Shown here: in pieces, positions 1 through 64,000 of the stretch
Numbering within the stretch: position 1 is the first letter of the stretch
How the letters are laid out: every line of letters starts with the position of its first letter
Source: Adineta vaga
Taxonomy: Eukaryota; Animalia; Rotifera
Assembly: GCA_021613535.1 (NCBI GenBank)
Contig: CP075496.1
Coordinates: 8,866,001 to 8,930,000, forward strand
DNA: 64,000 nt
Reading direction: 5' to 3'
Made by a program: the position numbers and the translations under genes
Notes under the pieces: generated by a model
The model's database searches: none
What the model was told of the DNA's origin: nothing
Seen by the model: only the letters and a program-made list of their open reading frames with translations

Positions 1-236
1 TAATTTGGACATGTTGGTAATTGAACGATCCATTTATAAAATTGATACACAAATGAAAAAGTAATCGTACCACCTACAGTAATAGCGGCATATTTGAAAT
101 AACGAGGTTTTTGCTTCTTTAAACTTTGGATCTCTGCAGATGAAATCTGTCGTTTAAATATATAGGTTGTGATAGTGCTTGATAATTTTGATGTAAATGT
201 ATGTTTTATTGTTTGTGAGAACAGATGATAAGCCAT
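1..236 (-). CDS. 5' part of a gene running off the window; N-terminus resembles a mitochondrial presequence followed by a hydrophobic segment
   Basis: Hand translation from ATG at 236 is open to position 1: MAYHLFSQTIKHTFTSKLSSTITTYIFKRQISSAEIQSLKKQKPRYFKYAAITVGGTITFSFVYQFYKWIVQLPTCPN. S/T/K/R-rich and almost free of acidic residues, then TM-like. Not in the ORF track because it has no stop. Confidence 0.5.
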   Translation of the reverse strand, partial: MAYHLFSQTIKHTFTSKLSSTITTYIFKRQISSAEIQSLKKQKPRYFKYAAITVGGTITFSFVYQFYKWIVQLPTCPN

Positions 237-464
237 CTTTACTTATAAATAATAAATAATGTTTCAAAACTTATTTCTTTCGAAATAATTGTGTTTAATG
301 TATAGTATACATACAAAATTATAGTTACACGTGTATCTAAGGACAAAATTATGAGTGCAAGTAAGAAGAGAATGAAAATATTTATTATTATGATTTCAAA
401 ATTATGTACGCAATAAAAAGAAACACAATGTGTGTTATGGACAAATATATCGTTTTGTTTTTCT

Positions 465-2138
465 TTACGTAAGATCAAAACGTTGAATTCGTTGATTTTC
501 CGTGTCAGTAACGTACAAATAAATTTCATTTTTATTAATGACTAAACCAGAAGGATAATTTAATTTCGTACTGTCCGTACCCCATATACCATTTGCATTT
601 CCGGCAATAGTAACACCGACGGTCGCGTTGCGATTCCAACATTGAATTCGATGATTTCCTGTATCTGCTATATAAATAGTTCCAGTAATTTCTGACACCC
701 ATACATCAGAAGGCTGATTGAGTTGATTGCTAGCAGATCCCATTCCGTTACCACCTGCTACTGTAATTCCAATATAAGGTGGATTAAGATTCAAGTTAAA
801 GAGTTGAATTCGATGATTATTTTTGTCAACAACATATAAAAGTGAATTTTGCTTGTCAAAAAATAATCCACAAGGACTGTTAAGTTCCGTAGGTCCACTT
901 CCTGAATCTCCTGTACCTATAATCATTATACCACTAGCGGCATTTGTTGACCAAAGCATTATTCGATTGCTGAAAGTATCAGCAATTATGAGACTCTTTT
1001 CGTTGCCCATAGTTATTCCATTGGGTCCTGATAAATATTGTGGCGGCGTTCCGCTAAGACCATAAGTGCCTGCAACATTTTTCGGTGGCGGTTCGTAAAG
1101 TTGCATTGAAGATAATAATAGAACACGACCATTCATACCATCAACTACGTATAAATTATTTTGATATTCAGTATCGAGATATAGATAGTTTGGTCTAAAC
1201 AAACTAATTCCATCCGTTCCATTACGGATTAAAACCGATATCGTTTTACTATTAGAATTAACATATTGTAAATGAATTATTTCGTTTTTTGTCGAATCAA
1301 CAACAATAAGAGATTCATTATCACCATTACCATAGACAGCAATGCCTACAGGAGAACTGAAACCAATAAACAGGCTACTTCCTATGACTGTATTATGATC
1401 AGCAACAGTAATTCCACCCACGACTGGTACTGGTACTGATGTTATAACTAAAAGACAATATTTCTCGATTAGTTTTTATTTATAGTAAGAACAAGAGAAA
1501 CTATGATTCATTGACTTTGAACATATTAGGAGTATATTTGTTATACCTTCACATTGATTCATGGGTGAACAGGTTAGATTAAGATCTTCGCGGCACGTTT
1601 TCATATCATATTGACACGGTGCGCCGGATATTGTCATTTGTGGAAAACACATGCCCGCTGATGCATCCCAATAACTATGTAATATGCAATCACATACAAA
1701 ATTTTTATTACAACTCAAATATCGACTTTCAATACAAACAGACGAACATAATTGACCATATTGAGTGAAAAGTGATGGATTCAATTGAATTAAACCGCCC
1801 ATTGAATTTGGCATCGACGATGTACCGACTGCGCCTAGAATACCTAAATCACCTTCAAATAGACGACATTCATTCATTTGTATGGCACCATAATCGAATA
1901 TACGACATGGAGGATTCATATTACATTGCATCGCGCATGATTCAAACGAATCGACAAAATTTGATAAGATATGTTGAGCGTTCATATTAGCTGGCTCAAA
2001 TTGTGTTCCTGGTGGAGATAAAATTGATAATGATTGATATGTAGAGTGAGAATGTGTCAGTCTTGGAATGAATATAATGTATGAATAGTACGAAAAAATG
2101 ATCATAACTGAATTTTTTGAACATGAAACAAAGATCAT
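465..2138 (-). CDS. Secreted Cys-rich (PAN/apple-like + EGF/EB-like) domain fused to an NHL-repeat beta-propeller; 2 exons
   Basis: ORFs 1476..2150 and 465..1421 join in frame via a GT-AG intron at 1546..1448 (GAA G|gtataa...ttttag|TT ATA). NHL motifs LxxPxG...YVADxxNHRIQ are repeated. N-terminal CAMQCNMNPPCRIFDY is PAN-like. Start ATG is 2138 or 2105. Confidence 0.85.
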
Positions 2139-2502
2139 TATTGTTGGCACAATAATAAACGAATCTTATTGTATATAAGAAATACTTTCTGCTTAAATTG
2201 ATTAGCTCAAAATGTATGCAAAAATTTATGAAAGTATTGTGGAGAAGAAAAAGAATAATAAGATAGTATTTTAATAATGGGCCACAGCGTTTGATGTTCC
2301 AGCCTTTGAACATTATTGATGTTTAAAAATATGCTACTATAAGTAATTGAGTTTTCTTTTATTTTCTTCGTAAATAGAACATCTAAGAAACATACAAAAT
2401 GTTTAGAAAAAGAATATTTCAAATCGATAAGAAAATATTTCTTTCTAACAGATTGATGTTTATGAAAGAGTCGACTCTGTTATATTTTTTTCTAAACTTT
2501 CA

Positions 2503-3504
2503 TCATCGTACAAGACGAGGATTGTAATGTTCCCATGCTTTACCAATTCTTGTTGGACTACGAGTTGAAGTGATCACACCGATTTGTCGCCGTTGTCGCC
2601 ATAAGCAACATTTTGTTTTCATTTTTGAACGAAGTTCTGATAAAGATAAACAATATACAAATGGAAATAGAAATATAACATTATATGAAAGAAATTTTGT
2701 GTAAATAATTCCATCTCGATTAATTTTGTTCGTTAAATTCAACTGATATATTAGAATAATTACTATCCATGGAATGTTAAATATCATATAGATCGTAGAC
2801 ATTGATAATAATTGAATGGTCATTTTTCGATGTCTACGCCATTGAATTGTTGGACGTATTCGAGTCTTTTGTTTGATTACACGTATAAGAAGTAAAATAC
2901 AAAAACTAATGATGATCAATGTTGGAATAATTTGATGAAAGATTAAATCCCATATGCCTAATTTTGTTCGATCAAAAGCACATGGTATATAAATACCACC
3001 GGTTAGAAAATCCTCGAATGATTTTTCACATGATAGAATAAAATAAACTGTAGAATAGTAAATAAGATAATACATTATTATAATAACAACAGGTAGATAA
3101 TGAATGAATAAACGTTTCCATTTTGTATTTGTCCATTGATCATGAAATATAAGTATATTTCGTTCAATAGTAGCCCAAGCAAATAATCCTACTTGAAGTG
3201 AATAGAATGTATAATCAATAAAGACCCAAATAAGATAAAAGATCGATGATGTTTGCCATGAATTATCATATCGATCATTGTGAAGAATCCATGATATATT
3301 TGTTAATTGATAAAGAAGACTAATTGAAAGAATAACAATAAAAATATGATTATTTATTGCATGACGAAATGTTCGATCATACAAAAGAAAATATAAGTTA
3401 CAAAGAGTACAACTAAGACATAGTATATCCCAAATTAAAAAATACCAAAATCGAAATAAAAGAGGTATTGTAACGAATGATAAATAAGTGCTAGAATTCA
3501 ACAT
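2503..3504 (-). CDS. Intronless orphan rhodopsin-like 7TM GPCR
   Basis: Seven hydrophobic segments, WATIERNILIF (DRY-equivalent), basic loop before TM6, and FPFVY..SLSELR at the end of TM7. ATG of MLNSS at 3504. Confidence 0.8.
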   Translation of the reverse strand: MLNSSTYLSFVTIPLLFRFWYFLIWDILCLSCTLCNLYFLLYDRTFRHAINNHIFIVILSISLLYQLTNISWILHNDRYDNSWQTSSIFYLIWVFIDYTFYSLQVGLFAWATIERNILIFHDQWTNTKWKRLFIHYLPVVIIIMYYLIYYSTVYFILSCEKSFEDFLTGGIYIPCAFDRTKLGIWDLIFHQIIPTLIIISFCILLLIRVIKQKTRIRPTIQWRRHRKMTIQLLSMSTIYMIFNIPWIVIILIYQLNLTNKINRDGIIYTKFLSYNVIFLFPFVYCLSLSELRSKMKTKCCLWRQRRQIGVITSTRSPTRIGKAWEHYNPRLVR

Positions 3505-3677
3505 TAGTATATTGCAATAGTCTTTGAACAATCGATGAAAAAGATAGATTGTTCGTTTATTTTGAAGAAGAAGATCAGAAAAGATTTTATCTCCTTGTAT
3601 GATAAGCTTTTCGAATCCGATTATATATTTGTTTGGAATATAGTATTTAAAATTGCTTCGTTACACTCAAAGAATAG

Positions 3678-3697
3678 ATATATATATATATATATAT
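3678..3697. repeat. (TA)n microsatellite
   Basis: Direct inspection. Confidence 0.85.
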
Positions 3698-4149
3698 GAT
3701 TGTCACACTTTTCAGATACTACAATTCTCTAGTTGAAAATAACTACGTATAGAAAATACAGTTCATTACGATTGATCGAATAAAGATTTGTTATATATTG
3801 TTTTTTACAGTTAAATACCTCGGAATTAATCATTGAGAATTATATCCATGTAGGAAGTGTACCTAACGAACATGTGTATGTATCCTGACTATTGGCTGTT
3901 TGTTTGAATAGTACGTTCTTGAATGAAAATTGCTGAAGTGTAACCGAATCAACATGAAGAAAACGCAAAACATGCACACACACATACATACATAAACGGA
4001 TAAAAAGAAACCTTCATTGATTATACATCATTATATATATATTGATTTTTCTGTAGAAGACTGGTGAAATCATATATCATTCGTTTTGTTTTGTTCACTG
4101 CTACTTTTACACTTATTTCATACATACATACATATATACATAGTTAACA

Positions 4150-5571
4150 ATGATTACACCCACTAGAAATACAACACCAGGGTAGGTATTAAAAATTGTC
4201 TTACTTTTCTTATGATATTTTTTTGTGTTTGGGTGTGATCATCCACAGAACTGCAATAACTCTATGCTGTGTATTCCTGTTTGGTTTAGCTATATCAACA
4301 ACCGTTATTCTTTCATTAATTAGCGTTTATTTGTTAGATAAAAGCGAAGATCTTGCTAAATGTAAGTCTTTTCGTCAATCAAAACATATTTAGATTAACT
4401 CGATAGATAACTCTGATTGAAAATGAATACGAATATCATTCAAAATATGTGTATTCAATAAAAATTTGATAACATTACTAACTATTTTTTAGTAGCAATT
4501 TGTACTCTGTCGTTTGCACGAATCATAACTCAGAATGCTCATAGTGGACCATCATACATAGATAATGCTGATTTTAATCATGATAATATTATAGATCTTG
4601 TCATTGATAATTATAATGATGGTACTTTAACCATTGCACTTGGAAATAGTGATGGTACTTTTAAAAATCAAGTACAAGTATCAGCTGGTGATGGTCAAAC
4701 TAAATCAAATGCATTTGATATCGGTGATATTAATCAGGATGGGAATTTGGATTTAGTTGTCGTTAATAGTGGTACAAGCAATGTTGGTGTACTTCTTGGT
4801 AATGGTGATGGATCATTTGCGACACCGACAAGATATTCAACGGGAAATGGTTCTATTCCATTAGGACTTGCTCTTAAAGATTTAAATGATGATAATAATC
4901 TTGATCTAGTCGTTACAGATAATGCTAATCATGTTGTTTTAATTTTTCTCGGATCTAAGATGGGTACATTTATTTTAACAACAATACTCTCTACTGGCAG
5001 TAACTCAGGACCATATGGAGTCGTTATTGAAGATTTTAATCGAGATACTCAACCAGATATTGGTGTTAGTAATGCTCGTTCGAATCAAGTATCGATATTT
5101 CTTAATACTGGTGCAGTAAATTTTGTAAGTCCGAAAACGTTTTCGACTGGCACTGCACCATATTCAATCATAACTGTTGATTTAAATAAAGATCGAATAT
5201 TTGATATCGTTACTACTAATTATTTCGGACATAGTATCAGTGTACTTTTCGGTAATGGTGATGGTAGTTTTAAAGAACAGAAAATGTTCTCAACAGGCTC
5301 TAGTTCCTTACCTTACTCGCTTTACTTTGGTGATTTCAATAGAGATACAAATATCGATATCGTTGTTGTTAATTCAGGTACCGATAAGATTGGCATATTT
5401 CTTGGAAATGGACATGGTAATTTTCGAATTCAACGGACTTATTCAACTGGTACCGGCACTGTTCCCATTGATGTAAAAGTTGCAGATTATAATAACGATG
5501 GTCGATCAGATATTGTAACTGCAAATTTTAATACGAACACAGTAAGTATTCTACTGAATAATTGTTCATAA
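4150..5571 (+). CDS. FG-GAP/VCBS repeat beta-propeller protein with N-terminal TM anchor; 3 exons
   Basis: Exons ~4150-4181, 4249-4361 and 4496-5571 are joined by in-frame GT-AG introns. About 7 repeats of DFNxDxxxDIVVxNxxxxxVSILLGNGDGxF. Confidence 0.85.
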
Positions 5572-5734
5572 TATTTTTATTTAAAAAAAAATTATTTTGA
5601 ACAGTTCTTTATAGATAGTCTGTTGTATTTCGATATGAGCTAGTGTATTCTCTAGATTACTATTTACATCGTGAGTAATGAATTATATTAAATATAACTA
5701 TAATCGCAAAATCGATCTTTCAGTCAGTTTATAC

Positions 5735-7495
5735 TCAAGAAATTGTACATGTACTTGTTCGAGATGTAGTTGGCTGAGATATTGATTGTTGTTGTTGTGC
5801 TGGTGGTGGTGGTGGTGGTCTTGGATGATGACTACATTCTGTTCGATGTTGATGAAGCCCTTGTGTACGAATGAGTCTATAATTTGCCAAGCATTCCCAA
5901 CAAAATTCATGATTACATTTTTTACATTTCATATGATCACATCCTCCATCTTTTTCAACAGGTGACTTGCAATATGGACATCTTTTTGAATGACTATTCA
6001 GCCATTGTTGTGTTTGATTGTCAACATTTGGATTCATTTGATCATATTCATCACATGTCATACCTGTATGCCATTTTGTATGATGAAATAAACATATCTT
6101 TTCTTTACAGTTGCTACAAATAATTGGCCTTTTATATGAAGTGATTCGTGTATTTAACTGACCTCCATCACAATTAGGACACCAACTAAATTCTGGCATA
6201 CGCTCAAGTTGTTGTTTAACTACTTGACGATCATAGATTTCAAATAATGATCGATTATTGTTGCTAAGAAGCAAATGATGTATATCATCATAGTTGAATA
6301 TTGTATCACAACCAGCTTCTGGACATGCTATATTCGTAATATGCGTTTGGTCTATATGATATTTGATAGTATTGTAGATGCAATTATTACATACACGACG
6401 TTGTGTATGTTGACATTGTCTACTGTAACGTTCTCGAAATTGATCCACTGCTTGCTCTGTGTGCAAACAATGCATTCACGAACGTAGTGAATTGGAATTC
6501 TAAAGATTATCATATCATTTCAGTCAAGTGCGAACAAGAATTATAGAATTTTAAATCTACTTGACAACTTTTTACAATGTCATTCTCTCCTATCCTTCTA
6601 TAGTAGTCATGATGAGTTACTTACTCCACTATTTTGCTTTCAGTTGGTTTTGATTGTATAATATGATCAGTATCTATCGTGTTAAAGCACTTAGGTATGA
6701 TGATCATTTTTGTTATGTATGTTTGATCAACAGTAGCTAGATGACAAATTTAGTATAATAATATTTTGTAGATTATGAAAAGATAATTCTCTTACGAAGC
6801 TGTGATCGTTGCAAATGATCGTCGTCTGTATTAGATTGTTTTTGATCTTGTAATTTATTGACTTCAATATCATCAAATTGATCACATGTACTTGTTTCTG
6901 TTAACGTAGAATGACTAAAACGAAACCGATCAAATATTCAAATTTTGATGAAATTTTTACTTTTCATTGATTGAAGCATCATCAGCTATTTGATCGATTT
7001 TCCGCTGACATTCTTTTTCCATCAATAAAATTTTACGATCAAGTTCTGCTCTCTAAAAAATGGATTATATTAATATACATTAAATTCAAATGAAGAAGAA
7101 TTGTTATTGGAAACGAATCTACATACATTTTCTTCGGAGTTTCTATTTCTTTTCCATAATTCATTACAATACTTCAATGTATGTTTGTACCATGTAATGG
7201 CCAATGAAAGTCGACCTTTTTCCCAGTATTCCCGAGCCCTATTGATAGTTCGGTGCAATATTTCTTGTAAATCATGATAACTCAATTCTTGAAAGTTATC
7301 CATAGGTGAATCTAAATATTAAAACAAAGTAATTGATATATGACTTCGATACTTTATCGTATGTGATGTTCTCTCTCTCTTGTTAATCTATGAGACAAAT
7401 ATAAAAACCCATTATCGCATCTCTACTCTTGATGGACTGAATTTCTTTAGATTCAAACAATAATAAAAAAAATAATTATAGAGCATACCACTCAT
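5735..7495 (-). CDS. RBR (RING1-IBR-RING2) E3 ubiquitin ligase, multi-exon, with an apparent frameshift in RING1
   Basis: IBR (WCPNC...CSNC...CLFHHTKWH..TC) and RING2 (CPYCKSPVEKDGGCDHMKCKKCNHEFCWEC). Upstream exons traced by splice sites to ATG AGT G|gtatgc at 7495. RING1 ECIVC is out of frame with the rest at ~6460. Confidence 0.8.
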
Positions 7496-8240
7496 TGTAA
7501 CTGTCCGTTGTCGTTGATCTGCTTGTTGTGAATTTATAACGATATATCGTCAGAAATTTTTATGAAATGATCATCATAAACAAAAATTTAAAATACTCGA
7601 GCTATTTATGCATGAATCAGACTTACTTTTTCCAACTATGACTCTTTCTTTGCTGCGTAGCAGCTTTGATTATTTTCCTACGCATTGTAAAATGTATTTC
7701 TTTCCTTAAAAAAAAAGCCTTCTCTTTCTTTATCGTCGATAACATCTATAAAGAGTTTTTGTTACTTTTAGCTTCTCTCCAAAAAAAAAATACGTATAAC
7801 ATATTAACAAAAGGTAAGCGTGCTTCTAATATTCTATAGGCAATTGCATCCCACGCGTTGTCAAACCATATTCAAAAGTTGAATAACTTAGGATGCATGT
7901 ATGGATCTGTGAATAAAACATTTGAATACTATTTACCTATAGAATTATTTCGTTCTATTTCTTATATTTCATATATTTAACTTGCGATGCATTTTATTGT
8001 GTCATTTAATGTTTCAGAGAGAGAGAGAGAAATTCGAATATCCACAAGATTGAGAAGTCTATAAATGTCAACATTATTCTTTATATATAATCTACGTACA
8101 TCGATATTCTTATTTATTCACACTTCTCAAATTATGTTCACGTATTTGAAATCTTTATTGATGCATCTGTTCTGATTAAATATATATTTTTTCGTAAAAG
8201 TAAAAAAAAAGATCAACTCTATTTTCGAGAAAGTTTAATT

Positions 8241-9959
8241 CTATTCAATCTCAAATTTTTGCACACGATGATTCCACATATCAACAGCATAAATATTTCC
8301 TTGTCGATCCAATGATATACCTCCAAGACAATTGAATTGATTGGCTTTTTCACCTTGTCCATGACCACGAATAATTATATTACCTGTACGAGAATCTTTT
8401 GACCAACGCATGATGCGATCATTTCCAGAATCAGCAACATAAAGATTGCCCGATTGATCGACTGTAATTCCTTGTGGATAAGCTAAATGTGTCAGACCAG
8501 TTCCTTGACCTTGTCCACCAGCAATAACAATACCTTCTTTAGCATCTTTGTACCATTTCATCACACGATGATTATGATGATCTGATACATAAAGTGAATG
8601 TTCATCATCGACAAAGATCGATGTTGGACCACTCAATTGATTAGGATAATTTCCTTTTCCATTGCCACCAGCGACAACAATTCCAGTTGTTTCACCTTGT
8701 TTCCATCGTCGAACTTCATTTTTCTTCCAATCCGAAACATATAAATCTCCAGTATTATCCATTGCAACACGAAAACAATCAATATTAGAAATCAATACTT
8801 GTTGAATAGCATCATGTCGACGAGGCCAACGAATTACACGTCTATTTCCCCAATCACAAATAATTAATGAATCGGTACTTTTATCAATAATCACATCTGT
8901 TGGATGATTCAATTGATCTAATCGATTACCTTCACCATTTCCACCAGCAACAATACAACCATGATTACTATTCGATTTCCATCTGACAATACGATGACTC
9001 CATTGATCAGCTATATAAATATTTTGATCATCATCATCTACACAGATACCATATGGACGAGATAATTGCGTCAGTTGATTTCCATCACCATTGCCTCCAG
9101 CAACAGTCACTCCGTATTGTTTCCATGCAGTCGCATTATTATTAAGATTTACAGTAGGTAGACATTTCTCTAAACAACAAAAATATATCAATCTATAAAA
9201 TGATGAAAAAGCTGTCAATTCAAATTATACATCGGAATTAGTAAGGATTTTTATGTACACAATCCTATTGTCATATGAAAAACCATATTTGTTTTCGTAT
9301 ATCATAGGAACAATTTTACTACTAATTCAAAACTTCATGTATTCATGTATGAAACTAATGATCAGATATTCATTCGTAATACAAATATTTTCTTGTTCGT
9401 AGAATTCGAGAAAAAACAACTTACTACTAGTCGATGCAATAACAGAAAGTTTATGAACCAATGGTACTGAAGTTTGTTGAACAGTAACATGTGTTGGTTT
9501 TTCTAATTCAACTGCTAATTGTTTTAATTGTTCTTCGAATTTCTTCAAATCAACTTCATTGAAATCATTTTCTTTCCGAGATTTTCGTATTTCTTCTGTT
9601 AATTTTACTAGACTTGCTTCTGTTTGATGTGTATTTTTTGTTGTCAATTGGATTAATAATTGTCGACATTCACTAGCTGTTTGTTGAACAAGTTTAATTG
9701 ATTCTTCTTCCCATTGATCAATTTGCTTTATCAATACATATGCTTGTGGATGACTTATATGTGGTTGACTTCCATGTTCATTAAAAGTTTGTCGAAAAAG
9801 ATCACGATTAGCTTCAATACGATCTAATTGTTGACTTAAACATTGTCGATGATCAGTAAAATGTTCATAACAAAATAATTGCAAACAACCTTCACATCTT
9901 ACGGCTCGTTTTTCTTTATCACAAGTAATACATCGAGTTCTTTCAGTTTTACTTGCCAT
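8241..9959 (-). CDS. B-box-like zinc finger/coiled-coil + NHL-repeat protein (TRIM-NHL-like); 2 exons
   Basis: CITC...CEGCLQLFCYEHFTDHR plus coiled coil (9959-9425); intron to acceptor at ~9171; then ~6 NHL repeats (VAGGNGxG..QLxxPxG..YVADxxNHRV). Confidence 0.85.
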
Positions 9960-11042
9960 TGAATTGAAATTATTTACGTAATAGGATGCGTGTGTTATGA
10001 ATGAAACATCGAAAAATAAAACGCTAATAACGATCGATGTTCGTTAATGAACATGAAAAATAACAAGATCAGTCAATGTCGATCAATATTAAGAACAGAA
10101 AAGAAAAACGGTTCTCATATTCATTCATTCAATCGCTTTGCTCGTCCTTATGATCAAGGATCTTATTACATATATTCTATCATTCTATCTAATCAATGAA
10201 CATGCATGTATAAATATGTTGTGCACATAAAATAACATTGTACAACAACAGAACAACAAAATTAATTTTGACAAGTAACGACTATTTTCTCCTGTCATGG
10301 ATATCAAAAGGAAACTAATAGAATAGCAAAAAAAGATTCTCATATGATATGATTTACTAATATAAACAATCCGTTAACGTTCAAGGGTATATTTTTTTGT
10401 ATGAAGAGAAATTTTTGATGAAAACGCAACGAAAAAACAAAGAAACGGTTAATGAAGATGTGAAGGTCATTATCAGACAATTTCCAAATATGATTTTCAT
10501 TCTTTTGAAATTTTGTAAGCATTTGATGAATCAATGTGATTTAATCATATATAAAACAATAAAATGATTTCTTTTGGATTTTTCCAGATATCGGATTACT
10601 AGCGTAATCGATACTTAAGTTAAGAAAGAAAAAAAATGAACCAATTTCATTATACATTGAAATTGGCATTGGATTGAGATCGTCATAAAATATTATTTTT
10701 ATGTCCTCCTCAGAAAAGGCAAGAGATAGACAAAATATGTTCTTTTTATTTCACTTATATTATATCATAGAAAACAGAATCACAGAAAACACGTATAAGT
10801 CTTTTTAAATAAAAACTTTCATAGTTACTATATAGTCAGTCCATATATTTCTCTAAATCTTCTTTTCCTGAATTAATAACCAATAGTAGATGTTTACATT
10901 TCTTCATCATCTGCGTGTTTTTAAGTAGAAAAATACTGCCAAATATACAAGAGAGTTCTATTTCGAGTTTTTTTAATACATTTGATCCTTTTGTAACTTT
11001 CTATATATGTAGTCAACGATTACTAATTATAGCCATAGATCA

Positions 11043-11905
11043 TTAATATCTAATGTTATTCCCTATCGACGTTTTAGCTATCCTTCTCAACTTTTGAGCA
11101 TGCACTGATCGAAATAGTAATGCACTCATTCTTGCTGGTGTGATACGATTTAATTTTAAAAAGCTCAAGAATCGCTTTCTAATGATTGTTTGTCTCGATA
11201 GAATGTAGAATAGCACAGAGAATGATAAACCGTATGACAAACAATTGGTATAGAAATATGAAGTGGATAATAATCCAACAATAATAAACGGCATATGAAA
11301 TATTAAAGATATAAGTTTAATCGGTAACAACCGCAGAAAACATTTTATGTGTATGTTTTCATAGATTTGGTTGCATCAAATGACTATTCATTTTAATTCT
11401 CTGATACGATGAATGTGAAATCAGAAGAAATAAATAGACTATTTCTAGGAATAAGTGTATTGAAAACATTACAATCCAATCCACATTTCTAATTACAATA
11501 CTTCCAAACACTTGGTAACAAGAAGAACCACAGAGCATCTATGCTATATCGAATTTATGTACAGATGGATATAGTACTACTAAATACAAATACCTAAACA
11601 AGACGAAACATATAATAAGTATAAAGAATAAATAATATAAACAAAAACGCCGTCGTTTATTTTCAAGAATCAATGGTTTGTACAATTTATATAAAAACGG
11701 TTGAATATGCCATTGATACGACATAGTAATGATGTTGAAGATCAAGTAATACGAATGATATATCGACTATTGTTACGAGAGATATAATAATTAGAAGGTA
11801 AATAATAGATCGATTCGATTCTTGTTGGTGGCGTAATTTAGAGAGACGAATAAAATAGTGCGTTATTTTCACTCTTGAACCGTATTCCTCTGAAAAACAA
11901 AACAA
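11043..11905 (-). pseudogene. Degenerate 7TM GPCR-like remnant
   Basis: Three short hydrophobic ORFs in different frames. An LCGSSCY/DW segment follows an in-frame stop, and a TM6/TM7-like piece (IFHMPFIIVGLL..YGLSF) resembles the intact orphan GPCRs in this window. Confidence 0.45.
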
Positions 11906-12357
11906 CTTGTTATTAGATGTAAGTAGATTATGAGATTACAAACCCTATCATGTTTGGAAAAAACCTATCTGATACAAACAATCTAAGAAAATTGCAGATT
12001 TAAAAATCAATCATTTAGCCAAACATCTTCTAACTATAAAATTCAAATGAATTCTTAATCGACTATCTCGGTTAACATTTGAAACTTGATAAAGCAAGAG
12101 AGTCAAAATTCACGTCATGTTTATGAACACAAAAAATTATCATCTATTCTCTAGATTCAACTTTTTCCTCGCTGCAACTTCTGAATTGAAAAGAAACAAT
12201 GAAAAGAGCAAAGTGTAAATCAGCTGCATTGATAACATCTGTTTGTTATATAGAAACAAAATGTCACGAATTGTCTAGTTTGTTTTCATGTTTTTTCTCG
12301 GATCTCGTGAATATTTATTTTATTTAGAAAAAAATATTTAAAAAAGAACAGACAATT

Positions 12358-14190
12358 TCAGTTGTCATTGACGTTTTTGTTGTTTACTCGCTTTGTTTGA
12401 ATATCTTCATTAAACATTAGTAGTTTCTCTATTTCTGGTCTTTGACCAACATTCTTTTGAAGATAATCAGCAATTCTATAATCAAATGTATTACCATCTG
12501 CTAATATTTTCTCTAGTTCATCCAAATACTTCTGTTCATTCATACAAACAGCAAGAACTGCAAGACAAGCTTCATGTGTTTCTTCCTGATTCAATGCATT
12601 TATTAAACAATTCTTTACTTTTTGATCATCTATAATAAATAGAAACAAGATATTACTATTTATATAAACGAGAATAATTAATATACCAATAAAAGGTGAT
12701 AATGCTAAACAACATTTCACAACTAAAGCACTTGATCTACCAATTCCCAATGTTAGAAAATCATCTGATGAATCGTTATCATTGTTTTTTGATTGGACTG
12801 GTTCTTCAATTACGCTAATTAATAATGGAATTGCTCTTGGGTCACCTAATTTCGCAAGTGCATTTGGAATATTCATTGGAAAAAATACATTAAGCTAAAA
12901 ACAACAAATAACTTGATAGTTCAAAAGATGTTTTTTTTTCTTATTAACCTACATCTTGTGGTAATAAGTTTGCTAAAATTTCGAATAATTGATCATTTTT
13001 CATACCAGCTAATGCATTAACTGCACCTTTAATTGTACATACACTCCGTTGTTTTTTTAAAAGAGTCATCAATAATGTATTGACAAAGTCTCGTTCATCG
13101 GCTTCAAATGTTATTCCACGATGTTCAAGTATTTCGAATGCTTTATCTTCGACCTTACCATGATAATGATGATAACAAATAGCTGCTAAAAATTCTGTAG
13201 ATCGTTTCGATATATCAGCTGCAAGTGTTATTTCAACGCATTCCAATGCATTATCAGATTGTAACATATCCACTAACGAAAGATTTTCAGTATTGTATTC
13301 AATAAACTGACAGAAGGAAGGAACCCATGAATAGAATTTATATTTCAGTGTAATTCATCCGCTTGACTTATATCATCCTTTTCAGTAAAATAAGTAGCAC
13401 AAAGTTTATACGCTTTCGCAAATGTTGGTTCTGTAGCGATCAATTGTTGAAGTCTAACATATGCTTGTTCTTTCTTTCCTTGTTGCCATGAACAATCAGC
13501 AGCTTTGTAAAGGCATTCAACGTTTCCATCATTCTGCAGAAAATAAAGAAAGATATTGAAAAAACGAAAGCAAATATATTCATACGTTAAAAGCATCTTC
13601 ATAAATCGTCGTAGCACCATCAAAATCTCCAGATGTAAATAAAGCTTGAGCCAATTGAGTATAAATTTTCGTTTTTATTTCTAATTGATTTTCTAGAATT
13701 TTATTCAACGCTTTCCTATAATGTTCGATTGCTCCTTGAATTCGTTCTGTTTTCCATTTTGATTCTTCTTCTTCACTCATCTTTGATGAACTATAACATA
13801 CTTGATTGTATTTATGTGATACACCAGATCCATCACAACCTAATTGAAAACAGAAAAATGTATTGAAATTACAAAAAGTTTTCTTTTACCTTGACGATAC
13901 ATTATTCGAGCTGTTCCAATAGATATATTAATCCAGTCAATCAATTGTTCTCCTTGAAGTTTATCAATGCCTTCATCATTAGACTCGAGAACTTGTAATG
14001 CATCTTTCCATGCTTGAACTGCTTCATTATGTTGTCCCATATAGTTACGAAAGTTTCCAAGAAGACGATGAACTCTATAATTTTCAATATCTGTAGGTAA
14101 TTCATGAATCAATGTTTGTAGTTCATCAATTGCTTGTTTATGTTTACCAGACCGGAATATTTCACTTACTTCACCTAATTTTGTTTACAT
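12358..14190 (-). pseudogene. TPR-repeat + HEAT/PBS-lyase-like repeat protein, multi-exon, disrupted
   Basis: TPR-like helices (LLGNFRNYMGQHNEAVQAWKDALQ; LAQALFTSGDFDGA) and HEAT-like NALAKLGDPRAIPLLI. ATG at 14190 is followed immediately by in-frame TAA, and there is a frameshift at ~13345 without intron signals. Confidence 0.6.
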
Positions 14191-15204
14191 AATCTTTAAA
14201 ATCAATGACTAAAGAAAGATGCTAGTCTTTTTACTATATTAATTATGATAAAGTTTGTCGTTTCAACGAGGAAAATTCACACATAGCTTATTATTACTTT
14301 TACAATTCAATCAATTCGTTTTTGATAGTATAAGCTTAAACTATACAAATGAGAGAATATACTGATGAATTATAAATCTCATCTGCAAAAAGTGACAATA
14401 AAACATATATTAACTATGAGTAATAAAAGCGGTCTGTTTACTTACCTAATAATCTGTGTAAAAACAACAGAATGATAAGCATTCGCTTTACCAGATGGTA
14501 ATTTCCAACAGATGTATGACTAAATACCTATTTCAAAATAGAAGAGAAATAACTTTGTCATGCGTTGAGAAGACGACAATCAAGAAAAAACTTTATCTTA
14601 GTGACACACATATTTTGATGTTTTTTTTTTCTTTTTCATTCTGTTCGATTATAGATGTACTGTGTATTGGTGGTGAATATGTTGGTAGCAAAAACAAAGA
14701 CTAGTCATATAGAAACACATGTGCTTGTGTAAAGAGTTCTCTTTTCTTTATCTGTTGAAAGAAGAATCGTTTTTAATATTCAATGATATAAATCTAATTA
14801 CTCATATGTAATATAGAAATACAACAAAGAGAATGAACAATATGAACGAAGATGATACTTAATATAGTATTATGATTATCATGAAATATATATTTGAATA
14901 TTATTCTTTGGAAAGCTCTAAATATACCGAATTCACTTAAGAGGAATGTCGACATTGTCCATTGTAACCAGTGGAAAAGAAACTTCCCTTACGCATTTTG
15001 AAGATCGGGATTGGTATGCGCCTTGCTTATTGCTTAGGAGAATAACCGAAACACACATGCCCGGGATAAATGACTTTCAAACATTAAAAAAATCAACAAA
15101 ATACTGAATAATTTAGATTAAAGAAAAATGAGTTATATTTGAAAGAAAAATAATATCAACTCATGATTATTCATCAAAGGTTAATCGATGAAAAGTTTCT
15201 GCTT

Positions 15205-15417
15205 TTAAGTGCACCAAGCTCCACCCCAGTTAACTCGACATTTATTACAACATGGAATTTTTCCACCACAATCAGCACCTGCAGGAGCACAATCATTGGT
15301 AGATTTTAAACCACGTTGTTCAAGAATGGATAAAATAGAACCAGCTTCTGCTACATAAATCATCAAAAACGATGCAAAAACACCAGCAATAAGAAGAAAT
15401 CGTATCGAAGAATGCAT
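15205..15417 (-). CDS. Small secreted cysteine-knot (ICK/knottin) peptide precursor
   Basis: Signal peptide (MHSSIRFLLIAGVFASFLMIYVAEA), short pro-region ending in R, and mature C-x6-C-x5-CC-x2-C-x8-C. Confidence 0.8.
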   Translation of the reverse strand: MHSSIRFLLIAGVFASFLMIYVAEAGSILSILEQRGLKSTNDCAPAGADCGGKIPCCNKCRVNWGGAWCT

Positions 15418-15603
15418 GATTACTGTTAATTTAAAAGAATTAATAATATTGGCGTATAAATAGTATATTACAACAAATGAAAAAGCGATATGTATATATC
15501 GATCAAGTGTCAGATGGTGCTATTCTCATATGCTCATGTATTCCATGTTTTTTTATCAATTTAATAATTCAGGACGTCGTAATGTTTGCATCGTCATAAT
15601 ATA

Positions 15604-15627
15604 ATATATATATATATATATATATAT
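15604..15627. repeat. (TA)n microsatellite
   Basis: Direct inspection. Confidence 0.85.
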
Positions 15628-16955
15628 CGATCAATAAAATTGATTATCACAATGATGCAGTGAAAATACTAAGAACATTTTGAATAAACGTAGAAACAGT
15701 GGTGATGACCGTTATGGACATACACGAGCATCAAAAACATTATATGGAAATTTGAAACTATCAATATAAGCTATGTTGATAAAAGCTAATTACTACGTAT
15801 ACATCCAAAAGGAATTTTTGGACAGCGCAAGAAGACGTGTTGTTTAGTGTTTTGTGTAAGTAACACTGTAGTAATACTCAACAGTATTGATTTTCATCGT
15901 TTCTCAAGTGTAACTGGTATATTGATGGTCAGTTATCGGCATCCAATTTAATTGTCTGTTGAGATTGACTGTGGACCTGATAATATTATTCTTGCAATAC
16001 ACAATGTAGATGCGATATTAGTTACTCATTTATTTCTATTTTGGTAATAATAACTGTCTCACTATTGAGTAATATAGAGAGTGAAAACTTGGTTCTAGCA
16101 GAAAATCTTTCATATTTTAGATCCATTTGGAAACTTCACATTTATCGGTTTACTTTATTTTACGTATTCATTACTCGTTCAGATTCTTTATTTTTGCTGC
16201 TGTAAGAAGGTGCCATTTATTTCCCGATGTTTGTAATAGGAATTAAATATGAGAAACAGAAAATTGAGTAGAAGTTCATTCTCGTTGAAAAATATTAAAT
16301 GGAGATTGTCTTAAGTTTTGTATTTGACATAATCAACAAGAGATATCATTAATATCTAGAATAATAAGTTTTTCTTTGGAACTGTTCAATAATGACTGAG
16401 GATATTCTCAAGGGAACATCGGATCATCGAGTAATACTTTCGTAATAACTGGATCAATAAATGAATAAACTATTTTTCTACTTATTCATTTTATTCCTGA
16501 AAGAATACATATTCAATTATTCGATGATAACAAGGCATCTCGTCATGTACTAATTGATTGAACTAGTTTATAATATAGAAAAGATGTATTGCATTATCAA
16601 ACAATGATTTATTGACAGTATTATTTAAACACAATTCGAGGCCCGAGTGTTATTGAATAAAACAAGAGACTTTTTCACTGTAACTAATTTATTTTATTAA
16701 TATAGATAACATTGATATAAAGTGTTTCATTCAATGCTATTGTTATAGTCATATTGTATTTTCACTCATACTTGGTACTTATTCAGGGAATGTCTAGAGA
16801 CAAGATGAGAAATTATACATAGAGACGACAACGATGTTCAGTCTTCATTTTAATTCTTATTTTATTTCTATATAAGTGATCTAATTTCTTCGACATCATA
16901 CTCATAGAAAATGGCCTATATTGCTTTTATGTTTTGTTTTTTTCTAGATACTATC

Positions 16956-18502
16956 ATGTCATTATCACCGTGCAAAACAGGACCAGGATATGCTAGTCCG
17001 CTTGAGGCTATGCAAAAGGCACCACATGAAAAAATCATCTACGTTTCTATGTTACCATGTGACGATAATCAACCAAATTATATTGCAACAATTGATGTTG
17101 ATCCTGCGTCTCCTAATTATCAAAAGGTTCTTGATCGAATGTATTTTCCAAATCTTCAAGATGAAATACATCATTATGGTTGGAATGCTTGTTCATCATG
17201 CCATTCAGATTGTACAAAACAACGGCGATTTTTAATTTTTGGTTGTTTGAAATCATCACGAATCTATATTGTTGATACCATCAATGAAAGAAAGCCATGT
17301 CTTTATAAAACCATTGAAGGTGAAGATGTTAAGAAGTTTGATTTAAGTTCTCCACATACAATTCATTGTTTAGGTAATGAAGAAAAGTATCTTCTATTTG
17401 TTGACTTTTCTTTCGAAAATGTTTTTATTTTCTAGCTAGTGGTGAAATTATGCTCTGCTGTTTGGGAAACGCAAACGGTGAACTACCAGGTGGTTTTCTT
17501 TTACTTAGTGAAGAATTTGAAATTGTTGGTCGTTGGAATACAGATGATTTACCATCACCCGCTCGAATTTATTACGATTTTTGGTATCAACCAAGACATA
17601 ATGTTATGGTTAGCAGTGAATGGGCAGCACCAAATGTTTTTGATAAAGGTAAAACTTCTTTTTTCTTTCATTAAATTTACGAAAACTGTGGCGTTCATTT
17701 AGGTTTTAATCCGAATGATGTACCTTTGGGTAAATATGGTCGTCAATTACATTTTTGGGATTGGTCACAACGTAAACATATAAAAACAGTTGATCTCGGA
17801 GCAGATGGATATATTCCACTTGAAACACGTTTTTGCCATGATCCATCAGTACCATATGGTTACGTTTGTTGTGCATTAGGTAGTACAATTTATCGATTTT
17901 TTCAAGATGATGCAAATGAATGGCAAGCAGAAAAAATTATTCAGGTGGATGCTGTCAATGGAGATGATGGACAACCAATACCAGCTTGTATTTCGGATAT
18001 TGTTCTATCAATGAATGATAAATTTCGTACGTAATCTATTTTTTTTTCAAAAAAATTATTTTATTCCTAACGAAATATATGTTTGTTACATTTAGTTTAT
18101 TTTGCTAATTGGTTTCATGGAGATGTTCGTCAATATGATGTTACTGACCCATTAAATCCAAAATTAACTGGGCAAGTTTGGATTGGTGGTTTATTAAAAC
18201 ATGAACATCATTTTGAAGATGGTCGTCCATTAACTGGTGGACCACAAATGTTGCAATTATCACTCGATGGTAAACGTTTATATTTTACCAACTCACTTTA
18301 TTCAGCATGGGATAATCAATTCTATCCGGAAATCAAAGAAAATGGTTCCTATTTAGTGAAAATCGATTGTGACAGTGAAAATGGTGGCATGACATTGGAT
18401 CAAGATTTTTTTATGAACTTTAAAGAAGAACCAAGTGGTCCGACACGTGCTCATGAAATACGTTATCCTGGCGGAGATTGTACATCAGATATTTGGGCTT
18501 AA
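16956..18502 (+). CDS. SELENBP1: Selenium-binding protein 1 / methanethiol oxidase; 4 coding exons
   Basis: GPGYASPLEAM, DEIHHYGWNACSSC, YDFWYQPRHNVMVSSEW, GGPQMLQLSLDGKRLY.TNSLYSAWDNQFYP, and terminal RYPGGDCTSDIW. Three short GT-AG introns join the ORFs. Confidence 0.95.
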
Positions 18503-18681
18503 AAATATATCAATTCAAATTATAAACACTGCTTTATTTCTCTCCTTACGTATTATCATATTTTATCGCTTTTCTATCCCCTTCTAGCTTTTGTAATTGA
18601 ATTTGTGTGCATGTCGATTTAAAGAAAAGAAAAAAAAATCAATAAATGTATTTCTATAGAAAAATATTTTAAATCTAATTG

Positions 18682-21600
18682 TTAAAGAAGAGTATGAATA
18701 AACATTAAGATTTCACAATTCTCGTCAGTTGGTGTCGACTGCAATAGAACTTGCTTCAATTGTTTGACAGTTGCAAACAATAAACTTCCTTGCTCATTAG
18801 GCTCAAGATTGAATGAATTCCATATAGAATTCAAACTCAATTTGACTTTTATAAGTTTTTCTGGTAATTGTAATATCACTTGAGAAGCATCAAGAACAGA
18901 TAAGTGACCATGTTCGTTGATTATTTTATTGAGATAATTATTTTGATCGTTTTCTTTACCTAATACTTTTGGAAATGATAAATAAGTAATACGAGATCGA
19001 AATTCTGCAAGACGTTGACAATCATCACTAAATGGAATATTCAATATTGTCATCAGTTGATTAGCAGCCTTAGTCAACTTCGTTTTAGCTACTAATGTGA
19101 TCGAATCAAAAGTAGCATTATTGTTAGCAGTTGATACTATTATTGTTGTTGGCATCGTCATATATTTAGCTTTGTTTCCACAAGTTTTATAATAATCTAT
19201 TGATTGAATTAAAGTTGGATAGAGTGCATGTAATAATGTAGCCATGCGTTCAGCGATATCAATAACTTCTTGTTCATTACCCGATTGAGTCATTCGACCA
19301 ATGAAAAGTTTATGAAAATCTTCTAGAGTCATTGTATAACAGAGAGCTGTTACTTTACAACTAGGTTGCGTTAAATTAAAAATTTCATTTCCATGTTCAC
19401 CCCAAGTATGTCGTGGTTGATTTAAGAATTCAAAATGAGTACGTGCTGCAATTGTTGAAGCAAGAAAAAGACGCTGTGGATTAGTATCTTTTCCTTGAAC
19501 TCGTAGTAATGGTACATTCATGGCATTCGTTTTACTTGATGTTAAACGAGCTACTTTGGCTTCATGGTGAGCAACAAATTCTAAAGACGTTTCAATTGAT
19601 ATACCACTTAGAAGAAATGTGACCATGCCCAAACGATGCAGAATAGGACTTTCAGCAAGAATCATCACACCAGGACGTGTAACAAATGTACCATCAAAAA
19701 TTTGACCATCACCGGCTTCAATCATTTCTAACATCGTCGACGTATACAATGATTCGTTTGATGTTAATGGACGACCAAGATATTTAACCAATTGTGCTAA
19801 CTGTTTGGTACGATAATCTTCAATACTAAAAATTCGATTGGATATACTTGTCAAGTCTTCGTAATACGTTAGACCTTTATCATAATTGATATAGAATGGA
19901 TCGAATAATGGATAGACTTCAGCATAGGTAATTTCGTCATCATATGAAATGAGATTTTTTTCTGCTAAACAATGAAGATATTGTTCATACATAGAACGAA
20001 CAATATTTACATCATTCATTATCATATTTCCATCAGATAAATTTAACATGTATGTGATAATTTCTTGGCGTACACGATGCGACTCAGACAAAAAGTGAAA
20101 CTTCGAAGTGATAGCCAACTGAGCTGTAATCCATTTTGTAAATGCTTTAAATAGTCGTTTTGGTGCTTCTAATAGAGTTGGAATTTGCATATCTAGAACA
20201 GGACGTACTTTTTTATTGTAAACAATATCAAATACAGCATCAATAAAATCATTGATTTCACCATTAAGAGCATTCGTATGTGTTTCTTTGATTTGAACAA
20301 GAAAGGAATCAATTGATTCGATCTGTTCTACATGATTCAATGTACGCAATGGTTCAACATCTGACCACCATCGAGCCATTTCTTCTGATCGTGTAACCAT
20401 ATTTTCATAGTTATGTTCAGTCCAACGATAATCTTCAGCAAAGAATGGTGCAAACTTTTCTTTAAATTCAATTAATGATGGTGTATTTTTTCCTTGTGGA
20501 AGCATTTGAATGTATGCGGAATCATCTCCACGAAGACAATATTTATAATTAGCTTGAATAATTTGTTTCAAATTATCGATTCGATGATTTGAATCAGTTA
20601 AATCAATATTTAAATCACAAAATAATGGATAAATACGTCGTTTATTAAAATCATAATCAACATTCGATTTTGCTAATCCATCAATTAATAACATGTCAGC
20701 AAGTGCCATTGTTGTTGCTTCGCTTATCATACGCCAAGCAATGTAAGCACGTCGATGAAAAATAGAATTTGTACCTGTAAAGACTAAATCAGGAATAGCA
20801 AAATGACCAAAATCATGTGCCATAAAGGTATCTTCGTGAATAGCATCATTCTTAGCAGTCAATGGTAATCCACCATTTAAACCTGGACTCCAATAATTAG
20901 CTTGTCGACGATTACCAGCTGAACGAAAGAAAATACCTTTATTCAAAACATGTTTAATCAAATTAAGAAAACCATAATCAATAACTTTCGGATTATTATA
21001 TGTAGAATTACCAGCAACATAATCAGCAACATCAAGTGAAAAATCAATAGCTCGTTTAGCTTTTGCTGGTGGATCAAATTTTAAATTAAGTAATGTTTTA
21101 TAATGGATTCTTTGTTTGATAAAAGCAGATATGACCATATCACGAGCAGAATGTTTTATTCCAGCTTCATTTAGTTCTTGATAACTCATACCACTAGCAT
21201 CAACAATAAAAATATCATCCCAACCGAAAACAGACGAATCAATTCCTACAGGTAAATGTCGTCGAGATAGATCAATTTTACCCATTACTGAATGCTTGAA
21301 TTCTGTTCTTATTTTTTCATTAGTTGTATTGTCAAACCAAATGGCAACTAAATTGGCTTGATTAATTACTCGAACACCATGTCGTAGACTGCTTAATTGA
21401 TTTGTACCTGGTCGATATAGATTACTTCGTTCTGTAATCAATGCAAGTTGAACAAGATTGGAAATCTTCTGACATAGCAATAAATCTGCATTTGAATTAT
21501 CAGAATCACTAATAAATGTTGGAGGTACACGAATGATTTCAATACCATAGAGTTTTTCAAAAATTTGTACATGTTCACGATATTTTCGAAGATTAGCAGT

Positions 21601-22365
21601 ACGTAAATAGACTATTCGTCGAACAATGCCAGTACGTCGACCTTGTTTTTCGTTTTCATCGAGTGCACGTTGACGAAATTCAGTAATAATTTTTGTTTTA
21701 TCTGAATCATCCTTCATCGGCAAGTTAGCTTCTAACCATTGATACGAATCGAGATACGTTAATTTTTGTTGTTCGAATGCAATTAATTGAGAAAGAATTT
21801 CTTGATGAATATTTTCAGGAGATTGATCATTGCAAGTTATTTTGATCAATAAATTTCGTGATTCAAGTATACTAACGAGAGGAAGAGTTTCTTGTTGAAA
21901 AACTACATATCGATGTTCAGCAGTTTCATCATTATCATCAGCGCGACCACGACGTTTTCGTCGTTCATCCAATTCATTCTTTGGTACATCGAGATAGATT
22001 GCTGCAAATATTTCTCGATCCAAGTTCAATAAAATATTTTCCAAAATATTAAGATGTGATGGATTTCGAGGATATCCATCTAGGATCATACCTTTTTGAT
22101 ATATTGACTCGTTAAATTTATTCGTAAGAAAACTTGTCGTAAGTTCATTGGGAATCAATTCACCTGTATCCATATAGGTTTTTATCTGTTGACCGAGTGT
22201 ACTATTACTAGCCACTTCACTACGGAAAAGATCACCCGTAGATACATAAGGTCGTTCAAGAACTTTGCTAAGAAGAACACCTTGTGTACCTTTACCGGAA
22301 AGTGGAGCACCAATAAAAACAATTATATTACAATCGAGTAATTGTTGAAGATGAGTTAAAGCCAT
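18682..22365 (-). CDS. Intronless 1227-aa multidomain nucleotide-metabolism protein: adenylate/NMP kinase + Ham1/ITPase-like + unassigned HDxxH domain + ThyX-like region
   Basis: AK motifs GAPLSGKGTQ, STGDLFR, ILDGYPR, RGRADDN. Ham1-like TANLRKYRE, FGWDDIF, KHSAR. HDFGH. ThyX-like VTFLLSGISIETSLEFVAHH, YTMTLEDFHKLFIGR..EQEVIDIAERM, AEFRSRITYLSF..HGHLSVLD. Confidence 0.8.
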   Translation of the reverse strand: MALTHLQQLLDCNIIVFIGAPLSGKGTQGVLLSKVLERPYVSTGDLFRSEVASNSTLGQQIKTYMDTGELIPNELTTSFLTNKFNESIYQKGMILDGYPRNPSHLNILENILLNLDREIFAAIYLDVPKNELDERRKRRGRADDNDETAEHRYVVFQQETLPLVSILESRNLLIKITCNDQSPENIHQEILSQLIAFEQQKLTYLDSYQWLEANLPMKDDSDKTKIITEFRQRALDENEKQGRRTGIVRRIVYLRTANLRKYREHVQIFEKLYGIEIIRVPPTFISDSDNSNADLLLCQKISNLVQLALITERSNLYRPGTNQLSSLRHGVRVINQANLVAIWFDNTTNEKIRTEFKHSVMGKIDLSRRHLPVGIDSSVFGWDDIFIVDASGMSYQELNEAGIKHSARDMVISAFIKQRIHYKTLLNLKFDPPAKAKRAIDFSLDVADYVAGNSTYNNPKVIDYGFLNLIKHVLNKGIFFRSAGNRRQANYWSPGLNGGLPLTAKNDAIHEDTFMAHDFGHFAIPDLVFTGTNSIFHRRAYIAWRMISEATTMALADMLLIDGLAKSNVDYDFNKRRIYPLFCDLNIDLTDSNHRIDNLKQIIQANYKYCLRGDDSAYIQMLPQGKNTPSLIEFKEKFAPFFAEDYRWTEHNYENMVTRSEEMARWWSDVEPLRTLNHVEQIESIDSFLVQIKETHTNALNGEINDFIDAVFDIVYNKKVRPVLDMQIPTLLEAPKRLFKAFTKWITAQLAITSKFHFLSESHRVRQEIITYMLNLSDGNMIMNDVNIVRSMYEQYLHCLAEKNLISYDDEITYAEVYPLFDPFYINYDKGLTYYEDLTSISNRIFSIEDYRTKQLAQLVKYLGRPLTSNESLYTSTMLEMIEAGDGQIFDGTFVTRPGVMILAESPILHRLGMVTFLLSGISIETSLEFVAHHEAKVARLTSSKTNAMNVPLLRVQGKDTNPQRLFLASTIAARTHFEFLNQPRHTWGEHGNEIFNLTQPSCKVTALCYTMTLEDFHKLFIGRMTQSGNEQEVIDIAERMATLLHALYPTLIQSIDYYKTCGNKAKYMTMPTTIIVSTANNNATFDSITLVAKTKLTKAANQLMTILNIPFSDDCQRLAEFRSRITYLSFPKVLGKENDQNNYLNKIINEHGHLSVLDASQVILQLPEKLIKVKLSLNSIWNSFNLEPNEQGSLLFATVKQLKQVLLQSTPTDENCEILMFIHTLL

Positions 22366-22732
22366 ATCAACGTAATACAGTATCGTCTTTATCGAAATAC
22401 AGGCCTGGTTTAGGCGTTATATAGCTCTCACAATGCGGCGTCATAAATTTTCGATTTTTGACGCATATTTATTCATACTTTTTACGTTGAAGTCGAACAG
22501 TATTATACTTGTCATCAAAATAACAACAACAAAACTATGTGCGTATAAGAGAAAATAATAAAAACACAACCGAAAGACCGACAGAAGGTTAAGAAAAAAA
22601 ATCGATATGAATCATCATGACATTATCAATAAGAGAATATGATAAAGAAAACAAAATTGCACAGCTTAGTTTGATTCATGTATGATTTTGTATTTCTCTA
22701 TAAACTATGATAATTTAGCAGGATATTTTCGA

Positions 22733-23611
22733 TCATATATTCATTTTCTTCAAGACAGATGCTTTCAATGGATCTGTAAGTTGAAATAAAGCAATCACAA
22801 CGAATGTCAAAGATAAATTGATAAATACACCTGCGATTCGAAAATGATATTTTGGTGGATCAGTAAAAAATGACATAAATATAAATAATGTATAAGGTAA
22901 ACCAAGTAACACTAGTATTGTTAAGATAATAACTATTTGACGAATCATTTTTAATTCGCGTTGATTTCGATAGAAAGTATATCTTGTTGTAATGCGTGTA
23001 CCAACTTTTGTAACATATCGAATTAATTTTAAATAAATCATTTGAATGATAGTTACCGGTATCAGATAGGCATTGCAGATCGTAAAGAGTAATGAAAAGG
23101 ATAATTTGAGTGGAATTTGACATAATTGATTATTAGCATTGTAAATAATATCACCCGTAAATATAAATTTTGATGGATATAAAAATCCATATACCCATGT
23201 CAAACAAATAAGTAAGAGTTGAATTTTCTTCGTTTGCCAAAATAATTGTGTCGGATAAACAACAATAACATATCGATACAGAGCTTGTAATAAAAATGAA
23301 TAATTCATTATTGCTGTCAGTGTATAACTAAGATAACCTCGAAAGACACAAAATGAATCTTGTCGATCAATTTGTTCGATATCATTAATTAATGAAACAA
23401 TGACCATACTCAATATATTACTTGCCAATAATATTTGAGCTAAAAATGAATTTGCAACTAAAATCATACATATTGTATGACATGTTCTATCGAAGAAAAT
23501 TATGAATAAAAATAGACTACCAAGAAGAATTGATAGAATGAGAAATATCATCATGGTTATATCTAAAGCAAGTAACCATGATTCGAATAGGAGTGTAGAT
23601 GAGATATTCAT
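22733..23611 (-). CDS. Intronless orphan rhodopsin-like 7TM GPCR
   Basis: 7 TM; FCVFRGY (TM3 Cys), QALYRY (DRY-like), RELKMIRQI before TM6, and TDPLK. Likely ATG (MNISS) at 23611. Confidence 0.85.
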   Translation of the reverse strand: MNISSTLLFESWLLALDITMMIFLILSILLGSLFLFIIFFDRTCHTICMILVANSFLAQILLASNILSMVIVSLINDIEQIDRQDSFCVFRGYLSYTLTAIMNYSFLLQALYRYVIVVYPTQLFWQTKKIQLLLICLTWVYGFLYPSKFIFTGDIIYNANNQLCQIPLKLSFSLLFTICNAYLIPVTIIQMIYLKLIRYVTKVGTRITTRYTFYRNQRELKMIRQIVIILTILVLLGLPYTLFIFMSFFTDPPKYHFRIAGVFINLSLTFVVIALFQLTDPLKASVLKKMNI

Positions 23612-24525
23612 AGATGTGACTATGAAAGAAAAAACACGATTTGAAATAAAATAATATGTGATAATCTGTCGCAAGAGGCAAAACCTGTTATATGTTGTTA
23701 TTAATATAAAGATTTTCTCTTTGTTTTCCTTTAATAAATGATGAGATAAACATGAGTGTTTCATTACAAATAACAAAGTTTTATGTACTAATCTTGAAAA
23801 TAATAATCATCTAAAGCAAAAAAGAAGCACAAAACTAGTTAGAATATAAGTAGACATCAAATAATGCATCATTTTATTTTCTACGTGACAGTAATTTGTT
23901 ATTAAATTCTTTTAATCGAGTATATACTCCACGAATATCATTATCATAGAAAGACGCCATTAGCTGCCGTTCATCTTTGTTGCATGTATCATTAATTATA
24001 AACAGTAAGAGAGAGAAACTGCTTGTTAAAAAAGTTAGTTAATTTAATGTGAAAGTAAAAGGTGGATATTCGCTACAATAAAACATGTTTAGAATCGTTG
24101 GTATATATAATACAACAGCGGATGAATCTACAAAAGGAAAGGATGTACGATATTCAAGCAGAAATAAAACTCATATCTATGCTATGGGTAATGTAACTTC
24201 GACAAAATATCTGAATTTTTGGAGATACTGGATGGTTCAATACAGTAACCGATGCATCTGGTGTAAGCACTGGTTTATATATTATCCTTTTCATTCGTAA
24301 CGCATTGACTTCTCAAAAAATTTTTATTGATTCTACGGTTTTTCATACACAAATAGTATTAACATTATTTAGATACGTTCACATATTTATTAATTAAATA
24401 AGATCCAGCAAACTAAAACTAATTATGTGAATATTTGCAATTCTATTGAAAAGCGAACATCATTATTAGTTTCTTTCTTACACGTATTATTACATTAAGT
24501 AAAATAACGAAATGAAATTTAAATC

Positions 24526-26465
24526 TCAATAAACTTTAATCTTCTCCAAAATTGCATTTCGATCATTGGCACATAAATATTGTAAAATTTGTTTATTACG
24601 TTGAATTTCTTTCGAACGTATTTGAAGTGCTAACCATAATTTTTCCATATAGCATTCATATTTACTCATCATTTGTTCCATATCATTTTGCGTATGTTTA
24701 AGAAGATATGCTAAATAAATTGCTGCTTCATAACCCATACTAATCGATTGAAAATAAGGTCCACCCATTGCAGCATCACCTAATAAAACCCAATGTTGAT
24801 TTAGTTCTTGATTTTCAAACGAATGTGTCATTTTCTTGGCACGATAAACTTGTAAAGGAAGAGCAATAAATTCCATTGTATCAAAATGAATTTTATGTGT
24901 TTGTTCAGAAGAAAGATTATTAAGAAATATATTGAGATCATCATAAATATCACAATGATGTTTTTTCAAATAATTATATGTTAATGATTCTCTTTTTGGC
25001 ATTTGTCGAAAAATCGTATCATCAATTGTAATTAAACATGTAACAAGTGTTTGTCTTTTACCTGTTCTATAAGTATCATCAATTGCTGGTATAACACGAA
25101 ATTTTCGAGTATTTCTATTCTTATAAAATTTACATAATTCATTGCATTCATATCGATCATCAAAAGTAAATGTGCAGATAAGAACATATTCAACAAATCG
25201 AAGAAGAAGATTATCTGGTTGAATATGATTACGTAAAACAGAATGATAACCCGTACAATCAACAATAAGAGTATCAGAATAATGTCGAAGTGATTCTAAA
25301 TTTTTACTCATATCATATTGTGCACCAACTGATATTTGACCACCGGATGATGTAAAATATTCTTTTAAAGATTGTTGAATCGTTTGTAAAGGTGTACATA
25401 ATTCTAACCAACTGGTAAGTTTGGTGAAAAGTTTCGATTCAATCGATTCAATCGCTTTTTGACGTTCTTCGATTTGATTTTCAGTAAAGAGATGAATTCC
25501 ACCAGCAAGTTCGTCGGTAGAAAGAATTCCACCCAATAGTTTAACACATCGTGTTCGAGTCATTTCTTCTCGTTTTTCAAGTATTGTCACCGGTATACCT
25601 TGATCACGCATCAAACAACCTAGAAGAAATCGATTTAACAGTTATTTGTCAAGGTTTCATTAGGTTAAAACTCATACCCATTAGAAGACCTGTTGGACCA
25701 GCACCCATAATAAGAACACGAGAAATGCCTGATTTCATTATTTTCGTTGGTATAAATGAAAGATTTCGGAAGGGTGATGCATATGTCCATTGTCTATTGG
25801 CGCTAAACATTTGATAATAACCAAAGAAGACATTTTTACCTAGAAGAATCGTAGAAGAATATATGAAAATTAATTTTATTGATGATCTTACCGTTAGATT
25901 GTGATATATATTGTCTATTTCTATTAGTAGTAACAGGTTTCTTTTTCACAGAAATAAGAGAATCCCATGCAATATGTTCACTTTGTTCTACCGATAATTC
26001 AACGGCCATTGGTTCAGTTATTAGTTTGAGTTCTTGTTTAAGTTCCTGAACAGTTTCTTTCAATTGTTTTAAATCATCTTCAACAAGATCTTCGGTTTCT
26101 TTTAAATGAACAATTCTATTTGAAAATTGTGCCAATTTGAGTGTAAGTTCGGCTCGTTTTGGACATAGTAATTTCACTTGTTGACGAGCTTGTTCCGCTA
26201 CTTGCATTACTTTGTCTATCATAGTTCGTTGCCATTCATCAATTTGTAATAAAACATTCTTAGAGGAATCATCACGCAAATCTATTCGACTAATTTGTTC
26301 TTGTAAACTATTACGTTCTTCTATATAGATATTTAATTCATTGAGTAAACCATTATGATGTTCCTTAAAATGTCTCCGACAAAAGTATGATTTACATCCT
26401 GCACATAGACATGTTCCAGATCGTTTGGTATTAGCGCACATTGAACATTTGTTAGATGTGGTCAT
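24526..26465 (-). CDS. B-box/coiled-coil domain spliced to a FAD-dependent oxidoreductase/monooxygenase; 3 exons (alternatively two genes, the second starting at ATG 25738)
   Basis: Exon 26465-25892 (CSMC..CLCAGCKSYFCRRHFKEHH + coiled coil); 52-nt intron 25891..25840; open frame into VLIMGAGPTGLLM; short intron; then IVDCTGYHS and LLGDAAMGGPYFQSISMGYEAA FAD motifs. Confidence 0.75.
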
Positions 26466-27268
26466 TTCTATAGACTAAAAAAATAGATGTACATAGTTTC
26501 TTCTATCAATAACATACCTAGCCGTGCAGGTAGAATCAATCAATATTGAAACCTAAGAAAGAAAACACATAAAAGAGATATTGCAAGATTTTGATGATAA
26601 AAGCAATACAGTACAACATGTACGTATATCTAGGCTATTTTCATACTGTCTTTTTTTTCCTGAAAGAACAGATGATACTTATTCTCTGTACTTCAAATAA
26701 TATTCTTGAAAGTTATCAAGCATTGCTTTAGCCGGCACTTACCGAGTACCCGAAATTAATGATCAAATGAACGTACGTCACATTGATTTTCTACTGCAAG
26801 TTACAGATAGAGGAAAACAATTTCAATTAGTTTCTCCTCAGTACGAACAGAACGAACAAGCAGGACTTTCATCACAATTTTTCAACAGATTAAGAAAATT
26901 GAAAATGAAAACTTCAACAAAAATATTATAGACAGAACGGAGAAAAAAAAATACCGACCATACTTTTGAAGTATTACTTTATAACTGTGTAACCACCATT
27001 GCACTGTTTCGTCTAGAACGTGCATGATATAGCGAAATGACGTATTTTTTTATGATTGAAAGAAACGACGAAGAAAAGACAAAATTAATTATATTTTGAC
27101 TGTTTTCTTCTGATTTTACTGACGATATTCTGTCTACGTAAGATAGACAACGAACATGAATTGTATATTTATTTGCCATATATTTAGCTTAACAAAAGAA
27201 AAAAGAAGTGAATATGATTATCGTGATTGACCATAACCATTGTGAAAGCAGAGATGCTTTGAATGAAG

Positions 27269-29390
27269 TTACTTTTTTTTCTTAATTAATAATAATTTCA
27301 TGTAAGATATCACAAACGACACAATTGCGATTGTTGTCAATGCAAGAAAATATTTCCACATATCCCAACTGGTATTATGATCAATAGATCGTTTTTCTAA
27401 AACACTAGCGCCTGAGAGAGGACATATATGGGTTTGATTAGATAAACAAAAATCAATATCGCGAAATTCATTAACAACCAACACATTGTAAGCATAACGA
27501 AAAGCGCTCACCCATTGAATCCAACGAAGGAAAATAAATACACTTTTTAATTCGACGAGAAAACCACTAAAAACCATCATAATAACGAGAACTAAAACCA
27601 AAACAATCAGTGCCACAGCTAAAAACATAACATTAAACGCAGATCTTTTGAAAAAATAAAATTCCCTACCAAAAACAGGTATACTAGCGGCAATGAGAAA
27701 GCACATGGCTGATCCAAATATATTCGCCATGAAAATCGTTACGAGGAAAATAAGAAATTTTGTAGCAGTTTTTTGCAAACCGACCATAAAATAACTAATT
27801 AGGCTAAAAACTATCGAAGGAATAACTCGCATCGGTAATAAATCACATATCAATTTGGCAAGGAACAAAGTTGTGATGCTGTAGTATCCACTGACATTCT
27901 CCTAAGGAAAAAAGAAACAAATAAATGCATTCTAGAGATGAGATATTCTATCAATTTACATGAATAAATAATGTACGTTCTTTAATGAATGGTTCTAATG
28001 CTGTGGCAGTACTAAAAATTTGATTGACGACGATGAAGAAAATACCACCCAGACGATTTTGTACACCTGAATCACTTGTACGAGGTAATTGATAGTAAAG
28101 AAGACCAGTAAGTACGCCTAAGATAATGGCAACAGCGATTTGCCAAGTTAGTAATGCATAATTACGTATCGCATTACGAAGAGTTCGTTGAGATACATAG
28201 ATAAAATCAGATAAAAATGATCGATCTACTTTCTGTACAGTATAGATTCCATCATCACTAGAATCATCAATACCCATTATTTCATTACCAACATGCATTG
28301 CCGATACACGATACTGTGTGTAAAGATCTTGTACAGCAGAGCCATCATTAGCTTTATTCAATATATCAAGGGCAAAATCAGCTGGATTATCATGTTCTTT
28401 ATAAGGAATTCCTTGATCAATGAAATAGGGTACAAGTTGAGTAGATGGACCAAAATAAACTGTATGACCATGTAACAGTAATAAGACAGTATCGAACAGT
28501 TCAAAGATTGAAGAACGTGGTTGATGAATCGAAAAGATAATTGTACCTAATATAGATTATAAAATATAATCTTAAAACGATATTTTGAATATACGTATAT
28601 CTTACATCCTTGTTGTGACAATTCACGGAGACATTGCATAACAATACAAGCTGTTGAAGAATCCAGACCTATAAATGGATTTTGTTTTTCGTTTGAGAGA
28701 ATAATTGAAAGTTAAGATCTTTGTATATGTACCTGTTGTTGGTTCATCAAGAAAAAGAATGGTTGGTGAAAGAACCATTTCCATAGCTATACAAGTTCGT
28801 TTTTTTTCACCACCAGATACTCCACGTTGAAATTCAGTACCCATACGTGTATCAGCACATTCATTTAAACGTAGTTGTTTAATAATTTGTTCTACTCGTT
28901 CCAATCGCTCATAATATGATACTGATTGTGGAAGACGAAGATTCGCAGAGAAAAAAATATTTTCTCGTACGGTTAATGTTCCACTATAAATATCATCCTG
29001 AACAACGTATCCAGCCATACGTCGATAGATGGAAGATGGAGGTCGAGGTCGTTCATTGACGAATACTTGTCCTTCATACGTTTGTTTATCTTTTCGATCG
29101 GCAAGAATGTCGAGTAATGTCGATTTACCACAACCCGTTGGACCTAACATTTTCTATCAAATTTATTCAGAAACTACTATACGTATTCGCTTACCTAAGA
29201 TAGCATTCATACCGGGTTGAAAGGTTCCTGATACATCAAAGAGGATTTGTCTTTGAGGTCGTGATTTGTAGCCAGGTAATTTTGACAAGAGATTGTTGTT
29301 TGTTGTTAATGAATAATTAATATGATAAAATGAAATAGTTTTCTTGCATTTTTCATCACCTTCAATACCATCCTCGCTATTTAATGGCAT
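27269..29390 (-). CDS. ABCG (White/ABCG2-like) half transporter, at least 6 exons
   Basis: Walker A GPTGCGKST, signature VSGGE, Walker B FLDEPTTGLD, and FSIHQP, with the NBD N-terminal to the TMD. Start uncertain (29390 or an upstream exon near 29542). Confidence 0.92.
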
Positions 29391-30579
29391 TAAAGCGATA
29401 AAGAGTTGTTGATTTGAGTCATTTCGATTAGAGCCCAAATGTACTACTGTATTTCTAAAATTCTCATTTGCTACAGTATAAATGAATGAATTGAACATAT
29501 ATCTTACCTGAGAGTTTGAAAGGTTTTACGACCTATGGCCATTCTACACAAGATAATAATCTACAAAAACAAGATTTATTCTCCACATCGATTGTATTTT
29601 ACTTTCGTCGAGAATGAAAATAAAAGGGAAAAAATAACATTTTTGATTGACAAGAGAAAAATTCTTTTTACTGCAAGAGTAGGCGTCATTTTATGATTGT
29701 TATAGTGTTTGTGAAATATTTAATCTTCGTCTGCGTAAATGTGTCAGTTCTGTGTTATTTGTTAAAACTTAAAACCTCCGATAAGCTTTCTGATTTTGAT
29801 GCGATATTGGAAAAGAATCTATTTATGATTCAAAATTCTTTTGATATTGATGGTGCAATCACAGATTCCACTGGGAAGAATGTAATAAATCATATGAGAT
29901 AGAACAGATAAGACGGCAGATATAAAGTTTAAATATAACTATACTTCATTTTTTTCCTTGTGATTATAAATCAAAGAAATTCATATAAGAGTTATATTAC
30001 TAATGTAGGAAAGAACTATTTATCTATTTATTACATCTACCTATGATATCTGTTTGATATTTTTTATATCTATGAACAATGGTGATTCGTATATTTTTTG
30101 GTTGAATCCTATCGTTCAACAGAGAATCCGTCAAATGATAACTCATACATAATATACTTTCTTTCGGTTTCAATCTATTTTTTCAGTTTGATAATTTAAC
30201 ATAACTCCACATTTTCATCAAGCCATTAGAGTTTTATAAATTTTTTAATGTTTCTGTCATACGAACTTAATGATTTTCTTGTATGAATTTATTTTCTATT
30301 TCTTCTCAAATAAATGTTACTGTAGATCTGCTTAACATATATATGTAACATTAGAAAAAAGAAACGAAAATACACTTTTGACACGTGTAAAAACAAGTTG
30401 ATGCAATGTACATCCTCGATAACAAAATATGATGAAAGAGAACGATCTAACGTCATTTAAACAACATAAATATTTACATAGTGAGACTAGTAAAGAAGGT
30501 TATATATATTCAATCTCAGACTTATTGCTCTTCTTTATTTAAAGAACAATTGCTTTTATAATTTTATTAATAAAAAAAA

Positions 30580-31824
30580 ATGAATTCCATTAATGAACAA
30601 CATTTCTTGGCCGGTAAACGGATTATTATTGCCGGTGCTGGAATTGGTGCACTATCATTTTCTATTGCATTTCACCAATTACTTGATGGAAAAATTCAAC
30701 CACCACCATTAGTTACCATTTATGAACGTGATACATCGACAGATGCAATTGGCCGTGAAGGTTATTCACTATCGATTCGTGGTGATGCACTCAGTGGTGG
30801 TATGCAAACTTTACAGAAACTAGGTTTTCTTGATGAATTACTCGCTCAAAGTAATCCAGGAACACATTTTACTTTCTTTAATAATGACTTCTCTCCATTG
30901 TTGCAAATTCGAACACCACCTGTCGAAGGTTTATCACAAACAACTATGCGTATTGCACGTTCAAAATTGCGTGAAATTCTTCTAAAAAATGTTCCTTCAT
31001 CGGTAGTTATCAATTGGGATTGTGCAGTAAAATCTGCAGAAGAACTTGCAGATGGACAAATTTTAGTTAATCTAGCAGATGGTACTCAGCAACATTGTGA
31101 TCTACTCGTAGCTGCTGATGGTTCAAATAGTGCTATTCGAAAAGCACTTCGACCAGAACATGTACTGAATTTTGCTGGTGCTGCTACTATTGCAGCACGT
31201 ACACATGTCCTGGATAAACTACCACCTCCTCTAGAAAAAACATGGGGAGGTGCAATTAGTGGTGATGGACATTTTGTTTTTGTGGCACCATCAGATCGAA
31301 CAAGTGCTCTTTGGAGTGTTAGTTATTTGACAAACACACCGCGCGAAGCAAAATCAGCTGGAACAATGACCGACGATGAGATCGATGCGGTGTTAGCTGA
31401 AGCGAAAGAACGTACAAAGGCATTTGGTGAACCAATTCCTACGTTATTGAAAGAAACATTACGAAGTAGTATTGCTATATTCAATTCTAAAGATATAGTA
31501 CCCTTTCGAAATCAAGGTTCAATTGTTTTTATTGGTGATGCTCAACATGCAATGAGCCCATTTGCTGGTAACGGTGCAAATATGGCTATTATGGATGGTT
31601 ATCAACTTGCAGATCAATTAATCCATGCTCAAGACTTAAAGACAGCAATTAAAGCTTATGATGATCTAAGTATTCCACGTTCAACACGTGCTATCAATAT
31701 AAGTCATCGAAGTATTAGTATAGTTCATTCACGAGGAATATGGAAACATATGTGGGTCAGTGTACTTCGATTACTAGCCTGGTATTTCGGTCTAAATTAC
31801 AAAGAAGATCAAGAATCTACTTGA
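30580..31824 (+). CDS. Intronless class A flavoprotein monooxygenase (FAD_binding_3; TetX/zeaxanthin-epoxidase-like), probably of non-metazoan origin
   Basis: IAGAGIGAL, LVAADGSNS, and IGDAQHAMSPFAGNGANMAIMDG. Confidence 0.9.
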   Translation: MNSINEQHFLAGKRIIIAGAGIGALSFSIAFHQLLDGKIQPPPLVTIYERDTSTDAIGREGYSLSIRGDALSGGMQTLQKLGFLDELLAQSNPGTHFTFFNNDFSPLLQIRTPPVEGLSQTTMRIARSKLREILLKNVPSSVVINWDCAVKSAEELADGQILVNLADGTQQHCDLLVAADGSNSAIRKALRPEHVLNFAGAATIAARTHVLDKLPPPLEKTWGGAISGDGHFVFVAPSDRTSALWSVSYLTNTPREAKSAGTMTDDEIDAVLAEAKERTKAFGEPIPTLLKETLRSSIAIFNSKDIVPFRNQGSIVFIGDAQHAMSPFAGNGANMAIMDGYQLADQLIHAQDLKTAIKAYDDLSIPRSTRAINISHRSISIVHSRGIWKHMWVSVLRLLAWYFGLNYKEDQEST

Positions 31825-33861
31825 ATTTTTATTGATTATTGTTGATTATGTCATAGACTATTTATTGAATTTAAATAGAAATATTCCAGTTATTTTTCTA
31901 TATAAGTTCATCGATTTTATTCGTGAAAATCCATCGAGGATGGTAATAGTCGGATGAAGAGCAACTGTATGTGTCAGATATTTCTTTTAAATAAAAAGCT
32001 TCATGTGAACCAATAACTCTTTCACTTGTATATCGTGGGGGTGAAACCTATTATCTGTATCATGGTTTGAATCTCGCCAAGGAAATCATTGAATGAGACC
32101 TCGCAAATTCGTCTATAATCATAATATTTATGTTCGGCGGTAGTGATATCGAAGTAAACAAAAGATTCGATCAAATACCGTAGTGCTAACAAATCTTAAT
32201 GAGAAATTTAAAAACACACGTACATTTGTCTGTCATATAGTGGGATTTGGAACGAAATAAAACCCGTCGAGTATTTCTTGAAAAAATGGCTGAAGTTGTC
32301 GGTGGTCAAATATATTTTGCGTTGACGGGTTTGAAATTTAAAGAAGTTTTTACAAAATTGCCCAAAAATGTACTGTTGTAACTGCGATACTTTAGTGAAG
32401 CAATCACAATGAAAGTATTAATTGATTATCTGTGATCTTTTTCCTATTATATTTACTTTGTTATAGCTATTTTTTAATCTAGAATCTAATTATGATGTTT
32501 CTTTCAAAATAAATGTCATTGATTCATTTATGAATATCTTTTAACACAGACAAATGCACTGTTCTCACGCATTGTAGCTTATAAGATGAAACACTCGAGT
32601 CAGTTAATTCTTTATCGATTGTGAACTATATATTCTATTCGATTCCATTTTTGAATTAAATCTCTATGTCAGAACTCGAAATATTTTCATGATATGCTAG
32701 GTCAATACTCATAGAAAATTAGATTCTTTTTATATAATTTATCATTAAATCGCCCTCATAATTAACAATTGGTAAATTTGAATGATCATAGAAGAAATCA
32801 ACTTCGTGTGCTTTAATCATCGGGCGATTATGAATCTGTAAGGACGTTCACGAACGAAAAATTGAATACTTTTATTATATAGTTGAAATTCTAAATAAAG
32901 AAGATACACTACGTAGTTTCAAACTTTTTCTTATCGATCAATGTTCGTGTGTTACTGCTTGAATATAATCGTAACAAAAAATGTTCTGCATATGGTGCGT
33001 CTGTTGTCAGTCAATAGTTAAAATGAGTGAATACGATAAGAAAGGTAGAAAGAATAAGTAAAGGTGGTGATTTTTGTATTTTTTTATTCTTCACTATCGG
33101 TCAATGCATGAGTAAATAGTGACGTTGCGACCATTTACATTTTCTTATACAGGTATATAGCAAGTAACATGAGAGAAGAAAATATTTTTCATGCTCGTTT
33201 CATAGGACAAATATAAACATTTTTTTATTCGTTCTTCTCTTCTATACGTTACTTCGTCAACACCGATTTCTCTCTCACTCTGCCTCGCATACTTTGAAAA
33301 TACATATGCAAACAAAAGAAATGTTTATTGATGTTAAACCTTCGAACGACGTATTTGAATAGAATCGTTCTATAACTGATACAAAATGATATCAATATCG
33401 AGAAAGGAATGTAAAAGATGATGATTTTATTCATAAATATATAATTTTAAACTCATATATAAAATTCTATTTTGTCTTATCAAAGATCGTTGCCCATTAT
33501 CGATGCATGCTATAGATTATTAGTAATACTGTTTGTACTTTTTCTGTGACTTCCTCTATGCGTCATTCGATTTACAACTGACATAAAAATGAGATAAGAC
33601 ATCTCTTGATTCGTTGCTCTGTACTGATACATGGATTGATCATAAAGTTGACGATAAACATGATTTTCTAACTGTCAATAATATACTCTTTAAGTAACGA
33701 GTCGACATATTATAAGATGAACATAATATTCTTCTATCATGATCATCTGTATTTCATACGGATGATGTCAACTGATATAAGTTAGTATAATTTGTGAAAT
33801 CAATGGCGCTCTTTTCATTTTCTTATTTCATTTTAATTAAAAAAATTTATTATTTTAAAGA

Positions 33862-36349
33862 ATGAACTATAATATTCTATTGTCTATCGTTTTATTCCAG
33901 ACTCTTCCAATGGCTCTAGATCTTAAATGTATAGATGCTATCATTCCATTACCTATCATACCAATTATTAATAATATGACCAATGTACCTACGCATTCAT
34001 ATTATAATCCAAATGGAAAAGCAATATCTCAATTGATTTCATCCTCAATGGCACATTCAACTTTTTCTATATCTGATATTGAAGTACTATTGGAAAAAAT
34101 TGTATCTAAAGATATTAGTTCATTGGATATTTCTACTATTACGAGTATAAAACCGATAAAATCGACTATTATCTATGCAAGTGTAACATTGGTTCTATTT
34201 CTTGTTCTTTCGTTGATATTTTATTTTATTTCATGTATTAACTGCTGTCGATCTAAATCAATTAAAGTAAATATCAATGTAGTATGCTATACTCATATTT
34301 TTTCATTAATATTTTAAGAAAAATTCACAAGCAAAAAAACGAAAATGTTCGTGCCGATGTATTTCAGTAATTGTTGTATTGTTGATTAGTTCAATCGTGA
34401 TTGGTCAAATGATTTATATTGCTTATCAAGTGAATAGAACTACAATTTATCTTGATAAATCAATTGAAAAAGTGAATCAAGAAATATATCCAAAAGAGAT
34501 TACACTTTACTTAGAACATCTTATTGAGCAATTAACGATTCTTGATCAATATTCGACACAAAGTAAATTCGATTCTTATTATTACAAATATCACTAATCA
34601 AAAGATGATTTTATTTGTAGCAAATTCGATTGTAGTTAAAGCATCGCAGTCAATGTTCGTTCAAGTATTCAATGGAGTTGTACGAGAACTATATTTTCTT
34701 GATACGATTCAACAATCAATTACTGACAGTAGTACACATATCAAAGAGTTGAATACATTAATAAATCAAGATACAACTTTATTACCACATATCAGTATTC
34801 TTTTCAAAGAGATCGAAAAGCAACATCAAGAAACCATCGATTATCTTCAAAAACCATTAGAAGAACTGTGTGACTATGCAAATGGAAAAGAAACCGAGAT
34901 CGATAGTACAGTTTTAGATGCCTTATATCCTATACATCAACAAATGGAAAAAATAATTAGTGCAATAGAAAATCAACTTCTCATTCATTTGAAACCGGAG
35001 GAAAATGCAATACTAATCAAAAAAGATCTTGAACGTCAAATTCGATACTATGCTCGAGTTGTCGGAATAACTTTATTAGTATTAATAATTATATTTGGTC
35101 TGATTCCAGCTATTTTCTTCACTACCATTGTCTTATGTTTTGGTGGATCAAAACAGTCGACATCGCGTTACCGGTTAGTTGATTTAAAAAAACCCACTTT
35201 TGACAGGAATCTTTAATAAAAAACAAATGATGTACTCTCTTCTATTGAAACTTTGTTAAAATATTTCAGTATGAATACTAACCAAGAATCAATAAGCGGC
35301 AAAGACTCAGTGATATCTGGTGACTCATCCGTCAAGCATCCTAACAGTGGAACACTATGTTGGATACGAATAATTTTCATGCCAATAATAATCATCTTAA
35401 TATTGATTGTTCTTCTGTCCAGTATATTCTATGCTGTAGATCTGTTTGCTCAAGGTATTTGTCGAACAGTTCATGAAGATCAGAAATTTCTTATTCCATT
35501 TCTCATTAGTAAAAGATACTTGTTTGAATTATTCACTTTTCTAAGACTTATTTCTGTATTTAGATAACTTACTTGGATCGTACTCTAATGACATTATGGT
35601 TGGTGGATTGAATATAGAAACGATATTCTTTACGGTTATCGATGATTGTGGAAATCAAACTCATTTTAGCCATCAATTTTTTACCAGTCATTTAGTTCGT
35701 TTACAAGATGATGTTGATAAAGCATTGAATCGATTAAATGATAAAATCAATGAAAAATTCGTTAATTCGATTACGGATATCGATATGCAAGCAGATCTTG
35801 GTCATCTGAATGCCTTCGATCAGTTACTTAATTCATCTGAAACTAAAAATAAAGTACAACAAATCCGTACAGATTTCGAAACAATCGAGACACAATTCGA
35901 AAAAATAACTGCTTCTACTCCAAAACTACCCACTACTATTGTTAATCAAACAATCGATAATGTTAGTATGGATAAAATCATATATGTATGAGAGGATAAA
36001 ACGAATTTAATTGTTATGTATTTTTAGTTAAAAGATTATGTACAAACAATACTCGAATCTACAACCGATACTTGTCCTTTGCCATTGAATATAATCTTCA
36101 AAGCAGATACATTTGTATGTCATGAATTTGCTACAGCAATCAATGGACTATGGTTCAGTCTGTTTCTTTATATGCTTTTTGTTGTTTTGGGTGTTTGTAT
36201 TGGTGGTTTATGTTTATATAAACGACTGTAAGTCGTTGTTTTTTTTTGTTTCTGATAAATCGAATTTTTTTATTATTTCCACTTCATTTAGTCGGATGAC
36301 TATTGGCACGGATTCGAGAACTTCTGATGTCGTAACAGTTCAGTTCTGA
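33862..36349 (+). CDS. Prominin-like multipass membrane protein, ~7 exons
   Basis: Signal peptide, TM pairs with Cys clusters (CINCCR), two large helical loops, and CPLP...VC...AINGLWFSL resembling the prominin LNGFW motif. ORFs are joined by short GT-AG introns. Confidence 0.6.
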
Positions 36350-36497
36350 TAGAGAGATTTTGTTCAAACAATACCGTCTTCACTACATACAGAATGACAT
36401 AGAACTTTCTTATTTCTATAAAATAAACTGACTACAAATAAAACACACACTAATAAAATTATTCAAATAAATGTCAGAAAATGTCTTGTTCTTCTCT

Positions 36498-37688
36498 TCA
36501 TTTACGAAACAGATGAGGTGTATCCAACGTATGAAATAGTTTCCAAATAGTCAAATAAGTAATAATTCCATATAAAACGATATAAACTATTCCAGCAAAC
36601 ATTAAAAGAATTCCAAAAGCTAGTTGTGCTTGCATGATGCCAACTTTTGTTCCATAAGTACCACCATATGATATTCCCGAATAAACATAAGTCAAACTGG
36701 AAATAGCACTGCTAGCTGAAACAAAGCTACCCGCAATACCAATTAGAATAAAAGTAAAAACCAAAAGAACTAGTTGAGAAATAAGCACTCTAGTTGCCCA
36801 TAATCTTGGTCGATCCCATTTTTTTACTGAAAAATATTGACATCATGTTAACCTCTTCTTTTTCTCGAAAAGCTTACCTAACAAAATAGTCATAATGGCA
36901 GCAGCCATAAATGGAATGCTACACCAGAAACCCGCACCTGTAGCGGAATAAGTAGAGACAGCTAATGATGCTATTTCCAGAATAATAATAAGTATGGTTA
37001 AAATGACTTCAATAATGCCATAAATCAATATAGGTAGTTTTGGAAATCGAGATCGCCAACTATTCTCATACTGCGAAAGTAAATGCGCAGATTCAGCTGA
37101 TTGTGGTTCAGTCTACACAATAAAAAAAATATTTAGAAACTCAACTCAAGACATCCACTTTGTCATATAGACATGTATTAATATCTATTCTACTAAATTG
37201 TCGTTGTTGCACTGTTTTTATAGTATTTGCTGTTACATTATATGGTTTGTTTGCTTCATATGTCTGACGTGATATTGTTGACATACTGTAAGACTGATTG
37301 GCGGCTGGTGATTGATTAGGATTGTTAAATGTAGCATTTGATCTATTCGTTTGGTAAGTTTGAACTGATGTTGTATGTGACCCGTAGGATTCGTTTGGAG
37401 GTTGACTCCAGTCTGAAACACTGTGAGCAAACTGTGTGCTTGGTGCATGTCTAGCAATTGATACGTTCGGTTGAGCTTGCACAGAAATAGGTCTTGGCTG
37501 TGGAACAGTAGCAGCAGGTGTTGATAAACTCCTAAGAAGAGCAGGCGGTATAGGCACATATATTCTACATGCTGAACATTGAGCACACGATACGACCGAT
37601 GCTGAAAAACAAGAAAAACCGTAGGTTATTATAGATTATAGTTATATGTATTATTGAAAAAAATCAATCTATTCTCACATGCCGCCAT
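36498..37688 (-). CDS. Tetraspan membrane protein (CD20/MS4A-like) with N-terminal CxxC motif and P/Q/S-rich tail; 4 exons
   Basis: ATG GCG GCA T|gtgag at 37688, then CAQCSAC, a low-complexity region, WRSRFP, and four TMs including GAGFWCSIPF. Confidence 0.6.
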
Positions 37689-38265
37689 TTATAAGAAGAA
37701 ATCGACTTGTTCAATAGTATGGTAAAACCAAAAGATCTAAAAGACAAAAAAATACACGCTTCGTTATTTCTTCTAGTATTAATATGTGTAAAAACATCCG
37801 TTTTTTCCGCGAATTTTCAAAAAATAAACAATTATATACCTCGCCACAATCCAAATGTAGAATACTAATGAAAAACTATGGCTGAGGTTCATAAAAAAAT
37901 AATGTCATTGTGTGACTTTGTATTCGTATAGTATGTTTTATACTACAGACTAGTACAATATTTGCATTGTATTATTTATCGTAATGATTTCTTATAAAAA
38001 TAAAAATAAAAATAACCTTCACAAAGAATAATTGAAAGTGATTCTGCTGATTATAAATGTACAAAGTAGTGTTATGCATGTCGGAGAATTTCTATCTCAG
38101 TTTTAAAAAGAATATAAATAAGAAATTCTTTTCATCAAAAAAAAAGAAGTACTCTAGTTTTCGTTGAGAAGTAGCTGTAAGAGTGAGAATATTGAAAGTT
38201 GACTAGATTTAGAGATTAGCAGTTATTTTCGTTTCATTCAGGAAGATTCAAATACATAAAAAATC

Positions 38266-39110
38266 ATGTACAACTATATGGCACAACAACGAAAAGAGTT
38301 ATGGCGAAGATTTTTTCCAACAACAGTTGCCAACCTAACATCGATTGCACAATTATTTCTCACTGTAGCCATTGTTGGTTGTGAAGTCATTGGTATCTTT
38401 TTTCAATTTTCATGAATGAATGCCTTTTTGTTGGATATTGGGTATCTCCATTTTTTACGTTAGCATGGTTTTCATTAGCATGTGCAAGTAAGCAATTATG
38501 TTTATTTATGGTTATTATACACATATTTTCTCCGTCATTTTAATTAGGTTGCTGTTGTCGAACCCGTAATTGTGGAATAGGAACGTTAGTTTTTCAATGT
38601 CTTTCACTGATAATGGCTTCGTGTGTTGTCGGTTTTGATATTTATTTCTTGGTACATCCAACACAATGTTTCTTTTCAAATGTATGCAGCATATGCGATG
38701 GCAGATAGGTTAGCTTTTATTATAATTAATAGAGAATATTTATATCTGACGCTTTTAGTCGTTCCGATATGTCAACATTATATGATGTCAAAGTTAGAAT
38801 TATTTGGGGTCAACTAGCTGCTGGTGTTCTTATGTTCATTTCGAATATATTCTATGTCATCTTCTTTGTCGAAACGAATAGACGAGTAAAACGAGGAGAA
38901 TCTCTACCACACAGTTCATCGGCGCCTATCACTCTCATGCCACAGATACACCAATATCCTTCACCATATGCTAATCCTGTCTATGGCTATACATTGAATA
39001 GAAAGTCTGTGGTACAGCAATACGTTCCACCTCCGCCACAACCTCCAACAAATCAACTTACTTGTCCTAGATGTGCAACGAGTTTTCCAATAACAATAGA
39101 ACGTTATTAA
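38266..39110 (+). pseudogene. Divergently transcribed tetraspan paralog with C-terminal CPRC motif; carries an in-frame TGA and a frameshift
   Basis: WRRFFP..QLFLTVAIVGCE matches the neighbour's WRSRFP..EVILTILIIILE. TGA at 38413-38415 and a frame change in the T5 run at 38425-38429 precede VGYWVSPFF. Confidence 0.6.
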
Positions 39111-39782
39111 TATTTTTCTTATACGGATGTCAACTTTTCATGTTCATGAAAAAGAACCTTAAGAATCTGTAGAATTTATATCAAAAATTCATTTTCTTTT
39201 CAAAGTAAAACAGAATAGATCATCCTTCCAAGCAACAAGATAGTTGTTCAAAGAGAATGTTGATGTAGTAAATGTTTTGATTTTGTACTGGCATGACTTA
39301 TCTACCGATATTAGTCCAGTACCTTCCACAGACTGAAAAGTTCATATGTCAGAAAACGACAGGGGATGCAGAGATGAGGGTTTTCGTGCTTGAAATTTTT
39401 CATCTAATACTACAACATATCCCGCCATGCATATCTAAGCCACTCCTTTCGACTTTTATCTGTACATGCGGGAACGTCGCGGACAGTTTGGTGACGTTAG
39501 CAATTACAGGGACTGAATACATAGCAAACAGACAAACACTCTTCTTTATATATATATAGAGAGAGATTTCTTCATTTTTTCTCTTTTCTTCCGTTCTTTT
39601 TCTTTTTCTTTTTTGTTCTTATAGAAGGTTTTTGCCGTCATGCGTAATTATATTACTAATATCCACGTGCATCAGTCACTTACATTATATATTCGGATTG
39701 CATATCCAATATGCACGAATTTTTTATTACATTTGCTGCGCATAATACATGGCGAATTTTTTAGATAGTTTAGTCGACCTCG

Positions 39783-41836
39783 ATGTCCAAATCACAGCAA
39801 AAACTAACACTTTCATCAGCAACTACCTATCGTAGTAGTGTTAATGACGAAAATCAAGATTGGGAACACTCATCTGAATCTACTGAGGAAGCAGATTATG
39901 ATCAATCAACACGGAGACGTACGAAGCAAGTGTTGTTTTGTATTTTTCACGACTTTAATTAGACAATAGTTTTCCTTAAGATAAAATAGTCTGTTTGATT
40001 TCTTAGGAATTCAATGTTACACCAAGAAGCATCTGATTTCTTTTCATACAGTATTGATTGGAGTAGACATGCCAGTCCTACATCTCATTGCTGGTTACCG
40101 TGCTCACCCAAGAACTCCATTATTTCACGTTCATGTGCTTGTCTTTCTTGTCAAAAGCCTCAATCATTATCTGAGTCGTCTCTTGCTGAGTGTCCAACTT
40201 GTTCATTGATTATACATACCTGTCATCTCTCTGAACAAGACGAAACAGAAGTAGACGATAATCATTATACTATTCCACCATGTCGTGCGTCATTTATGGA
40301 TGATAAAATGGCAGAGAAAATCGAAACTTATGATCAACATCACTGGTCTCATGTGTCAGTCCTCTCAATGCCATGTACATATTGTAAACGTAAAACATTG
40401 AAAAATAGTTCAGTGCGTACTATCGATCAACATGTAACGGTGCCAAAGCCTGACGAACCATCCAGTGGACTTATATGTATGTGGTGTTCTCGAAATTATC
40501 ATCAAATATGTTGGAATAGTGCTAAATTTGATAAAAACAACAATGGATGTGATTATGGTGAATTCGGGTAGGATTTTATGTGAATAGATTAGTTGTATGT
40601 GAAAATCGGTATTCATTTAGTAATATTGTTGTCCGTCCACAATGGTTACGCCGTGTAACAAATACTCATTCTCATTTTCGAGCGCAAATGCCAGGACAAT
40701 CTGAAGCAAACGGTGTAACATTAACACCTGTGATATTTTTCATCAATAAACTTTCAGGTGGTCAAAAAGGTCAACAGATTTATCGTACACTAGTTCGTCT
40801 TCTCAATCCACGTCAAGTATTTTTACTTGAAAATGACGCAACCATTACGCAAGCTTTACAGATCTATTCGTCACTCAACAATACTCGTATTTGTATTTGT
40901 GGTGGTGACGGAACAGTTGGATGGGTACTCAGTCATATTGCAGATATGTTTCCATTGTCCACGAATCCTCCAGCTGGTATTTATCCGTTAGGTACTGGCA
41001 ATGATTTATCACGTGTACTTGGTTGGGGAGATCAGTACAGTTCCACACGACTATTTCAAATACTGACACAAATAGTTCCAGCACATCCCATGGCACTTGA
41101 TCGTTGGAAAATTCATATCGAGACATTAGAACCAAATGCGTCGAATGTACAATCAGAAAATATTCGTCAACGTTGCTTTTCATTCATGGAACATCCAAGA
41201 TTTATTCGTAATGGTGACTTACCATTGTATGAAAATCATCGTACACCGATCAATTCATTCTTTTTCAATTATATCAGTTTTGGATTGGATGCAGCTGTTG
41301 TACTCGATTTTCATGCTCGTCGAACACGTGATCCATCTGGATTTACATCACCTTTGAAAAATAAACTTGTTTTTATCTCAGAAAGTCGTAAATATTTTAA
41401 TGATTTTGCGTTTGGTATAGCATGGAATATAAGTTCATACCTTCGTTTAATATGTGATGGAGAAGATTTCACTGATTCAATACGTAGTTGTCATTCTATT
41501 GTCTTGTTGAACACTCGAGGCTTTGGTTCTGGTACACAACCATGGGGTCGAACAGCGACAACAACAACAGCTATTGCTACTGCTACTACGATAAACTATT
41601 TTGAAGCACAAGATTTTGGTGACGGAAAAATTGAAGTACTCGGTTTAAATACTAGACAAATGGCGTTAATTCATGTTGGTTTTCGTGGTACTCGTATTGC
41701 TCAATGTAGTCGAGTTCGTATCGAACTTAGTCACCCAATGCCAGTACATATGGATGGTGAACCTTTTCATCTTGCTGGTTCAACAGCTATTGATATCAAA
41801 CATGCTGGTCAGGTTATGGTGTTGAGTAATGATTAA
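39783..41836 (+). CDS. Diacylglycerol kinase with two C1 domains (zeta/iota-like); 3 coding exons
   Basis: C1-type His/Cys patterns, FINKLSGGQKG, CGGDGTVGW, PLGTGNDLSR, NYISFGLDA, and MDGEPF. First intron 39926..40006 appears to be GC-AG. Confidence 0.92.
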
Positions 41837-42089
41837 AATTAATTATGAAAACAAGTACTGAAAGATTTTTCATCAGATGTCGCTATTTTATAATAAATAC
41901 AGTATGACTCAGAAAAATAAATATATGAAGAATAAAAACACATGTGCAAACCTATTTGTTGTCAAAACTTTGAAAGTCTATTAATTGATGAAGTAATGAA
42001 ATGTCTCCTTTTTTTTCTTTATAGATTTTGCGATGATGATGATGATGATGATATTATAAATACTTTTTAGTAAACGAACTTATTTATCA

Positions 42090-42428
42090 ATGGAAAATGA
42101 CGAATTCAGTTTTGACAAACTTTTCAAATTATATTCTTGGAAAGAAATTAAAAATTGTCCTGGAAGGTATTTACTAAATAAAGAAGATAATCAACGTCTT
42201 CATACTGTTTTACCAAACGAATTTTTGAATAATCAGACATCTATACATATATTTACGAGTGAAATGTGTCCAGATAGGATACATATTGGAAAATTTATCA
42301 ATGGTGGATTATTGTCTTATGAAAAATCTGATGGTACTTATGTTCATACTTTAAATAATTCTTCTGGTTTGACTAGAAAAATGAATCATTTGAATATACA
42401 GTTCAATAATGATATTTTACATAATTAA
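42090..42428 (+). CDS. Intronless 112-aa protein of unknown function
   Basis: Clean ATG..TAA ORF with globular composition and motif-like WKEIKNCPGRY and GGLLSYEKSDGTYVHTLN. Confidence 0.7.
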   Translation: MENDEFSFDKLFKLYSWKEIKNCPGRYLLNKEDNQRLHTVLPNEFLNNQTSIHIFTSEMCPDRIHIGKFINGGLLSYEKSDGTYVHTLNNSSGLTRKMNHLNIQFNNDILHN

Positions 42429-43002
42429 TCTGACAATATATGTGTTTCTGCTCCGAATTTGCTTCAACATTTGTTCTAATAGTTATATATCAAAATGTAT
42501 TTTTATATTTCATTCTTTTTTTTTTCTATAAAAGAAACGACATCAAAGATACGGGCAAAATGAAGAGAGATGTACGTGAAGAATGACAGTGCTTGAAACT
42601 ATGCCTTTTATTCAAATTTAAAATATGATTAGGCAAGTCTAGTTGATGTTATGCGATGGGTTGCGGTCAAAATCTAGATGGAACTTGGATAATAGAATCG
42701 GACGAATAACATATCATATCGTATGTTATATATATTTGTTGAAAATAAGTAAAACTTATCTTTACTATGCTACAAAACTATACTGTATCATGTTCTCGAT
42801 ATATGAGTCATAATTTGCATTGCATCAGACAAAAGAATACTTTTCTTTCGCAAGAAATCTCGTTCTTACGAAAGTGAAACTGTGACGAAAAGCTTATCTG
42901 GCCTATGGCGTGTTTTATATGTTACCAAATATTGAGAGAAAAAATGTCGTCTATTAATACCGCAAATTATCCTCATAAATCTTACACAAAACAGCAATCA
43001 TC

Positions 43003-44763
43003 ATGATCCAAAAGTGGTTTTCCATCTATCAAAATTCCTCTCCATGGAATTTATTTAAAGTTATATTTGATATAGTTCTTATTCTCAAACCATTTCAGTT
43101 AATTCAATGGTTTCTCTTAACTGTCGCTTCAATGACAATAACTACTTATTTAAATGTATCATTCCTATCAATCATAACATTAAATGTCACTCAAGGTTTG
43201 AAATATCTTTTTCTGATGTTCATATTCGAAAATCTTACATCTTATTGTAAACTTAAAAAAAGTTCTGCTAGGAAAACATTTGTTCTTGATTTTCTTGAAC
43301 AATTACAAACGAAAATAAATCAACGAATTCTTAGTACAAATTGGATTAAAATCAAATTATCTGATCAAGTTGAAATACGACGAAAGATCGAAGATGCTTC
43401 TTCATCATGTCAATATCTTATTGAAGAATTTATTGATCAATTACAAGAACTTTCGACATTTATTATGACAATCATTACTATATTTTATATATGTCCACTA
43501 GCAACAATTCTAATTGGCATTGTTTACGTTTGTTTCTATCGATTTTATTTAAACAAACAAAGTGATCATTTATTGGATGAGAAATTAAAAATGATCGAAA
43601 AAAATGATAAATTGTGTACGAAATATGCTCGTGCAAATGCCAACATGTTTGAATATGTGATTCATCATGAAAAAAATCATATTATTCGAATAACAAATGA
43701 ATTAAAAGTTGATATGGAACGAATATGGTTTACATTAGATTATCTTTACGATTATTTATCGTTAAAAGAAGATACTCTTGGTAAATTATGTACATTTCTA
43801 ACAATTCTTTTTTATTATTTATTAAATGGTATGAATACATTTATTATTCCATTGTATTATTATTTATCAAGTTTTACTGATTGTATTCATACATTACTCG
43901 TTGCATATATTCGTTGTTTACGATTGAAAAAAGATTATGATCTTATTCAACCGATTCTCGAAGAATATGATGAACGAATTAATGTTGAACAAATAGATTT
44001 AAGATCCGAATTTCAAATTTCTGATCTTTCATTTCAATATGAAGGAACAAGAGAAATCTTTCATTTACAACTCAATGGTTCATTGACATTTCAAATGGGA
44101 GAAGCTATATTAATTACAGGAAAAAGTGGAGCAGGTAATTTTGATTAATCGATAGAATACAACAGTCTTATATTCAATTTAGGTAAATCAACATTTTATG
44201 ATATCTTAAATGGTTCCATTCCAATGAATGAATATTCAATCAAGGTACACATTGATAAATCAGACATTCCAAGTACATTACATGCAATAGAAAAATGTCG
44301 AACAATGGTTTTACAAGATAGTAATATGGATTATCGATCGACTATCTATAGTATGGTAACAAATATTGATGAAGATGAAGTTAATCAACAACGAACACCT
44401 GAACTTGATTCACTTGTATGGGAATTTTTACATATTGTTCAAATTGATGATTTCGTACGAAATGAATTGAATGGTAATCTTGATGAAGAAATGGAGAATA
44501 AACTTAGTGGTGGACAAAAGACAAGATTATTATTAGCACGTGCTTTATATCGTGCTCATAATCGTCATTCTTCATTACTTATCCTCGATGAACCTGATAA
44601 AGGTCTACCAGCAGAAACAACAGTAACAATTATTGATAATATTATCAAATGGTATCGATCGAAAGGCATTCTTTTTCTTACTTTACATACAGAACGAGCA
44701 CATACACTTGATTTTAATCAAATTCTACATGTTGAAAATGGAATAATTACCAAAGTCAAATAA
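43003..44763 (+). CDS. Divergent TMD-NBD ABC half transporter (exporter type); 2 exons
   Basis: Intron 44134..44182 splits Walker A (GKSGA|GKST). LSGGQ signature, LLILDEPD Walker B, and TLH switch. N-terminal TM domain. Confidence 0.88.
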
Positions 44764-45113
44764 TATCAATGAATGCAAGGAAAAAATCTACTTTGGAACG
44801 ATTCAGATATTTCTAAAATTGAATATAGTAAAGAAAAAGATTTTTTAAATTTTTTGGCTTCAAACATAACGATGAATGAGAATATCACGTTGTACTACTT
44901 GTATCATCATTATCATTGAGTATTGAAGGGAAAAAATATACATGTTTGCTTCATGACGCACGGATCAATGCTATTCTTCTTTCTTATCTGACGTCATGTA
45001 TCGATTATAACAAGGTCATATGTTCATATACACTTGCCATGTATATATACAGTTACTCTTCATTTCATTCAATACGCTATCGATTCATTTGTTCATCTTT
45101 GATATAGCACCAA

Positions 45114-46080
45114 TTGATTGAACATTTTAAACAAAATTTTGAGATGTTACTTAAGTCACGAACATCAGAAGAAACTAAACGATTACCAACGTTATTGAAA
45201 TGTTTTTCGGATCCTCAATGGACGGAAAGAATTATGGACGATGCACTATCTTCTTTATCAACACGTCAAAGTCAAGCTCGATTATTAGAAGATAGAATTA
45301 GTGCATTTACTCTTGCAATTGATAAACAACAGAAACGTTTGACTGATATTAAACAATATGGAATGAGACACTTTTGGTATAAAATATGTGGTCATTTGGA
45401 ATCACGTTTGAAGAAAGGAGAAATGATACGATTACAAAATGTGGAAAAAACCAAAGAAGCTAAAGAATATTTGATCGTTGTGAATAATGAAATTCGACTT
45501 GCTGAAAAACAATTACAGATTTTGCAAAATGCTTATGAACAATATGCAAAAACGAAACAGATACTCGAACAAAAACTATCATAAGATTCCTTATCAGTCT
45601 CATACTCATTCTTAGGATAAATATCTGTTCCTCTTATTATTATTATTCGTTCTAATTTTTTATTCTTTTCCTGTAAAACAAATCAAAATATATTTGTTTT
45701 ATTTCAATGATCTTGAATGAGAGAAAAACAAAGATTAAATACAAATATTTTTTACAAAATATATTGAAAATCAGAATGACGATCACCAGCTGCTTCTTCT
45801 CCGTCATACTTATCGACTCGTAGTTGTATCTGTTCATCATAAATTTGACCTGATACAAAAGCTCCGGAAACACCTATGGGTATGATGACTGCTGATGCAG
45901 TAGCGCGTCGAGTAAGTGAAACACTACAAATCAATCTTCCTTTGAATGAAGATTACAATTATATCAGTATTTACTAATTATTATTTATCCAGGCAGTTCG
46001 AATACTTACACCCGAAAAAAATTCTAATAGCAGCTAAAATAAGCATTAATAAACCAGGTAGAGCAAAAATACTTGTTAAA
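45114..46080 (+). pseudogene. Probable degenerate coiled-coil protein gene
   Basis: A 156-aa coiled-coil-like ORF followed by disconnected exon-like fragments with splice signals. No clean gene model. Confidence 0.3.
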
Positions 46081-46270
46081 ATTGAATGTATTGATCGTTC
46101 CATGAAACTATCATCGAATAAATTGGATTTTTTCTTTGTTTTTCTAATGAAATGTTTAAATAAACTTACTAATCAGAACTGCATGAAAAAATTAATATTG
46201 CGAAGAATGCTGCTATATTTGTTGGAATTGTCATTAATTGAGTTTGAAGTGGTGTCCATTCTTCAAAATC

Positions 46271-46892
46271 TTTGATGGAACTTCAAAGAAAGTATAACTA
46301 ACAAAGAATATAGATAATGACCTTGTAGAAAGTAATTTTAAAATATAGATTAAAAAAGAAAATCAATCCAATTACCATAGATATTCTGTTGAAGTTGTTT
46401 TAAGATCATCTTCAAGACCTAGACGATCTATTTGCTAAAATAATATTTGAAGCACCTTCGAGCTGTATGGAAAAAAATGAATATGAAGTACCATAAGCAA
46501 GTATACTTCCAAATGCTCCCAATAATGCCGATATTGACCAAAATGATCCAACTCGAATTGTCGGTTGCTTTTTTAGATACCATATTGATAGATAATAAAC
46601 AATTTCAGAAAATAGACCAGCTTCTATTATACCCAAGAAAAAACAAAAGAAAGCAATAACTTTAATATCAAATCTCATATACTTAGAAGAATATGAATAA
46701 CACTTATCCATTTTGATGGTTTCCAACGTCGACGAACAATATTTGATGGAACTTCAAAGAAAGTATAACCAACAAAGAATATAGATAATGACCTTGTAGA
46801 AAATAATTTTAAAATGTAGATTAAAAAAAAAGAAAATCAATCCCATTACCATAGATATTCTGTTGAAGTTGTTTTAAGATCATCTTCAAGAC
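46271..46892. repeat. ~150-bp direct repeat (46271-46419 and 46743-46892)
   Basis: tttgatggaacttcaaagaaagtataac...gatcatcttcaagacc occurs twice with a few substitutions and a poly-A length difference. Confidence 0.92.
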
Positions 46893-47112
46893 CAACTAAT
46901 TTTGCATTTGCAATATTCGATCGTAGTAAATATGAGATACTAACTAGATGATGCTAAAATTTATCAATGAAAATTAGTATTTTACATTGTTCAAATTAAT
47001 ATACCAGACCAATGGTAAAACTCGACGATCAATTTTACGAGTTAATTTCTTCATCTTCGTCTTCGTCCAATTGTTCAATCACTGGTTTAACATTAGCATT
47101 ATCTTCATTCAT
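46271..47112 (-). pseudogene. Truncated MFS transporter (anion:cation symporter / allantoate-nicotinate permease type)
   Basis: Fragments LTRKIDRRVLP, RSNIANAKLVGLEDDL, IFFVGYTFFEVPSN, and FFLGIIEAGLF..YYLSIWY. Frameshifts, an internal duplication, and no C-terminal half. Confidence 0.8.
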
Positions 47113-47943
47113 TGTCAATGTAAGTATTTCAATTGAAGTTTGAGATTTCTATCGTAAATCGTACTGACTTGTATATTTTTACTGAATGATGGTAATTATT
47201 ATAAATAATGATGACGTTTGTTTATATTTTTGAAAAACAAATACGAAAAAAATGTATATCCCTATATATTTACCTGTTGAAAAGTGTGAAGTTTATTTTT
47301 TAATGAATTACTGCCATCGAATCATGTGTTCTGTACATAAAGACGGCTGTTATTTTCACGTTAACATTATGAAAAAAATATATTGTTAATCAAAATAAAG
47401 AACAGTATTTTCTCTGTATATGATACAATGATCATTTCTCATAATTTAAATTTAAATTTTATGAAATAAAATCGACATACTGCGCACATGATTTTATTTT
47501 TATCGGACCTTTTATTTATGTAAACTTGACGTTAACAAGCATCACTAATTTTGTTTTCCACAATTAAACATATGTTAGATTATCTGCTAACAGAAATCTA
47601 TTAAATATATGATAAGCATTATTATACGCAATGTATATTTGACAAACAACTCAGTGGAGATAAGATATCAGTACAACTGGCTGATATTTAATAAAACTAT
47701 TTTAATTTTTGTGTTTCTATACGCAGATGTTTTTTTTTAAATTTATTTTGAAAAGAATCCGCAATAAAGAGAGATGTTGTTTGCGAAACGATAGGTATTA
47801 TTTTCTAATTCATAAGAAAGAAAAAGAAAAAATAAAGAAAACCAGGGGAATTAAATTTCGATTTATGTCTTCTCTATCATTTCATACAAATATTTTCTGC
47901 TTTTTTAAATGAGTTAAAATATACAAATAAGATGCAAAACCAT

Positions 47944-48149
47944 AGGTTCACGAAAAATAAAATTTATTCTGTTTTACTTTTCTTTATAGCATAAACTCTC
48001 TTTAGCTCCTAAAGTGCCTTTAGTCACTTTATGGTGAGGTTGGGGGTGAGAGAGACCCTCACCCTGACTCTAAAAGAACTAGCGGGACTTAAGAGAATTT
48101 ACGCTATAAAAAAAAGTAAAACAGGATAAATTTTATTTTTCGTGGACCT
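47944..48149. mobile_element. ~206-bp fold-back / MITE-like element with long terminal inverted repeats
   Basis: Left arm aggttcacgaaaaataaaatttattctgttttactttctttatagcataaactctc matches the reverse complement of the right end, aggtccacgaaaaataaaatttatcctgttttactttttttatagcgtaaattctc. Inner ggtgagg/cctcacc pair. No clear TSD. Confidence 0.8.
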
Positions 48150-48228
48150 TTCAAGAGATATGTTCTGATTCAAATAATGATTTTTCATTGTGTTTTTTAG
48201 ATATTTCGTGAATTTTAATAAATAAAAA

Positions 48229-49113
48229 ATGGAAAGTCAAGCAAATTTTTCACCCTATCCACAAGAACAATTTGACCCGAAAAATAGTGCTATCCAATTG
48301 AACGATCAATTTTCGAATACTGCATCACATTTTAGTCCAAGTAACAATGCTACTCTTTCTTCTTTTCCACTACAAGAATTAATCGATTTTCATAAGAAGA
48401 AGTTTCATAAGGCTATGATTTATATTGTAGCAATTTTGGGATTGTTCGTTTTGGCCGGTCTTATCCTCCTGATTTTATCATTTACACTTCCACAATGTAA
48501 GGATTCATCTGCATCTTGTACAAGACCAGATATTACTTTGCTAGTCATTGGAATTACTTTCACTAGTACAGGTATTTTAATAGTTTTACTTGCTATAGGA
48601 TGTGGCTTTTATCAACTTCGCAGACAAATCAATGATCTTATCGATCCAAGAATTACACAGAATCCCATTATTTGGCGATTAGATGGTGCAGAATGGAGTC
48701 ATTATTTAGATTACATTCATGGTCCCAATCGACAATGGACCCAAATAGCTCCCTTATCATCCTTTTGCTGTCGACAATCAACATATCATCGTTTAATGGA
48801 TCGTCAATATGGTCATATTGTTTTATATTGGAATGGTTTAATCATTGATGAATTATATCTTGTATCATTTCGACAATACGAACTACAAAATATTGAACTA
48901 ATGAATTTTGATCCAAATCAACGTATTCATGGTTTACGAATTCATACATATTTAAAAGCAGGAAAAAATAGTCGAGATTGCTATTTTGATGTATTTGCAC
49001 CATCAACAGTTTCACTACAAGAATTACAAGCAATTATTCAATCATATTATGGAATAATGACTGATTCTACAGGCGCACGTCTAACTACGTTAGGACTTCG
49101 CTTATTTACTTGA
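48229..49113 (+). CDS. Hypothetical protein with two TM helices and a globular C-terminal domain
   Basis: 294-aa ORF; two hydrophobic segments flank a CKDSSASC loop. Confidence 0.75.
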   Translation: MESQANFSPYPQEQFDPKNSAIQLNDQFSNTASHFSPSNNATLSSFPLQELIDFHKKKFHKAMIYIVAILGLFVLAGLILLILSFTLPQCKDSSASCTRPDITLLVIGITFTSTGILIVLLAIGCGFYQLRRQINDLIDPRITQNPIIWRLDGAEWSHYLDYIHGPNRQWTQIAPLSSFCCRQSTYHRLMDRQYGHIVLYWNGLIIDELYLVSFRQYELQNIELMNFDPNQRIHGLRIHTYLKAGKNSRDCYFDVFAPSTVSLQELQAIIQSYYGIMTDSTGARLTTLGLRLFT

Positions 49114-49720
49114 GATGTTGACTTTAGATAAATCAATAAGAGTAAGAATGCTACTGCTTTTAATTACATATATTTATCTTCATTATTCAACAAATAAGAA
49201 GTGACTTTTTACAATAAATGTGTACTAATTTCTCTCGAAATGAAATAATTTGATGAATATGCCGCCAAACGAATTATATAAGTGAAGAAAAAACAATTCT
49301 TTTCTTCTTCTTTATTGAATGAGAATAAATCATAACATTAAATTGTAAAAAAAGGACAAATCATTCGCTAATCTCTATAGTATTGTGCTAGATTTTATAC
49401 AATTATAAATCTCTTTTTGTCGTCGTTTCAATTCTACAAATACATTATACCAACAGAATAATCAAAAAGTTCTTTCAGTAAGAAATATTCACATCTAGTT
49501 TAGATTTGCAGATTACTCATTGTGTTGCAGCCTAAAAAACAAAAATAGAAAAACAATGAAAGAAGTTTATTTGAGTATGAGAGAAAAGTTCTTGGTAAAA
49601 AAAATAGGTAATTATGACATTTTCTTTAAAAAAATATCAGAAAGAATTGTTTTACAAATCGACACATATGACCATCATATTTCATAGACTTAACACGATA
49701 TAATCATCGAATCTATAGTT

Positions 49721-50917
49721 TTAGTACTTTGCCTCTTGACATGAATTCAAATATAAGAAGAATGATAATATAATATAATAACACGAAACACATGTTTTCT
49801 GACCTGTTGAATTTGAATTTAGTTCGTGAATGCTGGGAAATCTTGATACACCCGTTGCTTTCTCGACAGCACGAATAATTGCACGTTCAACAGTTTCAGC
49901 TGCCATCATACCAATAAGATTAATATTTGAAACAGGTGAAGCACCAGTAGCTAACGTGAAAATAACATCTCCATCAAGCATTGTATGAACAGGATTGATT
50001 GCTCGAGCAAATCCATCGTGAGCCATTTGTGAAATTTTCTTTGCTTGAGCTTTAGTAAGTGTAGCATCCGTTACTATACAAGCAAGGGTTGTTGCTGTTC
50101 CAACAGGAAAATTATCATATATATTCGGACTCATACTAAGTAAATACTGAACTGTATTTAATAAGTGCTTACCATCTGGAGTTTGAGCACCGGCAATTAA
50201 TTTACCATTTTTGTAAATGTCGCCTGCCGCATTAACAGCAACGAGCGCACCCACTGTAACTGTAGCATTGGTGATTGCATCTCGAACAGTAATAGAAGTA
50301 CTACCAAGTCCAGCTTTCATAGCATTATTTATGCTAAGTATTTTTCCTATACTAGCACCACTACCAGCACCAACATTACCTTCAGCAACAGGTCCATTAT
50401 CAGCTGTCATACAGGCTGAATAACCTGATTGAGCATCAGGCACTATAAATGAATCATTACCGACACTTAAATCATATAATACAGCAGCTGGTACGATAGG
50501 AACGAGACGATCCCGAGCAGGATGTCCCATCTTTTTTTCGACGAGACATTGAACGACACCAGATGCTGAATCTAATCCAAATACACTACCGCCAGATAAA
50601 ACAATAGCATTAACATTACTAATTGCATTAATCGGATCGAGAAGATCAGTTTCACGTGTACCAGGAGCTGCTCCACGAACATCAACACCTGCAGTACATG
50701 TTGTATTACATATAATAACAGTACATCCTGTTAAACGTTCTGCTTTTGAACTATGACCAACCAGTATGCCATCAATATCTGTAATAGATCCATTATATGA
50801 GTCATCTTCTATCAATGTTTGTTTAAACTCAGTTGAATGTTTCTCTTCACACGGTGCTTCACATGGAAATGTACGAAGATAGAAGATAAGTATTAAGATA
50901 ATATCAATCCGCAACAT
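49721..50917 (-). CDS. Peptidase family S58/P1 (DmpA-like L-aminopeptidase/D-esterase) with signal peptide and hydrophobic C-terminal tail
   Basis: ITDIDGILVGH, TGCTVI, VDVRGAAPGTRETDLLDP, LSGGSVFGL, EGNVGAGSGA, VNAAGD, and AHDGFARAINPVHTMLDGD. Intronless. Confidence 0.92.
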   Translation of the reverse strand: MLRIDIILILIFYLRTFPCEAPCEEKHSTEFKQTLIEDDSYNGSITDIDGILVGHSSKAERLTGCTVIICNTTCTAGVDVRGAAPGTRETDLLDPINAISNVNAIVLSGGSVFGLDSASGVVQCLVEKKMGHPARDRLVPIVPAAVLYDLSVGNDSFIVPDAQSGYSACMTADNGPVAEGNVGAGSGASIGKILSINNAMKAGLGSTSITVRDAITNATVTVGALVAVNAAGDIYKNGKLIAGAQTPDGKHLLNTVQYLLSMSPNIYDNFPVGTATTLACIVTDATLTKAQAKKISQMAHDGFARAINPVHTMLDGDVIFTLATGASPVSNINLIGMMAAETVERAIIRAVEKATGVSRFPSIHELNSNSTGQKTCVSCYYIILSFFLYLNSCQEAKY

Positions 50918-51847
50918 GACTAAGTGTTCAGTGTAGAAATTCAAATTTTATTAATCATAAACAGAATGTGTCGTCAGTATGTCAATGATTGCTAAAAATA
51001 GATGAAAATAGAATGTGATCGTAATGTGTTGCATATTTAGTGTATAGTTAAAAAAAAAAGAGTTATTTTATAAAGTGATCATATAACCTATACAGTCACC
51101 AGAAGAGTAGATAATATTTATGAGAGTCATTAAGTTTTTATTGGTATATGTTTCTTGTTTTAAATGTCTCTATTCATCTTCAGAATGAGAGAATGAAAAT
51201 TATAGAATGCTTGTATACTACGGTGGTTTCTACAAGTAAGTACAAAATATCTGACAACTCTAAAACTTACAATACATTCCCGGAAAATACTTTTTTGCAA
51301 ATAATTCATTGTGATATAGAAGTAGAAATAGGGGAGAATAGAAATGGAAAAAAAGATATAACCATCTTATGAAGGATAGTGTGATAGCAATATTGACATG
51401 CACACATGTTTGTCTTTTAATGGAAAAATAACATCGATAAATCTATCTATCTGTCTAGAGATAACTCGAAGAATAAAAGATAAAGCAATGACGAATCAAT
51501 GAACTGAGCTATATGTGAAATAAAATGTTTTCTGTCCTTCGAAAAGATTTCTTGTTACAATATTTACATAGGATAATGGCGACGGATTACCTGTTATTGT
51601 CTTTTTCATTGTAGATTCACATATTTAGACTAAAAGGTCAAAAATTTCACAACTAAACTGAAGTAACAACGGTACTTTAAAATACTGTACAAATAATTTC
51701 GTAGTTTTATTCATAAATGTATCATTTCTAGGCTTTCCAAATTGTTAAACATGATAGTAATAAAATGATCAACAATTACTTTAATACAGTCAGTTATATA
51801 AAATAAAATATGATACATATATTTGGTAATTCAACTGATTGATCAAA

Positions 51848-52861
51848 TTATATCCCATGTCGAATTTGTAACTGGTGTAGTTTCCTTAGAATGAATAGTT
51901 GAAGTTCACGTCGAAATATATCGGATGAAACAAGAAAATTAGCGAATGTTAATGCAAATCCAAGATAAATGAAAACATATGTCATATTACTAATGAATAA
52001 TTCAATTGTAAGACGAATCAACGGTCTGACAGCATTTATTGTATACGAATAATAGATCAGATAACATGGATTGGGTAAATTTAGAAATATGAAAAGAAAT
52101 AGTTGATTAATTAACATTCTATACAATTGCATATCTTTTCTTGAAAGATGATTAATACGGATATGTTGTTCAACATGTGATGCTTGATTTATCCCGATAC
52201 GTCGTTTACTTTGATGAATATTTCGAATAGTTAAAACACCGAAAATAACCATTAACAAGATCGGAAGAATTCCACTATCGATTGAGATATAGATACTAAA
52301 AATCATTCCATATACTCCTGATTGATACTGGCAAATGTCGTCATTAATATCATAGAAAATAAGAACTTGTATGTAAATCAAAGACCAAATAATACTACTG
52401 ATAATGATAATTTTGAGAGCAACTTTTGATGAACTGTATCGACGACGAGCAACATTTTGGGAACTAGCAAAATAACGATCTATCGAAGCCATGATAATGT
52501 TATAACGCGAATTAGCTGTAAGAATGTAGAAGAGATAAAAGCGAATTTTACAAAACCAGTCATAAGTGTTTATCACTTGAACGTCATATCCATATAGAAG
52601 CATACGATTAAGAAGAGCGAAATTGAAAGAAAAAAATTGAAAAAAATTAGATGCAAGAAAGTACATAGCGCAAGGACTCTTTCGGAATGTTGGTTGATAG
52701 AAAACAATACAATTTAAAGCTGATCCTATGTTACCCATCAGATAGATAAGACCAAGACCATATTGTGAAAACGTTTTATTCAAAAAGCTAATTAAATTAA
52801 TCAGATTAACTGGTTGACCTTCATCATTAATTTGACTATAATTCATAGTTGTATTGCTCAT
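51848..52861 (-). CDS. Intronless orphan rhodopsin-like 7TM GPCR
   Basis: GNIGS..N (TM1), SPCAMYFLAS, FCKIRFY, ASIDRY, and FRRE after TM7. Confidence 0.88.
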   Translation of the reverse strand: MSNTTMNYSQINDEGQPVNLINLISFLNKTFSQYGLGLIYLMGNIGSALNCIVFYQPTFRKSPCAMYFLASNFFQFFSFNFALLNRMLLYGYDVQVINTYDWFCKIRFYLFYILTANSRYNIIMASIDRYFASSQNVARRRYSSSKVALKIIIISSIIWSLIYIQVLIFYDINDDICQYQSGVYGMIFSIYISIDSGILPILLMVIFGVLTIRNIHQSKRRIGINQASHVEQHIRINHLSRKDMQLYRMLINQLFLFIFLNLPNPCYLIYYSYTINAVRPLIRLTIELFISNMTYVFIYLGFALTFANFLVSSDIFRRELQLFILRKLHQLQIRHGI

Positions 52862-53425
52862 GATGAGAAAAGTGTAAAAACCTTCTTTCATTGAATATTC
52901 TGCATGAGAATTGCTATGATATGGTTATGGTTGTTCTTTGAGAATACACATCAGAAACTTAATTCTCGTCATAGATTCTATTATATTTGATGTAACTTAA
53001 TAAGATTATAAACGTGCGTGTCAATTAACGTAAGAAAATAATCTATCCGTTAAAAAAACTAATTAGTTTAACACTGTAAATAATAAGAAATCGAAGGAGT
53101 TGCAATAAACTTCTTTCAATTCTTTTTCTTTGCTTCGAATATATAAGACTCAAAGACATCCCACAATATCTACAAAAATGAATACAATCAACTCTTCAAT
53201 TGTTTGACTTTCAAAGAAGATGTTTTCTATGGAAATGTACTAAAATAAAACAAAGAAGAGAAAAGATTTATTATTGAATAGATGACATCAGTTGGAAAAA
53301 TTTGTCATGGTAAATAAATCTTTGTCATTATATTGTTGAATATGCACTAATAATCAAATTTTGAGAGAAGCTAAACAGATAATTTTTCAATTGAAAAAAA
53401 AAAACGAGTACTCTTAACCTGCAAT

Positions 53426-54130
53426 TCAAATGCGTCTATGTTCGTAATTACAAGGAAGATATTGTAGTGAATTTTGTTTGTGATCAGTTAAACATTTTTC
53501 CGGTGGAATAAATATATTTGGATCATTGATACCAAGTGTGATATCATAATATCCTATGTGGTTTACATTCCCACTTGGTTCAAATACAATATTGGATACT
53601 GGCAAGCACTTGTTTTCAGTCCATGTTCCAATGTAACGTGCAGTTTGATTGATAGGAATGGTTTGCTTCCATGTCCTCATAGAAAGACAATGTATTTAAT
53701 CAATATGCGCCGTTATAAAATTAAAGAACTCTTACCAGATAGTGACAAGAAGTCCAGAATCAGAAACAGTAGATGAACCTATATAAGCTTCACCAAGTGA
53801 TTTTGCATCTGGTTGAATACTAAAATCATGCCATGGTTGATCAAAGTTGAAACGTGAACAATTACCAGTCTTCATATCGATCATAAACACAAGTTTAGCT
53901 TGATATAAACTAATAATATCATAATAAGTTTCCGTATGATCAACTTTCACATGCTGTAGAATTCGTGTGCGTTGATAAACTGAATCATAACTGAATCGAC
54001 CAAGAAGATCAGCATCTAGATTTGGATTTGAACTATGAACGCGTGCTTCCCATTGACGAGGACTTGTACACGGACGTGGTACTTGTGCCAAGGTAATTCC
54101 AAGTAAATAAAGAATATTTAATAACAACAT
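53426..54130 (-). CDS. Ependymin-related protein (EPDR family); 2 exons
   Basis: Signal peptide, PRPCTSPRQWEAR, SYDSVYQRTR, WTENKCLPV, and GINDPNIFIPPEKC. Intron 53735..53676. Confidence 0.88.
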
Positions 54131-54536
54131 TTGATAATCACAACTGGAAAAGTAACTATATGTAATAGAACTTCAACTGGTATCTTCTTCTTTTCATTCT
54201 CTTTGATGAATCCGATAGTTGAAAGATAAGATTATAAACCTAGTTGTAGTTTCAGCTACCTGAAGAAGGAAAGACAAAAGAGCAGTATTGTCCTTATCAG
54301 TTGTATATTATTATTTGTAGATTATTCTCATTTCTAAACAAGAAAATGAATTGAAACGCGTCTGTCTGTGCATCTATAATAAATTCTTTTTGATGTAGAT
54401 GGTGCCTATATAGATCATTAGACCATTTGCTCGTCCGTAGGCAAAAGAATAATCAGTCCTTCGTCTTCTGAGCATGCTCATATATATATATATATATTAG
54501 AAGTGAATTCATTTATTCGATCGTCTCAAATAAAAC

Positions 54537-55789
54537 ATGACAAATAAAAAATATGAATATGAATATATGGATGAAGCATCGATCAGTTCTGACTTGATGT
54601 GTAGTATATGCAGTAAACCATTCAATCAACCAATATCGGCACCATGTAAACATACATTTTGTCGAGAATGTATTGACCGATGGATTGGAAAAAATAATAA
54701 AACATGTCCTATATGTCGTTCTCAAATAAGAGCTATGAATGAATTTATTCCAGTTTGTCATCCATTTCAAAATATGCTTGATCGATTAAAAATAAAATGT
54801 TCAACATGTAATCAAACAGATTTACAACGTGATAATTTTAATGATCATATTAACAAAATTTGTCCAAAAGTCAATGTTTTCTGTTCGGCTGCCGATATTA
54901 AATGTTCTTGGACTGGATTACGTGAACAACTTTCAACACATTTAACCGTATGTAAATATGAACCATTACGATCTATCTTAACTCAACTTATGAATGAAAA
55001 CAAACAATTACTTAATGAACAGATTAAACAAAATAATATTCAAATGAATGAAACAACAAATCGATTATTAACGATAAGCAATCGTAAGTATATAAACGAT
55101 CAAGATGTATAGAATATTATTTATGTTTCTTGTAGATCAATATTTGCATGAAAAACTAATTGAAAATGAAACTGATTTAATTATTGATTATTCTCAACAA
55201 AAAATAACAGATCGTTATTTAACAGCTCTTATTCCACAAATAATCAATAAACAATGTATAATTTTACAATTACAAAGTAATGCAATTACATCACAAGGTA
55301 TTCTAATTTGTATCAAATGTACTATTGAACAATATAACAACATTACAAGATTTATGGCTTAGTAATAATTGTGTATCTGATTTAGGTGTAGAAATTCTAA
55401 TAGATAAATTTTTACGAAATAGTACTACACTTCATCATCTTCATCTTGGTTCAAATTGTATTACTGATCGTGGCATTTTTAATTTAGTTGAAATGCTTAA
55501 AAGAAATCGAACATTAACTGACCTTTGGCTTTATGACAATCAGATTACTGATCGAGGTGTAAATCATTTGGCAAATACATTAAAGAATGAGAATAGAAAT
55601 CTGAAACATTTGGATCTACAATGGAATCGACAAGTAACGGATTCATGTGTTGAATCATTGGCAAATATGTTTGAACGAAATCAAATCTTAGAGAGATTAA
55701 ATTTACGAAAATGTAATTTAACTATGGCAGGTAAAATGCAACTTTTTCGAGCAGTTGCAACAAGAAAAGATTTCAAACTTACTGTTTAA
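54537..55789 (+). CDS. RING + TRAF-type zinc finger + RI-like LRR protein, with an apparent frameshift at ~55308
   Basis: CSIC..CKHTFCRECI..CPIC RING, TRAF-like C/H motifs, intron 55085..55135, and LxxLxLxxNxITDxG repeats. Confidence 0.8.
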
Positions 55790-56323
55790 TTCCATATATA
55801 TATATATTATTCAAATATTCATGTTCTTAATAAATATCAGCAACAATTCATTGAGTAGTTTCATTGTTACAATAAAATTTCATTCAATTGCATTTAAATT
55901 TTGTTAAAATTTTTGGATCTATCAATGATAATAATGCAGATAATTATTGTACAATATAATTAGTCAATAAAATAAATCCATTTATATATATATATATTCT
56001 TTCCAAGGTCTTATTTGTCGATATTTGTCAGATCAGCGTGCACTTTGAATATATTAATTCTATGCTTTCTAATTCTTTCAACTAATCCTATACATATACA
56101 AATCCTCTTTATTATTCAAATACTTTGTATTCGAAAACATATATTGATGACTTTCTTCTTCTTCTTCTTGTTTTCGTCAACAAAAGTGCAAGAACTACTG
56201 ATGCAATGGCATAGTTACTCGAAAATGTCTTCGAATATTTTACATACGCTCTATACTTGAATGTACATATGAAAAAGATTTCTTTCATGTTTTATCTTAT
56301 AGACAATTCAAACGCATTGTACC

Positions 56324-57115
56324 ATGTTGTCGTACAGCATCTTGGCAACACTTATGGTGATTGTGGAAATTACTCTAATCGTAATTTCTTCTATTATTTT
56401 ACTGATGTTACCAATGGAAAAGTTCGTCCACTTATTTTACGAATTATTTGGCTTTAAACAAATCTCTAATAATGATAAGAAAGAAATCATCATTATCGAT
56501 CTATATGATGACAAATATGAATTAACTACTAAATGTTCAACTCGTCTTCCATTAGTTCTGGTCATAAGTATGTGTTTAATGATCATCTTTGTAGTATTCA
56601 TCGATGGATGCGTTTTCTCAGTACGACTGTTCTATCCAAATCAACTATGTTTAGATAATATTCCTTATTGTTATTTGTTTCAATCTCGTTTTTCTGTATA
56701 CAAAACAGTTGCCGAGTTTGTTTGTCAACCAAATGAACCTGTTTTGCCAGTGAATATATCAGCAAGTCATGCTCTCTGTTATGGTTTTGTACTACCTAGT
56801 CAAAGTACAATTGATATTCTTAATCAGTTAGGTATTTGTTCAGGTATTTTATCAATTGTTAAAATCCTTTATCCACTTACCTATCGATTTGGACGTTACT
56901 TTACGGGAACAATTTGTTTGATTTGTTTAATATGTGGTATTATCATAGCAGAAATTGTTCTTATTTCTCTGCAATTCGAAATATCTTATGTATCATTTAT
57001 TTTATTGAGTTTAGTATTATTTCTAATGATAACAATTATTTATATACATTATAAAAGACGTAAAATACGTAAATCATATTTTCCTGTGTCAATGATTGAT
57101 TTAAATAAATTTTAG
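56324..57115 (+). CDS. Hypothetical multipass membrane protein (5' end uncertain)
   Basis: 263-aa ORF with ~5 TM segments and a Cys-containing loop. Confidence 0.7.
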   Translation: MLSYSILATLMVIVEITLIVISSIILLMLPMEKFVHLFYELFGFKQISNNDKKEIIIIDLYDDKYELTTKCSTRLPLVLVISMCLMIIFVVFIDGCVFSVRLFYPNQLCLDNIPYCYLFQSRFSVYKTVAEFVCQPNEPVLPVNISASHALCYGFVLPSQSTIDILNQLGICSGILSIVKILYPLTYRFGRYFTGTICLICLICGIIIAEIVLISLQFEISYVSFILLSLVLFLMITIIYIHYKRRKIRKSYFPVSMIDLNKF

Positions 57116-57530
57116 CAGTACTATAATTAAACTTCGTGGCAAAATCGCTTCCCAATCGAATTATACAATCTCATTAAATGAATATTGTCTGACTCATAAA
57201 GATGAATGTATTTTTACCTTTTTTGTTTTCTTCTGATCAGATGAAACTTATCTCTGCGTCATCGATTACCATCGATATGTGCGTGAATAAGAATAACGCG
57301 AGGAAAGGTCTTGCATGATTGCTTTTTCAGGGAAGAAAAAATGATGTTTAAATACGTCATATAAACATTAACAACGTATTTATTCTTGCTCATTATTATT
57401 CATTTGACAAAAAAAATCAAGAAAAGAAAGGGACAACCTAATAGATGCGTCAGTCATTTTGTTGATCTGCACGAAATTATCATTGTATACTTTTAAGATT
57501 TGTTTCTAATCAAATTGAAAATACAATCAA

Positions 57531-59257
57531 ATGAGTAAGTTTCTTCTCGTTATAACTATCTCATATGTGTTGAAAATACTCTTTTAAACTTCATTATCAT
57601 GATTGATAAAAGTATTCGATACTATGATATAGAATCACTGAGTTACTCCTTGATAAGTAAAGAACATTTGTTTTTCTTTCACATAGGTTTTATTGTCAAA
57701 AAAATAGAGAAGAAAATAGGAATCGATTTAAATAATGATGGTGTGATCGGATCTAGTAAGAAATGAATATATTGATATTGATCCTATATGATATGATATT
57801 ATTTTATTTTATTTTGAAAAGCACATCAGCCTGTATATGTTGGTGGTTATCATCAACCAGGATATAGAGGTGAAACTTTAGTGGATAAAATCGAAAAAAA
57901 AACACACATCGATATCAATGGTGATGGACATATTGGTAAACAACATTTCAATCATTCCGGTGGTCAGGGTATATTAAATGAATTAGAAAAAGCAACTAAT
58001 ATTGACTTGGATGGCGATGGTAGAATTGGCGGTCTTCCAAATCGTTCTTCCAACTATTCACGATATCGTGGTCCTCCTCCTTCACACTTCAACCAATCTA
58101 CTGGTGGTAGTATGATAAGTGAACTCGAGAAAGCTACAAATATAGACTTAAATCACGATGGTGTAATTGGTGGATCTTCATATCCACCACCATTTAACTC
58201 CTATGGTGGTGGTGGTCCTCCCTCTCCTAATTTCAATCAATATGGAGGTGGAAATAGTATGATCAGTGAATTGGAAAAAGCTACAAATATAGATCTTAAT
58301 CGTGATGGACGAATTGGCGGTCCTTCATATCCACCACCATTTAACTCCTACGGTGGTGGTCCACCTCCTCCTAATTTCAATCAATATGGAGGTGGTAATA
58401 GTATGATTAGTGAATTGGAAAAAGCTACAAATATTGATTTGAACCGTGATGGACGGATTGGCGGTCCTTCGTATCCACCACCATTTAATTCCTATGGTGG
58501 TGGTGGTGGTGGTCCTCCCCCTCCTAATTTCAATCAATATGGAGGTGGAAATAGTATGATCAGTGAATTGGAAAAAGCTACAAATATCGATTTGAACCGT
58601 GATGGACGAATTGGCGGTCCTTCGTATCCGCCACCATTTAATTCCTATGGTGGTGGTGGTGGTGGTCCTCCTCCTCCTAATTTCAATCAATATGGAGGTG
58701 GTAATAGTATGATTAGTGAATTGGAAAAAGCTACAAATATTGATTTGAACCGTGATGGACGAATTGGTGGTGCACCCAACTACCCTCCATATGGCGGTCC
58801 ACCTCCTCTCCCTAACTTCAACCAAGCCGGTGGTGGTGGTGGTAGTATGATAAGTGAACTCGAGAAAGCTACAAATATCGATTTGAACCGTGATGGACGA
58901 ATTGGCGGTCCTTCGTATCCGCCACCATTTAATTCCTATGGTGGTGGTGGTGGTGGTCCTCCCCCTCCTAATTTCAATCAATATGGAGGTGGTAATAGTA
59001 TGATAAGTGAATTGGAAAAAGCTACAAATATCGATTTGAATCGCGATGGTGTAATTGGCGGTCCACCTATGCCTCACTCAAATTTTTCTCCGTATCCACC
59101 ACCATTTAATCCCTATAATGGTCCTCACAATTTCAATCAACCTGGAAACAGCAGTATGATTAGTGAATTGGAAAAGGCAACAGGCATTGACTTAAATCGT
59201 GATGGAATCATTGGTGGTCCTCCTAACCAGTTTCCTAATTATAACCCGTATCGCTAG
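57531..59257 (+). CDS. G/P/N/Y-rich repeat protein with 11 EKxxxIDLNxDGxIG motifs; 3 exons
   Basis: ATG A|gtaagt at 57531; exon 57687-57755; exon 57822-59257, all in frame. Repeats of SMISELEKATNIDLNRDGRIGG are separated by PPPFNSYGGGPPPPNFNQYGGG linkers. Confidence 0.85.
58100..59220 (+). repeat. Coding tandem repeat, unit ~140-155 bp
   Basis: Near-identical units recur at ~58127, 58274, 58418, 58571, 58724, 58862, 59015 and 59171. Length differences are multiples of 3. Confidence 0.9.
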
Positions 59258-60249
59258 AAACTTTACGATTGATATCGAATGTATTTCTATTGAATTATAT
59301 TTTTTTTAAATATTATAAAGGCAATATTCTAATAAACTTTGTACATAATTCTGATTTATAGATGCTAGAAATTATCTAAAAATGATGCAAATGTGGGAAC
59401 TAATATCTTCTTTTTCACGTACGAAATAAGGAAACAGAGTGGACACTACTGAAAGAATCAAATAAGATTACATGAACACTAAAATATCGTTTTAGTTAAA
59501 GACTATATAACTCTTAATTTTTTCATTTTCACATAAAAAGCAATGTTTAGTAAGAAAAGGATGCAATTCATTGTTCATCTCTGTTCATATTTATCTCTCT
59601 TATAATCTAACTTCTTACATCTAACAGTACAAATGTTTTAAAGAAAACCCACTTATTTGTATTCAATAGTAAATTATTACTTTATAGACGTCAATCTTTC
59701 AAAAATTGTATCTCGCTCATACATGGTAATTTAAAATAACGCAATAGTTTTGTGTTCATCATTTATTTCGAATCTGACACTTGTAGAAGAGATGTTTTAT
59801 CGACGTTTACATAAACCATTTTGCGATACAGAGTATATTTTAATAGTACTAAACTCAATATCAGACAACAGAAAAATATTAATTCAATCATCTTTTCAAG
59901 TTCTTTGTTAATTAATCGATTCGAAAAATTTAGTATTCTTAACATTTTATCAGACCGATATCATTATTGTACTTGGAAGAAAATTTAGGCACAAAATATG
60001 ATAGATACTCTTGCATCCAGAAAGCATGAATAGATCTACTTGACATTGCTTAGAATTGTGAAACAGAGCAGCTGGTAGCGTTATTCTCTGCTGATCGACT
60101 ATGTCAATGTAGAGAATGTAACAGATGAAGTAAATGATACGTTAAATAAGAATGAAAAACAAATCCTTTATTTGAGTACGTGTATATCATTCTCTCTGTC
60201 GCTATATACATACTATTGTGTTCGTCAAAGACATTAAGATCATCATAAT

Positions 60250-60756
60250 ATGGAAGGTAGTAACGAATGGAATGGTGAGTATATCATTAGATATTATTCA
60301 AACTTTTGATAGTTTTAACTTGATTATTTCGTAGAATCATTGTTTGGTTGTTTTGATGATTGTGGAAGCTGTCTTTGTGGTTGGTGCTGTACGCCATGTT
60401 TATTTGGCAAAAATGCTGAAAAGATTGATGATAGTAATTGTTTTCTTTGGTGTTGCATTTATATGTGTCTAAGTGATTGTGCTTGTTGTTGGTATCCACA
60501 CTATGTCAAACGACAAATTCTTCGACAAAAATATGATCTAAAAGAAGATCCATGTTGTGGTGATTGTCTTGCAACATTTTGCTTTAGTCCTTGTGCACTT
60601 TGTCAAGAAGCTCGCTTTCTCAAACGTCAAGGTATAGTGAATATAGTTTAATGGTATACCGCGAGTTATATGTTTTCATGATTATTTGTAGCCGGACAAC
60701 CGAACGATACAATGCATTTGGTTCCACGTACGGTTCAACCTGGTAAACATTACTGA
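60250..60756 (+). CDS. PLAC8/cornifelin-family Cys-rich protein; 3 exons
   Basis: W..SLFGCFDD...C..GWCCTPCLFG, R..LRQKY, and DC....CFSPCALCQEAR. Exons 60250-60274, 60335-60631, 60692-60756. Confidence 0.9.
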
Positions 60757-61078
60757 ACCTATATATTCATCGACAATAATTCATATTCTTCTAACTATTT
60801 AAAGCACTATTTTTAATCGCTTTACTTTTGTTTCTTATTATTTACATATTTATCAACATATACATCTAGATGATATATCAAACCTCTTCCCTGTCCAATT
60901 AATTATTTGTTCAGTATGGATTTTAATGGCTATGTAATATGCTGATATGTCGGTGCATATTTTGATGTTAATTTTAAAAAAATCATAGATATCTGGTTTA
61001 GTATTTACATCAATGTATATTTCAACATTCTATATCGTAAACAGTGCGAATTATAGTTGCGATCTCTTTGAAGCAGGC

Positions 61079-62071
61079 TTAACGACTGTTCAGAACGTGT
61101 GTAGGTGGCCTTGAATTATTTCCAATATGATTCAAACGAGTGAAACAGTGTGCATATTTTGTGATGAGTTGTTTGAATTGTTTACGGAATGAGGATGAAA
61201 CAAACATGTAAATATAAAAATTAAAAGAGTAACCGGTATAAGAAAGTAATGAAGCTATTGTTAAACCAAGATTTTCTTGTGCTTGTCTAAGAAGAGTCTT
61301 TGATGTAGATTTGGTTAATAGTGTATAAATGATTTGTGTTGTATATGCAGTTGTACCGATAAGAATAAACATAGTTTGAGCAGTAATCATACGTGTTATT
61401 TGTTTTTGAATGTGTGTTCGCATTTGTTGTTGATGAAGATAGTTAATATTTAAAAAAGTTGAGATTGAAAATAGAATCATTAATATTGAAGGTAGAATAC
61501 CAAGGAGAAATGGAGTAACAACGTATGCTGCATATTGTTCATAATTCGTATTACTCGATAATGAACATGAAGTGATATTATTTGGTTTTGATATATTAAT
61601 TTGATTAAAAACTGTTAAAGGTAAAGCATGTAAAAACCAAACAGAAAATGTTAGAAATACTAAACAACGAGCAATTTTTATGGATGATAGATGTCTAAGA
61701 TAAGCTCGATTTGATGTCAATAAATATTGATCAATTATAGCCCATACAACGCAAAAAAGTGAAGTAAGAGCCGCTATTTGTCCAAAATATTGACGTAATT
61801 TACACCAGACTAAGATTGTTGATGATGGATCAAAATTAAAACCAGGTAAAATGATACGAGAAAGGAAGGATGTATTCAATAGTACTAGATTACCGATAGA
61901 TGCTGCAAGAAGATATATTGATGATGGATTCTTTTTCAATCGTTTTTGTGAACGAAACATTATAACACAAAAAATATTACTCCAAAGACCAGATACGTAG
62001 AGAAATATCCCAATGTAGATATTCACTTGTTTGCTAATATTATTTAAATATATGATGATGTCTGAAGACAT
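61079..62071 (-). CDS. Intronless orphan rhodopsin-like 7TM GPCR
   Basis: NPSSIYLLAAS, WCKLRQY, AIIDQY, and FYIYMFVSSSFRKQ. Confidence 0.88.
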   Translation of the reverse strand: MSSDIIIYLNNISKQVNIYIGIFLYVSGLWSNIFCVIMFRSQKRLKKNPSSIYLLAASIGNLVLLNTSFLSRIILPGFNFDPSSTILVWCKLRQYFGQIAALTSLFCVVWAIIDQYLLTSNRAYLRHLSSIKIARCLVFLTFSVWFLHALPLTVFNQINISKPNNITSCSLSSNTNYEQYAAYVVTPFLLGILPSILMILFSISTFLNINYLHQQQMRTHIQKQITRMITAQTMFILIGTTAYTTQIIYTLLTKSTSKTLLRQAQENLGLTIASLLSYTGYSFNFYIYMFVSSSFRKQFKQLITKYAHCFTRLNHIGNNSRPPTHVLNSR

Positions 62072-62558
62072 TTGATTATTGCTTGTACAACAAGGAAAAT
62101 AACAATTTACTTTTTGTAAGTAATAGAAATGAAAAAGAGAGTGACACGTTCTCTTTCAACTGAATATTTAACAAGATAAAAAAAGAAGAAGAAGAATAAT
62201 CAATGTTAATTTTCTTCTTGATAAAACTCATTATATCTATCACCTGCTGTAGCATCATTTTAAATTGGCTGAGGCACTATTTTTTGCAGATGTTTTGCGT
62301 CGGAGTAATAATGTCATCATAAATGTCAAAATATGTTTGATTTTCTTATTAAAAATAGTAATTAATTATCTTTGCCGATTCAAATGCTATACAATTCTCT
62401 ATTTCTTTTCACAGTTGAATATTTATCATTTGAATTACGATACATCTCCATTGAAACTCTCCTCAAATTATAATTGTACGCATTAACTATAATTTTAACA
62501 CTATTTGTAAGACGATGATCTCATCATAGATTATAAAATAGATTTATTTAAAATCTTA

Positions 62559-63176
62559 TCAAAAAGATGTTTCTGGACGATTTTTCAGATATTCTGAAAT
62601 TTTCGGTTGTATTTTTACTGCTTCTAGATTGTCTTTCAACCATGGATACTTATCTAAACACGTCTTATCAAGCATAAGAAAACTTTCTCCTACATCAAAA
62701 AACAATAAATCCACCCATGTCATATGGTTTCCAACAAAAAATTGTCCATCACCACCGTATTGTTTTCTTAAAACATCAAGATTTTGAAAATGTTTTGGTA
62801 ATTGTTCTTTCAAAAACTTTTGAGTATTCTCTTCTCTCTTCGATGCATGAGATTGATCACGAACTGTTACAAAGGCAATAATTAAATCATTAATTGTATC
62901 AGCAATTGCATCAATCTTTGCTTGTTCAAAATTATCTTTTCCAGCAAGTTGAAATTGTTTAGCAAGAAAACGCGCAATTGATATTGATTGTGGTAATTTC
63001 ACACCATTAAATTCGAGAACAGGTACTTGTCCTAAAGGTGTTTCACTTTTATGTTGTAGCCATTCATCTCTTTCATAACGAATATCTTCGTATTTTTGTT
63101 CAGCAACAGCAAAAAGTAAACGAGATACTTCACCACGACCACGACCATTCAGGTAATATAGTTTATATGTCGACAT
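62559..63176 (-). CDS. Glutathione S-transferase, sigma class
   Basis: YKLYYLNGRGRGEVSRLLF, TPLGQVPVLE, QSISIARFLAK, and C-terminal YLKNRPETSF. Confidence 0.95.
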   Translation of the reverse strand: MSTYKLYYLNGRGRGEVSRLLFAVAEQKYEDIRYERDEWLQHKSETPLGQVPVLEFNGVKLPQSISIARFLAKQFQLAGKDNFEQAKIDAIADTINDLIIAFVTVRDQSHASKREENTQKFLKEQLPKHFQNLDVLRKQYGGDGQFFVGNHMTWVDLLFFDVGESFLMLDKTCLDKYPWLKDNLEAVKIQPKISEYLKNRPETSF

Positions 63177-64000
63177 GTTTATCTACAAATGTATATTCTT
63201 ATCTCATACACAGACACATATGCTTTTCGAAAAGAAACAAATAGTAAACCAGTAGTTAATCGACTGAAGTAAACTAAAGATGTCTGTAGTTATTGACTAA
63301 TTTCGATCAATTCATGTTTTTTTCTCAACACATCAATTTTAAGCATTGATATTTCGTACACACTTAAAATATCCTTTTCTATTTTATCATCTCGCAAACA
63401 AATAACACTTTCATCAGGGTATGTTATAGGCATGCACCATAGCACAGTTCGACTATGAATATGTATTAAACTATCTTACAGTTTATCGATTATATTTATC
63501 ATGAATTAAATAAATCCATACCCAATCGAACTGACACGTGTTAAACTAGTTCGATAAAGATTCATATCGTAATTTTACATTGTTCAGTTGTATTACTAAA
63601 CTAGCTTTTATAGATCAGCAATGCCAAGAGAAGAAATAATTTATGTCAGTATAACAGAGTAAGATAAATTATACAGAATCTTATGTAGAATCCAAATCTT
63701 TATGAGCATGTTCTTCTATATGTCTATATTAATAAGAAAATTCAGTCTAAAAAAATCATTTCACTGTTGTTTTTTTGTGTCATTTCAGATCTACAGATCT
63801 CGATCATCTTTCTTGAAATAAATATTTATGTAAGAGGCGCAGATGAATAACATCTCTTAATAGTACGATCACGTTTCACTGTCAACTCGTGAATCAATGC
63901 TCGTATTCTATTAGCATGAACTGAATCATTCGCACTATTGGTATTGATTGACGTTTTTAAAGTAAATTTTCCTAATTCCACTTGAAGATCACGAATGCGA

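Follow-up and report, generated by a model that had tools for sequence, protein, structure and literature searches.

The window, a stretch of 64,000 nucleotides from the bdelloid rotifer Adineta vaga, carries on its minus strand a complete open reading frame (18682..22365) that starts with ATG and encodes 1227 amino acids plus a stop; all features described below lie on the same strand. An open frame of 1227 codons cannot have arisen by chance in DNA of about 30% GC. It contains neither an internal stop codon nor a splice joint, whereas the adjoining SBP56 gene consists of three or more exons and displays a spliced GT..AG joint in one RNA-type contig. One uninterrupted, intronless frame in an intron-rich genome is also what the original prediction had described. 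RNA-type contigs over the frame are unspliced and cover about 18570-22450 only, the RNA status of these runs being an automatic guess whose sole backing is the one spliced joint and the confinement of the coverage to the gene.

A gene that is intronless and foreign-looking within an intron-rich animal genome could be mistaken for contamination or for an assembly chimera, a concern that had been raised at the outset. However, the probability of such an artefact is negligible: the frame sits on a contig of 15.2 Mb, its GC content (~0.32) is similar to that of its surroundings, and the neighbouring SBP56 gene bears introns. The stretch is present in runs from eight studies of the same organism, and an independent DNA run provides depth in 30/30 bins of the frame as well as on both flanks, in several pieces and with no single spanning contig. 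Synteny with Adineta ricciae is conserved, with SBP56 on one side and a FAD-binding oxidoreductase gene on the other, and the syntenic A. ricciae orthologue is intronless, as are the orthologues present in Rotaria.

Comparison with A. ricciae yielded dN/dS values of 0.11-0.18 for every module of the protein, and all modules are under purifying selection. Together with the intronless orthologues in A. ricciae and Rotaria and the RNA-type coverage confined to the frame, these values indicate that the gene is functional in bdelloids. It gives a single match in its own genome (100.8 Mb, 6 contigs), where housekeeping ThyA and canonical ITPA are encoded by separate genes. Source annotations call the protein ‘adenylate kinase’ and one of its homologues ‘thymidylate synthase ThyX’, and a search of the literature for the four-module protein found none.

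Modules of the encoded protein

The first module (aa 13-195; 21781..22329) is an NMP kinase of the adenylate kinase family with a short LID, as assigned by matches to Pfam ADK, NCBIfam adk and PDB adenylate kinases. Pfam PF00406, which had been anticipated together with the full set of adenylate kinase motifs at aa ~12-195, scores 114 bits on aa 18-170 (E 8.5e-33; gathering cut-off 26.8), and adenylate kinases in the PDB match at E 3e-28. The P-loop reads GAPLSGKGTQ, and K25, R48, R100, R135, R141, D143/D144 and R152 show little or no variation in the alignment of kinase modules. Short-LID adenylate kinases (such as M. tuberculosis ADK, 1p4s) share with the module the P-loop, the arginines of the NMP-binding and LID regions and the general profile. 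However, the NCBIfam adk models, which span aa 15-193, all remain below their equivalog cut-offs (best score 140 bits, cut-off 187), and His104 replaces the AMP-specifying Gln, the adenine-reading Q92 of E. coli. Among the fusion proteins (n=28), this column contains His in 20 cases, Asn in 5, Gln in 2 and Gly in 1. An AMP-specific adenylate kinase proper was rejected for module 1 on these grounds; the module further differs from adenylate kinase in being joined to about 1000 additional residues. It is followed by a linker (aa 196-244; 21634..21780; dN/dS 0.23), located after the Pfam ADK envelope and ahead of the point at which standalone proteins with the Ham1-like module and domain X begin.

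The second module (aa 245-432; 21070..21633) displays a Ham1/ITPase-like fold without the catalytic Asp, as judged from profile comparison to the PDB and from column counts. The motifs TANLRKYRE, FGWDDIF and KHSAR are read in its sequence, and the likeness to ITPA/RdgB/Ham1 (PF01725) consists of the fold and the T-x-N-x-x-K-x-x-E, FGWDxIF and K-x-S-x-R motifs. A profile of 62 homologues matched KomB (8zsg) at E 1.3e-10 and ITPases at E 3.5e-9 to 4.5e-5, which makes KomB the best solved sequence relative. The expected hit to Pfam Ham1p_like was obtained above cut-off in several homologues, including P0127, P0151 and L009, but not in the window protein, which alone reached no Pfam or NCBIfam threshold for Ham1 (best NCBIfam model TIGR00042, E 0.054). 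In the 62 sequences, K261, E264, W382, D383 and R408 are invariant, and E312, F380, K404 and S406 are conserved in at least 88%. Alignments to KomB, 8ji1 and 4f95 place Arg313 (codon 21427..21429) at the site of the ITPase catalytic Asp, equivalent to human ITPA D72 and KomB His65, and this column of the family alignment is mixed (E18 T15 R7 Q7 K4 S3 D2 A2; 62 sequences). Hence, the Ham1-like motifs proposed for aa ~250-415 are present, as is the similarity to KomB and ITPases, but a pyrophosphatase role was not supported: with Arg313 in place of the Asp, module 2 is more likely to be a binding module than a pyrophosphatase. In further contrast to ITPA/RdgB/Ham1, of which the rotifer has separate canonical ITPA genes, module 2 is always joined to X.

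Domain X (aa 433-868; 19762..21069), found behind the Ham1-like module by fusion in almost all homologues, is predicted to be all-alpha. Its AF2 model (pLDDT 95, pTM 0.93) forms a discrete unit of 436 residues and gives substance to the unassigned, HDxxH-containing domain previously noted at aa ~480-860. X matched no Pfam family, PDB structure or named Atlas cluster, while its shape matches in the Atlas were weak hits to peptidase clusters (TM 0.2-0.48). Given that X is without a recognisable relative, its chemistry is a guess. Invariant columns, model helices and the sequence itself suggest a putative metal site (aa 510-549; 20719..20838), made up of H510 and H517-D518-x-x-H521, which share a helix, and E549 in the helix that follows (model helices 76-91 and 103-134). 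These columns are invariant in a 65-sequence alignment and in a second alignment. Zincins combine HExxH with a downstream Glu; in X, HDFGH (517-521) and E549 never vary and occupy successive helices, with Asp in place of the catalytic Glu. R486, K505, D507, D526, R545, D557, R576, D645, N652 and Q749 are also invariant or nearly so.

The fourth module (aa 869-1227; 18685..19761) is ThyX-like and, in its structural model, has a ThyX fold, the core of which (aa 884-1066; 19168..19716) was delimited by matching residues 16-198 of the model to complete ThyX chains and to PolB, a UMP/dUMP methylase (4p5a). The ThyX motif RHRxxSxxxxSxRY is replaced by the family signature AHHEAKVARLTSSKT, R1024 being kept in the alignment to M. 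tuberculosis ThyX. Put differently, AH-x-EAKVARLTSSKT takes the place of the RHR...SxRY motif of ThyX and PolB (PF02511; PDB 2af6, 1o26, 4p5a); RHR...SQRY is found in 3/4 canonical ThyX proteins fetched for comparison. A second difference to ThyX and PolB is a segment of ~75 aa (aa ~1089-1165, AEFRSRITYLSF...HGHLSV; 18871..19101), which has moved to the C-terminus in the fused forms, as indicated by HMM order and an hhalign insertion. The segment is homologous to ThyX residues ~34-86, the direct match to M. tuberculosis ThyX 34-86 being weak, and its counterpart follows the first strand in canonical ThyX and in standalone ThyX-like proteins. Along the fused protein, the matches to an HMM of the latter run [4-36][101-253][30-104], and 30-104 lies C-terminal to 101-253 in all fused forms. 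A tandem intermediate of the translocation is still visible in one Bdellovibrionales genome.

Sequence profiles place module 4 at a distance from ThyX: the window protein scores 18.4 bits against Pfam PF02511 (Thy1; gathering score 24.8), the scan of its own genome gave no Thy1 match, hhalign to canonical ThyX returned a probability of 1%, and standalone ThyX-like relatives are marginal for Thy1 (21.7-27 bits). The resemblance to ThyX noted earlier for aa ~900-1227 is thus one of fold, whereas the signature, the order of segments and the Thy1 score depart from it. The term ‘thymidylate-synthase homologue’ is true of the fold only, flavin chemistry appears doubtful from the sequence, and the domain might serve only for binding or as a structural part. 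Unlike ThyX and PolB, it is accompanied by ThyA in all genomes examined. Taken together, module 4 belongs to a ThyX-fold subfamily that lacks the flavin/dUMP signature and whose fused forms carry a segment translocation.

Distribution and gene neighbourhoods

The Ham1-like module and X constitute the core of a large uncharacterised family with at least 694 protein clusters at 50% identity. Among 182 fetched homologues, this two-part unit (Ham1L-X) accounts for 97 proteins, followed by ADK-Ham1L-X-ThyXL (39), Ham1L-X-ThyXL (15), X-ThyXL (13) and Ham1L-X-ADK (1). The full architecture also occurs in other bdelloids, Amoebozoa, giant-virus-like contigs and Bdellovibrionales. It had been suggested that no such protein is described; while the architecture is indeed uncharacterised elsewhere, this rotifer is not its only carrier.

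Bacteria and phages encode the parts in adjacent genes, alongside RrnaAD-like methyltransferases, formyltransferase/MazG, canonical Ham1 and endonuclease V (EndoV). Examples include a Legionella locus (Ham1L-X, formyltransferase, ThyX-like, HAD and guanylate kinase), a Vibrio locus (ADK, Ham1, Ham1L-X, TLC nucleotide transporter and MFS), an Aquimarina locus (EndoV, together with Ham1L-X next to ThyX-like) and a phage-like contig (Ham1L-X, ThyX-like, Ham1 and EndoV). ThyX-like and/or ADK genes lie at most three genes away in 13/19 standalone loci with at least four scanned neighbours; giant-virus-like standalone copies are often without a partner gene nearby. The RrnaAD-like methyltransferase adjoins the core in seven loci and is fused to it in one, and further neighbours are a Formyl_trans_N-MazG fusion and a purine-type PRTase. 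These recurring fusions and adjacent genes, seen at many independent loci, bear out the proposed functional link between kinase, Ham1-like and ThyX-like modules.

That the same parts recur, either fused or in operons, in amoebae, giant-virus-like contigs and phages as well as in bacteria that are predatory or intracellular suggests a nucleotide-processing pathway new to the literature. Given that the accessory genes (methyltransferase, formyltransferase, transporters and EndoV) vary by lineage, this pathway may also differ between lineages. If it exists, it would be common to predators, intracellular bacteria, phages, giant viruses, amoebae and one animal, and the recurrent gene set (NMP kinase, ThyX-like, RrnaAD-like methyltransferase, formyltransferase/MazG, Ham1, EndoV, PRTase and nucleotide transporters) offers a testable handle on it.

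The intact ADK motifs, and the names given by the sources to the protein and to one homologue, would fit a conventional housekeeping protein in which adenylate kinase, ITPase and flavin-dependent thymidylate synthase are joined. Such a reading is nevertheless very improbable, given the missing ITPase catalytic Asp, the missing ThyX motif and rearranged topology, and a kinase module that falls short of every NCBIfam adk equivalog cut-off and reads His for Gln. In addition, all five bacterial host genomes encode ThyA and none encodes canonical ThyX, and ITPA is likewise separate in all bacterial hosts checked. Since host genomes, including that of the rotifer, keep ThyA and ITPA, the four-module protein is not a housekeeping enzyme.

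Probable horizontal acquisition

Bdelloids are the sole animals among the named matches. In the tree, the bdelloid clade (100/100) has a clade of Amoebozoa (90/70) as its sister group, the two falling within clades of full-length fusions (98/98 and 99/98) that include a eukaryotic contig with talin/DENN. Nesting in an Amoebozoa-rich clade agrees with the original prediction that the gene was horizontally acquired. Bacteria, protists and giant viruses had been considered as sources; the phylogeny suggests that the donor was likely an amoebozoan-like eukaryote and not directly a bacterium. For bdelloid biology, this represents a clear case of an expressed and constrained non-metazoan gene whose donor was likely eukaryotic.

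Discussion

On balance, we favour the view that this functional, horizontally acquired gene encodes a single-chain enzyme that sanitises, salvages or converts a non-canonical nucleotide. Modules, conservation, co-occurrence, transcription, selection and phylogenetic placement were computed; the ligand, the order of the steps and the catalytic role of X are what we infer. Given that the nucleotide pocket is kept while the catalytic Asp is lost, the Ham1-like module would recognise a non-canonical nucleoside triphosphate, probably a 6-oxo or 6-substituted purine. X, with its putative metal site of invariant His, Asp and Glu residues and its many conserved Arg and Lys residues, might then perform chemistry on this nucleotide. 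As the Ham1-like module may be inactive, having lost the Asp, the step from NTP to NMP hangs on this putative role of X. The rearranged ThyX-like domain, lacking the flavin/dUMP motif, would bind or modify the resulting monophosphate, and the ADK-type module, with His for the AMP-specifying Gln, would re-phosphorylate the product. Unlike housekeeping enzymes, which make dTMP or hydrolyse ITP, such a chain would overall sanitise, salvage or convert an odd nucleotide.

The same parts could be arranged into a biosynthetic module that produces a modified nucleotide, such as a hypermodified base of viral DNA or RNA, a nucleoside natural product or a signal. Here, NTP would be converted to NMP, the ThyX-like domain, together with any methyltransferase and formyltransferase encoded alongside, would modify the base, and the kinase would re-phosphorylate the product, comparable to phage T4-type pathways and nucleoside-antibiotic clusters. 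Phage T4 employs the dCTPase gp56, the dCMP hydroxymethylase gp42 and the dNMP kinase gp1 for this purpose, and likewise combines NTP-handling, thymidylate-synthase-like base-modifying and NMP kinase steps. However, the T4-type enzymes are separate proteins of different folds (MazG-like, ThyA-like and T4 dNMP kinase), whereas the rotifer protein has fused modules and the extra X, and the system also exists in cellular eukaryotes. We consider biosynthesis unlikely: the eukaryotic fusions come without methyltransferase and formyltransferase, PolB retains the ThyX signature that module 4 lacks, canonical Ham1 and EndoV as neighbours suggest that odd purines are removed and not produced, and there is no sign of modified DNA in bdelloids or amoebae.

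The relationship to KomB raises another possibility, namely an immune module of the Kongming type in one chain, in which kinase and ThyX-like domain make a base-modified NTP, the dead Ham1-like module senses it and X acts as effector. Within the Kongming anti-phage system, KomB (PDB 8zsg; bioRxiv 10.1101/2024.12.20.629578; PMC13454610) is a HAM1-like protein that senses dITP; it has His65 at the catalytic-Asp position, a His that is invariant in defensive HAM1s, and its partner is the SIR2 NADase KomC (bioRxiv 10.1101/2024.12.20.629578). Module 2, of which KomB is the closest solved relative (E 1.3e-10), resembles it in keeping the purine-NTP binding residues and losing the catalytic Asp. Kongming signalling also requires an NMP kinase (bioRxiv 10.1101/2024.12.20.629578), occurrence among bacteria, viruses and eukaryotes is patchy and prone to HGT, and an AbiEii-RNA-ligase gene adjoins the Aquimarina locus. 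Still, such a role seems rather improbable. The Asp position is variable in the family (Arg in the window protein), and His occupies it in none of the 62 sequences. PADLOC gave no match, and neither SIR2 nor another known effector was found among the annotated neighbours or in 25 of 64 families (70 further neighbours). Over the sequences and neighbours covered, module 2 departs on these three counts from a Kongming-type defensive HAM1. The fused X sets module 2 further apart from KomB, the transporters, HAD and PRTase of the operons look metabolic, and the module is carried by phages and giant viruses themselves.

Processing of a non-canonical nucleotide by a single chain therefore remains our preferred reading. 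More speculatively, the Ham1-like and X core with its ThyX-like and kinase partners might constitute an unrecognised cross-kingdom system for non-canonical purines that reached amoebae and bdelloids by transfer, with microbes or giant viruses as donors; although we think this improbable, it could be either a ‘repair instead of discard’ pathway that turns damaged or modified NTPs into usable nucleotides or a Kongming-like signalling device, in which a base-modified NTP is produced, then recognised by a dead ITPase module and acted upon by a new effector fold. If our preferred reading holds, module 2 provides, besides KomB, a second lineage in which the ITPase fold has lost the catalytic Asp and kept the pocket, and with two such lineages at hand, ITPase-derived nucleotide-recognition modules may be commoner than thought.

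A resident, transcribed and constrained gene

The gene at window positions 18682-22365 (minus strand) is real, resident in the genome, transcribed and constrained in all four of its parts. It comprises a single ORF of 1227 codons with an ATG start and is the sole copy in the A. vaga genome (100.8 Mb in 6 contigs, the window lying on contig 4). Two RNA-type runs, aligned over 17600-23400, cover about 18570-22450 only and contain zero joints within the ORF, and one RNA-type run carries a GT..AG joint (17646>17701) in the neighboring SBP56 (selenium-binding protein) gene. The RNA status of these runs is a computed guess, which gains support from the splice joint and from coverage being confined to the gene. 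The SBP56 gene (16911-18502, plus strand) has at least three exons, with separate ORFs for Pfam positions 1-143, 217-317, and 318-452, and an RNA-type contig places a 54-nt GT..AG intron at 17647-17700. Beside this multi-exon neighbor, the intronless 1227-aa gene stands out. The orthologues of A. ricciae and Rotaria magnacalcarata are likewise intronless. Comparison with A. ricciae yields dN/dS values of 0.11 for the kinase, 0.18 for the Ham1-like module, 0.14 for domain X, and 0.16 for the ThyX-like domain, at dS of 0.7-1.0.

An artefact, either a contaminant or a chimeric join, is essentially excluded: the GC content of the ORF (~0.32) matches its flanks, an identical protein has been recorded on a contig of 15.2 Mb, the stretch is present in runs from eight studies of the same organism, and the A. 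ricciae orthologue has the same flanks, SBP56 on one side and an FAD-binding oxidoreductase on the other. Over 17600-23400, all 30 bins have depth in a DNA run, whose contigs cover the region in several pieces. Two further minus-strand ORFs, a hydrophobic, multi-pass-looking one of 347 aa (22733-23776) and one of 362 aa (24526-25614), have no Pfam match at E <= 0.001; in A. ricciae, a 258-aa gene and a gene of the FAD_binding_3 type occupy the corresponding positions. Between genes, upstream of this ORF, a DNA contig of an independent run lacks 32 bp of the window sequence (22656-22689), and biallelic SNPs are numerous through the ORF in DNA and RNA-type contigs alike; both are likely allelic or strain differences.

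Three modules from known fold families

The kinase module (aa 13-195; Pfam ADK, 114 bits) retains the P-loop and the catalytic Arg/Asp, in agreement with its prediction as an NMP kinase, and its closest solved relatives are short-LID adenylate kinases. NCBIfam adk models span aa 15-193 and score under every equivalog cut-off. Adenylate kinases are a known fold family, but this module lacks the AMP-specifying Gln: His104 occupies the position of the residue reading the AMP adenine (Q92 in E. coli), and His is found there in 20 of 28 fusions. This replacement is a hint that AMP may not be the substrate.

The Ham1-like module (aa 245-432) is similarly related to a known fold, that of the ITPases, yet lacks their catalytic Asp. 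A profile of 62 homologues matches KomB, the HAM1-like dITP sensor of the Kongming anti-phage system (PDB 8zsg), with E 1.3e-10, as well as ITPases, with E 3.5e-9 to 4.5e-5, and several homologues pass the Pfam Ham1p_like cut-off. The Ham1-like binding motifs are conserved, as is the specificity Arg, R408. The original prediction of a Ham1/ITPase-like module thus stands for fold and binding motifs. Arg313 aligns with the catalytic Asp (D72 of human ITPA). The family column at this position reads E18 T15 R7 Q7 K4 S3 D2 A2. Against the small canonical Ham1 of a Vibrio operon, the profile reaches an hhalign probability of 9%. KomB itself has His65 at the catalytic-Asp position (bioRxiv 10.1101/2024.12.20.629578), so that in both proteins the catalytic Asp is gone while the pocket is intact. 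This resemblance would fit Kongming-like signalling, a role we consider improbable for the four-module protein.

The ThyX-like domain does not qualify as a ThyX. While ThyX is a known fold family, this domain has neither its motif nor its topology: aligned to M. tuberculosis ThyX, A-H-x-E replaces R-H-R-H and T-S-S-K replaces the following SxRY (of four canonical ThyX sequences taken for comparison, three have RHR...SQRY), and the fused domain scores 18.4 bits against a Pfam Thy1 cut-off of 24.8. It matches standalone ThyX-like proteins, encoded by genes adjoining the two-module Ham1L-X core, with an hhalign probability of 100; these proteins in turn match canonical ThyX with a probability of 1%, and their relation to it is visible by structure only. 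What remains of the predicted ThyX homology is therefore a structural resemblance. The standalone proteins have about 55 additional residues behind the first strand, whereas in fused proteins this segment (AEFRSRITYLSF...HGHLSV), which weakly matches M. tuberculosis ThyX 34-86, sits at the C-terminus. Every fused form accordingly follows the standalone HMM in the order 4-36, 101-253, 30-104. A 495-aa tandem protein from Bdellovibrionales contains one complete ThyX-like copy and one partial copy without the translocated segment, which suggests that the translocation arose by duplication followed by complementary loss; the tandem is a possible intermediate. At locus L008 (3571-8231 in MAG JAGRAT010000075.1), its gene follows that of a 1058-aa Ham1L-X protein, the ~470-aa N-terminal extension of which includes an RrnaAD-like methyltransferase region.

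ThyA is present and canonical ThyX absent in all five of five bacterial genomes carrying the system. The rotifer genome encodes ThyA and, at loci on contigs 3 and 6, two canonical ITPAs, has no Thy1 match besides the ThyX-like domain, and bears on contig 6 a further Ham1-like match with internal stop codons. A housekeeping fusion, as a reading of the four-module gene, is essentially excluded.

Domain X has no known relative

Domain X (aa 433-868) is predicted to be all-alpha (AF2 model with pLDDT 95 and pTM 0.93). One helix bears an HDxxH motif and the next carries E549; G477, H517, D518, H521, E549, D645, W648, N652, W666, and Q749 are invariant, and nearly invariant Arg/Lys residues include R486, R487, K505, R545, and R576. 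Pfam, NCBIfam, PDB profile, and structure searches returned zero family, PDB-sequence or structure matches for X, the profile search of PDB sequences giving noise only (TolC, E 0.37). Likewise, Pfam, NCBIfam, PHROGs, and PADLOC searches with the whole protein and standalone homologues left X unmatched and brought up neither a defence nor a phage family. BFVD matches are just two Tupanvirus proteins, both uncharacterised. The COQ4 motif is HDxxH-x11-E; COQ4 and HD-domain readings were dropped, as there was neither a Pfam match at E <= 1 nor a structural match. X is thus a fourth module with no known relative. A literature search found no description of the four-module architecture, domain X or the ThyX-like subfamily, in line with the original claim of novelty. 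Multi-enzyme nucleotide metabolism is a known kind of system, but the particular pathway may well be a new one.

Gene neighborhoods and proposed function

Searching 1.84 billion representatives with aa 200-1227 yielded 694 matches at E <= 0.001, of which 341 reach E <= 1e-30; most are Ham1L-X proteins of ~580 aa. Among 182 retrieved proteins, the architectures were Ham1L-X (97), ADK-Ham1L-X-ThyXL (39), Ham1L-X-ThyXL (15), X-ThyXL (13), and others. Named sources comprise A. ricciae, R. magnacalcarata, Chromera, the amoebozoans Pyxidicula, Soliformovum, and Protostelium, and a Patescibacteria MAG; their homologues carry no annotation beyond 'adenylate kinase', 'hypothetical' or the like. GTDB genomes bearing X include Bdellovibrionales (one with a full 1335-aa fusion), Vibrio, Legionella, Saccharibacteria, Aquimarina, and Algicola. 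Talin, DENN, RPN7, and DBR1 genes surround one full-length homologue on a contig of 505 kb, which is therefore eukaryotic; others lie on giant-virus-like contigs adjoining UDG and YqaJ. Three related contigs of the latter type (L018, L031, and L040; JACCD... assemblies) all encode a fusion of 1143-1156 aa, and its syntenic neighbors are conserved among them: a uracil-DNA glycosylase (226 aa), a YqaJ-like recombinase, and an Arf/Ras GTPase. On a 911-kb IMG/VR contig (3300042923_001726; locus L013, 9212-12301), Ham1L, X, and a C-terminal ADK extend over several consecutive plus-strand ORFs, in contrast to the ADK-first order of the window protein. These ORFs look intron-interrupted, and the 'viral' contig may be eukaryotic or carry a split gene.

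ThyX-like and/or ADK genes lie at most three genes away in 13 of the 19 standalone loci having enough flank. The Legionella operon comprises POT/MFS, Ham1L-X, Formyl_trans_N, ThyX-like, HAD, and guanylate kinase; that of Vibrio and Algicola, ADK, Ham1, Ham1L-X, a TLC nucleotide transporter, and MFS; and that of Aquimarina, EndoV, AbiEii-RNA ligase, Ham1L-X, and ThyX-like. The phage-like locus L015 has MazG ... Ham1L-X, ThyX-like, Ham1, and EndoV; locus L048, PRTase, an RrnaAD-like methyltransferase, Ham1L-X, and ThyX-like; and locus L035, Ham1L-X, ADK, a Formyl_trans_N-MazG fusion, and ThyX-like. The L035 fusion (3426-4559, plus strand; 378 aa) joins the formyltransferase domain to a MazG pyrophosphohydrolase. 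In Algicola sagamiensis DSM 14643, whose operon is in all other respects collinear with that of Vibrio sp. Of7-15, Ham1L-X is represented by two overlapping ORFs of 307 and 282 aa (L011, 9485-11244), possibly owing to a frameshift, a pseudogene or a sequencing error. Modeling the Ham1L-X and ThyX-like pair of L015 gave a complex score of 0.00, which speaks neither for nor against binding.

We propose that Ham1L-X is the constant core. The most likely ligand of its Ham1-like pocket is a non-canonical purine NTP, and X, with its putative metal site and phosphate-friendly surface, would be the likeliest part to carry out catalysis. As the most frequent partners, the ThyX-like domain and the kinase might provide NMP-level handling and re-phosphorylation within the same process. 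Canonical Ham1, EndoV, MazG, UDG, PRTase, guanylate kinase, and nucleotide transporters nearby point to purine-nucleotide sanitation or salvage, and we slightly favor an enzyme of sanitation, salvage or conversion. Biosynthesis of a modified nucleotide would fit the formyltransferase and methyltransferase partners (a small RrnaAD-like SAM methyltransferase occurs at eight loci and is fused to Ham1L-X in one), but appears unlikely.

Origin of the bdelloid gene

A tree of the Ham1L-X region (IQ-TREE, LG+G4, 47 rows) includes about half of the fetched proteins, many of them unlabelled metagenomic ones, and is in effect unrooted. The bdelloid sequences form one clade (support 100/100), the sister of which (90/70) contains Pyxidicula and Soliformovum. 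Clades of full-length fusions (98/98 and 99/98) enclose both groups together with the eukaryotic talin contig, and bacterial and viral forms fall outside; FastTree is concordant. The predicted horizontal acquisition is supported by this nesting beside Amoebozoa, and of the donors envisaged (bacteria, protists or giant viruses), a directly bacterial one appears less likely. On this phylogeny, the simplest reading is that the bdelloid ancestor took up the gene from an amoebozoan-like eukaryote or a virus infecting one. This transfer is older than the split between Adineta and Rotaria.
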